Source: Thainema sp. (GTDB lineage: Bacteria; Cyanobacteriota; Cyanobacteriia; Phormidesmidales; Phormidesmidaceae). Taken from it: a stretch of 47,999 nt of DNA. The notes beneath the pieces are model-generated. The model searched no databases. It saw only the letters and a program-made list of their open reading frames with translations, and was not told the DNA's origin. The translations under genes were made by a program, and so were the position numbers. Position 1 is the first letter of the stretch. Each line of letters begins with the position of its first letter. Where the stretch lies: NCBI GenBank assembly GCA_052168235.1, contig JBQLZK010000059.1:1-47999 (forward strand), read 5' to 3'. Of this stretch, positions 1-47,999 are shown one piece after another.

Positions 1-93
1 ATAAGGGCACTCACTCCATTATATTTTCATCTCCTCAGCGGATGACGTGCTCCCGATGACCATACCTAGATTAGGATTAATGACTGCTCTTTT

Positions 94-1653
94 TTATTCT
101 TCCCATATCGCTTCTGCTTGCTCCTTCGACTTACTAATCAATGTCTTAGTCTCAATTATCATCGCACTATCTCTCATTTCATTCTTAATATCTTGTAAAA
201 TCAATGCTGCCCGACCAATATCCTCCGCTTCTGGATTATTACGGATATAGTCCTCTAGAGTTGCTCTCTGTTCATCTAGAAATTTCCATGGACGTGAGCC
301 GTTATAATCGATGAACCCTAGTGGCTCATAAAACGGCCCCCGTGCATCACTAACGTTCATTGCGATGACATATTGCTTCTTTCGATCTTTCGCTTCAAGC
401 CCATGCTCGTATGTCAATAATTGACCCATTCGCATCCCTCGAGGTGAAGCAGTCAAATTCGCTACCCGAAGTGCATCACTAGGCTTTTGATAGTTGTCCC
501 ACCAGCTTCCTTTCTCCGATCTAATTCGAGTTGGAGCTTCCTCACGATTTTCAGAAATCTTATATTCCGGCATGTATACTTTGCCACTTGCGTTTTCTTG
601 CTCCTGAGTATCCTCATTTGTTAGTGAGCCTTTTAAGTCAATGCTTTCTTTGCCTCTAGTTACATTGACTGCTCCTCCTAAATTGCGCCTATTTTTTTGC
701 GGCTCCGTGACATAACGTTTTGGTTGTATGGCATTAGTATCAGTTGTGTTAGTTACTTGTATATTTTTTGGCCTATCTAAGCTTTCTTGAAGACGGTCAT
801 TTCCCGATCCTCCCCTTATTAATTTATTTTGCGTTTTATAATCTTTATTCTGCTGCACTACATGGGTCAACTCATGAGCAATTAACTCCTGTCCACCTCG
901 GCTTTCTGGTCGATATTCCCCCTGCTTAAAAAATAAATCCCGCCCCGTCGTAAAAGCTCGTGCTCCCACACTGCGATTCAACTGATCTGCCCGCGCATCC
1001 GTATGCACTCGCACGCCACTAAAATCTGCCCCCATTGCTTGTCCCATCTCGGTCTGCAATGTCGGCGTTAGGCTCCGCCCACCACCACGGGCACAATTAA
1101 TTTCCTTCTCTACCTCCACTGATGCAAGGCCACCCTTAGATCCCTTCCGCTGAACTAGGGGCTTCATCTGCAATTCATCGTCTTCTTCCAGAACCTCTCG
1201 CTGCAATGTTTCGAGAGGCTTCATCTGTAATTCATCCTCTTCTTCCAGCATGGTTTCCCGCTGCAATATTGCCTTGCGCCTCACAGCATCAGCATGTTTA
1301 CCGAGTTGTCCCAACGGGTGATATCCATTGTTAGCATCGTCAGCTTCGTGAATCCGCTGCACTACATCGTGGGCCACCCGATCTGCTTCCTGTTCATACT
1401 TGTCATTTGGCTCACCAATCGTCAGCTTGGCCTGTAGCGGTTGGCTTAACGTCGATATGGGTTGGGGATCAAAAGACGATAGTCTTTGGGTCAGATCAAA
1501 ACTACCCGCCAAAGCACCTGCCTCTTCCTGTAGCTGCGGTGCTTGCTGATTGTTGCTGATCTCTGGCTGAAACGGACGAGTTTGCAGCAATTTTTCAGAC
1601 GACAGAACCGAAGTATCCTGTGCTGGTTTGGGAGCGTATTGACGACGGCGCAT
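94..1653 (-). CDS. DUF4157 (eCIS core domain) protein with C-terminal GNAT-like domain; putative polymorphic effector/toxin
   Basis: LQAKLTIGEPNDKYEQEADRVA motif, EEEDELQMKP repeats and the core ADFSGVRVHTD..ARAFTTGRDLFF..LIAHELTHVVQQ. The C-terminus has LTASPRGMRMGQLL...FYEPLGF (GNAT motif A/B-like). Confidence 0.85.
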   Translation of the reverse strand: MRRRQYAPKPAQDTSVLSSEKLLQTRPFQPEISNNQQAPQLQEEAGALAGSFDLTQRLSSFDPQPISTLSQPLQAKLTIGEPNDKYEQEADRVAHDVVQRIHEADDANNGYHPLGQLGKHADAVRRKAILQRETMLEEEDELQMKPLETLQREVLEEDDELQMKPLVQRKGSKGGLASVEVEKEINCARGGGRSLTPTLQTEMGQAMGADFSGVRVHTDARADQLNRSVGARAFTTGRDLFFKQGEYRPESRGGQELIAHELTHVVQQNKDYKTQNKLIRGGSGNDRLQESLDRPKNIQVTNTTDTNAIQPKRYVTEPQKNRRNLGGAVNVTRGKESIDLKGSLTNEDTQEQENASGKVYMPEYKISENREEAPTRIRSEKGSWWDNYQKPSDALRVANLTASPRGMRMGQLLTYEHGLEAKDRKKQYVIAMNVSDARGPFYEPLGFIDYNGSRPWKFLDEQRATLEDYIRNNPEAEDIGRAALILQDIKNEMRDSAMIIETKTLISKSKEQAEAIWEE

Positions 1654-1733
1654 CGTTTAGACCGTTGAATTGGGGGCTTGTCTCACTATCGGTTCTAAAC
1701 TGATCTTTAAAGAAAAAGCTATTAGCCTTTGGT

Positions 1734-1991
1734 CTAATTTTTGCGAATCGCCTGCTGCACCTCATTAATGGTGATTTGCTCAGCCGCTGCGTGAATTTTA
1801 AAGGTTTGGGTGGGCTGGCTCATTACCGCAATTACGGTTTCTACTGGTGGGCAGCCCGGTTCATGGCACTGAAGCTGGCTGATGGAGATGGGGATGTCAG
1901 TCGGGAGGGTTAAAGCGTCGTAGACCCAGGTTTTGATTTGGCGAATGTGCTCCGGATCGGTAGCAGATCGGGAGTGGTTGAAGAGGTTCAT
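1734..1991 (-). CDS. Small conserved hypothetical protein with CxEPGCPPxET motif
   Basis: 85-aa ORF co-oriented just downstream of the kinase; motif QLQCHEPGCPPVETVI. Confidence 0.75.
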   Translation of the reverse strand: MNLFNHSRSATDPEHIRQIKTWVYDALTLPTDIPISISQLQCHEPGCPPVETVIAVMSQPTQTFKIHAAAEQITINEVQQAIRKN

Positions 1992-2038
1992 GGGGTTTAG
2001 GTGAGAGAGTGGATGGGTGGATGAGTAAGAGAGGAAGG

Positions 2039-3340
2039 CTAGGTTGTGAATTTGGTGGGGAGGCGGATGGTGAATTTGGTGCCTTTGTTGACTTGGCTAT
2101 TTACGTCAATCGTGCCGTCTTGCAGATCGACGAACTGCTTAACAATACTGAGTCCTAGCCCCGTACCAGGGATGTTACTGACATTGCGACCGCGATGGAA
2201 CGGGTCAAATAGATGGCGGCGGTCTTCGAGGGGAATACCGATGCCTTCGTCTTGCACTTGGATAATGAGCTGATTTTGGCGTTTGGCTAGCTTTAGGTGA
2301 ATCGCTTTGTCGTCTGGGGTGTAGCGAATCGCGTTAGAGAGTAAGTTACTTAATAGCGATCGCAACAGTCGTTCGTCTAAATTGGCCATCAACTGGCGAC
2401 TGCGACAGCTAAACTGGACGGGGCTTTTGGGACGATGGTATTCCCGCTCCGCCAGTAAATCTCGGCAGAACGTAATCACATCCAGCGGTTCCGGATTGAC
2501 TTCCAGCACCTTGGCCTCAATCTTGCCGATCACCAGAATGTCGTCGATCATCTGGGTCATGCGCTCGACGCTGGCCTCAATGTTGTGCAGATAGTCGGCC
2601 TTTTCCTCCGGCTGGAGCTGAGCATCATAGCGATTCAGCGACGAGACAGATAAAGCGATGTTGTTCAGCGGATTGCGGAATTCGTGGCAGACCATTGAGA
2701 CAAACCGCGATCGCATTTCACTTAATTCCCGCAACTGGTGATTAGCCTGCAACAGCTTGGCGGTACGAGCCTGCACTTTGCGCTCTAGTTCTTCATTGGT
2801 GCGCTGCAAAACCTGCTCGGCCCAGCGACGTTCAGTAATGTCGCGGAAGGTCACAACGGCACCGATTAGCTGTCCCGTTTCATCATGCATGGGGGTGCTG
2901 ATGTACTCGACGGGGAAGCTGGTGCCGTCCTTGCGCCAGAAGACTTCATCGGTGACGCGGCGGACGCTGCCGTCTTGAAAGGCGGCATAAATAGGGCAAT
3001 CTTCTCGCGGATAGTGGCTGCCATCGGGATGGGAATGATGCATGACAGCGTGCATGGACTTGCCAATTAGTTCCTCCATCGGCCAGTCGATCATGGCGGC
3101 GGCAGCAGGATTGACGAAGGTGACGTTGCCGTCCAAATCCAGCCCATACACCCCCTCACCCACCGCATTCAGGATCAGTTGATGCTGTCGCCGGAGCTGC
3201 TCAAGTTCTTGATCCCCCATCTGGTGCGCAGATTGATTTATGTGCTGATTAACAGACCGATCTGAAGCCGAATTCCAATTCGTTGCTCCATTGTTTTGCA
3301 CGACTTGTGCCATAGGTTCGTCATCAAAAACTAAAGGCAT
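2039..3340 (-). CDS. Cytoplasmic PAS-domain sensor histidine kinase
   Basis: PAS (GEGVYGLDLDGNVTFVNPAA..FWRKDGTSFPVEY), H-box CHEFRNPL, N-box NLLSNAIRY, G boxes DEGIGI and GTGLGL; no transmembrane segment. Confidence 0.95.
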   Translation of the reverse strand: MPLVFDDEPMAQVVQNNGATNWNSASDRSVNQHINQSAHQMGDQELEQLRRQHQLILNAVGEGVYGLDLDGNVTFVNPAAAAMIDWPMEELIGKSMHAVMHHSHPDGSHYPREDCPIYAAFQDGSVRRVTDEVFWRKDGTSFPVEYISTPMHDETGQLIGAVVTFRDITERRWAEQVLQRTNEELERKVQARTAKLLQANHQLRELSEMRSRFVSMVCHEFRNPLNNIALSVSSLNRYDAQLQPEEKADYLHNIEASVERMTQMIDDILVIGKIEAKVLEVNPEPLDVITFCRDLLAEREYHRPKSPVQFSCRSRQLMANLDERLLRSLLSNLLSNAIRYTPDDKAIHLKLAKRQNQLIIQVQDEGIGIPLEDRRHLFDPFHRGRNVSNIPGTGLGLSIVKQFVDLQDGTIDVNSQVNKGTKFTIRLPTKFTT

Positions 3341-3618
3341 CGATCTAGGAGAATGGCTGAATCAACTAAAGCAAAATCGCCCAATCTATATGGCCATGCG
3401 CGATCGCTTCAACATATTCCATCGATCAAAACTGTATTCCACTACACTACGGAGCAGCTCTTTAGATATTACTAAATTTAAAGCTAGAGTGTTGCAAAAA
3501 ATCAAGACATTTACTTCTATTCCGGCTAGATAAATCAGCAGAGGCAACGTTTTCTGTTGGAAAATCTAAGCTTATTTTGCTGCTAAAAGCAAGCGTCATT
3601 CACCATTCCGTGTTTCCT

Positions 3619-4431
3619 ATGAAAACAGTATTAGTCATTGAGGATGAAGCTCAAACTCGCAATATTTTTCTCAAATGTTTAGAGTTTGAGGGATTCCGAG
3701 CCTTTGGTGCCAGCAATGGTTCAGCGGGATTAGATCTGGCTAAAAATCACGAGCCAGATTTAATTGTCTGCGACATCATGATGCCCGACATGGATGGTTA
3801 TTCTGTGCTGACAGCATTGCGTCGATCGCAAGACACAGCCTTGATTCCGCTGATTTTTCTAACCGCGAAGGTGACAATGACCGACCTGCGGCGAGGCATG
3901 GAAATGGGAGCTGATGACTACCTGACCAAGCCCTGCACCGTAGAGCAGTTTCTAGCCGCCATCAATACGCGGCTCAAGCGCCAAGAAGAGCTAGAACGAT
4001 TGTATCGACAGGTACATGCAACGCACAATTCTGCCACAGCTCCTGCGCTAAATACGAGTCAGGCTAAAGATCGCAGCGAGACAGCTATCTTTCCGGATTG
4101 CCCCCAACTCACAGCCGTATTTCACTTTATTGAAACCCACTACAAACAGCCAATTAATCTCAGTGATGTGGCTCAAGCGGCTGGCTATTCACCCGCCTAT
4201 CTCACCAATTTAGTACAGGAAAAGACGGGGCAAACCGTTAAGCGTTGGATTATTGCACGACGGATGGCCCAAGCCAAAAAATTGCTGACCAATACATCTG
4301 AATCGATTCGACAAGTTGCCGAAGCCGCTGGTTATACCGATGCCGGATATTTCAGTCGGCAGTTTCGCCAGTTTCACGGCGTTTCTCCCCAGGCTTGGAG
4401 ACAGAAATCTGTAGCGAAATTAACGAATTAG
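3619..4431 (+). CDS. Response regulator with REC and AraC-type HTH domains
   Basis: VLVIEDE..CDIMMPDMDG..LTAK..GADDYLTKP receiver; C-terminal AraC (GYSPAYL..GYTDAGYFSRQFRQFHGVSP). ATG at 3619 preferred over TTG at 3577. Confidence 0.93.
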   Translation: MKTVLVIEDEAQTRNIFLKCLEFEGFRAFGASNGSAGLDLAKNHEPDLIVCDIMMPDMDGYSVLTALRRSQDTALIPLIFLTAKVTMTDLRRGMEMGADDYLTKPCTVEQFLAAINTRLKRQEELERLYRQVHATHNSATAPALNTSQAKDRSETAIFPDCPQLTAVFHFIETHYKQPINLSDVAQAAGYSPAYLTNLVQEKTGQTVKRWIIARRMAQAKKLLTNTSESIRQVAEAAGYTDAGYFSRQFRQFHGVSPQAWRQKSVAKLTN

Positions 4432-4453
4432 CATTCAATTTTCAGTCTCAAAC

Positions 4454-4525
4454 TAAATTCAAAAGAAAGTCCCATTAGATTCAAAAAATAATCCAATGCG
4501 CTATCTAATTGATGGCTGATACAGT
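4454..4525 (+). promoter_or_regulatory. Putative cynA promoter with tandem 22-bp direct repeat (candidate AraC-type activator site) and -10 TACAGT
   Basis: TAAATTCAAAAGAAAGTCCCAT (4454-4475) and TAGATTCAAAAAATAATCCAAT (4476-4497) match at 17/22; TACAGT at 4520-4525. Confidence 0.5.
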
Positions 4526-4600
4526 ACAGAGCAAGATGCCTGCCAGCTCAATCGGCTTTGGTTTTGAGTCCGCATAGTGGAGTTTAGGTTAGACAAAATT

Positions 4601-6238
4601 ATGGTTTTTACAGCGATACAAACGAATCAAAAGTGGGGAAATCTGAATTGCGATCGCGGAGAACTGTCTGATTTACAGCTGGCATGTGTCATCTGCGGTG
4701 GGCAGCACTCGACGATGGATCACTGGGAATTTATCCAGACCATGCCGTCTGACCCCGTGGATATGGTGGATGACCTGGTGAAAATGGGTCTCTACAAGCA
4801 AAATCAGCTCCGAGCGGCAGACAGCATCAACGCCCATGAACTGCGGAAGGCGCTGTTCCTCAAAACCGTCGGTCGCGGCAGTCCCAAGCGCGAAAAGCTA
4901 ATTCTAGATCTGTGTAAGCAGGCTGGTGGTCTAGAAAACGCCTTTGCGGCAGCGTTTGGGCCACAGGCAGGTCTGTTTTTTGCCGATTCAATTCGCAATA
5001 GCGGTGCAACTCGGCGCGAATTCTTGCGTAATATGGCTGTCGGTGCGGCACTTGTTACCCTAGCGAGCTGCGGTGGCGGCGGGGGTGAGCCAACCGTTGA
5101 GGATACGGGCGAACCTGTCTCTACAGAAGGACTGGAAAAGACGGACTTGCAGGTTGGCTTCATCCCCATCACCTGCGCCACGCCCATCATCATGTCGGAG
5201 CCGCTGGGCTTTTACCAAAAGTATGGCCTCAACGCCAAAGTGGTGAAGATGCCAAGCTGGGGAGCCGTTCGCGATTCTGCGATCGCAGGTGAGCTAGACG
5301 CCTATCACATGCTGGCTCCCATGCCGATTGCGATGACGCTGGGCCTGGGTTCGGCAGCTTTCGGTGTCAAGCTGGCCAGCATTGAAAACATCAACGGTCA
5401 GGCAATCACTGTCGCGGAGCGCCACAAAGGTAATGTCAATGGCCCCGCCGACTTCAAGGGATTCGTGATTGGCGTTCCTTTCCCCTACTCCATGCACAAT
5501 CTGCTGCTGCGCTACTACCTGGCGACGGGTGGAATCGATCCGGATGTAGACGTACAGATTCGCCCCGTGCCGCCGCCGGACAGCATCGCTCAGATGGTAG
5601 CGGGTGACATTGACGCTTACCTGATGCCCGATCCGTTTAACCAGCGGGCGGTTTATGAAGGCGTCGGCTTTATCCACCTAATTACCAAAGAGCTGTGGCC
5701 CGGTCATCCCTGCTGCGCCTTTGCCGCCAGCGACCAGTGGATCAGCGAAAACCCCAACACCTTCCGGGCGTTGAACAAGTCGATTATCGAAGCCGCTGGC
5801 TACGCTCGCGATCCGCAGAATCGGCCTGAAATCGCCGCCGCCATCTCCGAGCGGGCGTTCTTAAATCAGCCTGTAGAAGTGGTTGAAGCCGTCCTGACGG
5901 GCAATTTTGAAGACGGCAACGGCAACACCTTAAACGTACCCGACCGGATCGACTTTGACCCGTATCCCTGGCAGAGCTTCGCCAACTGGATCTCCTCGCA
6001 GCTGGTGCGCTGGGATCTACAAGGTGACGGAGCAGCGGCAAAAGCCATGACCGATCAAGGCTATGACGAGGTGGGTAAGGAAATCTTCCTGACTGATTTG
6101 GCTCGTGAGCTAGCGGAGGAGCTAGGCCAAGAGCCTCCGTCGGAAATCTATCGCAGCGAAGAGTTGATGTTTGACACCTTTGATCCTGCTAATCCAGACG
6201 CCTATGTACAGCAGCAGATTGATGAGTACGGTGTGTAA
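4601..6238 (+). CDS. cynA: Cyanate ABC transporter substrate-binding protein (NrtA/CmpA family) with N-terminal extension
   Basis: GFIPITCATPII, WPGHPCC and RIDFDPYPWQS motifs; internal Tat/lipobox TRREFLRN...LASC; heads an operon containing cynS. Confidence 0.88.
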   Translation: MVFTAIQTNQKWGNLNCDRGELSDLQLACVICGGQHSTMDHWEFIQTMPSDPVDMVDDLVKMGLYKQNQLRAADSINAHELRKALFLKTVGRGSPKREKLILDLCKQAGGLENAFAAAFGPQAGLFFADSIRNSGATRREFLRNMAVGAALVTLASCGGGGGEPTVEDTGEPVSTEGLEKTDLQVGFIPITCATPIIMSEPLGFYQKYGLNAKVVKMPSWGAVRDSAIAGELDAYHMLAPMPIAMTLGLGSAAFGVKLASIENINGQAITVAERHKGNVNGPADFKGFVIGVPFPYSMHNLLLRYYLATGGIDPDVDVQIRPVPPPDSIAQMVAGDIDAYLMPDPFNQRAVYEGVGFIHLITKELWPGHPCCAFAASDQWISENPNTFRALNKSIIEAAGYARDPQNRPEIAAAISERAFLNQPVEVVEAVLTGNFEDGNGNTLNVPDRIDFDPYPWQSFANWISSQLVRWDLQGDGAAAKAMTDQGYDEVGKEIFLTDLARELAEELGQEPPSEIYRSEELMFDTFDPANPDAYVQQQIDEYGV

Positions 6239-6273
6239 TTTGGCGATCCAGCAGTTTTCAAGGAGGTATCACA

Positions 6274-7116
6274 ATGGCGCTAAGTAACCCCGTGACGGGT
6301 TCATTGACAACGAGTGAGAAGAAAGAATCTCTGCTCAAAAATGAAGGTGTGAGAGCGTTTGCCCTCTTCATGCTGTCCCTAGGACTGTTCTTACTGTTTT
6401 GGGAAGTGGGTGCCCGCATGGGCTGGTTTGCCCAAGGCATGCCCACCGCATCCAAGACGCTAGAGGAGTTCTGGTGGTGGGTGACCAATCCATTCTTTAG
6501 AAATGGCCCCAACGATATGGGCATCGGTTGGAACCTGCTGATCAGCCTGCGACGAGTTGCGATCGGATATATCCTGGCCTCCATCGTTGCTGTACCTCTG
6601 GGCCTCCTGATTGGTATTTCACCCGTTGCCTACAAGGCATTTAACCCCTACGTGCAGCTCCTAAAGCCCATTTCACCGCTGGCTTGGCTACCACTGGGCC
6701 TCTATATTTTTCGAGATTCGGAGCAGACCGGTGTTTTTATCATCTTCATCTCTAGCATTTGGCCAACGCTGATTAACACGGCCTTTGGTGTAGCTGGCGT
6801 GGATAAAGACTACCTGGATGTCTCCCGCACATTGGGAGCTTCTCGAATGCGCACCATCTTTAAGGTGATTATTCCGGCAGCTTTACCCAATATTGTCTCG
6901 GGTTTGCGGATCAGCATGGGGATTGCATGGTTAGTCATCGTCGCGGCTGAGATGCTGCTCGGTACGGGATTGGGCTACTTCATTTGGAATGAGTGGAACA
7001 ACCTGTATATTCCCAACATCTTGGTCGCCATTTTCATTATTGGTCTGGTTGGCTTGCTGCTCGATAGCATCTTTGCCGCCCTCGAAAAATTTGTTGCATT
7101 TGGTCGAAACTCATGA
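6274..7116 (+). CDS. cynB: Cyanate ABC transporter permease (NrtB family)
   Basis: [32 protein letters not shown]-like loop, [18 protein letters not shown]. Confidence 0.9.
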
Positions 7117-7997
7117 GCTTTGCACCCGTGAACGACGTTTCCACGACGAAACCCCTTTACTCTTCGGCTCAGTTGTCCATTCGCAACGTGACGAAGGTTT
7201 TCCCCGGCAAGAACGGTCTATTTGATCGGCTGACGGGCAAAACCAAGTCCGACTTCATGGCCATCCAGGACATCAGCATGGAGATTGAGCCAAACACCTT
7301 TGTCTCGATCATTGGCCCCTCTGGTTGCGGTAAGTCTACGCTGCTGGGCATGATTGCGGGTTTATCGTCCATTAGCGCTGGCGAAATCCTGCTCAACGGC
7401 CATCCCATTACTGGGCCAGGGCCAGACCGAGGCATGGTGTTCCAGAACTACGCCCTCATGCCCTGGATGACGGTGGAAGAGAATATCCGCTTTGCCGTCG
7501 AGACGGTGCATCCCAAGATGTCGCCCAAGGTGATGAGCCGGATTGTAAAGGAGAACATTCAGCTTGTCGGTCTAGAGGGCGCTGAGAAGAAGCATCCCCA
7601 TGAGCTATCGGGCGGGATGCGTCAGCGAGTCGGCATTGCTCGCGCCCTAGCTATCGATCCGCAGATTCTGCTGATGGATGAGCCGTTTGGCGCACTGGAT
7701 GCCCTGACCCGTGGATTCCTACAGGACGAAATTGAGCGCATCTGGGAGCAGCAGCGCAAGACGGTAATCATGATTACCCACAGTATTGATGAGGCACTGC
7801 TGCTGTCTGATCGGATTGTGATGATGACCCGTGGCCCCGCCGCCCGAGTCGATGAAATCCTAGAAGTGCCGTTCCCCCGTCCCCGCAATCGGGAAACGAT
7901 TGAACAGCATCCAGCCTATCACGAGTTGAAGGCTGAGATGGAAAGCCATCTGTTCCGCGAGACGCGGGCGGTTGAGGCAGCGAGGATTCAGAAGTAG
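7113..7997 (+). CDS. cynD: Cyanate ABC transporter ATP-binding protein (NrtD family)
   Basis: Walker [36 protein letters not shown] overlap with cynB. Confidence 0.9.
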
Positions 7998-8025
7998 AAG
8001 TTGAAACACCAGAGAGGATTTAGAT

Positions 8026-8469
8026 ATGGCAATTCCAGCAATCACTGAAAAGCTACTGGCAGCGAAGAAAGCGAAGGGAATCACTTTTGCGGATCTAGAA
8101 TCCAAGGTTGGTCGTGATGAGGTGTGGATTGCATCTGTGATCTATCGTCAGGCCAGTGCATCTGAAGAGGAGGCCACCCAAATTGTGGAAGCGCTGGGTG
8201 CCGATCCGTCGTTGATTGAGCCGTTAACCGAATGTCCTGTAAAAGGATCGCTCGATCCCGTGATTCCAACCGATCCGCTGATCTATCGCTTCTACGAAAT
8301 CATGCAGGTTTACGGAATGCCGATTAAAAGCGTGGTGCATGAAAAGTTTGGCGACGGCATTATGAGCGCGATCGATTTCACGATTGACGTGGAAAAAGAA
8401 GAAGATCCGAAAGGCGACCGCGTCAAGATCATCATGTGTGGTAAGTTCTTACCTTACAAGAAGTGGTAA
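8026..8469 (+). CDS. cynS: Cyanase (cyanate hydratase)
   Basis: [11 protein letters not shown]...[14 protein letters not shown]...GKFLPY signature; 147 aa. Confidence 0.98.
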
Positions 8470-8524
8470 TCCACCCACTTGGTTATTTCCTGTCTGATGT
8501 CTGAATCTATCAATTGCTGAGAGG

Positions 8525-9187
8525 ATGCCAATGTTACACCTTCGGTTTTTCAAGACGCTTCAGCCTACAGCCGCACGATTGAGCGGTTTCGGGTTAGTGG
8601 TTGCTAGTGGACTGCTGCTGGCTCTGCCTGCCTCTGCTCACCATCCGTTTGGAGGTGAAACTCCTGCCAACGCCGTTCAGGGCTTTCTCTCAGGATTAGG
8701 GCATCCCGTTATTGGCATGGATCACCTGGCGTTTGTGATTACGGCGGGTTTATTGGCTGCTGCCGTTGGCGGAGGTTTAATCATCCCTCTCAGCTTTGTG
8801 ATCGCTTCGATAGTCGGTACAGGTATTCACCTGATGGAGCTGAATCTACCCGCTCCCGAATTTTTCATCTCGGCCTCAGTCCTGCTATTCGGTGTGCTGC
8901 TGGCGATGAAGCAGCAGCCGAATACGTGGGTTGTGGCTGGTTTAGCGGCTTTATCCGGAATTTTTCATGGCTATGCCTACGGTGAAGCTGTTGTGGGGGC
9001 AGATATGGCTCCAATTGTTGCGTATTTACTTGGGTTTGCTGCAATCCAAATGGTTATTGCGATCGCAGCTTATGGTATTGCCAACCAATTGATTGGCAAA
9101 AATAGCGATGCGCTCGGTCTGCGGTTTGCTGGATTCACGCTAGCAGGGGTCGGTGCTGCTTTCCTCTCAGGCGTTGTACTGGGTTAA
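8525..9187 (+). CDS. HupE/UreJ family Ni/Co permease
   Basis: Signal peptide ending in [26 protein letters not shown], multiple TM helices. Confidence 0.92.
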
Positions 9188-9191
9188 AGCA

Positions 9192-9668
9192 ATGACAACG
9201 ACCGGAAAGAAACTCGTGCCGCCGTTTGACCGAGAAATTGCGATCGCAAAAGTACGGATGGCGGAAGATGCTTGGAACAGTCGCGATCCGGATCGGGTAT
9301 CGATGGCCTACACAGAGGACAGTTTCTGGCGCAATCGAGCCGAAATCTTTCAGGGACGGGAGGCGATTCGCGAGTTCCTGCGCCGCAAGTGGGATAAAGA
9401 GCTGGACTATCGCCTAGTCAAGGAAATGTGGGCCTTTGGCGAGAACCGAATTGCGGTGCGTTTTCAGTATGAATGGCACGACGATGCCGGACAGTGGTTT
9501 CGCGCCTATGGCAACGAAAACTGGGAATTTGACGAAAACGGCCTCATGCGCCGCCGGGAAGCAAGTATCAACGATAAACCGATTGCGCAAGAGGAGCGTC
9601 GCTTCCACTGGCCTGCCCCTGGCGCACGCCCACAGGATCATCCGGGACTGATTAATTCACCTGAATAG
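9192..9668 (+). CDS. DUF1348 / NTF2 (SnoaL)-fold protein
   Basis: [61 protein letters not shown] 4 nt after the hupE/ureJ stop. Confidence 0.9.
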
Positions 9669-9675
9669 ATACTTT

Positions 9676-9722
9676 CGAAAAAGCAGAGGAGACACGCGGT
9701 GCGTGTCTCCTCTGCTTTTTCG
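9676..9722. terminator. Bidirectional rho-independent terminator
   Basis: Perfect 22-bp inverted repeat with a 3-nt loop and A/T tails, between convergent genes. Confidence 0.85.
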
Positions 9723-9742
9723 GGTTTTTAGTTCGACTAAAG

Positions 9743-10318
9743 CTACTCCAAGTTATCCTCAACCAAAATCTCTGGGACGGCTGGTTGGGGGCAGCGATAG
9801 GCAAACTGCTGGTCGTTCATCATCGTGGCACCGCAAATCAGGGCGTTGCGTAAATCCGTACTCACAACAATCGCTTTGGAAAAATTGGTATCGAGCAGGT
9901 TGGCGAACTGCAAATTCGAAGATTCGATCCAGGTGCGATGGACATCTGCTGCTTGTAGATTGGTTCCCACCATCTGCGTGTAGTAAATCTGGGCGTGGGA
10001 CAGATTGGTGGCGCTCAGATCCGCACCGTTCAAATTGGCGTAACCCAAGTACGCCTCTTCCAGATTGGCACCCGTGAGCAACGCTCCTTCCAAATTGGCG
10101 CGATAGAGATTGCTGCCCTCCAAATTGGCACCGCGCAGATCGGCACCGCGCAGATCCGCTTCATGGAGACTGACTTCCTCTAGATTGCAGCCAACGCAGG
10201 CATTGGTTTCCAAGAGCTGCTGTACGGCATCCAAGTTACTATCCGCATGAGCTTCGGTCACGAACGTTCCAGTTAGGATCGGCAGTGCGATCGCAGCCAA
10301 CATCCATCGATTGTTCAT
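9743..10318 (-). CDS. Pentapeptide repeat protein with signal peptide
   Basis: A(D/N)Lxx repeats, LLETNACVGCNL cap, N-terminal AHA signal. Confidence 0.92.
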   Translation of the reverse strand: MNNRWMLAAIALPILTGTFVTEAHADSNLDAVQQLLETNACVGCNLEEVSLHEADLRGADLRGANLEGSNLYRANLEGALLTGANLEEAYLGYANLNGADLSATNLSHAQIYYTQMVGTNLQAADVHRTWIESSNLQFANLLDTNFSKAIVVSTDLRNALICGATMMNDQQFAYRCPQPAVPEILVEDNLE

Positions 10319-10348
10319 ACCCCAACCTTCTTTCCTAACCTTTAAGAA

Positions 10349-10843
10349 CTAGGCAATATCCGGCGGCACTGCGCCCACACCCTGAGTTTGCTGAAGCTGC
10401 ATCTTAATCGCCAACTCCACGTCCTGTCGCCGCACCTCGACCCCTCTAGAGGTTTGTCCTGGCGTATCGAGAAAAATCACGCTTTCAATCTGCTTCATCG
10501 AGAATAGCTGAAACAGAATGTGGGTAATCGGCATCGGCATCGCCATCAGATTCGGATCATTCCGCTGCATCGGCGTTGGCCCTTTTTTGACATCCTCCAG
10601 CGCGGAGTAAGCGTAAATCATTCGCTTCTCAACATTGGTTTGATCCGGCTGCTTGCGGTTCAAAATCGTGATTACCCACTGCTGATTCAAATTTTGCACC
10701 ACGAAATACTCAGTGTGCTTTAGCCGCTGGGCAAAAGCTTTCAGCACAGGTGCGATCGCAGTAATCACCTCCGGCGCAACGTTATTTCTGGCAGCGTTAT
10801 CGACGAGGATTTGAATCTGTTGATCGAGGGGGTCTATCGTCAT
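10349..10843 (-). CDS. Conserved cyanobacterial hypothetical protein
   Basis: 164-aa ORF filling the interval, ending in PPDIA. Confidence 0.75.
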   Translation of the reverse strand: MTIDPLDQQIQILVDNAARNNVAPEVITAIAPVLKAFAQRLKHTEYFVVQNLNQQWVITILNRKQPDQTNVEKRMIYAYSALEDVKKGPTPMQRNDPNLMAMPMPITHILFQLFSMKQIESVIFLDTPGQTSRGVEVRRQDVELAIKMQLQQTQGVGAVPPDIA

Positions 10844-11048
10844 AGCAATGGGTCATACTCACAATCTGCCTCCATCTTAAACAGTTCCCCGATTTGGCGC
10901 GACATTTATGATGTTTCCACAGGTGTTGAGTGTCAGCTAGTCATGCTCTTTACGCTGGAACAGATCTGTTTAATCAGACAAGCTAATCCTTCTTTCTAAG
11001 GCCGCTTCGCTAAAATGGAGGCTCTAAAATGGTTTTAGAGTAAGTGGT

Positions 11049-11333
11049 GTGAGAATCGAGCAAATCATTTGGCTGGATGCCATCGTAGAGAAACTAGCCG
11101 TGAAACACCGCGTCAAACCTGACGAGGTCGAAGAAGTTTTGAGCAACCAGCCCAAATTCCGTTTTGCGGAAAAAGGCGATCGAAAAGGGGAAGATGTCTA
11201 CCTCGCACTTGGCCAAACCGATGCGGGGCGCTATTTGGCCGTACTTTTTATCTATAAACCTCCCCTACAAGCGCTGATTTTGAGTGCTAGAAATATGGCT
11301 GATAAAGAGAGAAAACTGTATGGCAGAAAGTAA
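11049..11333 (+). CDS. BrnT family (DUF497) toxin
   Basis: W...KHRVKPDEVEEVL...LGQTDAGRYLAVLF...ILSARNM...ERKLY. Confidence 0.88.
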   Translation: MRIEQIIWLDAIVEKLAVKHRVKPDEVEEVLSNQPKFRFAEKGDRKGEDVYLALGQTDAGRYLAVLFIYKPPLQALILSARNMADKERKLYGRK

Positions 11334-11583
11334 ATCGCAAAAATTGCCCCGATTTAAGTCCAATCAAGAACTGGTTGAGTTCTTCGAGACGCATGACATG
11401 GGAGAGTACGAAGACGAACTCCCAGAGGCTCATTTTGAGGTGGAGATTGAACAGAGCCATTATCTAGTTGCGGTTGATGAGCAAATCATGGGCAAGCTGC
11501 TGGAGGTTGCCAAGCAACGACAAGTGTCAGTTGAAATGCTGGTTAATGATTGGCTGAAGGAGAAGTTACTCGCCGCAGGTTAG
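11320..11583 (+). CDS. BrnA/CopG-like antitoxin
   Basis: LPRFKS..E..EFFETHDMGEY N-terminus and RHH-like C-terminus; overlaps the toxin stop. Confidence 0.82.
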   Translation: MAESKSQKLPRFKSNQELVEFFETHDMGEYEDELPEAHFEVEIEQSHYLVAVDEQIMGKLLEVAKQRQVSVEMLVNDWLKEKLLAAG

Positions 11584-11590
11584 GAACTCA

Positions 11591-12529
11591 CTATTTCTCA
11601 TTGGCCAGCGCCCGAATGACTCGTTCCAACCCAGCAACTACACGGGTAAACCGATCAAAATCAATCTTGTCCGGCGTATCCTCTGGGGTGTGGTAGCAGG
11701 GATAGCGAAACGGTGCTGTGTCTGTCACCATCAGCGCTGGGTAGCCGCACTGCCAAAAGGCCCAGTGATCCGACCAGCCGACACCAGTTAGCAAACCGGG
11801 TAACGCGCTGCCTTCCGATGGAAACTGTGCCTGTTCGCGAAATAGCTTCACCACGCGGCGCACCAGTTGGGCGGAATCCAGATTGCCGACAAAGCCAATG
11901 AAGTTGCCCTGGAGCGGATAGATTTGGCCGAGGGGAAGGGGATACTGCTGACTGCCCACGTCGTCCGAGTAGTAGCCCATCGTTTCCAAGCTCAGCATGG
12001 CGACGATGTTGTCCTGATTGGCCTGACACTGACGAGCGTAGACCAGGCTGCCCATGTGGTCGGTTTGAAAGAAGGGCGGTTCTTCGTTGACGAACTGGAC
12101 AAAGCGTAAAGTACGAGAGGGCTGGCAATTTTTGAGGCGGAGAGCCAGTTCCAGGGTAGCTGCTGAACCAGAACCGTTGTCATTGGCGGCTGGGCATCCG
12201 GAGACGGAATCATAATGTCCACCGATAATGATGATTTCGTCGCTGAGATCGCAACCCGGAATCTCTACCATCAAATTCTCGAAAACCTGATCGCCAGAGA
12301 ATTTTGCCCTATAGCGCTGTCGCTCAACTACATAGCCTGCTGCCTGCCAGGTATCGCTGAGGTATTGTGCTGCTGCGGCCAGTCCTTGGGGATTGAGATA
12401 GTTGCGATCGCCAATTTTAGTCGCCAAAACGTGAATATGATGTTCGAGGGCGGTTTTGAGCTGCTGTTCGTCAGTATTCAGGGGCGGCAGTTTGCCTTGA
12501 TAGCTGCTGCCGGGCATGGGGAGAATCAT
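11591..12529 (-). CDS. M28 family metallopeptidase
   Basis: GGHYDS..ANDNGSG..FVNEEPP..SLETMG..WSDHWAF..YHTPED. Confidence 0.92.
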   Translation of the reverse strand: MILPMPGSSYQGKLPPLNTDEQQLKTALEHHIHVLATKIGDRNYLNPQGLAAAAQYLSDTWQAAGYVVERQRYRAKFSGDQVFENLMVEIPGCDLSDEIIIIGGHYDSVSGCPAANDNGSGSAATLELALRLKNCQPSRTLRFVQFVNEEPPFFQTDHMGSLVYARQCQANQDNIVAMLSLETMGYYSDDVGSQQYPLPLGQIYPLQGNFIGFVGNLDSAQLVRRVVKLFREQAQFPSEGSALPGLLTGVGWSDHWAFWQCGYPALMVTDTAPFRYPCYHTPEDTPDKIDFDRFTRVVAGLERVIRALANEK

Positions 12530-12743
12530 AGGCGACGGAATTGTGGGTGGCTGTCGCTAATATAGCGAGGGGAATAGCGGTTGGCTTATTGTATTGGCGT
12601 TCTGCTCAATTATCCGTTGTGACAAATCCCATTTTGTGGGGACGCTTGCCCCCACGCCCCCGATGGGAGACGAGTCGTGTCCCCCAGATCCCCTCCGAAA
12701 AAGCTAATCTGTTGTGTGTCAAAGATTGTTGTCTCTAACGGTG

Positions 12744-12926
12744 CTGTCGCCGTTCGGTAAGTATTAGCGTGGCCTAGAATGCCCTCATCCCCCAGCCCCT
12801 TCTCCCACAGGAGAAGAGGAGCCGGATCGGAAGTCCCTCTCCTGCGGGAGAGGGATTTAGGGTGAGGGCAAAACGACCGAGGGCAAGCTAGCAGAGCATC
12901 ACGCTAAACAGATACCACGGCGACAG
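12744..12926. mobile_element. MITE-like element (TIR CTGTCGCCGT) containing a nested SDR/REP-like repeat
   Basis: CTGTCGCCGT (12744) / ACGGCGACAG (12917-12926), plus an inner TTAGCGTG/CACGCTAA inverted pair. Confidence 0.55.
12781..12869. repeat. Cyanobacterial short dispersed repeat (CCCTCTCC..GGAGAGGGATTTAGGG family), copy 1
   Basis: Multi-hairpin element; related copies at 33956, 46867 and 47878. Confidence 0.85.
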
Positions 12927-13040
12927 TTCCCTTGCTCCTCTGCAATTTAAGTTACTGTTTCCCCCAATAAAAGCGCTCTTACCGGAGACGGGCAGAGGGT
13001 TGTAAACTGTTGAAAATTCTTGCTTTAAGCAACAACTGCC

Positions 13041-14435
13041 GTGGCAACCGTCATCTTAGAAAACATTTATAAAAGCTTTCCTCGTCGGGGACAAACCCAG
13101 GCTGCACCGACAACAGAGGCGTCTCTGGCGGCTGTGCCTGCGGCGACGGGAGCGTCTGCCGCTGTGGAGCAATCCGTTGAGACCGAACCGACTGCGCATA
13201 CTCCCGCAACGGCGACGGTGCTGCGGCGGATTAATCTCAAGGTGCAGGATGGCGAGTTTATGGTGCTGGTGGGGCCATCAGGCTGCGGCAAGAGTACGCT
13301 GCTGCGCCTGATGGCTGGACTGGAGCCGCTAACGGCGGGCAACATTTGGATTGGCGATGCGCTGGTGAATGATTTACCACCGAAAGCGCGGGATATTGCG
13401 ATGGTGTTTCAAAGCTATGCGCTCTATCCGCACCTGACGGTGTATAACAATTTGGCCTTTGGTCTGCGGCGCACGTTTACAGAGCCGAATCTGTCCTTAA
13501 ATCCTGGCGATACAGGAGCGACTCCTGATCAAACCAACAAAAACGCGGCAGCGAAAGCGATCGCACAACGGATTCAACGCGCATTGCGATCGCAATTCTC
13601 TGACTTTGCCGTAGCCACGACTCGTCGCCTGCCGCCGGGACTGCGCTACTGGTCAGCCAAGGAGAAATATGTGCATCAGCAGGTGCAAACGGTGGCTAAG
13701 ATGCTGCAAATTGAGCCGCTGTTAGATCGGCTGCCACGTCAGCTTTCCGGTGGCCAAAAGCAGCGAGTGGCACTGGGTCGAGCGATGGCGCGCAATCCCC
13801 AAGTGTTCTTAATGGATGAACCGCTGTCAAACCTGGATGCCAAACTGCGGGGCGAAACGCGATCGCAGATCGTCAATCTTCAGCGGCAGCTTGGGATCAC
13901 GACGATCTACGTCACCCACGACCAGACCGAGGCAATGACGATGGGCGACCGGATTGCGGTGATGAATGCGGGCCAAATTCAGCAGGTGGCCCGACCACTG
14001 GAGCTTTACAACCGTCCGGCCAATCGCTTTGTAGCGGAGTTTATTGGCTCCCCACCAATGAATTTTTTGCCCGTGGAGGTGAAAGCGCCGCTGCTGATTA
14101 CCCATGCCGACTTTCGATTAACGCTGCCGGATGTTTGGGAAAATGTACTGCAAACCTACGATGGCCGCACAGTCACGCTAGGTATTCGGCCCGAACATCT
14201 GAGCTTGAGCGTCCCTGCTCCCAAAAATCTGCGCGGCATTGTGCAGCATGTTGAAGCGCTGGGTAGCGAAACCTACCTGACAGTTGAAGTCACAGGACAA
14301 ATTCTACAAGCCCGTGTCGATGCCGATCATACCGTTCGGATTGGCGAGGAGGTTTGGCTTGCGATCGCACCCAATCGGGTTCATCTGTTCAATCCGAAAA
14401 CGGATGAAGCCATTTTTGCAGATCGACGTGAATGA
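13041..14435 (+). CDS. Carbohydrate ABC transporter ATP-binding protein (MalK/UgpC family)
   Basis: [50 protein letters not shown]-terminal TOBE region. Confidence 0.95.
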   Translation: MATVILENIYKSFPRRGQTQAAPTTEASLAAVPAATGASAAVEQSVETEPTAHTPATATVLRRINLKVQDGEFMVLVGPSGCGKSTLLRLMAGLEPLTAGNIWIGDALVNDLPPKARDIAMVFQSYALYPHLTVYNNLAFGLRRTFTEPNLSLNPGDTGATPDQTNKNAAAKAIAQRIQRALRSQFSDFAVATTRRLPPGLRYWSAKEKYVHQQVQTVAKMLQIEPLLDRLPRQLSGGQKQRVALGRAMARNPQVFLMDEPLSNLDAKLRGETRSQIVNLQRQLGITTIYVTHDQTEAMTMGDRIAVMNAGQIQQVARPLELYNRPANRFVAEFIGSPPMNFLPVEVKAPLLITHADFRLTLPDVWENVLQTYDGRTVTLGIRPEHLSLSVPAPKNLRGIVQHVEALGSETYLTVEVTGQILQARVDADHTVRIGEEVWLAIAPNRVHLFNPKTDEAIFADRRE

Positions 14436-14469
14436 GCCGCACTAATAGATCAGTGTTAATTGGTCAGTG

Positions 14470-15399
14470 TTAATTGGTCAGTAGACTATCTGGGCCGCTG
14501 TGGTGAAACGTTTGATTGGAAAACGGTGAACCAAACGACTCCGGAGAATTTGACTGCAAATAGACCACGGCAATAATCTGGTCATTGCGCTTGAGGACGC
14601 CCCAGGAGCTAGGAACGGTGTTGTTAATTACCGTACCTCGCAGTTCATCGTCCAGCGTTGCTGCTTGGCCGGAAAAAAGCTGCTGAATGGCTTGGGTTTC
14701 CTGCTCCGTAGGGAAGCCCGTATAGAGCTGCGGTGATAGTAAAAGCTGGCCTTGGTTATTGGCTGCGATCGCACCGGCATCAATCCGCGCATACTCATAG
14801 GGCGGTTGAGTGGCCAGAATCAGAATGGCAGCCGTCGGCTGATGGGGAAACGAGGCTTGAATCGAGCCAAAGAGCTTCGTGAGATTGCCCAACTGTCCGG
14901 CTTCGGCCAGGGTATTGGTTTCAAGCGCTTCCAATAGCGGTGGCGTAAATAGGCCCAGCACTTGCGCCATCGACTGATCCATCTCAGCTTGAGTTTGGTC
15001 AAACTCCACCTGCGCCGCTCGGATCGATGCCTGGGCACGAACTTGGTTCACCACCTGTAGGCCACCGATCAAAAGCGCGATCGCAACTACGCTAGCCAGT
15101 GCTCCTTGGCGCATGCGTCGCTTTAGTCTCCGCGACAGAGAATAATCCGGCAGTTGGGCGCGGCTAGCATTGGCTTCGGCCAATAGCGCCAAACTCAGAA
15201 GAATATTGATTACAACCAGCACAAAGGTAATGATGCCTCCGGCGACTAGCAAGGCTCGAATTAGCAAGCTCCAGGCATCTGGCAGAATATCCCAGCCCAG
15301 AATTTCGTCAATCACCCACAGCACAATGCCGATGCAGGACAGCAGCAGCAGGTAAACCGCCGCACTGGTGGACAGCCGCAACAAAAACCGATGGTTCAT
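14470..15399 (-). CDS. Hypothetical membrane protein
   Basis: Three N-terminal hydrophobic helices followed by a soluble domain; ATG at 15399. Confidence 0.75.
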   Translation of the reverse strand: MNHRFLLRLSTSAAVYLLLLSCIGIVLWVIDEILGWDILPDAWSLLIRALLVAGGIITFVLVVINILLSLALLAEANASRAQLPDYSLSRRLKRRMRQGALASVVAIALLIGGLQVVNQVRAQASIRAAQVEFDQTQAEMDQSMAQVLGLFTPPLLEALETNTLAEAGQLGNLTKLFGSIQASFPHQPTAAILILATQPPYEYARIDAGAIAANNQGQLLLSPQLYTGFPTEQETQAIQQLFSGQAATLDDELRGTVINNTVPSSWGVLKRNDQIIAVVYLQSNSPESFGSPFSNQTFHHSGPDSLLTN

Positions 15400-15724
15400 A
15401 GTCAAGCTTGCGAGAGAGTAATAAACCTCAGCTACTACAGACTCGCTCAGCCAGGTTCCGGATTGCTCTCGCCATCTACACCAATTCTTTTGACTGTGGC
15501 TGTTTTTTAGTGGCGAGAAGAGTGAAGCGTGAAAAGTGAGGCGTGAGGCGCATTACAACTCAGCACTTGTAAAAGGTCTCAAGGATTGGGGGCAAGAGAG
15601 CAAGGGGGAAACGGGGCAAGGGAGCAACGGAGCAACGGAGCCTAAATTTTCCTTTCTCCCCTGCTCCCCCACTCCCTCACTGCCTTGCCGCGATTAACCT
15701 ATAGCCACGCAGCAAGAAACAGTC

Positions 15725-16309
15725 CTAGTTGTTGTCAAAGAAGCCGAAGCGACCGAAGCCGATGAAATTGCCAATGGTGTTGTCACCCGCTGGATAAGCC
15801 GTCACGCCAAACTGATAGGTGCCGCCATAGGCGGGATTGCGGCCTGTCAGCGTAATCGTGACGGTATTACCCGGCATGACGGGTTCATCCAACACAACGA
15901 GCACGTCATCCGGATTATCTGGTGCGCCGCCGACATTGGCCAGACTGAGGCTGGTGCCACCTGCAAAGGCTTCACCGAGACTGGCTTGGCTTTCTTCCAG
16001 CATGAACGAAATATCACCCACATGGTTACGAGGAGAAATCACCACCGCTTCCAGGGGTTCTCCCGCATCGCTGGGAACGGCAATTGTGAAGTGATAATCA
16101 CCCTCTAAGCCAGGAGTAATCGTGCGGGTCACAGCTTCCACCAGTTCCGGTGGACGGTCGAAGGCAACGGTGCCATCCGGGTATTGGACAGCGAAGGCGG
16201 GAGGTGCGATCGCAGTGCCAATGGTTCCAACTAAACCAACAGATAAACCACCCAATACTAAACTTCGAATGGTGTGGGTTGAATGTCTAAACATAATTGT
16301 GTACCTCAT
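15725..16309 (-). CDS. DUF2808 family exported protein
   Basis: Signal peptide; DGTVAFDRPP..YHFTIAVP..GEPL..PVMPGNTVTI..NP..GGTYQFGVTAYP..FIGFGR. Confidence 0.85.
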   Translation of the reverse strand: MRYTIMFRHSTHTIRSLVLGGLSVGLVGTIGTAIAPPAFAVQYPDGTVAFDRPPELVEAVTRTITPGLEGDYHFTIAVPSDAGEPLEAVVISPRNHVGDISFMLEESQASLGEAFAGGTSLSLANVGGAPDNPDDVLVVLDEPVMPGNTVTITLTGRNPAYGGTYQFGVTAYPAGDNTIGNFIGFGRFGFFDNN

Positions 16310-16479
16310 TCCATAAATGGCAGAACGACAGTTGAGGGGAACGCTGTAGCGAAACGGTGTCGCATCTGCTCTCGGTCTTCTGTTTTATTAGAACAAGGCA
16401 AGTTGGCTGATAGGTGAGCGCTAGTTAATAAGCCCCTGAGTTTTTGCTTAAAAGCATAGATTTAACAAATTCGCCAACT

Positions 16480-16544
16480 GTAGGGGCGGTTTTTGCCGTC
16501 AACTCTATGACAAGGAGCAGATTGGTCTACTAAACCCGCTCCTA
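16480..16544. repeat. GTAG-type REP/SDR element
   Basis: GTAGGGGCGG..AAACCCGCTCCTA; near-identical reverse-complement copy at 32370-32435. Confidence 0.8.
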
Positions 16545-16574
16545 ACCAATATCGAACTCATTGATGCACAATCC

Positions 16575-18110
16575 TTACGATTGCAGCGCTGCCAAATCTA
16601 ATTCATTCAACGGCTGAAAGAAATCCATCAGTCGTTCTTTAATCGCATCTACGCCACCTGCCACATTCGACTCAATATTCAGCGGCATCACCGGATCGTG
16701 CAGCGACAGACGCAGCAAAAACCAGCCATTTTCCGCCGCCGCCTGACAGGACACGCGCACGCCCTCGTAATTATTCGGCACAACCTGCCAGCCGTCCTGC
16801 GCGGCAGCAAAGTCTTTCAGCCGCTCAATCACCGCGTTGCCATACGCCTTGAAGTCATCCGCCTTGATTTTGAGCCGGAATTCTTCACTCTCCACTGGTT
16901 CCTGCAAATTGGCAATCAAATCCGTCAGCGTTTTACCCTCCAGCTTCGACTTGGCCAGCTCAACCAGCAGCTTACTGACCAGATACGCGCCATCATCCAG
17001 AAAATAATTTTCCCGCATCGCCCCGTGACCGGAGGTTTCAATCGCCAGCCAGGATTCTTGTCCGGCTTCATTTAAGCGAATCGCCTCGTTGATCACGTTC
17101 TTGTAGCCCCGCTTGAAACGGTGATGCACGCCGCCCAGATCCTCTTCGATAAACTGCGTCAAGCCGTCCGAGGTGATAGAGTCCGTCACCACTGTACTGC
17201 CAGGATGCTCTTGAAGTGCGATCGCAGATATCAGGGCAATCAGCCGATTTCGGTTCAGCTCCCGACCTTGGTGATCCACCGCTGCCCCCCGATCCACATC
17301 GGTATCAAAAATAATACCGAAGTCAGCCTGATTGTCGATCACCGCCTGACAGATGGAGGCCATCGCCTCTTTATTTTCGGGATTCGGCACGTGGTTGGGA
17401 AACGAGCCATCCGGTTCCAGAAACTGGCTGCCCGTCGTATCCGCTCCCAGAGGTGCGAGGACTTTGCTGGCATAGAAACCGCCCGCACCATTGCCTGCAT
17501 CAACAATTACCTTCAGCCCTTGCAGCGGTTGGTCAAAATGGTCGGGATGGTTCACCGCTTTGCGAATCATCTGCACCAGTTGGTCAGCGTAGACGGAAAT
17601 AAAGTCACGCGCCTCAATTTCACCGGTAGTTTCGGCTGCTGCAAACTCGCCTTGCTCCGCCAGCGCCAAAATATCGCTAATGTTTTGCTTGTCTAAACCA
17701 CCGTTCTTGGTGAAAAACTTCAGCCCGTTGCGGTTAAACGGGAGGTGACTCGCGGTCATCATAATGCCGCCGTCGCAGTCATACTCCGGCGTGACGGTGC
17801 TCATGAACATGGCAGGTGTAGATGCGATCGCACAGTCATACACCCGACAACCACAGGCCGCAATTTCCTCCATCACCGCTTGCATCAGCTCTGGCCCAGA
17901 GAGGCGACTGTCTCGACCAACGGCGATGGTGAGTTGCGCAGGTGATTTGCCCAGCGTTTGCGATAGCCAGCTAACAAACGCTTTGCCCAGGGTGCGAACC
18001 ACGTCCGGCGTCAGGTTTACGGCTTCATCCGGTACACCCTCCAAGGCGACACCACGAATATCCGATCCGTTCTGGAGCTGTTTCCACGCAAATGATGCTG
18101 CTGTCGGCAT
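16575..18110 (-). CDS. Phosphomannomutase/phosphoglucomutase
   Basis: QNGSDIRG, TASHLP phosphoserine loop, FDTDVDR metal loop, ETSGH. Confidence 0.95.
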   Translation of the reverse strand: MPTAASFAWKQLQNGSDIRGVALEGVPDEAVNLTPDVVRTLGKAFVSWLSQTLGKSPAQLTIAVGRDSRLSGPELMQAVMEEIAACGCRVYDCAIASTPAMFMSTVTPEYDCDGGIMMTASHLPFNRNGLKFFTKNGGLDKQNISDILALAEQGEFAAAETTGEIEARDFISVYADQLVQMIRKAVNHPDHFDQPLQGLKVIVDAGNGAGGFYASKVLAPLGADTTGSQFLEPDGSFPNHVPNPENKEAMASICQAVIDNQADFGIIFDTDVDRGAAVDHQGRELNRNRLIALISAIALQEHPGSTVVTDSITSDGLTQFIEEDLGGVHHRFKRGYKNVINEAIRLNEAGQESWLAIETSGHGAMRENYFLDDGAYLVSKLLVELAKSKLEGKTLTDLIANLQEPVESEEFRLKIKADDFKAYGNAVIERLKDFAAAQDGWQVVPNNYEGVRVSCQAAAENGWFLLRLSLHDPVMPLNIESNVAGGVDAIKERLMDFFQPLNELDLAALQS

Positions 18111-18240
18111 GGTTTTCCCGCTGATAGACCTAACATTACATTGCTCAGGCTAACGCGAGTTTTTTCCGTAATCGGCAGGCTTTAGGCTTAATTCAGAGTT
18201 AGGCGCAAGAAGTGCGATCGCAGCATGGTAGCAAATACTT

Positions 18241-18407
18241 GATAACTTCGGTATCGGGGATGTTATCAGCATTTTTGACGGATAACATCCCCTATCTCTA
18301 GGATTAACCATCACATTTGACGGATAACACCCTGAAAAAGTAGGTGTTATCCCACAGATCTGACGTATAACCACAGAATGTAGGGATGTTATCTATCAGA
18401 TCTGACG
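18241..18407. repeat. Four imperfect tandem 40-43-bp units with GATAAC..GTTATC inverted boxes, each ending in TGACG
   Basis: Units start at 18241, 18281, 18323 and 18366. Perfect IRs are GGGGATGTTATC/GATAACATCCCC (18256-18292) and GGATAACACC/GGTGTTATCC (18322-18352). Confidence 0.75.
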
Positions 18408-18458
18408 TTGAATATATAGTTAAATCGTATCGGATTAAAAATCTATTCAGGGTTAATA

Positions 18459-18547
18459 CAGCGCTCTTAAATAGCTGATGAACTAAATTGATTATGAACA
18501 GGCCGCCCCGCTGGGGCGGCCTGTTCATAATCAATTTAAGATGGCTG
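18459..18547. mobile_element. 89-bp MITE flanked by TA, with a perfect 26-bp internal palindrome
   Basis: TA|CAGCGCTCTTAAAT...ATTTAAGATGGCTG|TA (12/14 TIR); perfect hairpin at 18484-18538. Confidence 0.7.
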
Positions 18548-18603
18548 TAATAGAAGTTTACTGTTAGGGCTTGGGAACCCTATGTGAAGTTAGTTCCGCT
18601 ACG

Positions 18604-18691
18604 ACTTAACACTGCGTTGGAACAGACAACGCCATCGGTTAACCGCACGGCGATAACCATCGGCGCTGCGGTTCAACTCCGTCCGTTATAC
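18604..18691 (+). mobile_element. Integron attC-like recombination site
   Basis: R'' ACTTAAC, 5-nt spacer, L'' GTTGGAAC ... L' GTTCAAC (pairs with L'' leaving one extrahelical base), 7-nt spacer, R' GTTATAC; 88 bp. Confidence 0.7.
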
Positions 18692-18751
18692 AGCCTGCTC
18701 TGTGCGTAGGGATACATTCTTTCGTATACTCATCCTCGACGTGCAGTACTT

Positions 18752-19294
18752 GTGAGGGTGGTTCACGTGCCAACGCTTCAAGTCCAAGAAGCTTACTCTT
18801 TCTACAGAACATTTATTCTTGATTACAGCCGCAATAAAGCCCAAATTTATGAGCAGTACGGCTTTTCCTTGCAAGGTAGCGTAGGTTCAAAAGATTGGGA
18901 AGTATTCGCGGCAATTTTAGTGAACGATAGAGCAAGAAGAGGCGATGGGGCAGATTTGGTGAACTACGAAGTAAAATCTGCCACGATTGGAAGTAGCTTT
19001 GAGTACCAATACCACAGAAATTGTGGACTAAATAAACTAACCGACGACAGGAATGTAGATCACATTTTCGTCGCTAGAAGTGAAACCTATATGAATGTTG
19101 AAGTTTGGTTAGTTGAGCGTACTAAAATGGTTCCTATATTTGATAGGTGGCTGCCCGAACTCATTCAAAACTATGAAGCCGCAGACAGGCAAAGGTTTCG
19201 ACGTTCAGTGACTTACGGTTTTGTTAGGAATCAAGGCGTTCGACTGCTAGAAATTACTGGTGGAGAACTACGCTATTTTCTTGAAACGACTTAG
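18752..19294 (+). CDS. Putative type II restriction endonuclease (PD-(D/E)xK)
   Basis: E..GADLVNYEVKS catalytic-like motif; convergent overlap with a C5 methyltransferase; AT-rich; start uncertain. Confidence 0.7.
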   Translation: MRVVHVPTLQVQEAYSFYRTFILDYSRNKAQIYEQYGFSLQGSVGSKDWEVFAAILVNDRARRGDGADLVNYEVKSATIGSSFEYQYHRNCGLNKLTDDRNVDHIFVARSETYMNVEVWLVERTKMVPIFDRWLPELIQNYEAADRQRFRRSVTYGFVRNQGVRLLEITGGELRYFLETT

Positions 19295-20447
19295 CTAAAG
19301 GATTCAAGATATTTTCAGCAATCCAGACAATAACAGGTACACAAACAGCATCGCCAAATCCTGTCAAAGCTTGATTGGTTTGTAGTGGAAGTGGATAATT
19401 GTCTGGAACACCTTGCAGCCTCGCATATTCACGAGGTGTCATGAGGCGCATTTTTATAGTTCCTTGTCCAACTCGAACAAGCATTTGCCGACTGCTACCA
19501 CCTCTAGCAGTTCTGAGACAACCAGCAAGACCATCTTTTCTCAGTTCTGCCCTTTGCTTACCTTCGCGAACCCGCCTATACATAGGGCAATATGAATATG
19601 TTGATAGCTCCTGTAGTCCTTGTAAGTATTCGAGATTAATGGATGACATCATATTTAGATGACGCTTTACCTCATTGTCAGACCACCAGCGATCATCGTC
19701 ATCTGAAATGTTTTCTATGATGAAGCTCAAGTCAGCTTTTATCTTGTCTGGCAGTGATGGAACATCCAAAAAGTTCCAGCATAGATCAAGATTGGTCATA
19801 ACTGCCTTTTCGAGCGCCTGTGTTTTAAGTGAGGAAGAACGCTTAGAGAAAACGAATATATCCTGATTAGCGTTAGATGCTTGCATTCCGACAACAAATA
19901 CTCTTGGTCTGCTTTGAGGTACAAAATGAGCCGCATCAACAGCAAAAACATCACAAACATACCCTAGCCGATTCAATTCTTGAATTGTGATTCTGAAGTC
20001 TTGCCCGCTATTTGACGTTAGCCATCCGGCTACATTTTCCAGCATTACAATCTTAGGCTTATTTACTTGACCATCAAGGATTTGGGTAAATCCCCAAAAA
20101 GCACTAGAATGCTGTCCATCAATACCTTCTAAATTACCTGCCAAAGATAAATCAATACAAGGAAATGATGCTGTTGCAAGTATCGTGTCAGGAATATCGG
20201 CAGGACAAATGGAAAAAATATCTTGAACCTTATAATGCTTAGTTGCGTCTTGAAAATGGGCTGAGTACATTTCAAACTTGCTATGCGCCCAGTCGTTAGC
20301 AAAGACAACGTTCCAACCTACTTGCTCTAGTCCTAATCTGACTAAACCAATTCCTGCAAAGTACTCCGCACATGTTAGGTGACCATAAAGACTTACAGGC
20401 TCTCTTACGCCCACTAAAGCCTTGTTTTTCATTACAGAAAGAGGCAT
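19254..20447 (-). CDS. DNA (cytosine-5) methyltransferase
   Basis: Motif I FAGIG, IV FPC, VI ENV, VIII QSRPRVF, IX-X REYARLQG..GDAV. Confidence 0.96.
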   Translation of the reverse strand: MPLSVMKNKALVGVREPVSLYGHLTCAEYFAGIGLVRLGLEQVGWNVVFANDWAHSKFEMYSAHFQDATKHYKVQDIFSICPADIPDTILATASFPCIDLSLAGNLEGIDGQHSSAFWGFTQILDGQVNKPKIVMLENVAGWLTSNSGQDFRITIQELNRLGYVCDVFAVDAAHFVPQSRPRVFVVGMQASNANQDIFVFSKRSSSLKTQALEKAVMTNLDLCWNFLDVPSLPDKIKADLSFIIENISDDDDRWWSDNEVKRHLNMMSSINLEYLQGLQELSTYSYCPMYRRVREGKQRAELRKDGLAGCLRTARGGSSRQMLVRVGQGTIKMRLMTPREYARLQGVPDNYPLPLQTNQALTGFGDAVCVPVIVWIAENILNPLAKSFQENSVVLHQ

Positions 20448-20479
20448 AGTGCTTGCGTTACCAACTTTACAAGAGTAAA

Positions 20480-20507
20480 TTCATAGCCATTGCTATGAAA
20501 GCATAGC
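20480..20507. promoter_or_regulatory. Putative controller-protein operator between the divergent M and C genes
   Basis: Overlapping IRs TTCATAGC-CATT-GCTATGAA and GCTATG-AAAG-CATAGC. Confidence 0.6.
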
Positions 20508-20537
20508 GTCATCCTTACTGCTGAGTCAACTAAATTT

Positions 20538-20753
20538 ATGAGGCGATTTGGGGAAAAGCTATACCAATTAAGGATGCGGCAGGGCTTGACATTGACAGAA
20601 CTAGGTGACTTGCTAAGTGTTCACAATACATTTGTATCGCAAATGGAGAAGGGGAGGAAGGTTCCTAACGCTGAAATGATTCTTAGAGTGGCAGATGCTT
20701 TTGGCGTGACTACTGATCAACTAATGCGTGATGAGTTGGACTTGCCGGAATAA
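20538..20753 (+). CDS. XRE-family HTH protein, probable R-M controller (C protein)
   Basis: FGEKLYQLR..GLTLTELG..VSQMEKGRKVP..VADAFGVTTDQL; 71 aa; divergent from the methyltransferase. Confidence 0.88.
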   Translation: MRRFGEKLYQLRMRQGLTLTELGDLLSVHNTFVSQMEKGRKVPNAEMILRVADAFGVTTDQLMRDELDLPE

Positions 20754-21003
20754 CATTGCTGAAATGCTGTAGCTGGCTTCATGATTCAATCAAACCCGTT
20801 TGAATAACCATAAAATTTCAAAAAGCGGAGGTGCGGCGCTTTGTTTGGCTTCTTTAGCCTGATTTGCTCTGAAAATGCAATTTGATGTTTTGAGGTGGTG
20901 TGTGGTTGCAGTTTTAGCAACCATAACCATTTAGCAACCGTTGCTGTTTACTGTAGCAATAGGTTCAAGTTGTATTCTCTGACAATCGGTTGTTAAAGGA
21001 TGT

Positions 21004-21924
21004 GTGGTGATGCAGGTTCAACGACTCATATATGGGGCAATTGGGTTATCGGTTGCGATCGCAAGCAGTAGTCTTATCCCTTTCACGCCCTTGTCCTCAT
21101 CTTCCGCCAGCGGACGCCCAGCGATCGCGGCCTCCCAGCCAACCGTCATGTTTGAGCGCATAGGATTACCTCGTTCCGTTGCAAATACTGGAAAACGGAG
21201 CGTTCAGCGAGACGATCAAAACCGCATTGATAACATTCGCACCGTTGCATTTCCCATGCAAGATGTGTCCGAAGAGATGCGATCGCACATTGACATGGAT
21301 AGCCTCTCTAATGCGCTGACCAATGCGGTTATACAGGATGCTCAGGAACGGTTCAACAGCCCTGAACTGCCGCCTGAGATAGCTTCAGATACACCAGCCG
21401 ATATTAGTGTCCAGGTTGAATCGATTGAACCTGTCACCTGGAACGAATGTAGCAGTGGTTCTGGCCCCTCCCGCCCGATGCGTGGCATTTGTCCTGATAT
21501 TGATGTATTTGGGTGGCGAGTAGTTGTTGCGGGAGGAGAGCGTTCCGAGCCACTCCGCCTGGTTTACTACATCCCGCAGGGAGCTGAAGTTGGTTCCTGG
21601 ACACCCCAGCCTGACGGGTTGCAAAGTCTATCAGAAGCCATACAACGGAGAATTCTTGCCCAAGCCGCAGAGGATGCTGGAATGCCCATCTCCAGTTTGC
21701 GCCTGTTCTGGGCCGAGGCTCGCTTCTTTGATCACCGTTTGAATACTTGTGAAGGTGCCTCCAGCTGTGGCATTGGTATTCGTCCAGGGTGGACGGTGCA
21801 AATCCTGGGCGATCAGATAATCTCCGGTACACCGATACAGCAACCCCTGTGGGTCTACCACACCAATATTACGGGCACTGATCTTCGTCTAGTTAGCCAG
21901 GGCCAGTGGATGCCACTTCCATGA
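21004..21924 (+). CDS. Hypothetical exported protein with two related Cys-containing domains
   Basis: Signal-like N-terminus; repeated units W..C...C....GWRVVV and C....C.....GWTVQI...WVYHTN. Confidence 0.7.
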   Translation: MVMQVQRLIYGAIGLSVAIASSSLIPFTPLSSSSASGRPAIAASQPTVMFERIGLPRSVANTGKRSVQRDDQNRIDNIRTVAFPMQDVSEEMRSHIDMDSLSNALTNAVIQDAQERFNSPELPPEIASDTPADISVQVESIEPVTWNECSSGSGPSRPMRGICPDIDVFGWRVVVAGGERSEPLRLVYYIPQGAEVGSWTPQPDGLQSLSEAIQRRILAQAAEDAGMPISSLRLFWAEARFFDHRLNTCEGASSCGIGIRPGWTVQILGDQIISGTPIQQPLWVYHTNITGTDLRLVSQGQWMPLP

Positions 21925-21951
21925 TAGTGCCAACCATAGGAGGTGGAAGCA

Positions 21952-22086
21952 ATGCTAGGGATTACGCTGCAACGAATCCAAGTTTATCAAGAGGCTAAAG
22001 AGGAAAGGCGAGAAAACGAAGCGCGATCGCAGATTTTCCAGAGTGTGAAAAGCGCGATCGCACTTTACGTACTGGAGAATATATAG
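21952..22086 (+). pseudogene. C-terminal remnant / small ORF of an Rpn family (DUF2887-like) protein
   Basis: EVEA-MLGITLQRIQVYQEAKEERRENEARS, with a GGAGG RBS upstream of ATG 21952; 44-aa ORF below the ORF-track cutoff. Confidence 0.6.
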
Positions 22087-22165
22087 ATTTTCGTAAATCT
22101 GGCAGAGCCCACAAGCATTAGCCCCGATAATGCTGAAATATCGATTCCAGAGTCAGGCTTTATCC

Positions 22166-23434
22166 ATGACGGCGACCCAAGCATCTGTAGGAACTTCAAA
22201 TCAGCAATCCCGCACCCATCAAATCGTGATCGTTGGCGGCGGCTCAGCCGGAATTACAGTGGCGGCTCAGTTGCTCAAGCAGCAGCGATCGCTGGATGTT
22301 TGCATCATCGAGCCGTCTGATCAGCACTACTACCAGCCCGGATGGACGCTGGTCGGTGGCGGCTGTATGACGTTTGAGGAAACCGTACGGCTGGAACAGG
22401 CGCAAATTCCAGAAGGAGCCGCTTGGCTACAGGATGCCGTCGTGCAGTTTGATCCAGACAACAACAGCTTGCTGACGCAGAATGGTACGCGGGTCAACTA
22501 CGGCTACTTGGTGGTTTGTCCAGGCATTCAGCTCGATTGGGATCGGGTTGCAGGACTCAAAGATGCCCTGGGGAAAGGCGGCGTGTGCAGCAACTACGCG
22601 ATTGAAGGCGCAACCTACACCTGGGAGACGATTCAGAACTTTAAGGGCGGCAATGCGCTGTTTACCTATCCGGCAACCCCAATTAAGTGCGCTGGCGCAC
22701 CGCAAAAGATTATGTACTTGGCCGACGATACTTTTCGGCGTAACGGGGTGCGGCAGAATACGCAGATTAGCTACTGCACCGCCACGGGCAAGATTTTTGG
22801 GGTGGCGGCGTTTGTGCCGGCTCTGATGGAAGTCGTGCAGCGTAAGGACATTCAGCTCAAGACGAGTCACAACCTGACAGCGATTCGTCCCGATGACAAA
22901 ATTGCCGTATTTGAGGTGACGGGCGAAGGCGGGACAGAGCAAGTTGAATTGTCCTACGACATGATTCACGTGACGCCACCGATGAGTGCGCCGGATTTCA
23001 TTAAGCACAGTCCGCTGGCGAATGAGCAGGGCTGGGTGGATGTAGACAAGTACACCACGCAGCATGTGCGCTATCCAAATGTATTTAGCCTGGGCGATGC
23101 GTCGTCACTACCCACGTCTAAGACCGCAGCGGCGATTCGGCGCGAAGCTCCAGTGGTTGTGCAAAATCTGCTGGCTCACGCGGCCCAAACGGAATTAACC
23201 GGACGATACAACGGCTATAGCTGCTGTCCGCTGATCACGGGCTATGGCAAAACGATCCTGGCCGAGTTTGATTACGAGGGCAATCCCTATCCCAGTTTTC
23301 CACTCGATCCAACCCAAGAGCGATCCAGCATGTGGATGCTGAAGCGCTATGTGCTGCCTTGGGTCTATTGGAATCGCATGCTCACCGGGGGAGAGCACGA
23401 AGGAAATTTTATCCGTCGGTTATTTGCGTCGTAA
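22166..23434 (+). CDS. sqr: Sulfide:quinone oxidoreductase (type II-like)
   Basis: IVIVGGGSAG FAD motif, HYYQPGWTLVGGG, IKCAGAPQK, KTAAA, YNGYSCCPL..AEFDY. Confidence 0.88.
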   Translation: MTATQASVGTSNQQSRTHQIVIVGGGSAGITVAAQLLKQQRSLDVCIIEPSDQHYYQPGWTLVGGGCMTFEETVRLEQAQIPEGAAWLQDAVVQFDPDNNSLLTQNGTRVNYGYLVVCPGIQLDWDRVAGLKDALGKGGVCSNYAIEGATYTWETIQNFKGGNALFTYPATPIKCAGAPQKIMYLADDTFRRNGVRQNTQISYCTATGKIFGVAAFVPALMEVVQRKDIQLKTSHNLTAIRPDDKIAVFEVTGEGGTEQVELSYDMIHVTPPMSAPDFIKHSPLANEQGWVDVDKYTTQHVRYPNVFSLGDASSLPTSKTAAAIRREAPVVVQNLLAHAAQTELTGRYNGYSCCPLITGYGKTILAEFDYEGNPYPSFPLDPTQERSSMWMLKRYVLPWVYWNRMLTGGEHEGNFIRRLFAS

Positions 23435-23469
23435 GTCCATATCAATAGCGCTAATTCCGAGAACCGCTA

Positions 23470-24201
23470 TTACGCCAGCGCCTGATAGTTCTTCACGCGC
23501 TTTTCGGTTTCAACGCCCAAAATTTTGGCTAACCACGGCGGTGGTGAAGTTGCGATCGCGTGCTGCAAGTTAGTCAGGATATTTCTTGCGTCGCCCCCTT
23601 CCTCGACTTTCATCGGGTAGATATTGGCCTGCACCACCTTGGCTGCCGCTGGGCCACCAATGGAAACAACGTAGAGCACCGGACAATCGCGAATTAAATC
23701 GAGGCGAAACTGATTTTTGCTGTCGCTCAAATCAGCTTCCAGGGCTGAACGAACATCAATCAACCGAATTTCATCAACAGACAGTTGATAAATCAAAAAG
23801 CGATGGCACGAGCCAAAGTGTCCGTCCAGTTGCTCCGCCGTATTGGAGGCCACTGCCACCCGAATCGAGTTAGGCATGTCGCCATCTTGATAGGGAACAA
23901 TCGGTAGCGTTTGCTCGCACGGTTCAATGTCGCCCCAGAGAATGCGTACGGCGTCTTTGAAGGCGGCAATATCTTGGTTATCTGCGTCTTCGCCTTCCCA
24001 TTCGCCATCGACTTCGTAAATATTGCCAAAGGAGCGCTTGAGCTGAGTGACGGTCAGCTTGCTCAGCGACTCTTCGGTGATCTCGTCATTCAGAGTTGAC
24101 TGTAGCGCTTCAATTAAATCTCGGACTGAGATATCCGGCAGCGCTCTAGCCGCTAAACCAATTCTCAATGCGACTTCATCGGTGATGGGTTGACTAACCA
24201 T
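23470..24201 (-). CDS. Dinitrogenase FeMo-cofactor biosynthesis protein, NafY/NifY family
   Basis: VALRIGLAARALP N-domain plus NifX-like domain (IRVAVASN..LDGHFGSC..FLIYQ..SIGGPAAAKVV..PPWLAK); GGAG RBS before ATG 24201. Confidence 0.88.
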   Translation of the reverse strand: MVSQPITDEVALRIGLAARALPDISVRDLIEALQSTLNDEITEESLSKLTVTQLKRSFGNIYEVDGEWEGEDADNQDIAAFKDAVRILWGDIEPCEQTLPIVPYQDGDMPNSIRVAVASNTAEQLDGHFGSCHRFLIYQLSVDEIRLIDVRSALEADLSDSKNQFRLDLIRDCPVLYVVSIGGPAAAKVVQANIYPMKVEEGGDARNILTNLQHAIATSPPPWLAKILGVETEKRVKNYQALA

Positions 24202-24662
24202 GATTGACTCCTGCATGATTGGCTGCGATCTCAGATGCATCTGTTTTGGCCTAAACTGGCGCAATAGTTGAGCAAATAGACAGCCAAGCTGGCTGACCAA
24301 AGTTGGTTAAATTTACGCTAAAACTTATGATGCGTAGAAGAATCGCAGCGGCTGAAGATGTGACCTGCGATCGCAATTCTTTTACTTGTGCTTTTATTTG
24401 TGTCTGATTCACGCACTCTCTCTGTTTATTCAACCTAAATCTGTAGCGGATATTCTGTATCCAGTGCTGCTAAATGCTGTGGCTGAGTAAATTTTTAAGG
24501 ACACTGGTTAATGACACTCGAACCAACATTGGAACGAGCATTTCATCAGCGCCCCGCTTCCGGATGGGGCTGATTCCAGCAGTGCTGCTTGTCAGAGTGA
24601 TGCGATCGCACAGTTGGCAGTCGCTTGAACAGTCCTGCTGCCAGTGCGATCGCGCTGAGATA

Positions 24663-24751
24663 TAGCGGTTCTAGATAAGAACGAGAGAGGAGAGTGCCTC
24701 AGGATGCGGCACTCTCCTCTCTCGTTTTCTCACTCTTAACTGAAATCGCTA
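24663..24751. mobile_element. TA-bounded MITE-like hairpin element
   Basis: TAGCGGTTCTAGATAAGA / TCTTAACTGAAATCGCTA imperfect TIR with a long internal hairpin. Confidence 0.55.
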
Positions 24752-24839
24752 GACTTTATTTCCAATAAAGTTTTTGGGGTTGGAAATTGTTTTGTAGCGC
24801 GGCGGAGCCGCGCTACAAAACAATTTCCGATAAAGTCTA
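24750..24839. mobile_element. 90-bp MITE family A, copy 1 (TAGACTTTAT...ATAAAGTCTA)
   Basis: TIR plus internal GGAAATTGTTTTGTAG hairpin; further copies at 32216 and 45204. Confidence 0.85.
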
Positions 24840-24927
24840 CTATATAAAAAAGAAGGGGGAAGACGTTTGACACCTTCCCCCTTCTTATTCGTATTGAGCC
24901 CCTTGTACTTGTATCGTTATGCGACTG

Positions 24928-25881
24928 CTAAACCAGCGCCAGATTCGGATACTGAGCCATTAGATCATCAGAGGTGAGGGTATCGCCCTCTCCCTGAGGC
25001 GACCAGAGGACTTCCAATGCCAGGAGCCGATCGCTGGAGACAGAGCCGATTTGGCTAATAGCCCGACGTAAATCTTGCGAGTTGGTTACTTTGGGCAAGC
25101 TAAGATCACCTTCAACACCAACCACCACCGTGGCAACGATATATTCTCCGGGAGCTTGCTTAGCCAATTCGCCGCCTTCACCCGGTAGTGCAGCCTTGGT
25201 TTCAGCTTGCTTCAACTGGTTGTTGACATTTGAGATGGCCTCTTCGCTGAACTTACTGCGCTCCGCTAGAACCATTTGATTAAACTTGGCTTCAGCCGAT
25301 TCCAACCGAGCTTGTTCAGAATCCGTCGCTGCATACATCCAGTAGTCGGGATGACGCAGAAGCGATAGCGTGGTTTCTTGCAGTACCTGGGCCAAACCTT
25401 CAGAAGAGGAAGTATCGGCAGACATTGCAATGCGCTCTAGATCGGACTGTAGGCCACGAGCTTCGGAGAGTAAGCCAACCTGTAGCTTAGCAACGGAGAT
25501 TTTGGGATTTGTGGCTGTGCCGCCATATCCACTGTCGTAGCCATCGCCGCTAGTGAACTGACGGAAGGCGCGAATCAGGAAACTTGCGATCGCAAACATG
25601 ATCAGCAGGCTAAACAGTCCGCCACCGCCAAAGCCAAAGAGAGGGAAAATAAATGGAAAGCCAAACCCACCACCGGGATAGCCGTAGCCCCCGCCCGCAG
25701 GTGGACGATAGGTGCGGCTCGGCGCAGAGCGAGAAGGTGCACGGAAGCTGCCGCCACCGACTCGGCCACCACGGGCAGCCAGAGCACTATCGGCTGTGCT
25801 GAAAAAGAGTACCGCAACCAAACCCAATGCTACGAGGGGTTTGAGTAACGGTTTGATGAATGAAAAAATCTTTTTAACCAT
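24928..25881 (-). CDS. DUF1517 family membrane protein (FLAP1-like)
   Basis: ARGGRVGGGSF, Gly-rich segment, KLQVGLL..LQETTLSLLRHPDYW..ERSKFSEE..EVLWSPQ. Confidence 0.92.
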   Translation of the reverse strand: MVKKIFSFIKPLLKPLVALGLVAVLFFSTADSALAARGGRVGGGSFRAPSRSAPSRTYRPPAGGGYGYPGGGFGFPFIFPLFGFGGGGLFSLLIMFAIASFLIRAFRQFTSGDGYDSGYGGTATNPKISVAKLQVGLLSEARGLQSDLERIAMSADTSSSEGLAQVLQETTLSLLRHPDYWMYAATDSEQARLESAEAKFNQMVLAERSKFSEEAISNVNNQLKQAETKAALPGEGGELAKQAPGEYIVATVVVGVEGDLSLPKVTNSQDLRRAISQIGSVSSDRLLALEVLWSPQGEGDTLTSDDLMAQYPNLALV

Positions 25882-26114
25882 AGGAAATTGCCGACCGAGG
25901 CTTAAATGAACGTTACATTCAGGGCTTATTTATAATGTACCGCGTTCAATTTCGACCTATGTGCGGCTTTGCAAGATTTTAAGGGTAGGAAACCGTACAA
26001 GCGTAAAGATAAACCGCACGATATCGGTGTGATGCAGGTGCGATCGCGCTTTTATCGTGTAGAAAGCAGCTTTCGGTTGGATATATGACATAAGCTTTTG
26101 AGCCAAGTCTAGTG

Positions 26115-27002
26115 CTACTCCAAAAAGCGGGTGACTGTGGCGCTGTATTCTTGATAGGGTTTGACTCCTGTCAGTGTTTCAATTAGTTCACCGTTTTTGA
26201 AAAACATAACCGCTGGCATGCCTTTCAGCCCAAATCGCTTCGGGATCTGCTGATTGGCATCGAAGTCGATCTTCATCACTTTGACCTGATTGCGGTAAGC
26301 ATCTGCCAGTTGATCAATGAGCGGTGTAACCAGTTTGCAAGAGCCGCACCAGGATGCCATGCAATCGACAACCAGCATGGATTCTCTGGCCAGCAGGGAA
26401 TCGAATTCGGCTTCATCTTTAATCAGTTGAGCCGCACCCGTTTCTTCGTAGCCGAGCCGGAACAGATCACTGGCGACTTCGGCAAAGGGTCGCGTGCCGT
26501 TGATGGTTGTCAGTTGCGATCGCTGTTGATAATACTCCAGTAGCGGTTTCAGTTCTTCCTCGTAACGGACTAAACGTCGGCGAATCTTAGGAACGGATTC
26601 ATCTGGCCTCTCAGTCCAGAGCCGATTAATCAACAGCCCTGACATCGCCTGCAGGTAAATCACAGTTGGGTTGGGCAGCCCCACCTTTGTCAACAGCTCG
26701 TCAAATGCCTGCGCCTGAGTGAGCGTACGCGGAAACCCATCCAGAACCCAGCCGTTTAACATGACATCGGGCTGCTCAAATCGTCTCCGGAGCAGCTTCA
26801 TCACTAACGCATCCGGCACAAGCTCTTCTGCTTCTACAGATGGGGATGCTTCGAGGCCAATCTCAGTTTGTTTAGCAATCGCCTCACGAACAAGCTCTCC
26901 CATTGAAACGTGGGGCAGATGCCAACGTTCAGCCAGTTCAGTTGCCTGGGCTTTAACATCAACACCCGGAAGCCCCAATAAAAGGAACTGCTTAAATTTC
27001 AT
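26115..27002 (-). CDS. Adenylate kinase-like / thioredoxin fusion protein
   Basis: HVSMGELVR..LVPD..GWVLDGFPRT.QA kinase fold with altered P-loop; C-terminal WCGSC thioredoxin domain with MP cis-Pro motif. Confidence 0.88.
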   Translation of the reverse strand: MKFKQFLLLGLPGVDVKAQATELAERWHLPHVSMGELVREAIAKQTEIGLEASPSVEAEELVPDALVMKLLRRRFEQPDVMLNGWVLDGFPRTLTQAQAFDELLTKVGLPNPTVIYLQAMSGLLINRLWTERPDESVPKIRRRLVRYEEELKPLLEYYQQRSQLTTINGTRPFAEVASDLFRLGYEETGAAQLIKDEAEFDSLLARESMLVVDCMASWCGSCKLVTPLIDQLADAYRNQVKVMKIDFDANQQIPKRFGLKGMPAVMFFKNGELIETLTGVKPYQEYSATVTRFLE

Positions 27003-27314
27003 GGACTAGACCCTTATATAGCTCTGCTCAATTGCGTAACAAGGATGCGGAGATATCCTGCATTCAGCAAACGGACGGGTTGTGTCTCTGTATCTACAGT
27101 TAAGCAGTATGTTTCACAGATTCGTGAAGCGGCGATTTTTGTGCATATTCTTTTAGATTTGGCTGGTACAGGGGTGTTGGGGATTTAGATTTAGAACCCG
27201 TGTATCCGAGATCGAGGAAAATTGAAGAAGCTGTTTGTAGCCCGATTGCACTTGTGCCCTCGAACTGGCATATAGAATTGGCAATTTGCGATCGCACCTT
27301 GCTATCACCATGCT

Positions 27315-28346
27315 ATGGTCAACATCTTTAACAATCCCAGCATCGTCGCCAAAGGTTGGTATATTGCCTGTCCCAGCCGAGATTTAGCCGTTGGTCAGGC
27401 TCAATCCCTCAATCTCTGCGGTCAGCGGATTGTGCTGTTTCGCGGTCATGATCAGCAGGTACGTGCTTTAGATGCCCACTGTCCCCACATGGGAACGGAT
27501 TTGGGTATTGGTCAAGTGGATGGCAACACCATTCGCTGCTTTTTTCATCACTGGGCGTTTGATGGTCAGGGCAACTGTTGCGATATTCCCTGTCAGTCGG
27601 AAATCCCTGCTCAGGCTCATATCCGGAGTTACGCCACCAGTGAGAAGTATGGGTTTATTTGGGTTTATCCAGATGCGATCGCACCTGAACCATTAGCCGA
27701 GTTTGATGAGCTAAAGGGGCAAACTATCGTCGCGATTCCCGATCAACCCCTGGAGCGCAACTGTCACCACCACATCTGCATGATGAATGGCATTGATGCC
27801 CAGCATTTGCAGACGGTTCACAAGCTGAATATCGAAATGCAGTTGGATCTGGTGTCCAGCTCATCCGGTACGCTGCTGGACTTTACCCTCAGCGGCCAGT
27901 TTCCCCACACCACCCGCCGCGAAAAGATTGCCCATGCTATTCTCGGTTCGCGCTATAGCTACACCATGCGCTATGCCAATGGCTGTTTGGGCTTGCTGAC
28001 GATCATGAAAGGCGTCAAGCGGATTCCGCCGCTGCACATGATTTACGCCTACGTGCCGCTGGCCAATGGCCGCACCCGCATCCAGCCGATCTACGTCGCG
28101 GCTCAGCGTCCAGGTTGGTTCGGCAAGCTGAAAACTCGCTTTCTGCTGTGGCTAACGCGGATGGCCTACTATTTTCTGCGCGATGAAGATGGCCTAATCT
28201 ACGACCATATTGATTTTGCTCCCCGCACGTTGCTGCAAATCGACCAACCGATTGTTGAATACATGCGCTATGTCAATCAGCTTGAACCGTCGATCTGGTC
28301 TACTGAGTCCCAATATCCAACGGAGGGCAAATTGTCGTCCGGGTGA
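27315..28346 (+). CDS. Rieske non-heme iron oxygenase alpha subunit
   Basis: CPHMG...CFFHHW Rieske motif; NGIDAQHLQTVH iron motif; EDG. Confidence 0.92.
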   Translation: MVNIFNNPSIVAKGWYIACPSRDLAVGQAQSLNLCGQRIVLFRGHDQQVRALDAHCPHMGTDLGIGQVDGNTIRCFFHHWAFDGQGNCCDIPCQSEIPAQAHIRSYATSEKYGFIWVYPDAIAPEPLAEFDELKGQTIVAIPDQPLERNCHHHICMMNGIDAQHLQTVHKLNIEMQLDLVSSSSGTLLDFTLSGQFPHTTRREKIAHAILGSRYSYTMRYANGCLGLLTIMKGVKRIPPLHMIYAYVPLANGRTRIQPIYVAAQRPGWFGKLKTRFLLWLTRMAYYFLRDEDGLIYDHIDFAPRTLLQIDQPIVEYMRYVNQLEPSIWSTESQYPTEGKLSSG

Positions 28347-28616
28347 ACTTGGGGTAAGATGCTGGTCAACTTATTAATAGTTTTTAAAAGTCACATCAAG
28401 TCCGCGTATAAGAACTCAATTTAATTTTTCATAAAGCGCTTGCAGGGCAGTCGTTTCACGAAAAATGAATCACGGGTTTTCAACCGGACTTTATATTAAT
28501 CGAGGAAATCAGGTTGTGAAGCGTGCGTTCGGCTTTGCCGTCTCGTAGAGAATCGCACTTTAACCAACCCAGCTTTTAACCTTGATGACTGTTGGTACAA
28601 CCGCATTCACAACTGC

Positions 28617-29156
28617 ATGAAGATTGAAGAACTAGCGCGACGGTACGCTGAGGGCGAACGAGACTTTCGCGGAGTGGACTTAACCGGAGCCGATCTGCGA
28701 CGGCTTGACCTCTACGGTATTGCCCTCAGTCACGCCTGTCTGCGGCGGGCTTGCCTCACGGATACGGATTTACGCAATGCCGATCTGAGTAATGCCGACC
28801 TTTCTGAAGCGCGGATGGTTGGGGCTTCTCTAGTACAGGCTAACCTGAGCGGAGCTGATTTAAGTGGAGCCGAACTGAGATCAGCAGACTGCTTTCAAGC
28901 CAATTTCAGCGACACGATCTTAGACAATGCTGATTTCTATGAAGCGGATTTGCGAGAAGCACAGCTGATTGCGGCCCAGCTAACTGCGGCCGATTTAGAT
29001 AAAGCCGATCTGCGCCACGCCAATCTAGACCAAGCCAATTTGCAGCGTGCCATTCTCTACTCAGCCAATCTTCAAGAAGCCCGACTAAACGGCGTCAGCC
29101 TCGACGCAGCCTATTTACGCAATACAATTTTGCCCAACGGCAAACTATATCGCTAG
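28617..29156 (+). CDS. Pentapeptide repeat protein
   Basis: RYAEGERDF cap followed by A(D/N)Lxx repeats. Confidence 0.92.
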   Translation: MKIEELARRYAEGERDFRGVDLTGADLRRLDLYGIALSHACLRRACLTDTDLRNADLSNADLSEARMVGASLVQANLSGADLSGAELRSADCFQANFSDTILDNADFYEADLREAQLIAAQLTAADLDKADLRHANLDQANLQRAILYSANLQEARLNGVSLDAAYLRNTILPNGKLYR

Positions 29157-29173
29157 ATTCAGTCTACAAATTG

Positions 29174-29239
29174 GTAAGGGCGGGTTTAGCCATTAACTTA
29201 CGGCTTTAAACAAAATTGAGCAACAAAACCCGCCCCTAC
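29174..29239. repeat. GTAG-type REP/SDR element
   Basis: GTAAGGGCGGGTTT...AAACCCGCCCCTAC between convergent genes. Confidence 0.75.
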
Positions 29240-29262
29240 GCAATGTCTAACGGCAGGATAAT

Positions 29263-30754
<1,492 letters not shown>

Positions 30755-31139
30755 TTGAAGTCAAATTTTATCACCGTCGCCGATGTCTCGCAGCAGGCGT
30801 GGCGAAAGTTGTTGCTTCGTGTCGAACTGTAAAGGGAGGTGACGCAAACGTTACGGAGGATGCAGCAGATGTGTTTGAGGGGACGGGGGTTTGGTTTAAT
30901 CAGTGAGAAGTGGGAGGGTAGGAGGGTAGAAAAGTGGGTGAGGGGCTATAGAGGGAATTAGGAAAAGGGGCGTAGGGTGCGGTTAGCGTAGCGTAATGCA
31001 CCGAATCTAGAAGGAAAAAAAGTGAAGCAAGAGGAGTAAAGAGATGGATTGGGTGATTACTGAGATCGTGAAGCTTTTGCTAGCGGATTGGGTCTGAGTT
31101 GCAGTAAGTTGAACGTTGAAGTGGGGACGGAGTAAATCT

Positions 31140-32183
31140 ATGCTAATGCTGATTATTGGGTTGGTTGCGGGGCTGATCGTGGGTGCGATCGCAATGTATT
31201 TTTATCTTCAGTCCACGATTGCGCGGCAGAGTAATGAGCTAGATCAGAGCCGTCGCCAAATTAATCAGCTAGAGCAGGAGCGAGAGCAGCGGTTGCGGGA
31301 GGCAACGCAGCGGTTGCAGCAGGACTATCGCCAGGAAATGAGCGAAAAAACTCAGGCGCTGGAACAGCAGGTGCAGACCTATCGGACTGAGGCAGAGTCG
31401 GCTAATGCTCAACTGGCGACGTTGCGATCGCAGGTGCAGGCTTATGAAACGGAACTGAATTCGTCGCGATCGCAGTTGCAGGCAAGTCGCGATCGCATTC
31501 AGCAGCTTGAACAGCTTGAGCCGCAGGCTATGCAACCTACAAGCCAACCAATGCCGTTCACCTCGGCGGCGCAGGAAAGCCAGCCTGTTGCTGCTCCGGT
31601 GCCCGACTCGACGGCATCACCAATCACGGGCAATATGCCGCCTGCTTCCGTGGATTTGTCCTCCCCTGAAGAAACGGTTCATGCGCCAGATATTGCATCA
31701 GAACCGCCAGCCCAATCGGTTCCTCCCGTCGCAACTTCGCCAAAAACCGCGCCCACGATGCGGACGGCTACGCCCAATTTGGATTTAACCGACGCGGTGA
31801 ATGCATTGGCGATTCGAGGCACAGCGTCTCTGCCAGAATTGGCAGCCTATTCGATTCAAACTGATCCGCATATTCGCAAACTGGCGGCCACTGCCATCGG
31901 CCAAGCGGTGGCGGGGCGTCAACAGCCGGGGACGCAGCAGGCAATTCTTACGCTGGATCGCTTGCGGCAGGATGCTGACCCCACTGTGCGTCAGGCTGCC
32001 GTGGAAGCGCTCAGCCGCATTCAGTCTGACAAAGTGATTCCCCTACTGCGCAAATCGCTGCGCGATTCGGATTTGGACGTAGTGCAGACAGCCAGTGCAG
32101 CGGTGAATCAGTTTAAGTTCTATCCCAAGAAAGTCCAGTTCAAGACGAAGTCGCCCAAGTCAGCGAACAAGCCCAAGTACTAA
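31140..32183 (+). CDS. Membrane-anchored coiled-coil protein with C-terminal HEAT repeats
   Basis: N-terminal TM helix, Q/E-rich coiled coil, Pro-rich linker, DADPTVRQAAVEAL and DSDLDVVQTA repeats. Confidence 0.85.
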   Translation: MLMLIIGLVAGLIVGAIAMYFYLQSTIARQSNELDQSRRQINQLEQEREQRLREATQRLQQDYRQEMSEKTQALEQQVQTYRTEAESANAQLATLRSQVQAYETELNSSRSQLQASRDRIQQLEQLEPQAMQPTSQPMPFTSAAQESQPVAAPVPDSTASPITGNMPPASVDLSSPEETVHAPDIASEPPAQSVPPVATSPKTAPTMRTATPNLDLTDAVNALAIRGTASLPELAAYSIQTDPHIRKLAATAIGQAVAGRQQPGTQQAILTLDRLRQDADPTVRQAAVEALSRIQSDKVIPLLRKSLRDSDLDVVQTASAAVNQFKFYPKKVQFKTKSPKSANKPKY

Positions 32184-32215
32184 ACTAAGCCAATAATTTA
32201 ATACTGCTAATTTAA

Positions 32216-32305
32216 TAGACTTTATTTCCAATAAAGTTTTTGGGGTCGGAAATTGTTTTGTAGTGCAGCTCCGCCGCGCTACAAAACAATTTCCGATAAG
32301 GTCTA
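32216..32305. mobile_element. 90-bp MITE family A, copy 2
   Basis: TAGACTTTAT...ATAAGGTCTA; central loop inverted relative to copy 1. Confidence 0.85.
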
Positions 32306-32369
32306 ATACTGCAAAGCTGACAGTGTAGCCATGTCATACTGCCAGCTTTGCAGCAAGTTCAATGTTGGA

Positions 32370-32435
32370 TAGGGGGCGGGTTTAGTAGACCAATCTGCTC
32401 CTGGTCATAGAGTTGACGGCAAAATCCGCCTGTAC
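32370..32435. repeat. GTAG-type REP/SDR element (reverse complement of the 16480 copy)
   Basis: Shared core TTTAGTAGACCAATCTGCTCC..GTCATAGAGTTGACGGCAAAA. Confidence 0.8.
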
Positions 32436-32644
32436 ACCTGTACAGTTTAAGGAAGATGGGAGACTTCCTACCCCGTTACAACTTTAAGCGGTATGTTAGG
32501 ATGAATAGCCTCAACTCTAGTCTGTTGTGGCGCGTTGGAGCTTGTTTATTCAAGCCATCCGATACAAATGATCAACTTACTGCTCTTAAGACTGGCCCCA
32601 GCGTTTCATTTGGGGTAGGGGCACATCTAGGAGCAAGCTAATTC

Positions 32645-33928
32645 ATGACTTTTCAAACTCTCGGTCTCTCGACCGAACTGCTGCGTGCTGTTGCCGATCA
32701 GGGTTACACCACACCTACACCCATTCAGCAGCAGGCCATTCCCCATGTGTTGCAGGGACAGGATGTGTTTGCCAGTGCCCAAACGGGAACGGGTAAAACC
32801 GCCAGCTTTACGCTGCCGCTGCTGCAACGCCTGAGCGCCGCCTATCCCGGTAAAAGGCAACGCAGCCCACGAGCGCTGATTCTGGCTCCGACTCGCGAAC
32901 TTGCCGTTCAGGTCAGCGAGAGCGTGAACACCTACGGCAAACACCTAGCGCTCAAGCCAGCGGTGATCTATGGCGGTGTCAGCATTGGGCCGCAAATTAA
33001 AGTCCTGAAGCAGGGCGTGGATATTGTGATTGCCACTCCAGGCCGCCTGCTGGATCACGTGATGCAAAAAACGATTGATCTCTCGCAAATCGAGATTCTG
33101 GTCTTGGATGAGTGCGATCGCATGTTGGATATGGGCTTTATCCACGACATTCGCAAAATCCTGGCGAAGGTGCCCGCTTCCCGGCAGACGCTGATGTTCT
33201 CGGCTACTTTTTCTGCCGCGATTCGGAAGTTGGCGAGTACCCTGCTGAACGAACCCGTGCAAATTGAAGTGGCACCCCGCAACACTACCGCTGAACATAT
33301 TGAACAGATTGTGCATCCCGTGGATCGCGATCGCAAGCGGGAGTTACTGTCCTATCTGATTGGCTTCAACAATTGGCGACAGGTGCTGGTCTTTACCCGC
33401 ACGAAACACGGCGCGAATCGTTTAGCCGATCAGCTGGCGAAAGACGGACTGAAAACCGCCGCCATTCACGGCAACAAAAGTCAGGCCGCTCGGACTCGTG
33501 CCCTGAAGGATTTCAAGCAGGGCAAAGTGCGCGTCCTCGTCGCCACAGATGTGGCTTCACGCGGATTAGACATTGACCAACTGCCCCACGTGGTGAATTT
33601 TGAGCTGCCCCATGTGGCCGAAGACTATGTGCATCGCATTGGTCGCACTGGCCGAGCCGGGAATGAGGGACGAGCCGTTTCGCTGGTGTCCACGGATGAA
33701 CATTCCCTGTTGAAAGGGATTGAGCAGCTGCTGAAGCGCAGCCTCGACAAAGATGTCATTCCGGGATACGAGCCAACTGCCGTTCGGACTACTGCTGTGC
33801 CCAAACCTGAGCAGCGGCGATCGAAGCAGCGCCGTGGTCGTCCAGACTCAGCCCACTCTCAAACCCCGTCCCGCAAAAAGTCCAATGCGCCTCGCAACGG
33901 GAAACGGAAAGGAATTCGCACGGCTTAG
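32645..33928 (+). CDS. DEAD-box RNA helicase (RhlE/CrhC-like)
   Basis: Q motif, [31 protein letters not shown], basic C-terminal tail. Confidence 0.96.
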
Positions 33929-33955
33929 AGTATTCCATCTAAATATCCCAGATTA

Positions 33956-34055
33956 GCCCTCTTCCCCCAACCCCTACTCCCAAAATGGGAGCAGGGAAGA
34001 GCCGGAAATTCAAAGTCCCTCTCCCAAGCTTGGGAGAGGGATTTAGGGAGAGGGC
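33956..34055. repeat. Short dispersed repeat, copy 2
   Basis: GCCCTC..CCCTCTCCC..GGGAGAGGGATTTAGGGAGAGGGC. Confidence 0.85.
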
Positions 34056-34115
34056 AGGATTGGAATACCGGGGTACTTTTTAAGTTGAACTGCGCTTAAG
34101 TGCAAAACTTGAACG

Positions 34116-34358
34116 CTAACCACCACCAACGATGGTGACAACTTCGAGCTGATCGCCAGGTTCCATCACTGTGGACTCCCAGAACTGGCGATGCAAAATT
34201 TCACCGTTGTATTCCACGGCGACCAAGCGAGGATTCATGCCCTGCTGCTGGAGAAAATCCGGTAGCAGGGTATTTGGTGGACAGGTCTGCGGTTTGCCGT
34301 TCACCTGTACGTTGACCTGAGCCGTGGAATCAGCCGAAAAATTGGCAGCGTGCGACAT
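34116..34358 (-). CDS. thiS: Sulfur carrier protein ThiS
   Basis: VNG..VAVEYNGEIL..GDQLEVVTIVGGG C-terminus; lies downstream of thiE. Confidence 0.95.
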   Translation of the reverse strand: MSHAANFSADSTAQVNVQVNGKPQTCPPNTLLPDFLQQQGMNPRLVAVEYNGEILHRQFWESTVMEPGDQLEVVTIVGGG

Positions 34359-34387
34359 GATGATCTTCAGTACGTGAGCAATAAACT

Positions 34388-34415
34388 GTAGGGGCCAATG
34401 GCCATTGGCCCCTAC
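34388..34415. repeat. GTAG-REP perfect palindrome
   Basis: GTAGGGGCCAATGG|CCATTGGCCCCTAC. Confidence 0.75.
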
Positions 34416-34429
34416 GTAACGTCAAAAGA

Positions 34430-35554
34430 CTACTCTGAGATTTTATAAGCTTTGGTGTTCGCTAGTTGGGTAACGAAAAACTGGGTCATCAGCGTGGGCT
34501 GATCGGCAGCCATGATGGCGCGGACAACGGCAACGCGATCGCAACCCGCTTCGATTACCTGACCGAGATTATCGGCATCAATGCCACCAATCGCAAACCA
34601 GGGCACCGTCGCATGAGCAGCGGCATGGCGAACGTAGTCCAGACCCGCAGCCGCTTTATTCGGTTTGGTCGGTGTGGCATAGACCGGGCCAACGCCAATG
34701 TAATCTGCTCCTTCTGCGATCGCACGTGACATCTCATCGGGATTTGTCGTCGAGCGACCAATAATCCGATTTGTACCCAATAGCTGCCGCGCGGTGGCAA
34801 TCGGCATATCCTGCTGACCCAGGTGAACACCATCGGCATTCACAGCTAGAGCAATGTCTACCCGATCATTGACGATAAATAACGCGCCGTAGCGATGGCA
34901 GAGGTCACAGAGCTTTTGCGCCAGCGGAATGCGATCGCAATCGTCCTGCTGCTTTTCGCGGTACTGGACAATGTGTAGACCACCTTTGAGGGCCGCTTCC
35001 ACAATTTCTAAAATGCGATCGCTGGGGGAAGTGACCAAGTAACAGCGGGCTTGCAGCAGCTTGCGGTGGCGCTGCTGGCCAATCAAATCACTTTCCAGCG
35101 TATAAACCTGATAGCGCAGTTGCTTACAGGCCGCGGCCATCTCTGGATGGTGGACTTTGCCGTATTCCTCTAGCACCCGCAGCGCTTCTTCGGTGCGGCA
35201 GAAATTGGCCTGCAACACGTCTTGGATGTTAGACCGCTGGGCTTCACGGGCGTGGGTCAGCTCCGTACCCGGATCTTCCGGCGTGTCGCGAGCGGCTCGA
35301 ATTTCAGGAGTATGCCACTGGGCCAGCTGCTGCCGCCAGTCTTTGCAGCGGCGCGTTAGCTCAACGTCATTCAAGCTAAAGCGACACCACTCTTCAATGA
35401 TGCGTAACCCTTCCCGCGCCCGATCCAAATTAGCGTCCAGAATGCGGTAGATCGACGCTTTGAAGATGTCGTTTTGCCCATTGCTCAACGTCTCGCTGGA
35501 CGGTAGCCCATTCTCGGCATGATTGTTCGGATGCAGTTGCTGTATATCGCCCAT
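34430..35554 (-). CDS. thiE: Thiamine-phosphate synthase (cyanobacterial type with N-terminal RILDANLDRAREGLR domain)
   Basis: QYREK, NDRVD, DGVHLGQQD, GRST, GPVYATPTK, AIGGI. Start placed at ATG 35554, although the frame stays open to 35962. Confidence 0.93.
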   Translation of the reverse strand: MGDIQQLHPNNHAENGLPSSETLSNGQNDIFKASIYRILDANLDRAREGLRIIEEWCRFSLNDVELTRRCKDWRQQLAQWHTPEIRAARDTPEDPGTELTHAREAQRSNIQDVLQANFCRTEEALRVLEEYGKVHHPEMAAACKQLRYQVYTLESDLIGQQRHRKLLQARCYLVTSPSDRILEIVEAALKGGLHIVQYREKQQDDCDRIPLAQKLCDLCHRYGALFIVNDRVDIALAVNADGVHLGQQDMPIATARQLLGTNRIIGRSTTNPDEMSRAIAEGADYIGVGPVYATPTKPNKAAAGLDYVRHAAAHATVPWFAIGGIDADNLGQVIEAGCDRVAVVRAIMAADQPTLMTQFFVTQLANTKAYKISE

Positions 35555-36023
35555 AGCCCTTACCACTGTTGCCTTTTCATCGTAGCGCGAGGGAGTAGTG
35601 GGTGAGGGGGTAGATGGGTGGATGGGTGGGAGGGTGGATGGGTTTTGAGAGTTGGATTTTGGGTGGTGAATAGGGGAGGGATACATCGTTGCTACTGGTT
35701 TTGTTGTGATTGGTTGTGGTTTGACTTGTGGCTTGGCAGATTTCTGGATAGTTGCGACGGGTTGTAGATCTGGTTTGGATTGAACGGATTTACGGGAGGC
35801 TGAGTGAGCAGCTACTTTTGTGACTGGCTTTGCTGGCGGTTGAGCTGTGGTCTTCGGCTTGCTCAGGCGAGATTTGCACGAGGACACGGTGGTCTGTATC
35901 CAGGCATTGATGTTCCAAATGGTCTGCCCCGTCATGCTCAACCTGCTCCAGAAGATTACCAACTTTGCTAAACGCTATTTCTCTCTAAGAACAACCTGCC
36001 CTGTAGGAGCGGTTTAACCATTC

Positions 36024-36090
36024 GTAGGGGCGGGTTTTGCCATCACCGTTTAAGTCTGAACCACAATTGATCAGCAAAACCCGCCCCTAC
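36024..36090. repeat. GTAG-type REP/SDR element
   Basis: GTAGGGGCGGGTTTTGC...GCAAAACCCGCCCCTAC, 17-bp perfect arms. Confidence 0.8.
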
Positions 36091-36466
36091 CTCTTCAAAC
36101 CAACAGAAACTTATCATTTGCTCATCTCGCGTTTCATATCTTATGTGTCCCGATGGAAAGGCATCGCTTTCAGGATTGGCTGTTGACAAAACTTATAACT
36201 TCACTGTGGATCTTTTGCGGGAGTTGCATTACAACTTTGAGCATTCTTGTCACATTTAGTGTCAGATCAGCCGAAACAAATCGGCGTGAATCGACATCCA
36301 GTGTGGCTAAACCGTCAAAACCTAAGCTTACATCTTGCACCAAAACCCAAAAGGGTTATTTTGTCGCCGCGACGCGGCGGCAAAATAACCTCTTCGGGTT
36401 CTCATAGTGCAAGGTGCAAGTAAGTGGAAATCACCACCGTGATCAAGGCTAAATGGGCGGAGTGAA

Positions 36467-36503
36467 TGTGAGGAGTCGGAGTTTCGAAGTGAGTGTGAGG
36501 AGT
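36467..36503 (+). promoter_or_regulatory. Two putative Yfr1 sRNA target sites at the RBS
   Basis: TGTGAGGAGT (36467-36476) and GTGTGAGGAGT (36493-36503) are complementary to the Yfr1 motif ACUCCUCACAC; the second ends 8 nt before ATG 36512. Confidence 0.7.
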
Positions 36504-36511
36504 CACAAAAT

Positions 36512-39500
36512 ATGAATTCGAGTCACCGATCGGCCATCGGCCAATCTGTCATCTGGCTAGCTGGCATGGCATTCTCTGTGGGTGTCGGCGAATCTGCGAT
36601 CGCGCAGGTGCCTGATTCATCCAATCCCCAGCCAGCTCCAGAACCAATTGCCAGTGCGCCGTCTGGTACGGAGAATACGGTTCACGCGGCCTCGAACGTG
36701 ACGGTGCTGCACGTAAATTCCGTTGCCGGACAGGATCAGTCAGGTTCCGGTGAATCGAATGCTCCTTTTCGCAGTCTGACTCATGCGCTCCAAATGGCTC
36801 AACCCAATACGGTGATTGTGTTAGCGCCCGGTACCTATAGTGCAAGTAACGGTGAGTCGTTTCCGATTCAGCTCAAATCTGGTGTGACGATTCAGGGCAA
36901 CCCCGCAAATTCCGGCCAGGATGTGATCATCAAAGGCGGCGGTCTGCATAGCAGCCCTGCGTTTGGCGAGCAAAATGTGACGCTGGTGGGAGCCGATCAG
37001 GCAGGTCTGACAGGCGTTACCGTCACGAACACCGATCCAAAGGGCTACGGCTTATGGATTGAATCCACTAGCCCAATCGTGGTCAACAATACCTTCCACG
37101 CCAACGGCTATGATGGCGTAGCGGTGGCAGGTCGCGCCAATCCCATGCTGCGCAGTAATCTATTTGCGGGCAACGGTGCCAGCGGCGTTTCCCTCTTCGG
37201 AGAAGCAGGCGGAACCCTACGCAACAATACGTTTGATAGCAACAGCTTTGGCGTGAATATTGCGCATCAAGCCCGACCGATTCTGGTGGGGAATCGAATT
37301 TTGCGGAACCGGGACGGCATTGTGGTGCAGGACGAAGCGCGTCCCGCCCTTCAGGTCAACATCATCGAAGGCCAAGAGCGTGATGGATTGGTCGCTAGAG
37401 CCAATGCTCAGCCCAATCTGGGCACACCGGATCAAGCAGGCGGCAACATCTTCCGCAGCAACGGTCGCTTAGACATCAACGCCGAGGCAGTGCAAACGCC
37501 GATTCCGGTTTATGGTAGCCAGTTTGAAGCCAGTGCAGCACGGGGCAAAATTGATGTCACGGGTGCGATCGCACTCAACGCCAACGCACCTGTCACACCG
37601 ACCAGCAATCCCTTCAACACCACGCTGGCGGAGATGAGCCGCACCAATCAGGTCAGCGTCACGCCGATTAATCCGGTCACTTCCAGTACCACGCTGCCTA
37701 ATTCCGCAGCGGCCAATGCGGTCACACCCAGTCCGACCTTACCTAGTACGACAGCATCGGCTAGCACAAGCACGACCCAGGCTGCTCCAGCATCTCAGGC
37801 GGGAACCAGCGGCGCGGCACCTCAAACTAGTCAAGCTCAAGCCAGCCGAACGCCGTCAGTGCCGCCAATCTCGACGATGGATGCTTGGATTCAAAATCCA
37901 TCCGCAGAACGTCCAGCAGCGGTCAGTGCAGCGCTCGAAACGGCTGCTAATGCCTCAGAACCTGTAGCAGAAGAGGCAGATACAGTAGCGGCTGAATCTG
38001 TTGGATCTAGTGAAGCAGAGCAGGTTGCGATCGCAGCTCCACCTCCACCTGCCACACCAACATCAGCAGTCGCTGAGGAAGCAGCACCAGCTAGCGCAGC
38101 ATCTCCCAGTGAAGCAGTAAATGAATCAGATAGCAGCTCAGACAGCAATCAGATCGCGATTCGCATCCCCACGCCGACCTTGCCAACGGTCAACTCAAGT
38201 CCTACGGTTGAACCTGCTGCACCTGATGCGACTGAAGCACCCGTAGAGCCAGAATCGGCTAGTGGCGATCAGGCAGCCACTTCTGAGCCAGCATCTGAAA
38301 CCACATCAGAAGAATCGTCTCCAGCCGCCGCTACGGTGGCAGAGACACCTAGAGGTGGAGCGGCATCCCGGCCACTGGTTACTGAAATTACGATTGAGCC
38401 AATCCTTGAGCCAGCCGCCGCCCAAGCAGCAGCAGCTAATCTGGAAGAGACGACAGATGAGCCAGTTGCTGTATCACCAACATCTGAAGATTCGGCAGTA
38501 GTAGCCGCAGACGTTGAAGCTGAACAGGCAGACCCCCAAGTAGCGGTTCGGCCAGCGGCTGAATCGGCCTCGGATTCATTGGTGACAGAGGTTGAATTTA
38601 CGGCACCATCGACCAGCAGCATTCGTGAAAGCGCAAGTGCATCTGAATCATCAGAGCCAGCGCCTACCCTGTCTGCTGCGCCAGCATCTACGCCTCCAAC
38701 CACAGCCGCCGATCTACAGTTGCCTGCTCAGCCGGTACCAGAGGTGAGTGCAGCGAGAACCAGTGTAGATACAGCTACCGCATCTGCTGAAGCGCCTGCT
38801 GAAGTACCTGCTGATGAAGCGGTCTCGACTGAGACTGAACCGGAAGCGACACCGCTACCCACGATTACATCACAGGTGACGGTAGCCGATTCCACCAGCG
38901 TGCCAGCGATTCAGGATGCTCCGGCTAATGCCTCGACAGCGCGATCGCAATCTCAACTGCCAGCCGCACCTGCTAATGCTCCAGTAATCAACAATGTGAA
39001 TAACGACACACTGGCATTGGTAACGCCTCCCCAAAATCTGACCAGCGACCAGCCTATCTCGATTCCCGTTCCGACTCCAGACACCGCTGGCAGTGGTGCT
39101 AATTTGTCTGACACTGCAACTCCAGCGGGCTGGCCTTCGCTCCTGCATGACCGCCAAACAGCGAACGCTCGTCGTTCAGACAATCTAGCGGCAGTCATTT
39201 CTAGTGATACGTCTGAAACGACATCTGAAGCGACAACAGACACTCCAGCGGCAAGCTCGGCTGAAGCACCCTCGGCTGAAGCCGTAACTGAATTAACGAT
39301 AGAACCAGCAGCCGCACCAGAAACCATTGCAGCAGCTCCGGCTGAAACGGTGCGTTCTCTAGAGTTCAGCATTGATGCTGTGCAGGATATTGTTCCTGAA
39401 AACAGCCAGCAGACGATGCCAGAAGCGACTGAGGTTGTCGATGAAGACAGCTCATCTGTGGAGACAACAGCAGCGGAGACAACAGAAGCAGCCAGCCGCA

Positions 39501-40417
39501 CCAGTGTTAGCCGCGATCACAGCGATTTAGCGACCGCGATCGCAGATCGACCCTTTGCCCTGCGATCGCATTCCAATGATCAACGTTCAGCCGAACCAAC
39601 CAACGCAAGTCGCGATGTTGCAAGCCGCGATACGGAGCGCGAGTTCACCATCGCCGCCAGATCTGACGCAGACACAACGATCAGGGACGTAACCGACACC
39701 GATGCAGCAACGCCTGAGCCTGTAGATGACGCTGATGCAGTACGGGAATTTGAATTTACGGCTCCGACTGCATCGCCTAACGCACCCAGTGTCTCAACAC
39801 CAGCGCCCAGTGCAGCAACCTCTAGTACCGCTACCCGTCGTGAGCCAACGTTGCCGCGTCTGCCCTCGCGTGCGACTCGTGAGCAGGTATTGGCCATGAC
39901 CAGCAATGCTTCAGGCGCAACAGGTTCGCTCGTGAGTGCGCTGGCCACTCGTTCAACGACAGGCACGGAAACCAGCGCAATTTCGATTCCAGTTTCACCC
40001 GCAGGGGGCGCAGCTCCAGGCACAACCAGCACTGTACCCAACGGAGAGGCAGAGCAAATTGCCCGTGCGATCGCAGAAGCTGAAGAAAATGCACTGCCTG
40101 TCCCCAGCATCAATATTCCTCTAGCCCGCAGCAGCGTTCCTGCCGTCAACGTCTCGCCGAATGCCACCCGCAGCCCCATTGATCCGCCGCCACCACCCAC
40201 GCGGGCATCAAGCCTTGGTCTCGGCTATCGGCTGATTGTGGATGCACCCAGCACCGCTGAGCAAGAACGGCTCAAGCAGCATGTCCGCGACGCATTCCGG
40301 GTTCAGTACAACGGTCGGTCAATGATGCAGGCGGGCGCATTCCGCGATCGCACAGAGGCGACTGCCATCATGCAAATGTTGCAGGAAAGCGGATTTAGCG
40401 TCATCCTAGCAGAGTAA
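36512..40417 (+). CDS. Large exported DUF1565 beta-helix protein with A/S/T/P/E-rich linker and C-terminal SPOR-like domain
   Basis: Signal peptide (AIA-Q); LHVN..G.D..G....PFRSLTHAL..LAPGTYS..GESFP; beta-helix repeats; C-terminal YRLIV..DAFR...MQAGAFRDRTEA. Confidence 0.88.
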   Translation: MNSSHRSAIGQSVIWLAGMAFSVGVGESAIAQVPDSSNPQPAPEPIASAPSGTENTVHAASNVTVLHVNSVAGQDQSGSGESNAPFRSLTHALQMAQPNTVIVLAPGTYSASNGESFPIQLKSGVTIQGNPANSGQDVIIKGGGLHSSPAFGEQNVTLVGADQAGLTGVTVTNTDPKGYGLWIESTSPIVVNNTFHANGYDGVAVAGRANPMLRSNLFAGNGASGVSLFGEAGGTLRNNTFDSNSFGVNIAHQARPILVGNRILRNRDGIVVQDEARPALQVNIIEGQERDGLVARANAQPNLGTPDQAGGNIFRSNGRLDINAEAVQTPIPVYGSQFEASAARGKIDVTGAIALNANAPVTPTSNPFNTTLAEMSRTNQVSVTPINPVTSSTTLPNSAAANAVTPSPTLPSTTASASTSTTQAAPASQAGTSGAAPQTSQAQASRTPSVPPISTMDAWIQNPSAERPAAVSAALETAANASEPVAEEADTVAAESVGSSEAEQVAIAAPPPPATPTSAVAEEAAPASAASPSEAVNESDSSSDSNQIAIRIPTPTLPTVNSSPTVEPAAPDATEAPVEPESASGDQAATSEPASETTSEESSPAAATVAETPRGGAASRPLVTEITIEPILEPAAAQAAAANLEETTDEPVAVSPTSEDSAVVAADVEAEQADPQVAVRPAAESASDSLVTEVEFTAPSTSSIRESASASESSEPAPTLSAAPASTPPTTAADLQLPAQPVPEVSAARTSVDTATASAEAPAEVPADEAVSTETEPEATPLPTITSQVTVADSTSVPAIQDAPANASTARSQSQLPAAPANAPVINNVNNDTLALVTPPQNLTSDQPISIPVPTPDTAGSGANLSDTATPAGWPSLLHDRQTANARRSDNLAAVISSDTSETTSEATTDTPAASSAEAPSAEAVTELTIEPAAAPETIAAAPAETVRSLEFSIDAVQDIVPENSQQTMPEATEVVDEDSSSVETTAAETTEAASRTSVSRDHSDLATAIADRPFALRSHSNDQRSAEPTNASRDVASRDTEREFTIAARSDADTTIRDVTDTDAATPEPVDDADAVREFEFTAPTASPNAPSVSTPAPSAATSSTATRREPTLPRLPSRATREQVLAMTSNASGATGSLVSALATRSTTGTETSAISIPVSPAGGAAPGTTSTVPNGEAEQIARAIAEAEENALPVPSINIPLARSSVPAVNVSPNATRSPIDPPPPPTRASSLGLGYRLIVDAPSTAEQERLKQHVRDAFRVQYNGRSMMQAGAFRDRTEATAIMQMLQESGFSVILAE

Positions 40418-40434
40418 GCATCGTTGCTAGACCG

Positions 40435-40905
40435 ATGAATTCTCCCCACGCAGCATCGCCAAATTCAAGGCCAGATGAGATCGCGCATCGCAGTCAGTCC
40501 GCACCACCAATCGACAAGCCAATTGTCTTTTTCGATGGCGAGTGCAATTTGTGCAACGGCTTTGTGGATCTGCTGTTGAAGCTCGATCCAGCAGGCAAGA
40601 TGTGGATTGCGCCGCTGCAAGGGGAGACCGCTGCCCACCTGCTGCCGCCGCTACCGACCGATTTGGAAGCTTGGTCGATGTTCTATCTGGATCAAACTGG
40701 GCTGTATGACCAGTCTGACGCCGCGCTGAAGGTGGCTGAGCAACTGGGTGGACTATGGTCAATCGTGGCGGCGCTGCAGATCATCCCTCAACCCATTCGC
40801 AATGCCGTTTATCGCACAGTGGCGAGCAATCGCTACCGCTGGTTTGGCAAACGAGCGACCTGTCGAGTACCCACCGAAAAAGAGCGATCGCGGTTTCTAC
40901 CCTAG
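40435..40905 (+). CDS. DCC1-like thiol-disulfide oxidoreductase (DUF393)
   Basis: FFDGECNLCNG...YRTVASNRYRWFGK...C. Confidence 0.93.
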   Translation: MNSPHAASPNSRPDEIAHRSQSAPPIDKPIVFFDGECNLCNGFVDLLLKLDPAGKMWIAPLQGETAAHLLPPLPTDLEAWSMFYLDQTGLYDQSDAALKVAEQLGGLWSIVAALQIIPQPIRNAVYRTVASNRYRWFGKRATCRVPTEKERSRFLP

Positions 40906-42380
40906 GAACACGGCAACCAAAAGCGTTCCTCCAGCGTAAGGCTTAAACATCCGCCATTAGGAATCGCCGCACCGAACGTCTTCTCATCTACAGTACCCGC
41001 TTTGACGGCGCAGAAGCGTGGGAATATTTGGCATACAAAACGCTATATGTAGAGTGGTTTATGCAATTTAGGCACAAACAGATGGAATATTTAGCGTCAT
41101 TAAGCTTCTAGAATGTAGCTTGCTTCTGCTAGCGTATCGATACAAGAAAGTACAAACATTTTTTAAGATTCAGCTAGCCAAATCGGCAGTTGTTATGAAG
41201 AAAAGTTGCAAAGCATCAGCATTTGAGCGGAATGGTAGCAAACAGGGTTGTTGATCCATCAGATAGTTGAAATGTCGATTGTATTGAGCAATACACGAAG
41301 TGTTTTGACTGTCTTTATCCGATTCAAATCAACAACTTTGATTAAAGAAATGCAACGAAAATCGTGGCTCAACTATCAAGAATACTTACAGACTGCAACT
41401 CAGATCAGCATTGGGCTGACGCTGCTGCTATTGCCTTTTCCAAATTTGAAGCTATTATATTAATTGGGTCGAAGCTGAATGTAATAACTAGGGGCTAAAC
41501 AGAATGAACAAAGCCTACTTCAAAGATCGCTACTTCCCATAGCTATTCTTACAAGTTTTAATCACTTTCTATCTGTGTTAAAGACTATACTAAGATTGAT
41601 GAAATCCAGGTATTTAGATCACTCGTGCTGTCATTCGTTTCATCATGCGTAGTGATATAGATTATAGGTTTCAGTCGTCTGGAATTGAATTGTGCATCTC
41701 TTTCAACTAAACAATACCTCAAGCCTTCTTAGCTTTTTGAATTTCTGCTTTTAGAGTAAACCGTCGGCATCTTGTCAGGATCTTGTTAATACGTCCAAGA
41801 ATATACAGTTGGATAAGATGCAAAATTTTTGGTGTGAGGCTGAACTGTAGTCGTTCTAATAAATACGCTTTCTTAATTTTCCGAATCATAGGTCTATTGT
41901 TATTACCTGAACAGTGATTTTCCGATCGCTAGTTGCATCATTCAAATTAAATCATTCGAGCTTTCTCCGTTGATTTCTATTGATCTCAATGTCTGATAAG
42001 TCGAATTATTAGCCTCAGTCCTGAACTGAAGTATAGATAACCAGATCAAATTGGGCAGATTCCCGGTTGTCCAAATTCTCTAATCAAGGCTAATAGTAAG
42101 AACAGTGTGCGTGCCTACAAGATGATCCGAATTCCGTATCTTGTTACGTCTATGTTCTTGTGGAGCATGTAAAGCAGAGATGTTGCATGGCTTTCCCCGA
42201 TTGCTGACCCGTTACCTAGCGGTGGGTAGATTGAAACAGTCAATGAACGTATATCTTTAATACTTTCGCTGCTTCTAACCGCTAGCTGATGTTGCTCGCA
42301 GTTCACCGGATCACCGAACAGATAAAAGGTGAACCTTATTTTTCAGCCCAGATTTTAATCGCGTTTGGAGAAGTGAAATC

Positions 42381-43109
42381 GTGAATATACGGCCAATGCT
42401 TGTACGCTTGGAAGGCGCTCTGGAGTGCAGCAATATTGCTGAGCGCATGATCTTAATTGCCAAGCCAACGTTGAATCAAATTGATAATGGGCCGCTCAAT
42501 TTAGTCGTTGGCTATGATAGTTCTCCTCGCAGCCAGATTGCTCTTGATGTTGCCCTTTGGATTGCCTATCAGACTCGGGTTGCTACCTCGTGTGAGGTTA
42601 CGGTTCAGGTTGTGTATGTCGTAGAATCCGAGGCTCCGACCCAAACCTCTACGCTAGATTTACTGCACCAGCAAGAATCGGCGGGCGGCGTACCTAGCAG
42701 TTTGCCTGATTCTAAGCAGCTCCGTGACATTATGGATGTCCGCCAGCGTCACCGTTCCGCTCAGGGATTTGACGAGGCGCGGTTATCCATGCCAATTGCT
42801 CCCAAATTGGCATCTTCGGGAGGCCAAGCTCAAGCCGTCAAGACACCACCAACCCAAGCAGAACAGTTTGCTCAAGCCGATCGCATTCTGTGGCAGGCAC
42901 GCTGTTTAGCCGATGAGTGGCGTGGCTCATTGAAAACTCACCTGCGCTGGGGTCAAGTCGCTACGGAATTACGCGAGGTTGTCGAGGAAGAGTCGGGTAC
43001 GCTGCTGATCATTGGCTGTGAAACCGCAGAAGCAGAGTTGATTCAAGCATTAGGCATGGATTTCCCCTGCCCCGTCATTGGCATCCCGCCTGAACTACAA
43101 GACGACTAA
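42381..43109 (+). CDS. Universal stress protein-like protein
   Basis: LVVGYDSSPRSQIALDVA..VQVVYV...THLRWGQVATEL..LLIIG...CPVIGIP. Confidence 0.82.
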   Translation: MNIRPMLVRLEGALECSNIAERMILIAKPTLNQIDNGPLNLVVGYDSSPRSQIALDVALWIAYQTRVATSCEVTVQVVYVVESEAPTQTSTLDLLHQQESAGGVPSSLPDSKQLRDIMDVRQRHRSAQGFDEARLSMPIAPKLASSGGQAQAVKTPPTQAEQFAQADRILWQARCLADEWRGSLKTHLRWGQVATELREVVEEESGTLLIIGCETAEAELIQALGMDFPCPVIGIPPELQDD

Positions 43110-43118
43110 CTTCACTGG

Positions 43119-43163
43119 CCCAAAAACCCAACGAGGGGATTAATCCCCTTGTTGGGTTTTTGG
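43119..43163. terminator. Rho-independent terminator-like hairpin
   Basis: CCAAAAACCCAACGAGGGGAT-TA-ATCCCCTTGTTGGGTTTTTGG directly after the usp-like gene. Confidence 0.7.
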
Positions 43164-43231
43164 TTTATCAGGTGCAAGTCAACTGCTCAGGGCGGGAAAT
43201 GCCCACCTACAACGTGAACGAAACCGCCTAA

Positions 43232-43270
43232 AATCAAAAAGAGGCAAGCAATGCTTGCCTCTTTTTGATT
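43232..43270 (-). terminator. Terminator downstream of tRNA-Arg
   Basis: AATCAAAAAGAGGCAAGCA-A-TGCTTGCCTCTTTTTGATT perfect IR. Confidence 0.8.
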
Positions 43271-43275
43271 CGTAA

Positions 43276-43349
43276 CGGGCCTGAAAGGATTCGAACCTCC
43301 GACACCGTGGTCCGTAGCCACGTGCTCTAGTCCACTGAGCTACAGGCCC
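43276..43349 (-). tRNA. tRNA-Arg(ACG)
   Basis: GGGCCTGTAGCTCAGTGGACTAGAGCACGTGGCTACGGACCACGGTGTCGGAGGTTCGAATCCTTTCAGGCCCG forms a cloverleaf with anticodon ACG; CCA not encoded. Confidence 0.96.
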
Positions 43350-43390
43350 ATTCCCTTTACGGATATTCATCATAGCATACCCGATTCACA

Positions 43391-43933
43391 ATGCAAGACT
43401 CTTCTGACAATTCGTCTGTAGACATGACACAAGCACGGGCTGAACAGTCTGAGAAATCGGCGCTTTCCCATTTAGACACACAAGGACAAGCGCAGATGGT
43501 AGACGTTTCTGCCAAATCTCAGACTGTCCGGCGAGCGGTTGCGATCGCACAAATTCGCATGCAGCCCGAAACGTTAGCGACGATTCAGTCCGGCAACGCA
43601 CCCAAAGGGGACGTATTGGGCACGGCCCGCATTGCTGGCATTATGGCCGCCAAGCAAACGGCAAATCTGATTCCGCTCTGTCACACAATTCCGATTCAGA
43701 AAGTCGAGATTCAAATTACCCCGGACGAAGCGCTGCCCGGATACCGCATTCAGGCCGAGGTGAAAACCAAAGCCGAAACTGGGGTGGAAATGGAAGCGCT
43801 GACAGCCGTCTCGGTCGCAGCGCTCACGCTGTACGACATGGCGAAAGCACTCGAAAAAGGCATGCAGATTGAAACCATTCGCCTGCTTCAGAAAACGGGC
43901 GGCAAATCCGGCGACTGGACGGCAGAGCCATGA
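43391..43933 (+). CDS. moaC: Cyclic pyranopterin monophosphate synthase
   Basis: [55 protein letters not shown]. Confidence 0.97.
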
Positions 43934-44547
43934 CGCTACTGAGCTGGATGCTGTCGTTTTTTCCCGCGTTGGTGATGGTGGGTGCGATCGCAAGTTTCCT
44001 CTCGTTCTGCATCTGGCCGAACGGCTGGAGTTTACTGCTGCTGCTGGTCATCCTCTATGGTCTGCCGCCGCTGGTGCATCGGCTGCATCAGTGGCGCTAT
44101 CCCATCACAGAAGGCATCAGCTACCTCCAGGGCAAAATCTACTCGCCCTGGTGGGGTAGTCACCAAATTCAAGCCATTTATATTGCGTTTCCAGTCCTAG
44201 AAACAGCACTGCGGCTTGTACCTGGCTTATTCTCATGCTGGCTGCGGCTGTGGGGTGCGAAGGTAGGCAAACAGGTCTACTGGACACCTAAACTCGAAAT
44301 TAGCGATCGCAGTCTCCTCGACATCGGCGATCGGGTCGTCTTTGGCTACCAAGTTGGCCTCTACGCCCACGCCATCAAGCCCCGCCGCGACAACCTGATG
44401 CTTTACGTCAAACGGATTAGAATCGGCAATGACGTGTTCCTCAGCGGCGGCGTTCAAATTGGCCCCGGAGTTGCGATCGCAGACGGCACATTCGTCCCCA
44501 CCGCCACCCACCTCTACCCCAACCAACTCTTCAACCCGCCCATCTAA
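43930..44547 (+). CDS. Membrane-associated hexapeptide-repeat acyltransferase-like protein
   Basis: Two TM helices, [43 protein letters not shown] overlap with moaC. Confidence 0.8.
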
Positions 44548-44651
44548 ACCCCACCACCAACCTTCAACCTTCAACAAAACCCATCCACTCTCCCACCCAT
44601 CCACCCTCCTACACCCTTAACCCTCCTACCCATCCACCCCGAACACCCAAC

Positions 44652-45164
44652 GTGATCCAATACTTCACCTGTCCACCCCCGGCCTATCTACAAGACCACT
44701 TCCACCAGTTTCTGCCGCAGTGGGATATTGCAGCAGAGTCGGTGCTGATTGTGCTGCAGCAGGTTCAGGAACCGCTTTGTGCCCCCACACCCCGCATCGA
44801 TGGCTATAAGCAGCGCTGCCGCCATCGCTTTTTGGTCTGGGCTGAGCAGATGACATCGCAGCTCCAGGCCAAGGGCTACCGTTGCGATATCTTTGACCCC
44901 CGCACCGGACAGCCCATGCTGTCTGAGCCTGGAGAACGCTGTTTAGATGATGCGGCAGTGGTACAAGCCTGTTTGCACTATGACCTCAAACCCTGCGGCG
45001 ACTGCTGCGTGATCAATCATCCCGAATGGGGCAGCGCCGTTTATCCGTCAATTTTGATGACCTCTGCGCCCCTGGTGGTTCTGCATCAGGTTACGGCGAG
45101 AGTATTAGGTGACAATGCAGTGGGCTACCGCACGCAAGATTGGGCAAAAGAATCAGTCGTTTAG
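44652..45164 (+). CDS. MMADHC (CblD)-like protein
   Basis: F..WA......L...GY.CDIFDPRTG...CCVINHPEWGSAVYPSILMTSAP. Confidence 0.78.
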   Translation: MIQYFTCPPPAYLQDHFHQFLPQWDIAAESVLIVLQQVQEPLCAPTPRIDGYKQRCRHRFLVWAEQMTSQLQAKGYRCDIFDPRTGQPMLSEPGERCLDDAAVVQACLHYDLKPCGDCCVINHPEWGSAVYPSILMTSAPLVVLHQVTARVLGDNAVGYRTQDWAKESVV

Positions 45165-45203
45165 AGTCTGAAGATCCATATTCATACAAACTAGCTCATA
45201 CAA

Positions 45204-45293
45204 TAGACTTTACTGGAAATAAAGTTTTTGGGGTTGGAAATTGTTTTGTAGCGCGGCAGAGCCGCGCTACAAAACAATTTCCGATAAAGTCTA
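45204..45293. mobile_element. 90-bp MITE family A, copy 3
   Basis: TAGACTTTAC...ATAAAGTCTA; small left loop inverted relative to copies 1 and 2. Confidence 0.85.
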
Positions 45294-45348
45294 ATTAAAG
45301 CGATCGCACATTTTGCACTTTTACATAGAACTAGATCACGAGAGCACG

Positions 45349-46149
45349 ATGGCTGACTACACTGCCCCCGTAAAACAACTCCTCGAAATTGGAGAAGTTA
45401 AACCCAAATCGGTTGCTATACCGGAAAAATGGACTGACTACGCACAGGAGTATCAAATCAGCGAGTCTGACATTCCCGAACTGATACGGATGGCCACAGA
45501 TTCCGAGTTAAATAACGCCAATATGGAGTCCAAAGAAGTTTGGGCACCCCTTCATGCTTGGCGCGCCTTGGCTCAGCTTCAGGCAAAAGACGCGATCAAA
45601 CCGCTAATGAAGCTATTTGAGCTAGATGACGACTACGTTTGGTCGGATTTACCATCGGCATACGGATTCTTGGGCATTCCTGCAATTGAGCCGTTGACGG
45701 AACATCTAGCCGATCGCAATCACAGTGTCATAGCGCGAAACACGGCTGCTGAGGCACTGGTCAAAATTGGGAATCAAGATGAAGCAGCTCGTCATCTTTG
45801 TGTAAGCGCGATCGCAAATCAGCTTAGCCACTACGTCCGCCAAAATCCCGAATTTAATGGCTTGCTCGTTGCTGCCTTGGTTGACTTAAATGCGGTAGAA
45901 GCTGCAGAGACAATCGAAACGGCCTATGCTGCGGGCTGCGTTGACGAAACGATTGAGGGCAGCTGGCATGATGTCCAGGCACGACTCGGATTAATTCCCT
46001 ATTCGGAATTGCAAAATCTTCGTCAGGAAGAAGCAACCCGACCCTTAGTTGATTTTTCAGTTGCTGCGGCTAAATCCAGCGCCAAGCTGAAACCATCTGG
46101 TGGCGGTTTTGGTGGCGGCGGCAGCAAGAAAAAAAAGAAGAAAAAATAG
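45349..46149 (+). CDS. DUF1186/HEAT-repeat-like protein
   Basis: DIPELIRMATD..WAPLHAWRALAQL..IETAYAAGCVDETIEGSW; GFG-polyK tail. Confidence 0.78.
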   Translation: MADYTAPVKQLLEIGEVKPKSVAIPEKWTDYAQEYQISESDIPELIRMATDSELNNANMESKEVWAPLHAWRALAQLQAKDAIKPLMKLFELDDDYVWSDLPSAYGFLGIPAIEPLTEHLADRNHSVIARNTAAEALVKIGNQDEAARHLCVSAIANQLSHYVRQNPEFNGLLVAALVDLNAVEAAETIETAYAAGCVDETIEGSWHDVQARLGLIPYSELQNLRQEEATRPLVDFSVAAAKSSAKLKPSGGGFGGGGSKKKKKKK

Positions 46150-46299
46150 GCTGAGCTGACCTCTGGTGAGCAGAACAATACAGTAGATGCTGTGAACAGG
46201 GGGTACAAGGAAGCAGGGGAGCCAGATTCTATCGAATGGGTCTTGCAGCATGTGTCTCTGTTGTTCGTACAATCTCTGCATTTGCCTGGGTACTTAAGT

Positions 46300-46857
46300 A
46301 TGCAGATTCGCAAGGCTCAGCCATCAGATATGGAACGGATTACAGCCATTCAGATTGAGTCGCTGCGAAAGCTGTGCGCCAAGGACTACCGCGATCGCGA
46401 TTTGCAAGCTCTGATTCGCAGCAAGCAGCGCGATCGCAACTGGGACGAAACGATTTTTGTGGCTGAAACCTCGGCAGGCGTAGTGGGATTTTGCGCGTTG
46501 AGTAATATCAGTCCGTTTATTCAAGCGCTGTTTGTCCATCCCGACTGGACGCGCCAAGGCATTGCCACCGAGTTAATTGCCGCTCTCGAAGCTGAAGCGA
46601 TGGAGCGCCAAATCAAGCGTTTAATCGTGAATTCCTCGCTGACTGCCGAACCGTTCTATCGGGCCTGCGGTTATCAGGTGATTAAAGCGCGTCATCATAT
46701 TTGGGTGGGTAAAGGCTGGCAGTTTGCCGACTGGAACGCCATTCCCTGCGTCAAAATGCAGAAGCAACTGATACCTGAAACCTGGCAAGACACGCTTTGG
46801 AAATGGGTATTACTGATTGGCATGGGAATTGCGATCGCGTTACTAATGTTTCCCTAG
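46300..46857 (+). CDS. GNAT family N-acetyltransferase with C-terminal TM helix
   Basis: MQIRKA..D; LFVHPDWTRQGIA; SSLTAEPFYRACGY. Confidence 0.9.
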   Translation: MQIRKAQPSDMERITAIQIESLRKLCAKDYRDRDLQALIRSKQRDRNWDETIFVAETSAGVVGFCALSNISPFIQALFVHPDWTRQGIATELIAALEAEAMERQIKRLIVNSSLTAEPFYRACGYQVIKARHHIWVGKGWQFADWNAIPCVKMQKQLIPETWQDTLWKWVLLIGMGIAIALLMFP

Positions 46858-46866
46858 TGTTAATAG

Positions 46867-47138
46867 CTCTCACCCTAAATCCCTCTCCCACGGTTGGGCG
46901 ACTGTTGATACACTTCTGAATAGTCTTTATAAACCCCGGATCGATCCCCCTAAATCCCCCTTAAAAAGGGGGAACTTTGAGCCAATTCCCCCCTTTTTAA
47001 GGGGGGCTAGGGGGGATCTCAATGTCGAAACGAAGTCTAGGAGACTTATATATAAACAGTCGCCCCGCTGTGGGAGAGGAACTTTCAATCCAGCTCTCCT
47101 GCTCCCAATTTGGGAGTAGGGGTTGGGGGAAGAGGGAG
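46867..47138. repeat. Nested repeat: SDR copy 3 interrupted by a MITE (46896-47065) that itself contains a second SDR (46943-47018)
   Basis: TIR GGGCGACTGTT/AACAGTCGCCC inside the CTCTCCCAC..GTGGGAGAG stem; inner GATCCCCCTAAATCCCCCTTAAAAAGGGGG element. Confidence 0.8.
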
Positions 47139-47146
47139 AATTTCGC

Positions 47147-47797
47147 TTACTCAATCTCAATCTCAATGAGCCGAGGACGCAAACACAGGTATGCCAGTGG
47201 GCCAAATAGCGGCACTAGGGCAACAGCCCAGAATACTCGGCGGTCTTTCACGCCGCGTCGTGCCATATCGTCATCCAGGAGCGGCGTCAGCGGAAACAGC
47301 AGCGTCATCAAGCAGAAATCAATCGTGATCAGATGAATAAAAGGAACTGCGCGCCACTGCTCAACAAAATCTGACCAGTCTCCCAGCAGCCATGCCGTTG
47401 CCAGCAAGCCAATCGTCGCGACAACTAAGATAATTGCCGTGTTACGTGACTCTAACCGCTTAATCCACTGGCTCTGGTGTTCATACATCTGCTGATGGAA
47501 TTCTTGATTGCGATCGCGAAAGATTAGATAAGGAACCAGTCCCACAATTCCGGTTGCATTGGACGCAATAAAGTACAACCAACTCGGTAGCCGCTGCTCT
47601 CGGCAATCGATAAACATCAGGCTGGCGTAGATCATCGGCCACACGCCCATCAGCCAGAACACCGCAAACAGATAGGCATTGACTTCCGTGACCTGAAAGG
47701 TGAGCAGTCGCGAGACAATCGGCAACGTCTCCGGCTGATCGAGGGGAGCCAGCCAGATAATATAAACCGTGAACCACAGCCAGATCAGGCTGATCAT
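47147..47797 (-). CDS. DUF2834-like membrane protein
   Basis: MGVWPMIYA, LVPYL, GDWSDF..QW....FIH....DF, DDMARRG, VPLFGPLAYLCLRP. Confidence 0.82.
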   Translation of the reverse strand: MISLIWLWFTVYIIWLAPLDQPETLPIVSRLLTFQVTEVNAYLFAVFWLMGVWPMIYASLMFIDCREQRLPSWLYFIASNATGIVGLVPYLIFRDRNQEFHQQMYEHQSQWIKRLESRNTAIILVVATIGLLATAWLLGDWSDFVEQWRAVPFIHLITIDFCLMTLLFPLTPLLDDDMARRGVKDRRVFWAVALVPLFGPLAYLCLRPRLIEIEIE

Positions 47798-47877
47798 CAC
47801 ATTTCGACCTGACTGCTGAATGCCCTGGAGAAATCTCATAGCGGTACGATCAAACCCTAGTGTTTGATGACAGATCG

Positions 47878-47947
47878 CTCTCACCCTAAATCCCTCTCCC
47901 GCAGGAGAGGGACTTCCGATCTGGCTCCCCTTCTCCCGCGGGAGAAG
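47878..47947. repeat. Short dispersed repeat, copy 4 (partial or interrupted)
   Basis: Near reverse complement of the 12781-12869 copy; similarity breaks at 47948. Confidence 0.8.
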
Positions 47948-47999
47948 CTAATCCTGTAGGGGTTTTGTACGAACCTATCAGAGAATCGCAGATCCCTTG

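Follow-up and report, generated by a model that had tools for sequence, protein, structure and literature searches.

Genes and regulatory features of the island

The window, that is, the whole 47,999-nucleotide stretch of Thainema sp. DNA that was analysed, carries to the right of a phosphomannomutase-family gene an island of about 41% GC, set between flanks of 52% to 57% GC. Three genes form its core, and their identification by an earlier sequence-only reading as a PD-(D/E)xK nuclease, a C5 methyltransferase, and an XRE protein is supported by Pfam, PADLOC, and a structure model. The first gene (18752–19294, plus strand) encodes a predicted restriction endonuclease with a PvuII-like PD-(D/E)xK fold, 180 amino acids long from a GTG codon at 18752; many of its homologs start 5 codons later. 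The protein has no Pfam match and no PADLOC family, and its assignment comes from an AF2 model (pLDDT 91.9) whose top Foldseek hits in the PDB are PvuII (E = 1.1e-6, probability 1.0), at a sequence identity to PvuII of 12% to 15%. Residues D68, E73, and K75, which would form the D...ExK motif, are invariant in 22 sequences, and the nuclease gene adjoins a C5 methyltransferase gene in 62 of 64 loci from several phyla.

The second gene (19254–20447, minus strand) encodes a C5 cytosine DNA methyltransferase that matches PF00145 (E = 7e-51) over profile positions 2 to 323 of 324, with further matches to the PADLOC family MTase_II (PDLC03243, E = 1.6e-116) and to M.HhaI (E = 5.8e-26). This gene and the nuclease gene converge, sharing 41 bp at the 3′ end of the latter. 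With a PvuII-like fold and D...ExK residues on one side and a full-length PF00145 partner on the other, the pair is predicted to be a type II restriction-modification (R-M) system, in which the methyltransferase would protect host DNA and the nuclease would cut unmodified incoming DNA.

The third gene (20538–20753, plus strand) encodes an XRE-family helix-turn-helix protein of 71 amino acids, a candidate controller, which matches HTH_31 and HTH_3 as well as the PADLOC family Control_protein (PDLC03665, E = 2.6e-8). It is found in 17 of the 64 loci, all of them cyanobacterial, and in the window it is 4 amino acids shorter than its relatives, with a different stop codon. The M and C genes are divergent, and the interval between them contains a palindrome, TTCATAGC-n4-GCTATGAA (20480–20499), whose 8-4-8 arrangement shows little or no variation across 13 loci, in contrast to its flanks (alignment A7). 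On the M strand, a promoter-like TTGACT-18-TATGCT (20529–20500) lies immediately upstream of it. This candidate operator, or C-box, is the presumed regulatory target of the XRE protein, which probably binds it in the divergent M/C promoter region; such binding would set the level of the methyltransferase and of the XRE protein itself.

The arrangement resembles the C-protein-controlled R-M system of PvuII in that a nuclease whose model matches PvuII and its methyltransferase are joined by a palindrome that is conserved and by a small protein of the HTH type. It differs in its methyltransferase, which is here a C5 enzyme (PF00145), whereas the partner of PvuII makes N4-methylcytosine. In classical C-protein systems the genes form C-R operons in which C is co-transcribed with R. 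Here, in contrast, M lies between R and the regulator gene, convergent with the former and divergent from the latter, and this order excludes co-transcription of the XRE gene with R.

A diverged attC site ahead of the nuclease gene

An 88-bp site at 18604–18691 (plus strand) precedes the nuclease gene. It consists of an R″ box ACTTAAC (18604–18610), the spacer ACTGC, an L″ box GTTGGAAC, an L′ box GTTCAAC, and an R′ box GTTATAC (18685–18691); the sequence-only reading placed these attC-like strings, and the GAATAAC and ATTGC discussed below, correctly. The AAC-ending R″ and GTT-starting R′ form the outermost parts of an imperfect palindrome, and both align with the family models' R boxes. Within it, GTTGGAAC pairs with GTTCAAC to form an L stem with one bulged G, the same bulge as in the family consensus, between spacers of 5 and 7 nt.

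The proposal that this is an attC site held up in a search of the window with R1 and R2, covariance models specific to the family of attC sites described below and trained without the window site. Both recovered it end to end, R1 at 24.0 bits (E = 0.0015 in the window, 0.23 genome-wide, rank 17 of 18) and R2 at 28.7 bits (E = 4.5e-5 in the window). It is nevertheless a weak member of the family. Its minimum free energy structure on either strand consists of two separate hairpins, with no pair joining the two ends, and the model alignment places two non-standard pairs in the L stem; both features are consistent with a decayed site. Its folding rank was 111 of 117 among geometric hits. The bare geometry is not beyond chance, as a scan under the same criteria gave 156 hits in the 7.54-Mb genome, or about 1 per 48 kb, and 75 to 89 in each of three shuffles.

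Searches at the level of primary sequence miss the site. BLAST of a 105-bp segment against the genome returned the self-match alone, and nhmmer with a six-sequence profile turned up additional members of the family and, at E-values up to 10, missed the window site; structure-aware models are therefore required to place it. An Rfam scan of 17500–21500 yielded no attC family, only microRNA-like noise on the palindromic repeat described below.

Recurrence and boundaries of the R-M-C cassette

The three genes recur together with well-defined ends. Blastn against other cyanobacterial copies (L065–L070, L082, L087) gives 86% to 90% DNA identity over a unit that we delimit as 18686–20771 (plus strand), a gene cassette lacking its own attC. 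Homology starts on the left at 18680–18688 (at 18715 in L069), with the boundary at 18684–18686 in several genomes, and ends on the right at 20769–20771 wherever the contig allows. On the left, the unit begins precisely at G|TT within the attC R′ box, and every copy opens with a TTATACAG-like sequence after unrelated upstream DNA, the upstream attC sequences differing among the window, L067, L070, L086, and L087.

Whether homologous modules elsewhere are flanked by attC sites was a check proposed by the sequence-only reading, and such flanks were found on the right more often than on the left. An attC site lies directly to the right of 13 of the 16 complete three-gene copies, scoring 32.9 to 60.6 bits with R2, and directly to the left of 4 of the 16; in L086 the cassette lies inside an array of six attC sites. 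No right-hand attC was detected in the remaining 3 (L074, L077, L084) and no abutting left-hand attC in 12 of the 16, and model searches with filters off added none to the right in these 3 or to the left in L065, L068, L069, L073, L079, and L085. The R″ sequence predicted for the cassette, GTATAAC, the complement of the opening GTTATAC, proved to be the start of the relatives' own attC. Judged by these sequence comparisons, the R-M-C module is a discrete mobile unit.

Alignment A5 suggests that the attC site of the window is itself composite, with R″, L″, L′, and the G of R′ derived from a resident attC and TTATAC from the incoming R-M-C cassette. We propose that the cassette entered through site-specific recombination, catalysed by an integron integrase, at the resident attC's G|TT; this would account for the hybrid R′ box GTTATAC.

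The right end and the loss of the cassette attC

The sequence-only reading had taken GAATAAC and ATTGC at the XRE stop codon for what was left of the cassette's own attC. This part of it does not stand: GAATAAC (20748–20754) contains the stop TAA (20751–20753) and is followed by ATTGC, but in relatives the corresponding GAAGAAC is coding, within a longer XRE frame, and the models find nothing there, so the match is coincidental. The conserved sequence instead runs on to GTA at 20769–20771 (plus strand), 21 bases beyond GAATAAC, as indicated by alignment A4 and the blastn ends. These three bases correspond to the first bases of the cassette attC R″, which is GTATAAC in relatives. The further claim that the cassette had later lost its own attC is thus borne out, since such a site stands directly to the right of the 13 complete copies mentioned above and only GTA is left in the window. 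The attC is missing from the fourth base of R″ onward, as the sequence shows, and would have been removed after the cassette arrived.

Beyond it lies junction DNA (20772–20885) that replaces the cassette attC and has no other copy in the source genome. The best model score anywhere in 20650–21050 is 7.6 bits, on the other strand. Of the alternatives to the sequence of events proposed here, the one that survives best is that the cassette attC is still present at about 20769–20859, point-mutated and not deleted, with a hairpin at 20808–20859 ending in TTTAGCC as its remnant. R2 does align weakly at 20808–20859, MAFFT sets the window sequence TGCGGCG...TTTAGCC under the L′-R′ half of the relatives' sites, and the stretch from the break to the next unit measures 114 nt, close to one attC length. 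The R2 score there is 4.5 bits, however, which corresponds to E = 0.67 even in a search of 401 bases, and local alignments of 20772–20885 to the attC sites of nine relatives were no better than those of 500 shuffles each (z from −0.9 to 0.4). We therefore regard point mutation in place as unlikely and prefer loss of the site.

The junction is followed by a neighbouring mobile unit at 20886–21937 (plus strand), with an ORF of 306 amino acids at 21004–21924 that has no Pfam match. The unit recurs in G059, G100, and G004 at 82% to 84% DNA identity, with homology limited to 20886/20904–21937, and this right-flank ORF was found in only 5 of the 101 genomes of the same taxonomic family that served as the comparison set.

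An attI region and a first cassette without ORF

A feature that adds to the first reading of the locus is an attI region, assigned by sequence comparison to 18224–18422 (plus strand), from an integron without intI. Inverted repeats and recurring TGACGGATAAC-type motifs are found inside it, and its end is formed by a shared block ...GAATATATAGTTA. In 5 of the 6 complete integrons examined (L051, L052, L054, L055, L056), its BLAST matches are about 160 to 180 nt from full-length intI, on the upstream side and in divergent orientation. In alignment A8 the shared block ends in GTT in 9 of 9 sequences, with divergence after it, and all attI copies diverge past a shared GTTA; the crossover would accordingly fall at G|TT, at 18419|18420. 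Downstream of the attI copies in L010, L015, L016, L019, and L056 are attC sites in the same orientation, and in the window the attI region lies about 180 nt upstream of the attC site, likewise in the right orientation.

Between the GTT of attI and the G of the attC R′ box is a short first cassette (18420–18685, plus strand) that ends in the attC site and contains no convincing ORF; the ORFs at 18150–18374 and 18304–18534 (minus strand) have no Pfam match. Inserted in it is a dispersed palindromic, MITE-like repeat of about 95 bp (18456–18549) with a 26-nt perfect hairpin (inverted repeat I1). The source genome has more than 25 further copies of this repeat on its other contigs, at 75% to 96% identity, and many are present in a genome of the same genus (G001).

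With the attI region in place, a very improbable alternative is that the R-M island was inserted by a route other than an integron, for instance illegitimate recombination or a mobile element of a different kind, next to an 88-bp site that is attC-like by chance. It could draw on the frequency of the bare geometry, on the failure of the site to fold as a single hairpin, on the genome-wide E-value of R1, and on the lack in the window of a second attC and of an integrase. It would leave a module boundary exactly on the G|TT of the R′ box, the same module between strong attC sites in other genomes, an attI region 180 nt upstream in the right orientation, and the R2 score of the site as coincidences. 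The comparisons of boundaries, flanks, and junctions largely refute it, and we retain insertion of a cassette by an integron integrase.

The attC family and its association with integron integrases

The source genome (G000) contains 11 distinct family members of about 86 nt, the related attC sites that the sequence-only reading had suggested looking for. They agree in their R box, in their spacers, and in an L stem with a bulge, and compensatory changes are seen in 9 of 16 pairs. With R1 the family is detected in 90 of the 101 genomes of the taxonomic family, and an intI gene scoring above the TIGR02249 cut-off is present in 41 of the 101; the background amounts to one hit of at least 24 bits in 25 Mb, from five genomes of the same taxonomic family that lack the repeats. 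The sites occur in arrays with a spacing of 0.8 to 3 kb and often stand beside full-length integron integrase genes. Among the matches listed, intI and attC lie 1 to 5 kb apart and diverge as expected, examples being C1 of G005, C842 of G009, C145 of G084, C38 of G092, and C14 of G107. Some other structured repeat, near tyrosine recombinase genes by chance, would agree with the absence of an Rfam match at the locus, but it is barely credible given that the consensus shows the layout that defines attC (R boxes of AAC/GTT, spacers left unpaired, a bulged L stem, and covariation), that the sites are spaced in arrays, and that they adjoin, in the expected orientation, genes above a curated integron-integrase cut-off. 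The repeats are a real attC family tied to integrons, and the window site belongs to it.

An integron remnant without integrase

Taken together, the locus to the right of the phosphomannomutase-family gene is very probably a chromosomal integron remnant, in which an attI region, an ORF-less first cassette, and the R-M-C cassette are retained and intI has been lost. That the R-M unit is a genuine integron cassette, in a remnant lacking both intI and the cassette's own attC, is well supported. The central claim of the sequence-only reading, that a self-regulated R-M-C system of about 2.1 kb arrived as one cassette behind an attC site, is upheld by the recurrence of the unit with set boundaries and by its attC flanks elsewhere, its arrival being reconstructed from these comparisons.

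Its observation that the window holds no integrase also stands, a TIGR02249 search of the contig of the locus (C59) having returned nothing. A search of the whole source genome found no intact intI, only an N-terminal fragment on contig C41 that covers TIGR02249 positions 1 to 62 (69.6 bits). Near homologous cassettes, tblastn with full-length IntI in the 5-kb flanks of the 64 loci recovered one short fragment only (L073). With no intI in the genome and no attC on the cassette, the cassette would no longer be excisable on its own.

The R gene is patchy, being present in 13 of the 101 genomes and 6 of 19 genera and not found in G001, which argues against the vertical conservation that would have told against an acquired cassette. 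No clean case of an empty site beside the phosphomannomutase gene was found in G001, in two other genera, or in the genomes of the 101-genome set with the right-flank ORF. G001 shares only 16608–18203 of the window, and its contig ends 0.8 kb beyond; the two other genera share only the phosphomannomutase-family gene itself at that locus. The homology with G001 takes in the region upstream of that gene at 18128–18204 (plus strand), which is conserved in G001 up to window position 18203 and has weak attC-like ends, ACCTAAC...GTTAGGC. With 13.1 bits from R1 and 12.0 bits from R2 (E = 0.6 to 0.9), its status is uncertain.

Relation to known integrons and R-M cassettes

The locus has features in common with the CALIN of IntegronFinder, namely attC-bounded cassettes with no integrase nearby and other attC clusters in the genome, and the sequence-only reading had pointed to that class. 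A CALIN has at least 2 close attC sites and no intI, whereas the window holds 1 significant attC, the next best candidate being the region at 18128–18204 just described. Nor is it a complete integron, with intI beside attI and an array, as an attI region is present but C59 has no intI. IntegronFinder 2 uses the term SALIN for single attC sites. Because the attI region is retained, which distinguishes the locus from a typical CALIN, the more fitting description is an integron that has lost intI by deletion. Integrons in cyanobacteria have been little described. Cyanobacteria are listed as encoding integrons, and CALIN are considered possible products of integrase loss (Cury et al. 2016, PMC4889954).

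The closest counterparts of the cassette are the R-M cassettes of sedentary chromosomal integrons in Vibrio and pseudomonads, which are likewise compact type II R-M systems carried as one attC-bounded cassette in an array; an R-M system was reportedly found in a pseudomonad super-integron by Vaisvila and colleagues in 2001. Unlike these, the present cassette belongs to a filamentous cyanobacterium and has three genes in two orientations with their own regulator and operator, and here intI has been lost from the integron and attC from the cassette. That defence systems, including R-M systems, occur in integron cassettes is already an established principle. Small restriction systems belonging to types II and IV are described as prevalent among integron-borne defences (Darracq et al. 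2024, bioRxiv 10.1101/2024.07.02.601686), and restriction and methylation as commonly reported cassette functions (Ghaly et al. 2021, PMC8618304). The parts of the literature on integron cassettes and defences available to us contain no mention of cyanobacterial R-M cassettes.

The locus offers a well-bounded case in which a type II R-M system, with three genes and its own regulation, appears to move among cyanobacteria as a single cassette, and one in which a reading of the raw sequence alone had correctly recognised an integron cassette. It also provides working definitions of the attC family and attI region of this group, which can be used to map cyanobacterial integrons and their defence cargo. 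The endonuclease family, of about 175 to 180 amino acids, without a Pfam match and labelled hypothetical where named, may now, on the strength of the structure model, be given the annotation of PvuII-like restriction enzyme. More tentatively, and with the balance tilted somewhat against it, the integrons of filamentous cyanobacteria could form a distinct class, marked by an attI in which TGACGGATAAC-type motifs recur and which ends in ...TATAGTTA, and by the attC family of about 86 nt, that circulates self-regulated multi-gene defence cassettes across cyanobacterial orders, an addictive R-M cassette having become fixed in this genome by loss of attC and integrase. If true, this would represent a route from integron cargo to a permanent chromosomal defence gene set.

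A family of attC sites in the genome and its relatives

The window makes up all of contig C59 of its source genome (7.54 Mb in 205 contigs, 50% GC). This genome was scanned for attC geometry, for which R boxes could deviate at one position at most, the L stem had to be a perfect 7 bp carrying one bulge, and spacers had to be similar. The scan gave 156 hits at 117 places, about 1 per 48 kb, and block-shuffled genomes gave 75–89 hits; attC geometry by itself is not more than chance. The scan also revealed a family of mutually similar, ~86-nt sites that fold as single hairpins, which nhmmer extended to 11 distinct sites and one identical duplicate on contigs C1, C4, C20, C41, C43, C51, C58, C80, and C133, with arrays of three sites on C80 and two on C1. 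Their consensus structure matches an attC site, combining a TAAC/GTTA R box with unpaired spacers and an L stem that carries a bulged base, and 9 of its 16 pairs show compensatory changes. A covariance model trained on the 11 sites, the window site being left out (R1), found matches in 90 of 101 sampled genomes of the taxonomic family. Integrase genes (intI) above the cut-off of TIGR02249, the curated integron-integrase model, occurred in 41 of the 101, along with many fragments. In the listed cases (among them G005 C1, G009 C842, G084 C145, G092 C38, and G107 C14), intI and attC lie 1–5 kb apart and divergent, as in integrons. As judged from sequence, the ~86-nt sites are an integron attC family.

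A search of the source genome for intI as well as for related sites, as the sequence-only reading had envisaged, found the integrase as an N-terminal fragment only. This is a 107-aa ORF matching TIGR02249 positions 1–62 (69.6 bits) on contig C41 (C41:1957-2280; L001 1393-1716, minus strand), ~300 nt from the attC at C41:2596-2681. Close to one end of C80 is an identical attC (C80:24056-24141), and the same contig carries two further sites (21561 and 22407); the identical pair could represent one locus split by assembly, or two copies.

In the window, the sequence-only reading had placed an attC at 18604-18691, and its quoted strings (ACTTAAC, ACTGC, GTTGGAAC ... GTTCAAC, TCCGTCC, and GTTATAC) were all found there. 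The site does not fold as a single hairpin, two separate hairpins being preferred on both strands, and its L stem has two non-standard pairs. R1 matched it end to end as the top hit in the window (24.0 bits, E 0.0015); genome-wide it ranked 17 of 18 (E 0.23), and five same-family genomes without strong hits (25 Mb), used as an empirical null, gave one hit of at least 24 bits. A second model that also omitted the window site (R2), trained on 49 sites from the source genome and 29 other genomes of the family, scored it at 28.7 bits (E 4.5e-5 in the window), which by simple scaling would correspond to a genome-wide E on the order of 0.01. With both models matching it, the site is a diverged member of the attC family. 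Elsewhere in the window, another palindromic repeat of ~53 nt occurs in two copies (24779-24831 and 45233-45285), with weak attC-model scores of 8.7–13.2 bits and without attC R boxes.

The restriction-modification module as a gene cassette

Three intact genes follow the site, in DNA of ~41% GC, versus 52–57% in the flanks: a nuclease (R, 18752-19294, plus strand), a C5 methyltransferase (M, 19254-20447, minus strand), and an XRE protein (C, 20538-20753, plus strand). Homologous modules were collected as 64 loci from a scan of species-representative genomes. By blastn against the window, seven of them (L065, L066, L067, L068, L070, L082, and L087) share a sharply bounded unit at 86–90% identity, with homology beginning at 18680-18688 and stopping at 20769-20771 where the contig allows. 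Among the 16 loci with all three genes, R2 places an attC directly at the right end in 13 (32.9–60.6 bits), finding none there in L074, L077, and L084, and one abutting the left end in four (L067, L070, L086, and L087); in L086 the unit sits inside an array of six attC sites. All copies open with a TTATACAG-like sequence right after unrelated upstream DNA, and in the window this opening stands directly behind the G of the attC R' box. At the right junction, relatives run from ...GCTGTA into TAAC AAGCC CAATGCACCCGAC...GGGTGATTGG GAAC GTTA, which is an attC with the R'' sequence GTATAAC; this exactly complements the opening GTTATAC, as had been predicted. The module is thus best read as a gene cassette, and the sharp boundaries and attC flanks elsewhere support the proposed arrival as one cassette. 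In a Nostoc record (L073), a short integrase-like fragment (4515-4604, minus strand) lies ~400 nt upstream of the R-M-C nuclease gene, and the cassette there may be the first beside a decayed integrase.

Loss of the cassette's own attC

The cassette's own attC had been described as truncated, with a remnant at the XRE stop codon; the loss stands, but the remnant lies elsewhere. GAATAAC is present at 20748-20754 with the stop codon inside it, followed by ATTGC. Relatives have GAAGAAC CATTGC TGA here, closing an XRE frame that is longer by four codons, and the window search gave no covariance-model match at this position, so the resemblance to an attC is coincidental. What is kept of the attC is GTA alone (20769-20771), with divergence thereafter. 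A decayed attC in the 114 nt past the break was considered and rejected: local alignment to nine relatives' sites was no better than shuffles, and a hairpin at 20808-20859 scored 4.5 bits only, so the attC appears to be absent, by deletion or replacement.

The neighbouring unit (20886-21937) holds a 306-aa ORF that matches no known family. At 82–84% DNA identity the unit is also present in G059, G100, and G004, genomes of three other genera, and its protein was found in only 5 of 101 family genomes. A weak attC-like site follows it in G059 (17.7 bits) and G100 (12.2 bits), and in G053 the attC found ~600 nt downstream is strong (67 bits). This unit may be another cassette whose attC was lost here.

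A probable attI region and the left flank

The DNA that separates the attC from the phosphomannomutase-family gene is more than random spacer. Positions 18224-18422 contain direct and inverted TGACGGATAAC-type repeats and match a region that, in 5 of the 6 integrase loci examined (L051, L052, L054, L055, and L056), lies 160–180 nt upstream of full-length intI and points away from it. Further copies are present in G001, a genome of the same genus, and on contig C51 of the source genome. Nine aligned copies share a block ending ...GAATATATAGTT and diverge completely after the next base; attC sites lie downstream of attI-like copies, in the same orientation, at L010, L015, L016, L019, and L056. 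From this position and divergence pattern, we infer that 18224-18422 is an attI site with its crossover, G|TT, at 18419|18420. No element resembling it was found beside the C41/C80 integrase-fragment locus. The first cassette, between this site and the attC, would contain a MITE-like palindromic repeat of ~95 bp with a 26-nt perfect hairpin (18456-18549); the genome's other contigs hold more than 25 copies of it (75–96% identity), and G001 holds many.

In complete integrons the attI alignment extends to the integrase start codon; the window lacks recognisable integrase coding sequence left of ~18224. Homology with G001 spans the phosphomannomutase-family gene and stops at 18203, so that core DNA meets the integron remnant at ~18204/18205. 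The region upstream of that gene (18128-18204) resembles the family in its R boxes and spacers (ACCTAAC ATTAC ... TTCAGA GTTAGGC) but has no L stem (12–13 bits); it is conserved in G001, and the two-genome homology stops right at its GTTAGG. The resemblance could be coincidental, or the region could be an old site of secondary recombination. The sequence-only reading had noted that attC sites with no integrase nearby (CALIN) occur in cyanobacteria. A CALIN is defined as at least two attC sites without an integrase (Cury et al. 2016, PMC4889954); retaining attI, the locus is an integrase-less integron remnant instead of a strict CALIN.

Gene products and a candidate operator

The 180-aa nuclease has 217 relatives at E ≤0.001, the best 120 of which are 68–90% identical; source names, where given, are all hypothetical. 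Its structure model (pLDDT 91.9) best matches PvuII chains in the PDB (E 1.1e-6, probability 1.0, TM 0.5–0.6, identity 12–15%), and 22 sequences, ranging down to 35% identity, all keep residues D48-W-E50, D68, and E73-V-K75. The methyltransferase is a full-length PF00145 protein (PADLOC MTase_II), and R and M are adjacent in 62 of the 64 loci; among these are Chloroflexota, Acidobacteriota, and Rhodothermales records (35–45% identity), in which M precedes R on one strand. The XRE gene is present in 17 of the 64, all cyanobacterial. Between the divergent M and XRE genes, a palindrome, TTCATAGC-n4-GCTATGAA (20480-20499), shows little or no change across 13 loci amid varying surroundings, and a promoter-like site closely precedes it on the M strand. 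This candidate operator is probably the binding site of the XRE protein, which would tune M and its own gene. Classical controller proteins are co-transcribed with R, whereas co-transcription with R is impossible for the XRE gene here.

Distribution and significance

Restriction systems in integron cassettes are already established: type II and IV systems are described as prevalent among integron defences (Darracq et al. 2024, bioRxiv 10.1101/2024.07.02.601686), restriction and methylation are named as common functions of cassettes and Cyanobacteria as one of the phyla that bear integrons (Ghaly et al. 2021, PMC8618304), and integrons have been noted in Cyanobacteria (Cury et al. 2016, PMC4889954). 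A full-text literature search found no report on cyanobacterial R-M cassettes, which does not prove their absence. The attI region at 18224-18422 is new in the present analysis. Taken with two corrections, the GTA remnant and the attI-retaining integron remnant in place of a CALIN, the sequence-only interpretation is supported.

The module exists in several variants, of which the form with the regulator and attC boundaries is one. In cyanobacterial copies with R and M only (L072, L075, L076, L078, L080, L081, L083, L090-L096, L101, L104, and L128), homology to the window mostly stops at ~20366-20382, in a few extending up to 20532; these have no XRE gene and no family attC at their ends, one site lying ~3.5 kb off in L090. 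Distant nuclease relatives at 35–53% identity (L098 and L102-L127, from Chloroflexota, Acidobacteriota, Rhodothermales, Myxococcota, and other records) always adjoin a C5 methyltransferase related to M, mostly as a tandem in which M comes first and no XRE gene is present, so the R-M pair is much older and wider than its cyanobacterial cassette form. The R gene is patchy, occurring in 13 of 101 family genomes and 6 of 19 genera; it was not found in G001, by protein or by the DNA of 18205-24000. Records labelled Nostoc, Moorena, Kastovskya, and Microcoleus carry the unit at 74–79% DNA identity. The locus thus does not show vertical conservation, which would have told against a cassette origin, and the spread of the unit is horizontal.
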